From: Candidatus Omnitrophota bacterium
GTDB lineage: Bacteria > Omnitrophota > Gorgyraeia > Zapsychrales > JANLHA01
Direction: 5' to 3'
Length of the DNA stretch: 32,000 bases
NCBI GenBank assembly: GCA_963662715.1
Contig: OY759724.1
Span: 1,710,001 to 1,742,000 of the forward strand
Part shown: piece after piece, positions 1 through 32,000 of the stretch
Layout of the letters: the number at the start of each line of letters is the position of its first letter
Position numbering within the stretch: the stretch's first letter is position 1
Translations under genes and position numbers: made by a program
Notes under the pieces: model-generated
Seen by the model: only the letters and a program-made list of their open reading frames with translations
What the model was told of the DNA's origin: nothing
Database searches by the model: none

Positions 1-16839: not shown

Positions 16840-17610
16840 ATGAAGATAAAGAAGCCTGAAAAATGTATAACAATTGCCAGGGACGGACAGGAAGTTCATT
16901 TTGACCATTACCGGTTCGGCCACAAGAAGGTCATTGTCATAGCGCACGGCTTTTTCAACAGCAAGTCTTCCGTCCTGTTAAAGGAGCTGGGAGCCGCTCA
17001 TTGTGACCAGTATGATGTTGTTCTCCTGGATTTCCGCGGGCACGGGGAAAGTAAGGGGCTTTTTTTCTGGACGACCAAAGAACCGATGGATCTGGAAGCT
17101 GTTTTGCAGTATGTTGCCCCGCTGTATGAACGCGTGGGCCTGATAGGATTTTCTCTGGGAGGGGCGATCAGCCTGATTGTTTCGGCACGGACAGATCTTG
17201 TGCACAGCTTGATTTCCGTCAGTGCTCCCACAGAATTCGAACGGATCGATTACCGGTTTTGGGAACTGGATATGGAGACAGACATTATTTATAACCTGGT
17301 CGGCGACGGACGCTTCGGCAAGGGCGTCAGGCCCGGCCCGTTCTGGCTGAAAAAGGAGAAACCCATTCATGTTGTCCCTCGAATAAAAGTTCCGGTGTTC
17401 TATATGCATGGCGAGGCCGACTGGCTGATCAAGCCCTGGCATGCCCAGGAATTGTACGACAAAACCGTTTCTTACAAAAATTTGATGATGATCAAAGACG
17501 GCCCTCACGCCGAATATTTAATCATGAAAAACCGGGGCGAGACGGTTCAGGCCATTAAGACCTGGTGGCAGGAAACGCTGGTCTCCGACAAGAGGGAGGA
17601 GTTTTTATGA
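16840..17610 (+). CDS. Alpha/beta-fold hydrolase (lipase/esterase or lysophospholipase-like)
   Basis: The protein has VIVIAHGFFNS, a GFSLGG nucleophile elbow (Ser105), MHGEADWLI, and DGPHAE (putative catalytic Asp/His). It is 256 aa. Confidence 0.8.
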   Translation: MKIKKPEKCITIARDGQEVHFDHYRFGHKKVIVIAHGFFNSKSSVLLKELGAAHCDQYDVVLLDFRGHGESKGLFFWTTKEPMDLEAVLQYVAPLYERVGLIGFSLGGAISLIVSARTDLVHSLISVSAPTEFERIDYRFWELDMETDIIYNLVGDGRFGKGVRPGPFWLKKEKPIHVVPRIKVPVFYMHGEADWLIKPWHAQELYDKTVSYKNLMMIKDGPHAEYLIMKNRGETVQAIKTWWQETLVSDKREEFL

Positions 17611-18359
17611 AATCCTGGATGATGACTCTCGGGCAGATATGTTTTACCCTTTTTATGTATGTCATGGGAGCCCTTTTTTTCGGCATGGCCCTTATGCCGG
17701 GTTTGGCTTTTATATTCCAGGTTTGGAGCGCGTCCCTGTCCCTGCCGATCCTGGCCCGGACATTCTGTCTCGGGGTATCTTTGGCCTTGGCGTACTTTCT
17801 TTTCGGCTTAACCCTGATCCTGTTAGTCGGATTATTCCGCTGGCTGTTCCGTCTGCGTCTGACGGAAGGGAATTACCCGATATTCTCTTTGCCGGCGCTG
17901 AGATGGGCTTTTATCAGCTCCCTTTACCTGATGATTAATTTCACGTTTATTGATTTTATTCTTTTGACCCCTTTTGCCAATCTTCTTTTCCGTTTGCTGG
18001 GCGCCAAGCTGGGGAAAAATGTTCAGTTCAATTCTAAGTTCGTTTTTGACGCGACTCTCCTGGAAATAGGGGATAATACGGTCATCGGAGGCGGGGCTAT
18101 TATTATCGGGCATATCGTTGAGCGGGGTCTTCTGAGATTGAAAAAAGTCAAGATCGGGCGGAACGTCACCATCGGTTCTCACGCTACGATTATGCCGGGC
18201 TGTGAAATCGGAGACGGAGCGATGATCGGGGCCAGTGCCGTTCTCCTGAAGGATACCCAGGTCGGCCGAAGAGAAATTTGGTTCGGGATTCCGGCGGAAC
18301 AGATGAGACGGAACAGCCTGCCGCAAACGCCCGGAAAAGATGAGGCGGGAGCCCCCTGA
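17607..18359 (+). CDS. Integral membrane protein with C-terminal left-handed beta-helix (hexapeptide-repeat) acyltransferase-like domain
   Basis: ATG 17607 overlaps the hydrolase stop (ATGA at 17607-17610). There are ~4 hydrophobic segments in aa 1-135. Hexapeptide repeats follow (EIGDNTVIGGGAIIIGH; KIGRNVTIGSHATIMPGCEIGDGAMIGASAVLL). Confidence 0.75.
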   Translation: MKSWMMTLGQICFTLFMYVMGALFFGMALMPGLAFIFQVWSASLSLPILARTFCLGVSLALAYFLFGLTLILLVGLFRWLFRLRLTEGNYPIFSLPALRWAFISSLYLMINFTFIDFILLTPFANLLFRLLGAKLGKNVQFNSKFVFDATLLEIGDNTVIGGGAIIIGHIVERGLLRLKKVKIGRNVTIGSHATIMPGCEIGDGAMIGASAVLLKDTQVGRREIWFGIPAEQMRRNSLPQTPGKDEAGAP

Positions 18360-18367
18360 CCCCGGGG

Positions 18368-18616
18368 TTACTGTTTTAATAAATCTTTTATCTTCTGGCA
18401 GGTGTCGTGGGGCAGATTCTGGCCCTTGAGCTGGTCGCTGTCGTTGAAATCCGGGTAATGGCTGAAAATTTTTTTTAAGGCCGTAATCTGCCTGCGGTAA
18501 TAGCAGCAGGTCAGGCACACCCGCAGATGCAAATGGACGAGCAGCCGTTTATAGAGCGGCAGGGAATGATCCAGCCCTTCTGAAATGAGTTTTGATGTTT
18601 CTTTGCAAGATAACAT
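18368..18616 (-). CDS. Small soluble zinc-binding anti-sigma factor (ZAS, HxxxCxxC)
   Basis: The product MLSCKETSKLISEGLD...HLHLRVCLTCC contains H-x3-C-x2-C. It is 82 aa, has no hydrophobic segment, and lies immediately downstream of the ECF sigma gene (22-nt gap, GGAG SD). ATG 18616 is preferred over 18709, which would overlap the sigma gene. Confidence 0.7.
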   Translation of the reverse strand: MLSCKETSKLISEGLDHSLPLYKRLLVHLHLRVCLTCCYYRRQITALKKIFSHYPDFNDSDQLKGQNLPHDTCQKIKDLLKQ

Positions 18617-18638
18617 GAACAGGCACTCCGTTTTTCTG

Positions 18639-19256
18639 CTATTTAGTCGGCCGCCTTTTCTTTTCCTTACGGGCGCCGGGCCGTTCTCCTTCAAACCAGT
18701 TTGCCTCAAGACAGGCCCGAAGCTGTGTCCGGGTCCGGTGCATAATAACCCACAAGTTCGTCGAAGTGATTTTAAGGATTTTGCAGATTAGATCACTGGA
18801 CATCTGTTCGATTTCCCGCAGTAAAAATGCGTCTTGATTGATTCTCGGTAATTTTTGCAGGCAGGATCTCAGAACATCCCAGAACTCTTTGCTTTCCAGG
18901 ACTTCATCAGGATTCGGCGTCCACGGGGCCGGGAACTGTTTGGGTTTGCCGACCACATCAAAGAAGCTGTTGACCGTTTCTTCGTTTTCATGAATGTCTG
19001 ACACGGGTTTTTCCCGGTAAGAGTGACGGATATGATCGATAATTTTATGCTTCAGGATGCCGACCAGCCAGGTGCGTTCCGAGGATTTCCCGGCAAAGTT
19101 GTCTTTGGATTTCAGCGCCGCCAGAAATGTCTCCTGCACCAGGTTCTCTGCTTCATCGGGATTTCGCAGACGGCCCAAGGCATAGCGGTAAAGATATGTC
19201 CCGTAGAGGTCGACCCATTGGGCCGGGTCAGAAAGTTTATTTTCCGGGGAAGGCAT
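18639..19256 (-). CDS. ECF-type RNA polymerase sigma-70 family factor
   Basis: Region 2 reads YLYRYALGRLRNPDEAENLVQETFLAAL. Region 4 reads QDAFLLREIEQMSSDLICKILKITSTNLWVIMHRTRTQLRACL. I favour ATG 19256 (MPSPENK) over 19292. The start is uncertain by 12 codons. Confidence 0.85.
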   Translation of the reverse strand: MPSPENKLSDPAQWVDLYGTYLYRYALGRLRNPDEAENLVQETFLAALKSKDNFAGKSSERTWLVGILKHKIIDHIRHSYREKPVSDIHENEETVNSFFDVVGKPKQFPAPWTPNPDEVLESKEFWDVLRSCLQKLPRINQDAFLLREIEQMSSDLICKILKITSTNLWVIMHRTRTQLRACLEANWFEGERPGARKEKKRRPTK

Positions 19257-19530
19257 ATGACATGTATCCTGATTTAGTTTATAGATTAACAAAATCTAAA
19301 AATCAAAGCAATAGAATTTTCCGTTTCATGCAGCAATCCGTTTTGTCCGAGAGGATATTTCCACTTATCGGGGGAGTTGTCCGGCTCCGTTCGGATAGGT
19401 TTTCAAGCTGCCTATTATCCAGCCTATTATTTAACAAAACATAGTTTTGCGGAAAATTAGTTTTAGATTGTCTCCTTTTATATTAATATATTAAAATCAC
19501 GTTTATCATTACTGAAAGGAGTTTCTTGGC

Positions 19531-20043
19531 ATGGGAGATAAAATAAAGATTGTCATGCTTGATGATGAAAAAGATTTGACTATGATTACGAAATCCAATT
19601 TGGAATTTAGCGGAAAGTTTGATGTCGTCACATTGAATGACCCGTTGAAAATAGAAGAAACGGTCATCCAGGAAAAACCGGACGTGATTCTTCTGGATGT
19701 TGTTATGCCTCAGCGGAAAGGGAATGAGATCGCCCTGGCATTGAAATCAAACCCGCAGACGAAGGATGTCCCGATTGTTATGGTCTCTGGCCGGGGAGAA
19801 ATGGTTTATCACAAAAAGAAGGATGCGTTTAAATGGGAGCCGAACAGAAAGGTTGTTGCCGAGCGGGGTGATCTGCCGGAAGGGCGGAGCGCGGAATCGC
19901 TCAGCGAAGCTTACGGCGTGGATGATTATGTCGCCAAGCCTTTTTCCACCCAAGTGCTTATGGATGTTATTGAAAATGTCTTGGCTGAGAGAAACAGCGG
20001 CAAGGAAGGCAATGAAGACGACGGTGGGGCTTCGGATTCCTGA
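19531..20043 (+). CDS. Single-domain response regulator receiver with ~28-aa insertion and acidic C-terminal tail
   Basis: The protein has IVMLDDEKD, PDVILLDVVMPQRKG, PIVMVSG, and YVAKPF. The distance from the conserved Ser to the conserved Lys is ~50 aa, against ~22 in CheY. The SD is GAAAGGAG. Confidence 0.8.
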   Translation: MGDKIKIVMLDDEKDLTMITKSNLEFSGKFDVVTLNDPLKIEETVIQEKPDVILLDVVMPQRKGNEIALALKSNPQTKDVPIVMVSGRGEMVYHKKKDAFKWEPNRKVVAERGDLPEGRSAESLSEAYGVDDYVAKPFSTQVLMDVIENVLAERNSGKEGNEDDGGASDS

Positions 20044-20084
20044 CGGGCAGGCTCCTTCGGGGGCGAAAAACGGATTATAAAATT

Positions 20085-20975
20085 ATGGATTTCCAGGGGA
20101 CAGTGGCTTTATTGGGGACAGGATTGCTGGGGGCAGCCTTGGCTGAAAGATTGCTCGAAAGAAAGCAACCTTTGGTCGTTTATAACAGAACTCCGGAAAA
20201 ACTGTCTGCTTTGAAAAATTTGGGGGCGGAATCCTTTGAGACTCCGCAGGAGGCCATCCGGCGGGCGTCTGTTATTATTTTAATGTTAAGCGACAGCCGG
20301 GCCATTGAGGAGGTCCTTTTCCCTGACGGCTTTAAGAATTTTTCCGGGAAAACATTCATTCAGATGGGGACAATTGCTCCGGCTGAAAGCCAGCGTCTCC
20401 TGTCCCGGATTCAAAGCCTGAACGGTGAGTATTTTGAATGTCCTGTCCTGGGCAGTATCCCGGAGGCCAGGTCCGGGAATTTAATCCTTATGGCCGGGGC
20501 GTCTGAGGAACAGTTCTTGCGGTGGAGGGATTTTCTGTCCTGTTTTGGTCCCCGTCCGAGACGGGTCGGTGCGGTCGGGCAGGCTGCGGCTATGAAACTG
20601 GCGCTGAACCAGCTTATTGCCGCCCTCGTATGCTCGTTTTCTGTATCCCTCGGTATTGTTGAAAAAAGGAGCATAGATGTTCAGCAGTTTATGGATGTGT
20701 TGCGGGAGAGTGCCTTGTACGCCAAGATGTTTGACAAAAAACTGCCCCGGATGCTTAAGAGAAATTTTGTTCAGCCCAATTTCCCCGTTAAACATCTTCT
20801 TAAGGATGTTCTTTTGATCCTGGATGAGATCGATAAAAATCAAATTTCGCCACTGCAAACAGCGGGCGTAAAAGGTATAATTGAAGAGGCTTTGCAGGAA
20901 GGGTTGGCGGAACAAGACTATTCGGCTGTTTTTAATGTCATCTGTCCGCGGACAGATTCGGGAGACAGGCCCTGA
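20085..20975 (+). CDS. NAD(P)-dependent beta-hydroxyacid dehydrogenase family oxidoreductase (HIBADH/6PGDH-NAD-binding type)
   Basis: The protein has a VALLGTGLLGAALAERL Rossmann motif, VVYNRTPEK, and GQAAAMKLALNQ (catalytic Lys block). Confidence 0.85.
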   Translation: MDFQGTVALLGTGLLGAALAERLLERKQPLVVYNRTPEKLSALKNLGAESFETPQEAIRRASVIILMLSDSRAIEEVLFPDGFKNFSGKTFIQMGTIAPAESQRLLSRIQSLNGEYFECPVLGSIPEARSGNLILMAGASEEQFLRWRDFLSCFGPRPRRVGAVGQAAAMKLALNQLIAALVCSFSVSLGIVEKRSIDVQQFMDVLRESALYAKMFDKKLPRMLKRNFVQPNFPVKHLLKDVLLILDEIDKNQISPLQTAGVKGIIEEALQEGLAEQDYSAVFNVICPRTDSGDRP

Positions 20976-20976
20976 T

Positions 20977-22290
20977 ATGTTCTTAAAATCAAAACATTAT
21001 CACATTAAAGGAGCTGTTTTGGAAAAAGGTCAACGTGTGCAGGGTATAAGAGTGGTGGCGGGGCTTCTTGTTATTTCAAACCTCCTTGTCCTTGTTTTTC
21101 ACTATATACTTCCCCATTTTTTTCAGCAGCAGATTTTTGAGGCGTTTATCCCTTTTATCTCCACTCTGGCCGTTTTCCCGTTTGATTTTTATCAATCTTA
21201 CCTTGTCCAGCAATGGGGCGCTCAGGTGGGCTGGATACTGGTGATACTCCTTTGCGCCTGGGGGATTCTTATCCATAAACAGTGGGCCCGCATGACTCTG
21301 ATCGTGCTGGGAATTATCCATTGTATTATCCTCGCTTTCATTGTCATCATGAAGCTGAACCAGTGGTATGTGATTATGCTGCAGTATTGTTTCCGTCTTT
21401 ATTTCAACCTGGTGGCTATCGGGTCTTATATCGGATTTTTGACCATGTATGAAGTCCGGAGCCAATTCGTTTCAGACCCGTTTTTTGACAAGGTGAATTT
21501 TTTGTTCAGGAAATTGTTCTGGAGGAACACCCCGATCGCCAGCGCCAGAGGTTATTACAACTTGGGGTTGGCTTATCGGCGGTTAGAACGCTTTTCGGAT
21601 GCTTTGCATTTCCTGGGGAGAGCCGTTGCCGAAGAACCGCGCAACGCGCATTTCCATTTTGAGCTGGGCCAGACACATTTTTTGCTGAGACATTGGCAGG
21701 AAGCCGTCGAGTCTTTTCAGAAAGCCGCGGCGTGTGATGTTGTTTTTCTCCCGGCGTATATTTTCCTGGGACGCGCCTTTCTTAATCAAGGCTGTGCGCA
21801 AGAGGCGGTCGCGGCGTTTTTGAAGGCCTCTCACGTGAGAAACGAAGACGGTGAAATATATTATTACCTGGGAGTGGCCTATCAGCAGGGGGCGAACATG
21901 ACAGAAGCCGAAGACGCTTTCCGGGAAGCGGTTCAGAAGGGCTTTCAATCCGTGGACAATTATTACCGTCTGGGGCAGGTGCTTTTCCATCATCTGGAAA
22001 AATATCATGAGGCCGAAAGCGCGTTGCTGAAAGCCGTGCAGGTTGATAAGAATCATACGGAAGCCCATTTCCTTTTAGGGTTAACGGCTATTAAGCTGTT
22101 GAAATATAAAGAAGCTATCCGTTCCTTTAAGAACACCCTTTCGCTAAGCCCTGAGCATAACCAGGCTCATTACCAGCTCGGTTTTTCTTACGCGATGATC
22201 GAAGACTTTGATTCGGCCCGCCGGGAATATTCTTACTTGCTGTCCGCGGATAAGGATTTAGCCGAAACTTTAAAACTGGTGTTGAAGTGA
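20977..22290 (+). CDS. Membrane protein with N-terminal polytopic region and C-terminal TPR repeats
   Basis: ATG 20977 lies 1 nt after the upstream TGA (20973-20975). There are ~5 hydrophobic segments in aa ~25-170. At least 6 TPR-like 34-mers follow (YYNLGLAYRRLERFSDALHFLGRAVAEEP..., HFELGQTHF..., YYYLGVAYQQ..., YYRLGQVLF..., HFLLGLTAI..., HYQLGFSYA...). Confidence 0.8.
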   Translation: MFLKSKHYHIKGAVLEKGQRVQGIRVVAGLLVISNLLVLVFHYILPHFFQQQIFEAFIPFISTLAVFPFDFYQSYLVQQWGAQVGWILVILLCAWGILIHKQWARMTLIVLGIIHCIILAFIVIMKLNQWYVIMLQYCFRLYFNLVAIGSYIGFLTMYEVRSQFVSDPFFDKVNFLFRKLFWRNTPIASARGYYNLGLAYRRLERFSDALHFLGRAVAEEPRNAHFHFELGQTHFLLRHWQEAVESFQKAAACDVVFLPAYIFLGRAFLNQGCAQEAVAAFLKASHVRNEDGEIYYYLGVAYQQGANMTEAEDAFREAVQKGFQSVDNYYRLGQVLFHHLEKYHEAESALLKAVQVDKNHTEAHFLLGLTAIKLLKYKEAIRSFKNTLSLSPEHNQAHYQLGFSYAMIEDFDSARREYSYLLSADKDLAETLKLVLK

Positions 22291-22300
22291 TTCAAGACAT

Positions 22301-23326
22301 ATGAAGAAGATACTGCTTATCGGCCTGGCCGTCCTGGCGGCCGTTTTGGCGCATGATGTTCTTGGCGCCGAGACCACACATCCCGGGGACACCCGCCGTC
22401 ACCGGGCACAGGCTGTAAATGCCTCTGCTCTTTCTGCCGCCCCGGCGCCTCGCCCTGACGCTGACGGGACCTCGCAGAATCAATCACCGGCGTTCCCCGA
22501 AGAGATAGAATCCGCGGATTTGATGAAATTAATCCCTCTTCATCAAATCAAGACAGCCCCGGGGCCGTATGACTGGCTGGCCACGCACCCGGAACCCGGC
22601 CAGGATTTTGATGATTACATCTCGTCGAGTCCCGTATCGCCGGACGCTGAGAGGAAATGTATCTATATCGTTCTGTTGGGGGATTTTGACTCTGTCAGAA
22701 AAACGATCATTGAAAAGACAGCGAGGTTTATCCAGGCGTATTATACATTGCCCGTCAGATTCCTGCCGCCGATACCCATGTCTGTTATCCCCCCGGAAGC
22801 CAGGCGAGTGCATCCGCAGACCCGGGATAAGCAGATCCTGACAACGTACGTTCTGGAATCCTTGTTAAAGCCCCTTGCCCCGGAAGACGCCTTTTGTCTG
22901 ATTGCCTTTACCTCCTCGGATTTATGGCCGGGAGAGGGCTGGAACTTTGTTTTCGGACAGGCGTCCTTGCCCGACAGGTTAGGGGTCTGGTCTGTTTACC
23001 GTAACGGCGACCCTCACGAAAGCGATGAGATGTACCGCTTATGTCTTTTGCGGAGCATCAAAACGGGGGTGCATGAAATCGGGCATATGTTTTCCATGCA
23101 TCATTGCATATATTTTGAATGTAATATGAACGGGAGCAATCACCGGCAAGAAAGTGACAGCCGGCCCGTCTGGCTGTGTCCTGTTTGCTTAAGAAAATTG
23201 CTCTGGGCGGTTCATGAAAATCCGGTTGAACGTTATAAAAATCTTGTTGAAATTTGTGAGGAATTCGGGTTAATGGCTGAGAAAAAATTTTTTGAAAGGT
23301 CCATTGAACTTTTGACGAGCCCCTGA
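22301..23326 (+). CDS. Archaemetzincin-like zinc metalloprotease (peptidase M54) with N-terminal signal peptide
   Basis: HEIGHMFSMHHCIYFECNM followed ~16 aa later by CPVC fits the archaemetzincin signature HEXXHXXGX3CX4CXMX17CXXC (Ser in place of Gly). The N-terminus MKKILLIGLAVLAAVLAHDVLGAE is signal-peptide-like. Confidence 0.8.
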   Translation: MKKILLIGLAVLAAVLAHDVLGAETTHPGDTRRHRAQAVNASALSAAPAPRPDADGTSQNQSPAFPEEIESADLMKLIPLHQIKTAPGPYDWLATHPEPGQDFDDYISSSPVSPDAERKCIYIVLLGDFDSVRKTIIEKTARFIQAYYTLPVRFLPPIPMSVIPPEARRVHPQTRDKQILTTYVLESLLKPLAPEDAFCLIAFTSSDLWPGEGWNFVFGQASLPDRLGVWSVYRNGDPHESDEMYRLCLLRSIKTGVHEIGHMFSMHHCIYFECNMNGSNHRQESDSRPVWLCPVCLRKLLWAVHENPVERYKNLVEICEEFGLMAEKKFFERSIELLTSP

Positions 23327-23469
23327 ATGAATTTCGTTTTTGCGGGACAGAAGAAAAGGTTTGCCGGGATTGTTCAGGCAACGGAAAAATTTGAGATAAC
23401 AGGATAAGATTGCAACATGTTGTTATACAAGTATTTATGTTTTATACGCAAGAAACGCTAAACACTATT

Positions 23470-23497
23470 TTGCTGAAGAGATATATTGTGCTATAAT
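23470..23497 (+). promoter_or_regulatory. Candidate extended -10 promoter (TTGCTG - 16 nt - TGcTATAAT)
   Basis: TTGCTG lies at 23470-23475, TG at 23489-23490 and TATAAT at 23492-23497. The site is ~45 nt upstream of ATG 23540 in an AT-rich 210-nt intergenic region. Confidence 0.45.
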
Positions 23498-23539
23498 TTA
23501 TATAAACAGGATTCTTTAAATATAAAGGATGATCTTTCC

Positions 23540-24418
23540 ATGCTGCACCGCCTAAACCGTAACAATGCCCAATCAATGATAGAGTATGTCACTGTGGCGA
23601 CGCTGGTTATGATTGGTATCTTAGTTATGGGTCCTTATGTCACCCGTTCCATTAATGCCTTTTTTAAAAATATTGAAGATGATGTGGATGATGCTTTTAA
23701 GGAAGAGATGACGCAGGGTGATCCGAGCGTAGAGCTTCCTGACTGTTATTGCACGAACTTAGTGGACCAGGCGTGCGGGGGCGGGGGCTGTAACAGCCGG
23801 CAGATGTGGTTAAGAAGAGACTGCTATCCTCTGGGCTGTGAAATTGCTTATCAAGCCGCAAATCCGGGCTGGATTTATGAAGATTGCGAATACCGCGACT
23901 ATTGCTGTACGAACTGGGCGGAAACCGGTCTTTGCGGCGTTAATGCGACTGTCCCGGGCGCATGCCCGAATGGAGAAATGGAATATGAACATTATTGCGG
24001 GGCGGCAAATACCCGGACCGTTGTGTGCCAGAGCACGTGTCAGGGGCAGGTGGGCTGTCCGGCGCCGCCGCATCCGCTGTGTATATTTTTCTGTACAGAC
24101 ACGGCAGGAAATGAAGTCACTCCTGCGATGCTGCCTTTCGCATCGTATTGTACAGATGATACAACAGACTTGCCCGGTAATCTGGTCGTAACCTTTGTGC
24201 CAAACGGAGCCTGTACTGACCCGCTTAAATGTGAAGCGGAATGTTATTCGGGGTTTGTCCCGGCGGCAACCTGGGGGTGCACATGCCCGCCCCATTCACA
24301 TGCGGTCGGTAATCACTGTGTTTGTGACCCGGGATATTTCTTCCGTGATGGGTGTAATTCGGATGAATGCTTGCAGGACGGCTGCCCGGCCGGCCGGTGC
24401 TACGGCATCCTGTTCTAG
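23540..24418 (+). CDS. Flp/type IV prepilin-like leader fused to a large cysteine-rich (EGF-like motif containing) extracellular domain
   Basis: ATG 23540 has the SD AAGGATGA. The N-terminus MLHRLNRNNA|QSMIEYVTVATLVMIGILVMG puts Glu at +5 and Tyr at +6, followed by a hydrophobic helix, as in the Flp G/XXXXEY motif. The remaining ~250 aa hold 29 Cys, including HCVCDPGYFFRDGC (EGF-like CxCxxGYx4-8C). Confidence 0.7.
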   Translation: MLHRLNRNNAQSMIEYVTVATLVMIGILVMGPYVTRSINAFFKNIEDDVDDAFKEEMTQGDPSVELPDCYCTNLVDQACGGGGCNSRQMWLRRDCYPLGCEIAYQAANPGWIYEDCEYRDYCCTNWAETGLCGVNATVPGACPNGEMEYEHYCGAANTRTVVCQSTCQGQVGCPAPPHPLCIFFCTDTAGNEVTPAMLPFASYCTDDTTDLPGNLVVTFVPNGACTDPLKCEAECYSGFVPAATWGCTCPPHSHAVGNHCVCDPGYFFRDGCNSDECLQDGCPAGRCYGILF

Positions 24419-24582
24419 TCTTTAAAAGACCTGTCTTTTCCCTTCCTGTTTTTAAACCTTTTTAAATTGAATCATTTTAACGGAAGAAATTTTTTATTGT
24501 GTTCGTTTATACATTACGTTATGATGAAACGGATTTATGAATATAAAGTTTTATGCCGACAAAAGCTTAAAGAATATCTTCT

Positions 24583-25260
24583 GTGAATTTTATGTACCAG
24601 GAATATATTGATAAATTTTTTGAGAAGTATCCCAAATACCGGCCGCTTTTTGAGAAAGCCAAAGAAGAGAAATATTCCATTCTGTTGGGATTCCTGATTC
24701 TGCTGGCGATTATCCCCATATTTTGCTCGTCCGGCAAACCCCGCATATATTATAACGAAACTTTTGGTTATCAAATCCTCATCCCGCCTCAATGGCGGGA
24801 CAAGCTCTCTGCTGATAAACGTGTCCTCACCTTAAAGAAGCGTCAGAGAAGGAGTTTGGGAAAGGCGGAGATAAAAGTCCACGTTGATGTGGGGAACCCT
24901 TACGGGACAAAACCTTTTGATTATGCTTATTACGGTCTTCTGCCCCGGGTAAAATATATGTATGCAAAGAAGGGGCGTAAAGAATTTACGATCCGCGATT
25001 ATCCGTACACGAAAATATTCAGCGGTAAAGAATGGGGGGTTTTGGCTTTTACCCTTGATTATAAAGATCTGTATGTCATGTATGTCACTCAAAAAGGTGA
25101 CTTTGTTTTTGTCTTTACTTTAATCACTTCCGGAGTAAAACAAAAAGAAGCTGAGGCCGATTTCCAGGGCATTGTCCGTTCAGTCTTGATTGAGCGCAGG
25201 GAACGGGTCAATGTTTTTACCGACCCTGAGGCTGATGTCCTTTTTTCGCATCCTTTATAA
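24583..25260 (+). CDS. Hypothetical membrane-anchored protein (single TM, no recognised domain)
   Basis: The ORF is 225 aa, with one hydrophobic segment (ILLGFLILLAIIPIFC) followed by a Lys/Tyr-rich soluble region. The start (GTG 24583 or ATG 24592) has no clear SD. A hairpin terminator lies downstream. Confidence 0.5.
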   Translation: MNFMYQEYIDKFFEKYPKYRPLFEKAKEEKYSILLGFLILLAIIPIFCSSGKPRIYYNETFGYQILIPPQWRDKLSADKRVLTLKKRQRRSLGKAEIKVHVDVGNPYGTKPFDYAYYGLLPRVKYMYAKKGRKEFTIRDYPYTKIFSGKEWGVLAFTLDYKDLYVMYVTQKGDFVFVFTLITSGVKQKEAEADFQGIVRSVLIERRERVNVFTDPEADVLFSHPL

Positions 25261-25283
25261 TTAAAAGCCGGTTTTTTAAAAAG

Positions 25284-25320
25284 AAAGCATCCCGTTCGTT
25301 CATTGGACGGGATGCTTTTC
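25284..25320. terminator. Bidirectional hairpin terminator between convergent genes
   Basis: AAAGCATCCCGT (25284-25295) pairs with ACGGGATGCTTT (25307-25318) around an 11-nt loop. There is a T-rich tract 3' on the + strand and an A-run 5', which reads as a T-run for the - strand. Confidence 0.7.
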
Positions 25321-25362
25321 TTCTGTATGGGTTGAAATGAAGGCCCCCAGCTCAAGGCTTTC

Positions 25363-25941
25363 CTATATCCAGTCTTCCTGCCGGCGCAAATTTTCCCTGA
25401 TGTCTTTTCTCCCGACCCGGCGGTCTTTCCTGAACTGCTGCCGTTGTTGTTTCTGGGACTTGCGGTGATCCTGTAAAAGGCTTCTTGCTTCTTCCTCAGT
25501 CATGTTAGGGGTGTAGGCGATTTGATTCAGGACGGACAAATTCTCCTGATGCTGCTGTTCCTGGAAGCGTTTCCTTCCCTGATAACGCGCTTCCACAGAG
25601 TTCAGGATATTCTGTTTTTCCTCTTCGTTTAAATTGTCATTGTCAGCCAACCTCTCCGTCAATGCCACTTTGGCTTTTTGATGAACCGTTTCAAAAAAAG
25701 CAACATTTTCTGCGTATTGTGCTTGCCGGTGCCGGCTCATGGCCTTTGCCTTTTCCTGTACGCTTAGTTCCCGGATGCTTTCCCGGAAAGCTTCATTTTC
25801 TGTCTTTTGCTGTCTGAAATGCGCTTTAATTTTTTCTTTCCCTCTGTGCCGCGGTCCTTTATGACATCCGGGTTCGGCAAAACTATTCACCGGGACAAGA
25901 CCCAGGCCGAGACATATTATAAGCGTTATAATATTTTTCAT
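25363..25941 (-). CDS. Hypothetical secreted, highly charged alpha-helical protein
   Basis: A strong SD (AAGGAG) lies 7 nt upstream of the ATG at 25941. The signal peptide is MKNIITLIICLGLGLVPVNSFA|EP. The mature part is rich in K/R/E/Q, with no motif I can name. Confidence 0.6.
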   Translation of the reverse strand: MKNIITLIICLGLGLVPVNSFAEPGCHKGPRHRGKEKIKAHFRQQKTENEAFRESIRELSVQEKAKAMSRHRQAQYAENVAFFETVHQKAKVALTERLADNDNLNEEEKQNILNSVEARYQGRKRFQEQQHQENLSVLNQIAYTPNMTEEEARSLLQDHRKSQKQQRQQFRKDRRVGRKDIRENLRRQEDWI

Positions 25942-26290
25942 GATGATCTCCTTTCTTGTTACGGGACATGTCCTATCCTGTGTTTACTCATTCAAACACT
26001 CCGGAGACTTAAAAGTTCCGGTTTTTTTGAAAATAATGCGTGAGCCGCTTCCGGATACGCGTTTTGAAAAAAAAGGCCGTTTCTCCCGGACAGGAGGAGC
26101 CGGCATATTGACAAATAATTATATTAATTATAGTATTGCCGTAGCAGTAAATTTCAGGACGTGCTTTGCCTGATCGGCAAAGAAAATTTTTTCAATATTC
26201 TGCGCCAGGCGGTTCATCGGGCCGGGACCGATTGTTCGGATAAAGCCAAGGCGTTCCGCCGCCCGCATAAAATTTACACTTGTTCCGGGT

Positions 26291-27082
26291 ATGAATAAAA
26301 ACAGACCAACAACACCGCCGCCCGTTGTGCTGACTCCGGCGTCTTTCCGCTTTTACGGTGAGCTGAATGATTTTCTCCCCCGGGACAGGAAACACCGGAC
26401 GTTCGAATATGTGGTGAAAGGCCGTCCGGCGGTCAAGGACACATTAGAAGCTTTAGGGATCCCGCATACAGAGGTGGACGTCATTCTGGTGCGCCGGAAA
26501 TCCGTTCGTTTTCATTATCAGCTGAAGCACGGTGACCGTTTCGCCGTTTACCCGGCCGGTTTCTCGGTTAAAGTTTCCCCTTTGCATCATCTTCGGCCCA
26601 AGCCGCCCCGCAAAGCGCGTTTTGTTATTGATTCCCATTTAGGCAAACTGGCCAGACATCTGCGGCTGCTGGGATTTGACTGTGTTTATGAAAAAGTCTT
26701 TCCCGACAGCCGGATTGCCGGTATTGCGCAGAAAGAAAAACGGATTGTTTTAACCCGGGATATCGGCCTGCTGAAAAACAAGATCATCAGCGAGGGGTTG
26801 TGGGTCCGTTCGGACGACCCTTTACGTCAGCTTAAGGAAGTGCTACGTAAATATAACCTTGCTCCCCGGATCAAACCGTTCCGTTTGTGCCTGGAATGCA
26901 ACGGCCGTATTCAGAGAGTGGCTAAAAGCCGGGTTCTTGACCGGCTGCCGGATAAGGTGCGTAACTATTATTCGCGTTTTTACATGTGCCGGTCCTGCCG
27001 TAAAATCTACTGGCAGGGCTCCCATTACGAAAAGCTGGCCAAACTCGTTGAGAAAATAAAAAAGATCCGGCCCCGCCGTTAA
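26291..27082 (+). CDS. Mut7-C RNase domain protein with N-terminal ubiquitin-like (beta-grasp) domain and C-terminal zinc ribbon
   Basis: The N-terminal FRFYGELNDFLP...KDTLEALGIPHTEVDVILV...GDRFAVYP is Mut7-C-associated Ubl-like. It is followed by FVIDSHLGKLARHLRLLGFD (PIN-like Mut7-C/DUF82 core) and then CLECNG...CRSCRKIYWQGSH (zinc ribbon). Confidence 0.8.
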   Translation: MNKNRPTTPPPVVLTPASFRFYGELNDFLPRDRKHRTFEYVVKGRPAVKDTLEALGIPHTEVDVILVRRKSVRFHYQLKHGDRFAVYPAGFSVKVSPLHHLRPKPPRKARFVIDSHLGKLARHLRLLGFDCVYEKVFPDSRIAGIAQKEKRIVLTRDIGLLKNKIISEGLWVRSDDPLRQLKEVLRKYNLAPRIKPFRLCLECNGRIQRVAKSRVLDRLPDKVRNYYSRFYMCRSCRKIYWQGSHYEKLAKLVEKIKKIRPRR

Positions 27083-27115
27083 GGGCCCCCCGGGACTGTC
27101 CTTTTTTTTCATGAG

Positions 27116-27144
27116 TTGTGGACCTGCGATTGTTGAGATATAAT
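27116..27144 (+). promoter_or_regulatory. Candidate sigma70-type promoter (TTGTGG - 17 nt - TATAAT) abutting the AddA-like start codon
   Basis: TTGTGG lies at 27116-27121 and TATAAT at 27139-27144. ATG 27152 is only 7 nt past the -10, and no SD is visible. A T8 run (27102-27109) lies upstream. Confidence 0.35.
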
Positions 27145-27151
27145 ACGCCCT

Positions 27152-30100
27152 ATGACATCATGTCCTTCCCATATTTTCCGTTTCCCGGAAGTCCGCGTCG
27201 TAGAAGCCTCCGCAGGGTCGGGCAAAACCTATGCCTTGGCCAAACGCTATATCCAGCTTGTTTTTTCGCAGCCGCTGCATCAGCAGAACACGCCCATGCG
27301 TCATGTCCTGGCCATCACTTTCACCAATAAAGCGGCTTTTGAAATGAAACGCCGCATCCTGGATTTTCTGAAGAAGATGGCTTTGGGAGATCTTTCGGCT
27401 GTCGAGGAAGAAACGATCCTCAAGCCCCTGGGGCTTTCTGCCGGCCAGGCGCAGGAGAAAGCCTTTGCCATCATGGAGATGCTTGTGCATCAGTACAATT
27501 ATTTCCAGGTCCAGACGATTGACAGTTTCATCAATGCCCTGCTCTCCGGCTGCGCTTTTAAAATCGGGCTGTCGGCCAACTTTAAGATTAAAACCAATGC
27601 GCTGGAGTACCTCGAATACGGCCTTGATCAGATGATGGACCGGGCTTTACGGGACGCGGAGACAAAGAAAGTCTTTGAAAAATTTCTGCACCAGTACCTT
27701 TTCCTCGAGAACAAGCCGAACTGGTTCGCGAAAAAAGACATGCTGGCTCTTTTATACGGCCTTTATCAGCAGGGCAATATCTACGGCCAGACGTTTCAAA
27801 GTTATCCGATCGAGGACAAGGCTCTCCTGGAGCAGAAGATGCATATCCTGGCATTAATGCGGGAACTGAAAAGCGCCGCCGCCGAAGCCCTGGACGGGCG
27901 GTTTGTTAAAAGCCTTGATAAATTTTTAAGCCAGTATCAGGCGGCTTTTGACGTAGACCGGGTTTCTGATTATTTCGCCCGGGAAGATCTCCCGGTGAAA
28001 AAAAAGGCCGATGCCCCCCGCCGGGCCGATACGCTGTGGCAGGATATCCGCAAACAGCTTAAGACATTATGCGAAGAAGAAGCTTTAACGGTCTTTGACC
28101 CGTATATTGAAATATTTCACGAGCTGTCCCGGGAGTTTGAACAGAAAGCCAAAAAAGATGACCTGCTGTTTTTGGAAGAGCTCAACAAAAAAGCGAAAGC
28201 CTTGTTTGATGAAGGCGCGGTTACGGTGGAAGAGCTTTATTACCGCCTGGCCACACGGTTTCATCATTATCTTATGGACGAATTTCAGGACACGAGCCTG
28301 CTGCAGTGGGAGAACCTGCAGATGATGGTTGAAGAGGCTTTGTCCACGGGCGGGTCCTTGTTTTACGTGGGGGACAAGAAACAGGCGATTTACGGCTTCC
28401 GCGGCGGGGAAATGAAGCTGTTTGACAGCATCCAGCAGCAGTTCCGCAGTTTTAACGTCTGCCGGGAACAGCTCGGCCGGAATTTCCGCAGCCAGAAAGC
28501 CATCGTGGAATTCAATAATACGGTCTTTTCCCCCGCCAATCTGCGCCGGTTTATTGAAGCGAAACAGGCTTTTGAACAGGAAAAAAAGAAAAAGGACCCG
28601 GTGGTTTTTTCAGAAAACGATTTTCAGGCTTTGGACAATATTTTTTATTCCAGCCGTCAGGCCCATCTTCCTCAACATGACGGAGGGGTTGTGCAGGTTG
28701 AAGTCATTGAGAATGAACGGAAGGAAGATAGGGACGAGCTGGTCCGTCTGCGGGTTCTGGCTTTTATCTTTGAGGCGCAAAAACGGTTCCGGCTGAAGGA
28801 CATCGCCTTACTGACCAGAAGCAACGACGAAATCGAACTTTTAACCCGCTGGCTGATGGAAGAGGGGATCAGCGTTCAGTCCGAACGCACAATGAACATC
28901 CGGGAAAACCCGGTTGTCCGGGACCTGACCGCTTTGCTGGAGTTTTTAAACTCCCCCATTGATAACTGCGCCTTCGCGCGGTTTATTCTAGGGGGTGTTT
29001 TTACCTCGGCCAGCGGTGTCAGCAAAGAGGAGATCCAGCGGTATTTGCTGGGGCTCCGGGTGAAAATAACGACAGAAAAAGATTTTTATATTTACCGGGA
29101 TTTCCGTGTCGCACATCAGGAGCTTTGGGAGTCCCTGCTTGACGATTTTTTCCGGCAGGTCGGCCTGTATCCGCTGTACGAATTGATGATCAGCATCCTG
29201 AAACGTTTTGATGTCTTTGCCCGCTTCCCGGAACACCAGGGCTTTGTTATGCGTTTCCTCGAACTGATCAAGGAGCAGGAAGAGGACCATACCGATGTCG
29301 CCTCTTTTCTGGAAAGTTTTGAGAACCTGCAGAATGAAAAGCTGTACGTGCATATGACGGATTCGGACGCGGTCAAAATTTTAACGATTCACAAATCCAA
29401 GGGCCTGGAGTTCCCGGTCGTGATCATCCCGTTTCTGGGCATGCGTATCAAAGTCGGCGCCGGAGGCGGGGTGGGCCAGTTAAGCTATATCCTGGATTTT
29501 CAAGAGCAGAGGCTGCAGCTGATGCGCATTAAGGAGAAATATTTGAAGTTCTCCGGACAGCTGCGGGAGATATGGCGGGATGAATATATCCGTTCTTTTT
29601 TTTACGAACTGAACAGCATGTACGTGGCCCTGACCCGGGCTTCGGAGGAACTGTATGTGCTGGTTCCGCACAAGACGGGAAACAGTTTTAATCCGGCCCG
29701 GTTTCTTATCCCGGAGGAATGTTTTCAGATGGGAACGGTTTCCGGCCGGGGGTATCAGGAGCCGGAGGAGGCTCCGCGCTTTTTTCTGCCGCCGCCGGTT
29801 TATCATGACTGGCTGGCCTATCTGAAAGAAGAGTTCCTGGCCGGGGATAAGGTTTTTCACCGGCAGGCGGTTTTACGGGGGGATCTCCTGCACGCTATTC
29901 TGTCGTTTGTCGGGAACCTTCGGGATGCGGAGCCGCAGGATATGATCGACGACGCCTATAAGCAGGCGGCGGCTTTTTACCCGCAGTTGAAAGATAAGGG
30001 AGAGTATAAAGACATCATTTACAAATTTATACAGCAAGAAGATATTAAGCCGTTTTTCTTTGTCGGCGATGGGGACGTTTTTCAGGAATGGGAAGCGGTG

Positions 30101-30310
30101 AACCCGTGGGGGCAGACGCGCCGGTTTGACCGGATGATTGTCCGGCCGGAGGATATCTGGATTGCCGATTTTAAAAGTGCGAGGGACAGCAAAGCGGATT
30201 ATGCCCAGCAGATGCAGGAGTACATGCTGATGGCCCGGGAGATCTTCCCGAAGAAAGACATCCGGGGTTTTTTGCTGTATCTTGATACGGGCGAGGCGGA
30301 GGAGGTGTGA
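27152..30310 (+). CDS. UvrD/Rep-family helicase with C-terminal PD-(D/E)xK nuclease (AddA/RecB-like)
   Basis: - Walker A: EASAGSGKTYAL
- Motif Ia: ITFTNKAAFEM
- Motif II: DEFQDTS
- Motif III: VGDKKQAIYGFRG
- Motif IV: RNFRSQ
- Motif V: TIHKSKGLEFPVV
- Motif VI: MYVALTRASEELYV
- C-terminal nuclease block: GDLLHAIL...RFDRMIV...IWIADFKS...QMQEY. Confidence 0.85.
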   Translation: MTSCPSHIFRFPEVRVVEASAGSGKTYALAKRYIQLVFSQPLHQQNTPMRHVLAITFTNKAAFEMKRRILDFLKKMALGDLSAVEEETILKPLGLSAGQAQEKAFAIMEMLVHQYNYFQVQTIDSFINALLSGCAFKIGLSANFKIKTNALEYLEYGLDQMMDRALRDAETKKVFEKFLHQYLFLENKPNWFAKKDMLALLYGLYQQGNIYGQTFQSYPIEDKALLEQKMHILALMRELKSAAAEALDGRFVKSLDKFLSQYQAAFDVDRVSDYFAREDLPVKKKADAPRRADTLWQDIRKQLKTLCEEEALTVFDPYIEIFHELSREFEQKAKKDDLLFLEELNKKAKALFDEGAVTVEELYYRLATRFHHYLMDEFQDTSLLQWENLQMMVEEALSTGGSLFYVGDKKQAIYGFRGGEMKLFDSIQQQFRSFNVCREQLGRNFRSQKAIVEFNNTVFSPANLRRFIEAKQAFEQEKKKKDPVVFSENDFQALDNIFYSSRQAHLPQHDGGVVQVEVIENERKEDRDELVRLRVLAFIFEAQKRFRLKDIALLTRSNDEIELLTRWLMEEGISVQSERTMNIRENPVVRDLTALLEFLNSPIDNCAFARFILGGVFTSASGVSKEEIQRYLLGLRVKITTEKDFYIYRDFRVAHQELWESLLDDFFRQVGLYPLYELMISILKRFDVFARFPEHQGFVMRFLELIKEQEEDHTDVASFLESFENLQNEKLYVHMTDSDAVKILTIHKSKGLEFPVVIIPFLGMRIKVGAGGGVGQLSYILDFQEQRLQLMRIKEKYLKFSGQLREIWRDEYIRSFFYELNSMYVALTRASEELYVLVPHKTGNSFNPARFLIPEECFQMGTVSGRGYQEPEEAPRFFLPPPVYHDWLAYLKEEFLAGDKVFHRQAVLRGDLLHAILSFVGNLRDAEPQDMIDDAYKQAAAFYPQLKDKGEYKDIIYKFIQQEDIKPFFFVGDGDVFQEWEAVNPWGQTRRFDRMIVRPEDIWIADFKSARDSKADYAQQMQEYMLMAREIFPKKDIRGFLLYLDTGEAEEV

Positions 30311-30397
30311 CGTGTTCATAAAAAGACCGCGGGCCGAGACGGCCGGCGGACAGTGCTTCTTCCTGCGCAGCCAGCCTTTTAGCGTGAACAAATTGCC

Positions 30398-32000
30398 ATG
30401 ATAGATGAAAAGCAAAAAAATGTTGTGACGTTTTCTTTCTGTGAGCCGTTTCTCGGTAACTTGACCCGGCTGATGGATGAGGAATATATAAGCCGGGGGA
30501 AAGATCTTAGACGGCTGGCCATTGTTTTCGGAGGCAAGCGGCCGGAGTTATTTTTAAAGCGCCAGCTGGCGGAAAAAATCGGGCGTTCTTTTGCCCCGCC
30601 CCGGTTTTTTACGATAGATCATTTCACCGCCTATATCATTCAAAAAGATCAGGTCATTCAGCGGGGAGCGGATCTTGATCAGTGTTATGAGCTTTACCAG
30701 CTGGCCAAACGGCTGGCCCCGGATATCTTAAAAACGCGGGCCACCTTTGCGCAGTTCCTGCCCTGGAGCCGGGAGATTCTGCATTTTATCGAACAGCTGG
30801 ACCTGGAGCTTATGGACAATCAGGAGTTAAGGCACGTGAAAGCCCATGCGGAGATCGGATACGATGTCCCGGACAGTATCAACCGTTTGCTGCAGAGCGT
30901 TGCTCTCCTCCGGGAGGCGTATCATCGGGTGATGATGCAGAAAAGCCTTTATTCCCGCGGTTTTCAGTATTTTCAGGCCGCGGAACGGATTTCCCGGACA
31001 GCATTCCCGGAGTTCGATGAGATATGGTTCTGCAATGTGTTTTATTTTAACCGGGCCGAGGAAAAAATCATGAAAGACCTTTGCGGCCGCGGGCAAGCGC
31101 GCCTTGTTGTGCAGGGGGATGAACGGAAATGGCCGGTGTTTCAAAGAATGACCGGAGCTTTTGACTGCCCTGTGCGTGAAGGCGAAGTCCCCCCGACGCC
31201 GCAGTTTGACCTGAACCTTTACTGCGGTTTTGACCTGCATTCCCAGATCGGCCTTGTCCGGGATATCCTTAAGAAAATCGAACGGCCGGATCAGGCCGTC
31301 GTCGTGCTGCCGGAAGCAGACCATATGATCCCGTTGCTGTCAGAGATAGCTTTTCATTTGAAGGATTTTAATGTGTCTATGGGATATCCTCTTAAACGGA
31401 GTTCCCTGTACGCGCTGTTCCGGCAGGTGTTTCAGGCACAGCTTTCCCGGAAGGACGCGCGGTATTACACCAGAGACTACCTTAAGGTCCTCAAGCACCC
31501 GCTGGTGAAGAATTTAAGGCTATCCGGCCCGCCGGCCGTAAGCCGGGTGCTGGTTCATAAAATCGAGGAGATCCTCACCGGACAGCAGGAAACGCCTCTG
31601 TCCGGAATGCTGTTTATTTCCCTTGAGGCATTGTCGTCCTGTGACGAGCTGTTTCAGCTGACCCGGACCACTCTGCAGGGGATGGGAATGGAAACGACGA
31701 GAGAAGACCTGAAGGGCCTGCTTAAGTCTATTCATGAACATATGTTTGCTTTGTGGGAAACAGCCGGCAGCTTCCGCAGTTTTGCTTCTGTGCTGGAGAC
31801 CTTTCTGGATTTGCTTGTACAGTCAAGCGCCCTGACCCATTATCCGCTGAACCTGAAAATTACCGATAAGATGTTTGATATCAAGGATGAAATTATGCAG
31901 GCGGTGTTCTGCGAAGATCCTTTCGCGGCGGAAGACATTTTTAGAATATTCTCCGACAAGATCGAGCGGTCCATCGTTGCTTTTTCCGGCTCGCCGTTAA
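30398..32000 (+). CDS. AddB-like partner protein (N-terminal inactivated-helicase-like region; 3' end beyond window)
   Basis: This ORF is not in the ORF track because no stop falls inside the window. I translated it by hand. Starting from ATG 30398 (in-frame TAG at 30380-30382), the frame stays open for 534 codons to base 32000 (MIDEKQKNVVTFSFCEPFLGNL...VVVLPEADHMIPLL...). There is no Walker A. The assignment rests on position directly after an AddA-like gene and on size, not on recognised motifs. Confidence 0.5.
   Translation, partial: MIDEKQKNVVTFSFCEPFLGNLTRLMDEEYISRGKDLRRLAIVFGGKRPELFLKRQLAEKIGRSFAPPRFFTIDHFTAYIIQKDQVIQRGADLDQCYELYQLAKRLAPDILKTRATFAQFLPWSREILHFIEQLDLELMDNQELRHVKAHAEIGYDVPDSINRLLQSVALLREAYHRVMMQKSLYSRGFQYFQAAERISRTAFPEFDEIWFCNVFYFNRAEEKIMKDLCGRGQARLVVQGDERKWPVFQRMTGAFDCPVREGEVPPTPQFDLNLYCGFDLHSQIGLVRDILKKIERPDQAVVVLPEADHMIPLLSEIAFHLKDFNVSMGYPLKRSSLYALFRQVFQAQLSRKDARYYTRDYLKVLKHPLVKNLRLSGPPAVSRVLVHKIEEILTGQQETPLSGMLFISLEALSSCDELFQLTRTTLQGMGMETTREDLKGLLKSIHEHMFALWETAGSFRSFASVLETFLDLLVQSSALTHYPLNLKITDKMFDIKDEIMQAVFCEDPFAAEDIFRIFSDKIERSIVAFSGSPL

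Follow-up and report, generated by a model that had tools for sequence, protein, structure and literature searches.

The locus described here raises the question of whether a prepilin-like leader, standing in front of a large cysteine-rich protein, marks a genuine pilin or a hydrophobic N-terminus that resembles one, and of what a protein so constructed might do. The gene lies in a 32 kb stretch of Omnitrophota DNA, hereafter the window, and encodes a 292-aa product, the coding sequence being counted with its stop codon; the coordinates of its parts, signals, and neighbors are collected in Table 1. The longest open reading frame opens at a TTG (23486-24418), and we favor the ATG at 23540 as the likely start codon because AAGGA precedes it and because the aligned starts of the homologues, all of them 8-10 residues ahead of the A/G-Q site, agree with that position. 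The sequence-only reading of this DNA had assigned the gene an extended -10 promoter of its own, and a candidate site is indeed present by sequence, 43 nt upstream of the ATG, with a perfect -10 element including the TG extension and a -35 hexamer that matches the consensus at three of six positions; the site was not listed in a consensus promoter scan because this -35 is weak.

Table 1. Features of the gene and its immediate neighbors (window positions; a slash in the motif denotes the cleavage site)
Feature	Position	Strand	Basis or remark
Archaemetzincin-like Zn protease with N-terminal signal peptide, upstream neighbor	22301..23326	+	Peptidase_M54 E 3e-11; NF033823 E 3.5e-24
Promoter-like site TTGCTG-16 nt-TGcTATAAT	23470..23497	+	Read from sequence; candidate
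Shine-Dalgarno-like AAGGA	23525..23529	+	10 nt before ATG; sequence
CDS, Flp-type pilin module joined to Cys-rich head	23540..24418	+	Aligned starts of homologues
Class III (prepilin) leader MLHRLNRNNA, putative	23540..23569	+	Conserved motif [KR]x[GA]/Q-S-x-[ILMV]-E-Y
Pilin alpha-1 module, residues 11-60	23570..23719	+	hhalign; AlphaFold helix
Conserved Cys-rich core, residues 69-249, 23 Cys	23744..24286	+	Alignments, profile search, AlphaFold
Variable C-terminal tail, residues 250-292, 6 Cys	24287..24415	+	Conserved solely in close orthologues and L019
225-aa membrane-anchored protein, downstream neighbor	24583..25260	+	No Pfam or NCBIfam family; phmmer synteny

When the N-terminus is read directly, MLHRLNRNNA is followed by QSMIEYVTVATLVMIGILVMG, which places Ala at -1, Gln at +1, Glu at +5, and Tyr at +6 of the putative processing site; cleavage after Ala10 would leave a mature protein beginning with QSMIEY. 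From there the module runs, in order, through a hydrophobic helix, the triplet G21-P22-Y23 (mature numbering), and the string RSINA to an acidic amphipathic end, the Gly21-Pro22 kink and the Y..RS that follows it being reminiscent of type IVa pilins. All the hallmarks of a class III signal peptide—a basic leader, a small residue at -1, Glu at +5, Tyr or Phe at +6, and some 20 hydrophobic residues—are found in this sequence. The Flp/Fap pilins (PF04964; Aggregatibacter Flp1, Caulobacter PilA) have the same basic leader, G/A-xxxxEY site, and hydrophobic helix of about 20 residues; those proteins, however, are 50-80 aa long and essentially all helix, whereas the target adds a Cys-rich globular domain of 230 aa, falls under the Pfam threshold, and is encoded outside any Tad locus.

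Family models alone score this resemblance low. PF04964 gave no match on the whole target protein and, on its N-terminal 60 aa, an E-value of 0.021 with 15.1 bits, which is under the gathering score of 32.2; the best among the relatives (L028 and L029) attained 23 bits, also below that score, and Class_IIIsignal (PF04021) left the target without a match. The pilins encoded within the Tad loci of the Omnitrophota are likewise sub-threshold against Flp_Fap (first member, 16.2 bits; best E 1.3e-5; n=20), and 2 of the 20 have weak matches to Class_IIIsignal. Upon comparison of the target with those Tad-locus pilins by hhalign, its N-terminal 55-60 residues or so aligned with the whole of the 46-65 aa proteins at a probability of 99.2% (E 2.7e-19, 52 columns), and tblastn matched the target to the same pilins with E-values down to 2e-8. 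Because the N-terminus is homologous to entire Tad-locus pilins, the leader is no chance resemblance. The supposition of an ordinary hydrophobic N-terminus that happens to fit G/XXXXEY, which could appeal to the low Flp_Fap score and to the lack of a Pfam or NCBIfam family for the whole protein, is effectively refuted by these alignments and by the family-wide conservation of the motif, and we assign it a negligible probability; convergence on the leader pattern, which had been entertained from the letters of the window, is effectively excluded by the same profile-profile result. By homology, then, the target begins with a true pilin module of the Flp/class III type.

The conservation of the motif bears on two further points in the sequence-only reading. 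Ala at -1, there remarked upon as replacing the usual Gly, is present yet routine: the Tad-locus pilins have Gly in 141, Ala in 108 (43%), and Ser in 5 of 254 cases, while the representatives of the target's own family with a readable N-terminus have Gly in 49 and Ala in 26. The EY pair, whose absence from homologues was to be taken as a sign of chance, was looked for in those same representatives and found, Glu at +5 in 73 of 75 and Tyr at +6 in 63 of 75.

As for the loci that supplied the comparison, the pilin genes there stand in clusters of 3-8 leader-bearing genes, and phmmer across loci detected canonical Tad genes in 50 of 59. In one of them (L067), Pfam recognized around the pilin cluster RcpC/CpaB, a secretin, a TadZ-TadA fusion, a TadG-like gene, TadB, and TadC, the TadG-like protein matching PF13400 and so serving as a positive control. 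No A24 peptidase was recognized inside the Tad loci examined; a regular-expression search (GxGDxK in a hydrophobic ORF) over about 90 loci returned one fragmentary candidate only, and a 191-aa ORF of the L067 locus, tried as an A24 peptidase, was rejected as pilin-like. TadE, TadF, and TadG are also larger than Flp, have a prepilin-like N-terminus, and are processed by TadV, and TadG-like proteins are present in Omnitrophota Tad loci; the TadE/G-like N-termini in those loci, however, differ (e.g., QATIEF), the target corresponding to the short Flp-like type and having no match to TadE (PF07811) or Tad (PF13400). With the archaeal class III proteins (PF04021, Q-x-S-x-E) the target has Gln +1 and Glu +5 in common, although its lineage is bacterial; archaeal pilins often bear globular heads.

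Beyond the module lies the cysteine-rich part, for which the sequence-only reading had given 29 Cys in patterns such as DCYC, ACGGGGC, YCC, and KCEAEC and a length of about 250 aa. The count is exact and every one of those strings is found, the cysteines all lying within residues 69-287 and making up 10% of the protein; the length is 232 aa (residues 61-292). Some 17-22 of the 23 Cys of the core vary little or not at all within the family. AlphaFold (mean pLDDT 84.7) predicts a helix over residues 13-54, thus of 42 residues, and a confident, beta-rich head over residues 61-270, with pLDDT values of about 88-95 in the core and 48-78 in the tail. The arrangement so modeled is canonical for type IV pilins; and the conserved cysteines, together with the model, indicate that the head is probably disulfide-rich. 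The predicted fold found no significant match by Foldseek in the PDB and BFVD (none in the PDB with E<0.36), PDB sequences searched with a profile yielded none at E<=1, and Pfam and NCBIfam returned nothing either on the whole protein or on the Cys-rich part alone.

An EGF-like signature had also been noted near the C-terminus, and there the pattern occurs while the domain does not follow. The stretch HCVCDPGYFFRDGC (residues 260-272; 24317-24355) fits the PROSITE pattern EGF_2, C-x-C-x2-[GP]-[FYW]-x4,8-C. The pattern exemplified by CVCDPGYFFRDGC nevertheless arises in 3% of shuffles of the target sequence, is present in 8 of 140 representatives versus 2.5 expected, and is missing from P0004 and P0005, two full-length homologues at greater distance. 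EGF and Sushi (CCP) domains are, like parts of the head, small Cys-spaced beta-hairpin modules, but the target has no match to the EGF or Sushi families of Pfam even at E<=10, and Jagged, Delta, and TSR structures came up in Foldseek without significance (E>=0.36, TM<=0.15). We therefore rejected an EGF-like domain as a feature of the family, the motif lying in the variable tail of low pLDDT.

An exhaustive profile search with the Cys-rich core recovered 357 cluster representatives, nearly all of them from Omnitrophota, for which neither Pfam nor NCBIfam has a model; by these sequence comparisons, the core defines an undescribed family almost restricted to that phylum, and a literature search for Cys-rich Flp pilins found no paper. 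The top 140 matches, which include about 20 unrelated repeat proteins, range from 151 to 1420 aa (median 378), and the leader or helix module of the target is shared by at least 110 of them. In most of the 150 matches listed the core begins at about residue 60-70, so that leader and head travel together. The module also exists by itself, in stand-alone "headless" paralogues of 63-77 aa; those of 63 aa are located on short contigs, which hold no pilus genes and so say little about context. Certain relatives contain further domains, namely Laminin_G_3 (E 1e-18) in L018 and PA14 in P0039, and the C-terminal sub-module of the core is repeated in Sec-secreted proteins that have Big, Invasin, and partial Sushi-like matches.

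With regard to the genomic context, the earlier statement that no Tad or pilus genes are nearby was confirmed by a Pfam and NCBIfam scan of the 32 kb window, in which no TadA/CpaF, TadB/C, secretin, or A24 peptidase was found; the scan comprised about 28 ORFs of >=100 aa that were picked by eye from a six-frame list of 64 and that between them take in virtually all long frames free of overlap. No other ORF of >=45 aa in the window has a class III-like leader, and the five closest orthologous loci are devoid of Tad and type IV pilus genes within +/-10 kb. What the clade of the target conserves is instead synteny with the archaemetzincin-like gene (in 5 of 5 close relatives), the gene for the 225-aa membrane protein (which follows the target immediately in six loci, the distant L006 among them), DUF6580, and a TonB receptor. 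No neighbor is conserved across the whole family, which falls into three separate synteny groups. In several relatives, filament genes do lie close by: two (L024 and L089) divergently adjoin pilMNOPQ; another (L018) is the last gene after gspK-like, pilM-pilN, gspM-like, and TPR genes; and a protein with a related leader (P0040, at L025) is encoded directly upstream of a Tad locus, the sole Tad-adjacent case. The MAG ELA163 has, besides a family member (L026), a short contig (L086) on which small pilin-like genes with leaders form a cluster. The MAGs with the family and those with Tad-type pilin clusters showed hardly any overlap (1 of 17), a figure that, being obtained with narrow patterns on incomplete MAGs, constitutes weak evidence. 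Tad loci are widespread in Omnitrophota and are expressed in the predatory V. archaeovorus (PMC10066038), and Seymour et al. describe Tad as uncommon in several classes of the phylum.

On these grounds the target most likely functions as an adhesin, being a minor or tip pilin in a filament that is Tad-like or type IV, and we regard as rather probable the reading of the protein as a headed Flp-type pilin that acts as an adhesin in a minor or tip position. The suggestion of a tip adhesin or pseudopilin made from the sequence thus becomes the best-supported one, in that some relatives carry lectin-like domains and others adjoin type IV filament genes. A headed pilin of this kind would consist of a complete Tad-type module—a short basic leader, the G/A-QSxIEY processing motif, and an alpha-1 helix of roughly 45 residues—followed by an acidic linker and an extracytoplasmic head of 230 residues, probably disulfide-rich. 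To judge from the sequence, the protein would be inserted in the inner membrane as a bitopic prepilin whose leader would stay cytoplasmic and whose Cys-rich domain would project into the periplasm, whereupon an A24-family peptidase of the TadV/CpaA or PilD type, encoded elsewhere, would cut after Ala10. The head would fold with multiple disulfides, as the near-invariant cysteines and the confident beta-rich model suggest, and the alpha-1 helix might then enter a filament composed of short pilins that share this N-terminal type. Given its bulky head, the protein would be a minor or tip subunit, which would pass the secretin and serve as an adhesin or host-recognition module; the filament machine used could be Tad or type IVa-like.

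The same genomic context lends itself to a different interpretation, according to which a pilin-derived module was co-opted as a type II signal anchor, so that the protein, cleaved or not, would remain at the inner membrane and never enter a filament; it might, for instance, have a binding or sensing role in the periplasm, together with the archaemetzincin, the 225-aa protein, and the TonB-dependent receptor of the orthologous loci. The orphan position of the gene, its own promoter-like site, and the absence of machinery nearby are what one would expect of such an anchor, as are the synteny of the target clade with genes other than pilus genes and the scarcity of Tad pilin clusters in the family-bearing MAGs scanned. 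A simple anchor, however, hardly accounts for the strict retention of G/A at -1, Gln at +1, Glu at +5, Tyr at +6, and the string GPYxxRSxNA across several hundred diverged proteins, nor for the headless paralogues with the same module or the type IV filament genes that adjoin several relatives, and we consider this possibility unlikely.

That the roughly 29 cysteines might bind Zn, Fe-S, or Cu, or might buffer thiols, rather than forming structural disulfides, we regard as very improbable. Their abundance, the several C-x3-C, C-x4-C, and C-x-C pairs, and the largely anoxic habitats of these organisms (groundwater, digesters), where disulfides are less expected, would fit a metal-binding or redox protein; but neither CxxCH haem motifs nor a Pfam metal-cluster family are found, an extracytoplasmic location is predicted for the domain, and AlphaFold yields its confident globular fold without cofactors. 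In addition, Sec-secreted surface proteins of several domains contain copies of the C-terminal sub-module of the core, and, although the total number of cysteines is odd, the conserved ones are compatible with pairing.

For the headed pilin that we prefer, parallels are offered by the large type IVb minor pilins TcpB of V. cholerae and CofB of ETEC and by the T2SS tip pseudopilin GspK, in which an alpha-1 helix likewise carries an oversized globular domain and which, as low-abundance tip subunits, cap or initiate the filament and participate in binding; the same role is here proposed for the target. The layout of a long alpha-1 helix plus an oversized head is reproduced in the AlphaFold model, but without similarity of sequence or fold and without a T2SSK match, the head of the target being Cys-rich; furthermore, those three proteins are encoded within their own pilus operons, whereas the target is not. 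Tad/Flp pilins are regarded as minimal pilins, extending hardly beyond one helix, and adhesion is credited to the fiber or to separate pseudopilins. A conserved family in which a complete Flp pilin is joined to a large, confidently folded head lacking structural relatives would be a new arming of a Tad-like filament, and the head would offer a new disulfide-rich fold for structural study in a family absent from Pfam and NCBIfam.

A bolder extension, which we put forward tentatively and hold to be possible though doubtful, is that these proteins might be the first Tad-type (Flp) pilins with a large globular receptor-binding head of a disulfide-knotted, hitherto unseen fold, serving ultra-small, host-dependent Omnitrophota as tip adhesins that choose the surface of the prey or host. 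The core would then be the scaffold, while hypervariable tails and LamG or PA14 domains would set the host range; and the recurrent orphan location of the genes would imply one machine able to take interchangeable headed pilins from loci dispersed over the genome. Members of the Omnitrophota are thought to be predators or parasites, and the family supplies a definite candidate for the molecule with which these nanobacteria attach to or recognize a host.

We placed the start of the target gene at the ATG of position 23540, which codon is the likely one because an AAGGA lies 10 nt upstream and because all the homologues start 8–10 residues before the A/G–Q junction. The resulting product of 292 aa begins with MLHRLNRNNA/QSMIEYVTVATLVMIGILVMG (Ala at −1, Gln at +1, Glu at +5, and Tyr at +6) and contains exactly 29 Cys, every one within residues 69–287, and thus the Flp-like leader and the Cys-rich frame described in the sequence-only reading could both be read from the translation. 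As to the near-consensus promoter also claimed there, the extended −10 element (TGcTATAAT) is present, whereas the −35 is weak and the site was missing from the output of a consensus promoter scan.

A scan of the genome collection with the N-terminal profile of the target gave 76 loci, nearly all in MAGs of Candidatus Omnitrophota and a few labeled as Planctomycetales by automated pipelines. Most of those loci (L030–L088) are clusters of 3–8 small genes of 50–150 aa whose products start with ...K[GA]/QSxLEY. The flanks of one such locus, L067, matched in Pfam RcpC/CpaB, a secretin, a TadZ(ParA-like)–TadA(T2SSE) fusion, a TadG-like protein, and two T2SSF proteins (TadB, TadC); and phmmer searches with the L067 proteins recovered at least one canonical Tad-machinery gene in the fetched flanks of 50 of the 59 loci. 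Among the Omnitrophota Tad loci inspected, none had a recognizable A24 prepilin peptidase. In each locus, the protein most similar to the target is an entire pilin of 46–65 aa, such as MPKIFYNKKAQSFLEYVMLTLVITTALVAMYPYMRRSINARLKQIQVELNESKR in L040; and when the first 60 residues of the target family were compared by hhalign with a profile of 20 Tad-locus pilins, the two aligned over 52 columns (99.2%, E 2.7e-19), which result effectively excludes a chance convergence on the leader pattern, the alternative initially entertained. Among these 20 pilins, eight matched Flp_Fap (best E 1.3e-5) and two Class_IIIsignal, none apparently reaching the gathering score of either profile; the N-terminus of the target alone matched Flp_Fap with E 0.021 (15 bits), and its relatives in L028 and L029 with 23 bits. 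The Ala at −1, earlier remarked on as replacing the usual Gly, is ordinary in Omnitrophota, since the 254 leader-bearing ORFs of L030–L088, nearly all Tad-linked, have Gly in 141 instances, Ala in 108, and Ser in 5. Judged by sequence comparison, the first ~55 residues of the target are a complete Flp-type pilin.

Full-length homologues were rare, a first search of 5.8 billion proteins returning four, of which three came from syntenic loci (TPR protein, archaemetzincin, target, 220-aa protein). A profile search of a word-indexed database gave 33 proteins, all lacking annotation except one named as a Hint-domain protein. The family proteins of seventeen scanned genomes (L013–L029) have 291–687 aa and 21–51 Cys, and most share the helix end MGPYVxRSINA, of which L025 and L028 carry variants. 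Their alignment defined a common core, equivalent to residues 69–249 of the target, with 17–22 invariant or near-invariant Cys, followed by highly variable C-terminal tails; lectin-type domains are present in some members, Laminin_G_3 in that of L018 (E 1e-18) and PA14 in P0039. When the core alone was used for an HMM search of all 1.84 billion cluster representatives, 357 matched at E≤1e-3 and 181 at E≤1e-10. In most of them the core starts at about residue 60–70, as in the target, and at least 110 of the top 140 possess the leader, the helix module, or both, many of the others being N-terminally truncated calls. The combination of leader and Cys-rich region thus recurs in homologues, and the EY motif, whose loss the sequence-only reading would have taken for a sign of chance resemblance, is kept (Glu +5 in 73/75 and Tyr +6 in 63/75).

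About 20 core matches are different proteins, which have ordinary Sec signal peptides, repeat in tandem the C-terminal sub-module of the core alone, and match Big, Invasin, Lcl, and, over partial lengths, Sushi in Pfam; from this tandem occurrence in secreted proteins, that sub-module acts as a Cys-containing building block of extracellular proteins. The large Sec-secreted proteins P0041, P0046, P0098, P0110, and others reach 1420 aa, 158 Cys, and 16 such repeats with partial Sushi/CCP matches, which repeat looks like a bacterial Sushi-like Cys repeat and appears uncharacterized. Headless stand-alone proteins of 63–77 aa with the same N-terminal module also exist; those designated P0006–P0012 (KKAQSxxEY...MGPYxxRSINA), encoded by orphan genes on short contigs, for example adjoining lexA, may be the short pilins cognate to the headed family.

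The structure prediction called for earlier was run with AlphaFold2 on a 31-sequence family alignment and gave a model of mean pLDDT 84.7, with a helix at residues 13–54, a beta-rich head at 61–270 (pLDDT ~88–95), and a poorly defined stretch over the last ~25 residues; in the model, a long alpha-1 helix and a globular head reproduce the general layout of type IV pilins. Foldseek found nothing significant for this model in the PDB (best E 0.36, TM 0.14) or in BFVD (best E 0.014, TM 0.13), and a profile search of PDB sequences gave no match at E≤1, so that the predicted head is without a known relative within the PDB and BFVD libraries. The EGF-like motif stood as a pattern, PROSITE EGF_2 fitting CVCDPGYFFRDGC at residues 260–272, but not as a domain. 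The pattern occurs in 3% of shuffles of the target sequence and in 8 of 140 representatives versus 2.5 expected from shuffles; it lies in the variable C-terminal tail, is kept only in three close orthologues and, by eye, in L019, is missing in P0004 and P0005, and is modeled with low pLDDT, while neither Pfam EGF nor Sushi matched the target even at E≤10. The segment is thus at most a small local disulfide module and does not define the family.

In the window, ~28 long ORFs picked by eye out of the six-frame list were compared with Pfam and NCBIfam and proved to be housekeeping genes only, among them those for PriA, Fmt, an EF-G-like protein, GapA, a two-component system, SpoU, MarR, an ECF sigma factor, an Aas-like fusion, an archaemetzincin, a TPR protein, Mut7-C, and an AddA-like helicase. 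The claimed absence of pilus genes was borne out among these ORFs across the 32-kb window, and no ORF of ≥45 aa besides the target carries a class III-like leader. The TPR/membrane protein–archaemetzincin–target trio is kept in five related genomes, and the secreted archaemetzincin might be functionally linked to the neighboring Cys-rich exported protein; the 225-aa protein encoded directly downstream, kept in six loci including the distant L006, is a possible partner of the target.

Coordinates of the features in the window and in related loci (L-numbers)
Location	Strand	Feature	Remarks
Window 3877-6969	+	EF-G-like protein, 1030 aa	GTPase domain begins only at residue 337; ~330-residue N-terminal extension with weak coiled-coil-type match
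Window 7250-8269, 8212-9273	+	GalT/HIT-like (galactose-1-phosphate uridylyltransferase family)	Overlapping neighbor paralogues; pair, GapA, and SpoU also upstream of the family member in L017
Window 11376-11903	+	SET-domain protein	E 1.5e-24, in a bacterial genome
Window 13283-16735	+	1150-aa triple fusion: MFS transporter, acyltransferase, AMP-binding enzyme	Aas/LplT-like lysophospholipid-recycling type; kept in relatives (L001)
Window 20881-22290		TPR/membrane protein	Ends 10 nt before the archaemetzincin gene
Window 22301-23326	+	Archaemetzincin-like protease	HEIGHMFSMHHC...C...CPVC, canonical motif seen in translation; N-terminal Sec-type signal peptide; directly upstream of target
Window 23470-23497		Extended −10 with weak −35	Upstream of target
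Window 23486-24418	+	Longest frame of target	From TTG through stop codon
Window 23540-24418	+	Target	From the likely ATG
Window 24583-25260	+	225-aa protein	Single N-terminal transmembrane helix; no family in Pfam or NCBIfam
L007 1261-1452		Headless protein	
L025 10004-11413		P0040, 469 aa, 51 Cys	Hint (intein/hedgehog-type) domain; Tad genes from 12495
L067 3460-5118		Secretin of Omnitrophota Tad loci	C-terminal TonB_C domain
L067 5123-7282		TadZ–TadA fusion	Single 719-aa protein

The family genes have no universal neighbor, falling instead into three synteny groups. In the window clade the order is TPR protein, secreted archaemetzincin, target, and 220-aa membrane protein, followed in the relatives by DUF6580 and a TonB-dependent receptor. 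In six loci the family gene is divergent from queCDE–murI–amidase–short secretin-domain gene–rsmB; in L020, L022, L023, L026, L029, and L090 a gene of ~250–290 aa whose sole domain is that of a secretin (PF00263, E 2.6e-14 in L020) lies ~1.7 kb upstream on the opposite strand. In five loci the family gene is followed by several radical-SAM/SPASM genes. Clusters of such genes lie 1–6 kb downstream in L023, L024, L026, L028, and L089, with PMT_2 glycosyltransferases and an APH-like kinase gene also near the family gene in L089; the products of these neighbors might introduce thioether links into the Cys-rich protein or glycosylate it, or their presence may reflect no more than inherited synteny.

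In four places the family is linked directly to type IV filament genes. In L025, P0040 combines a Hint domain with a related leader and a Cys-rich region of a different kind, and is encoded directly upstream of RcpC–secretin–TadZA; this protein may be an autoprocessing headed pilin; the family genes of L024 and L089 are divergently adjacent to pilM-N-O-(P)-Q; that of L018 is the last after gspK-like, pilM–pilN fusion, gspM-like, and TPR genes; and the MAG ELA163 contains, in addition to the family member L026, a separate short contig (L086) on which small pilin-like genes with leaders are clustered and phmmer found no canonical Tad gene.

The best-supported reading, next to the homology, motif conservation, architecture, and predicted fold that we observed, is that of a headed Flp pilin. 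Cleavage of this prepilin-like protein after Ala10 would be due to an A24 peptidase whose gene lies elsewhere. By its alpha-1 helix the protein would be able to enter a filament made of short cognate pilins, and because its head is bulky, and probably held by disulfides, it would be a minor or tip subunit with a role in binding. The main rival, that the pilin module serves as a membrane anchor only, draws on the orphan location of the gene and on the synteny of the window clade with non-pilus genes; but the processing motif is strictly conserved in the family, and we regard that explanation as rather unlikely. The tip adhesin or pseudopilin on a Tad-like machine proposed at the outset agrees with the headed-pilin reading, and the lectin domains of some members fit it. 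The machine may be of the Tad or of the type IVa kind, several members adjoining pilMNOPQ rather than tad genes. Tad is reported to be common in Velamenicoccia and uncommon in other classes, where type IVa pili dominate (PMC10066038).

The N-terminus of the headed pilin is homologous to the Flp/Tad pilins and would work as they do, although the protein departs from them in its Pfam score below threshold, its size, and its location outside a tad locus. Its overall design parallels that of the large minor pilins TcpB, CofB, and GspK, to which we found no relationship in sequence or fold. Cys-rich Flp pilins received no mention in the literature searched, nor is the family described in two Omnitrophota genomics papers. 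We take the target for a Tad-type pilin that carries a novel head domain, within a not yet described family almost confined to one phylum. A function as an adhesin or in host recognition would fit the variable tails of this family, the lectin domains appended in some members, and the part that Tad pili are inferred to play in the life of Omnitrophota as predators or parasites (PMC10066038).
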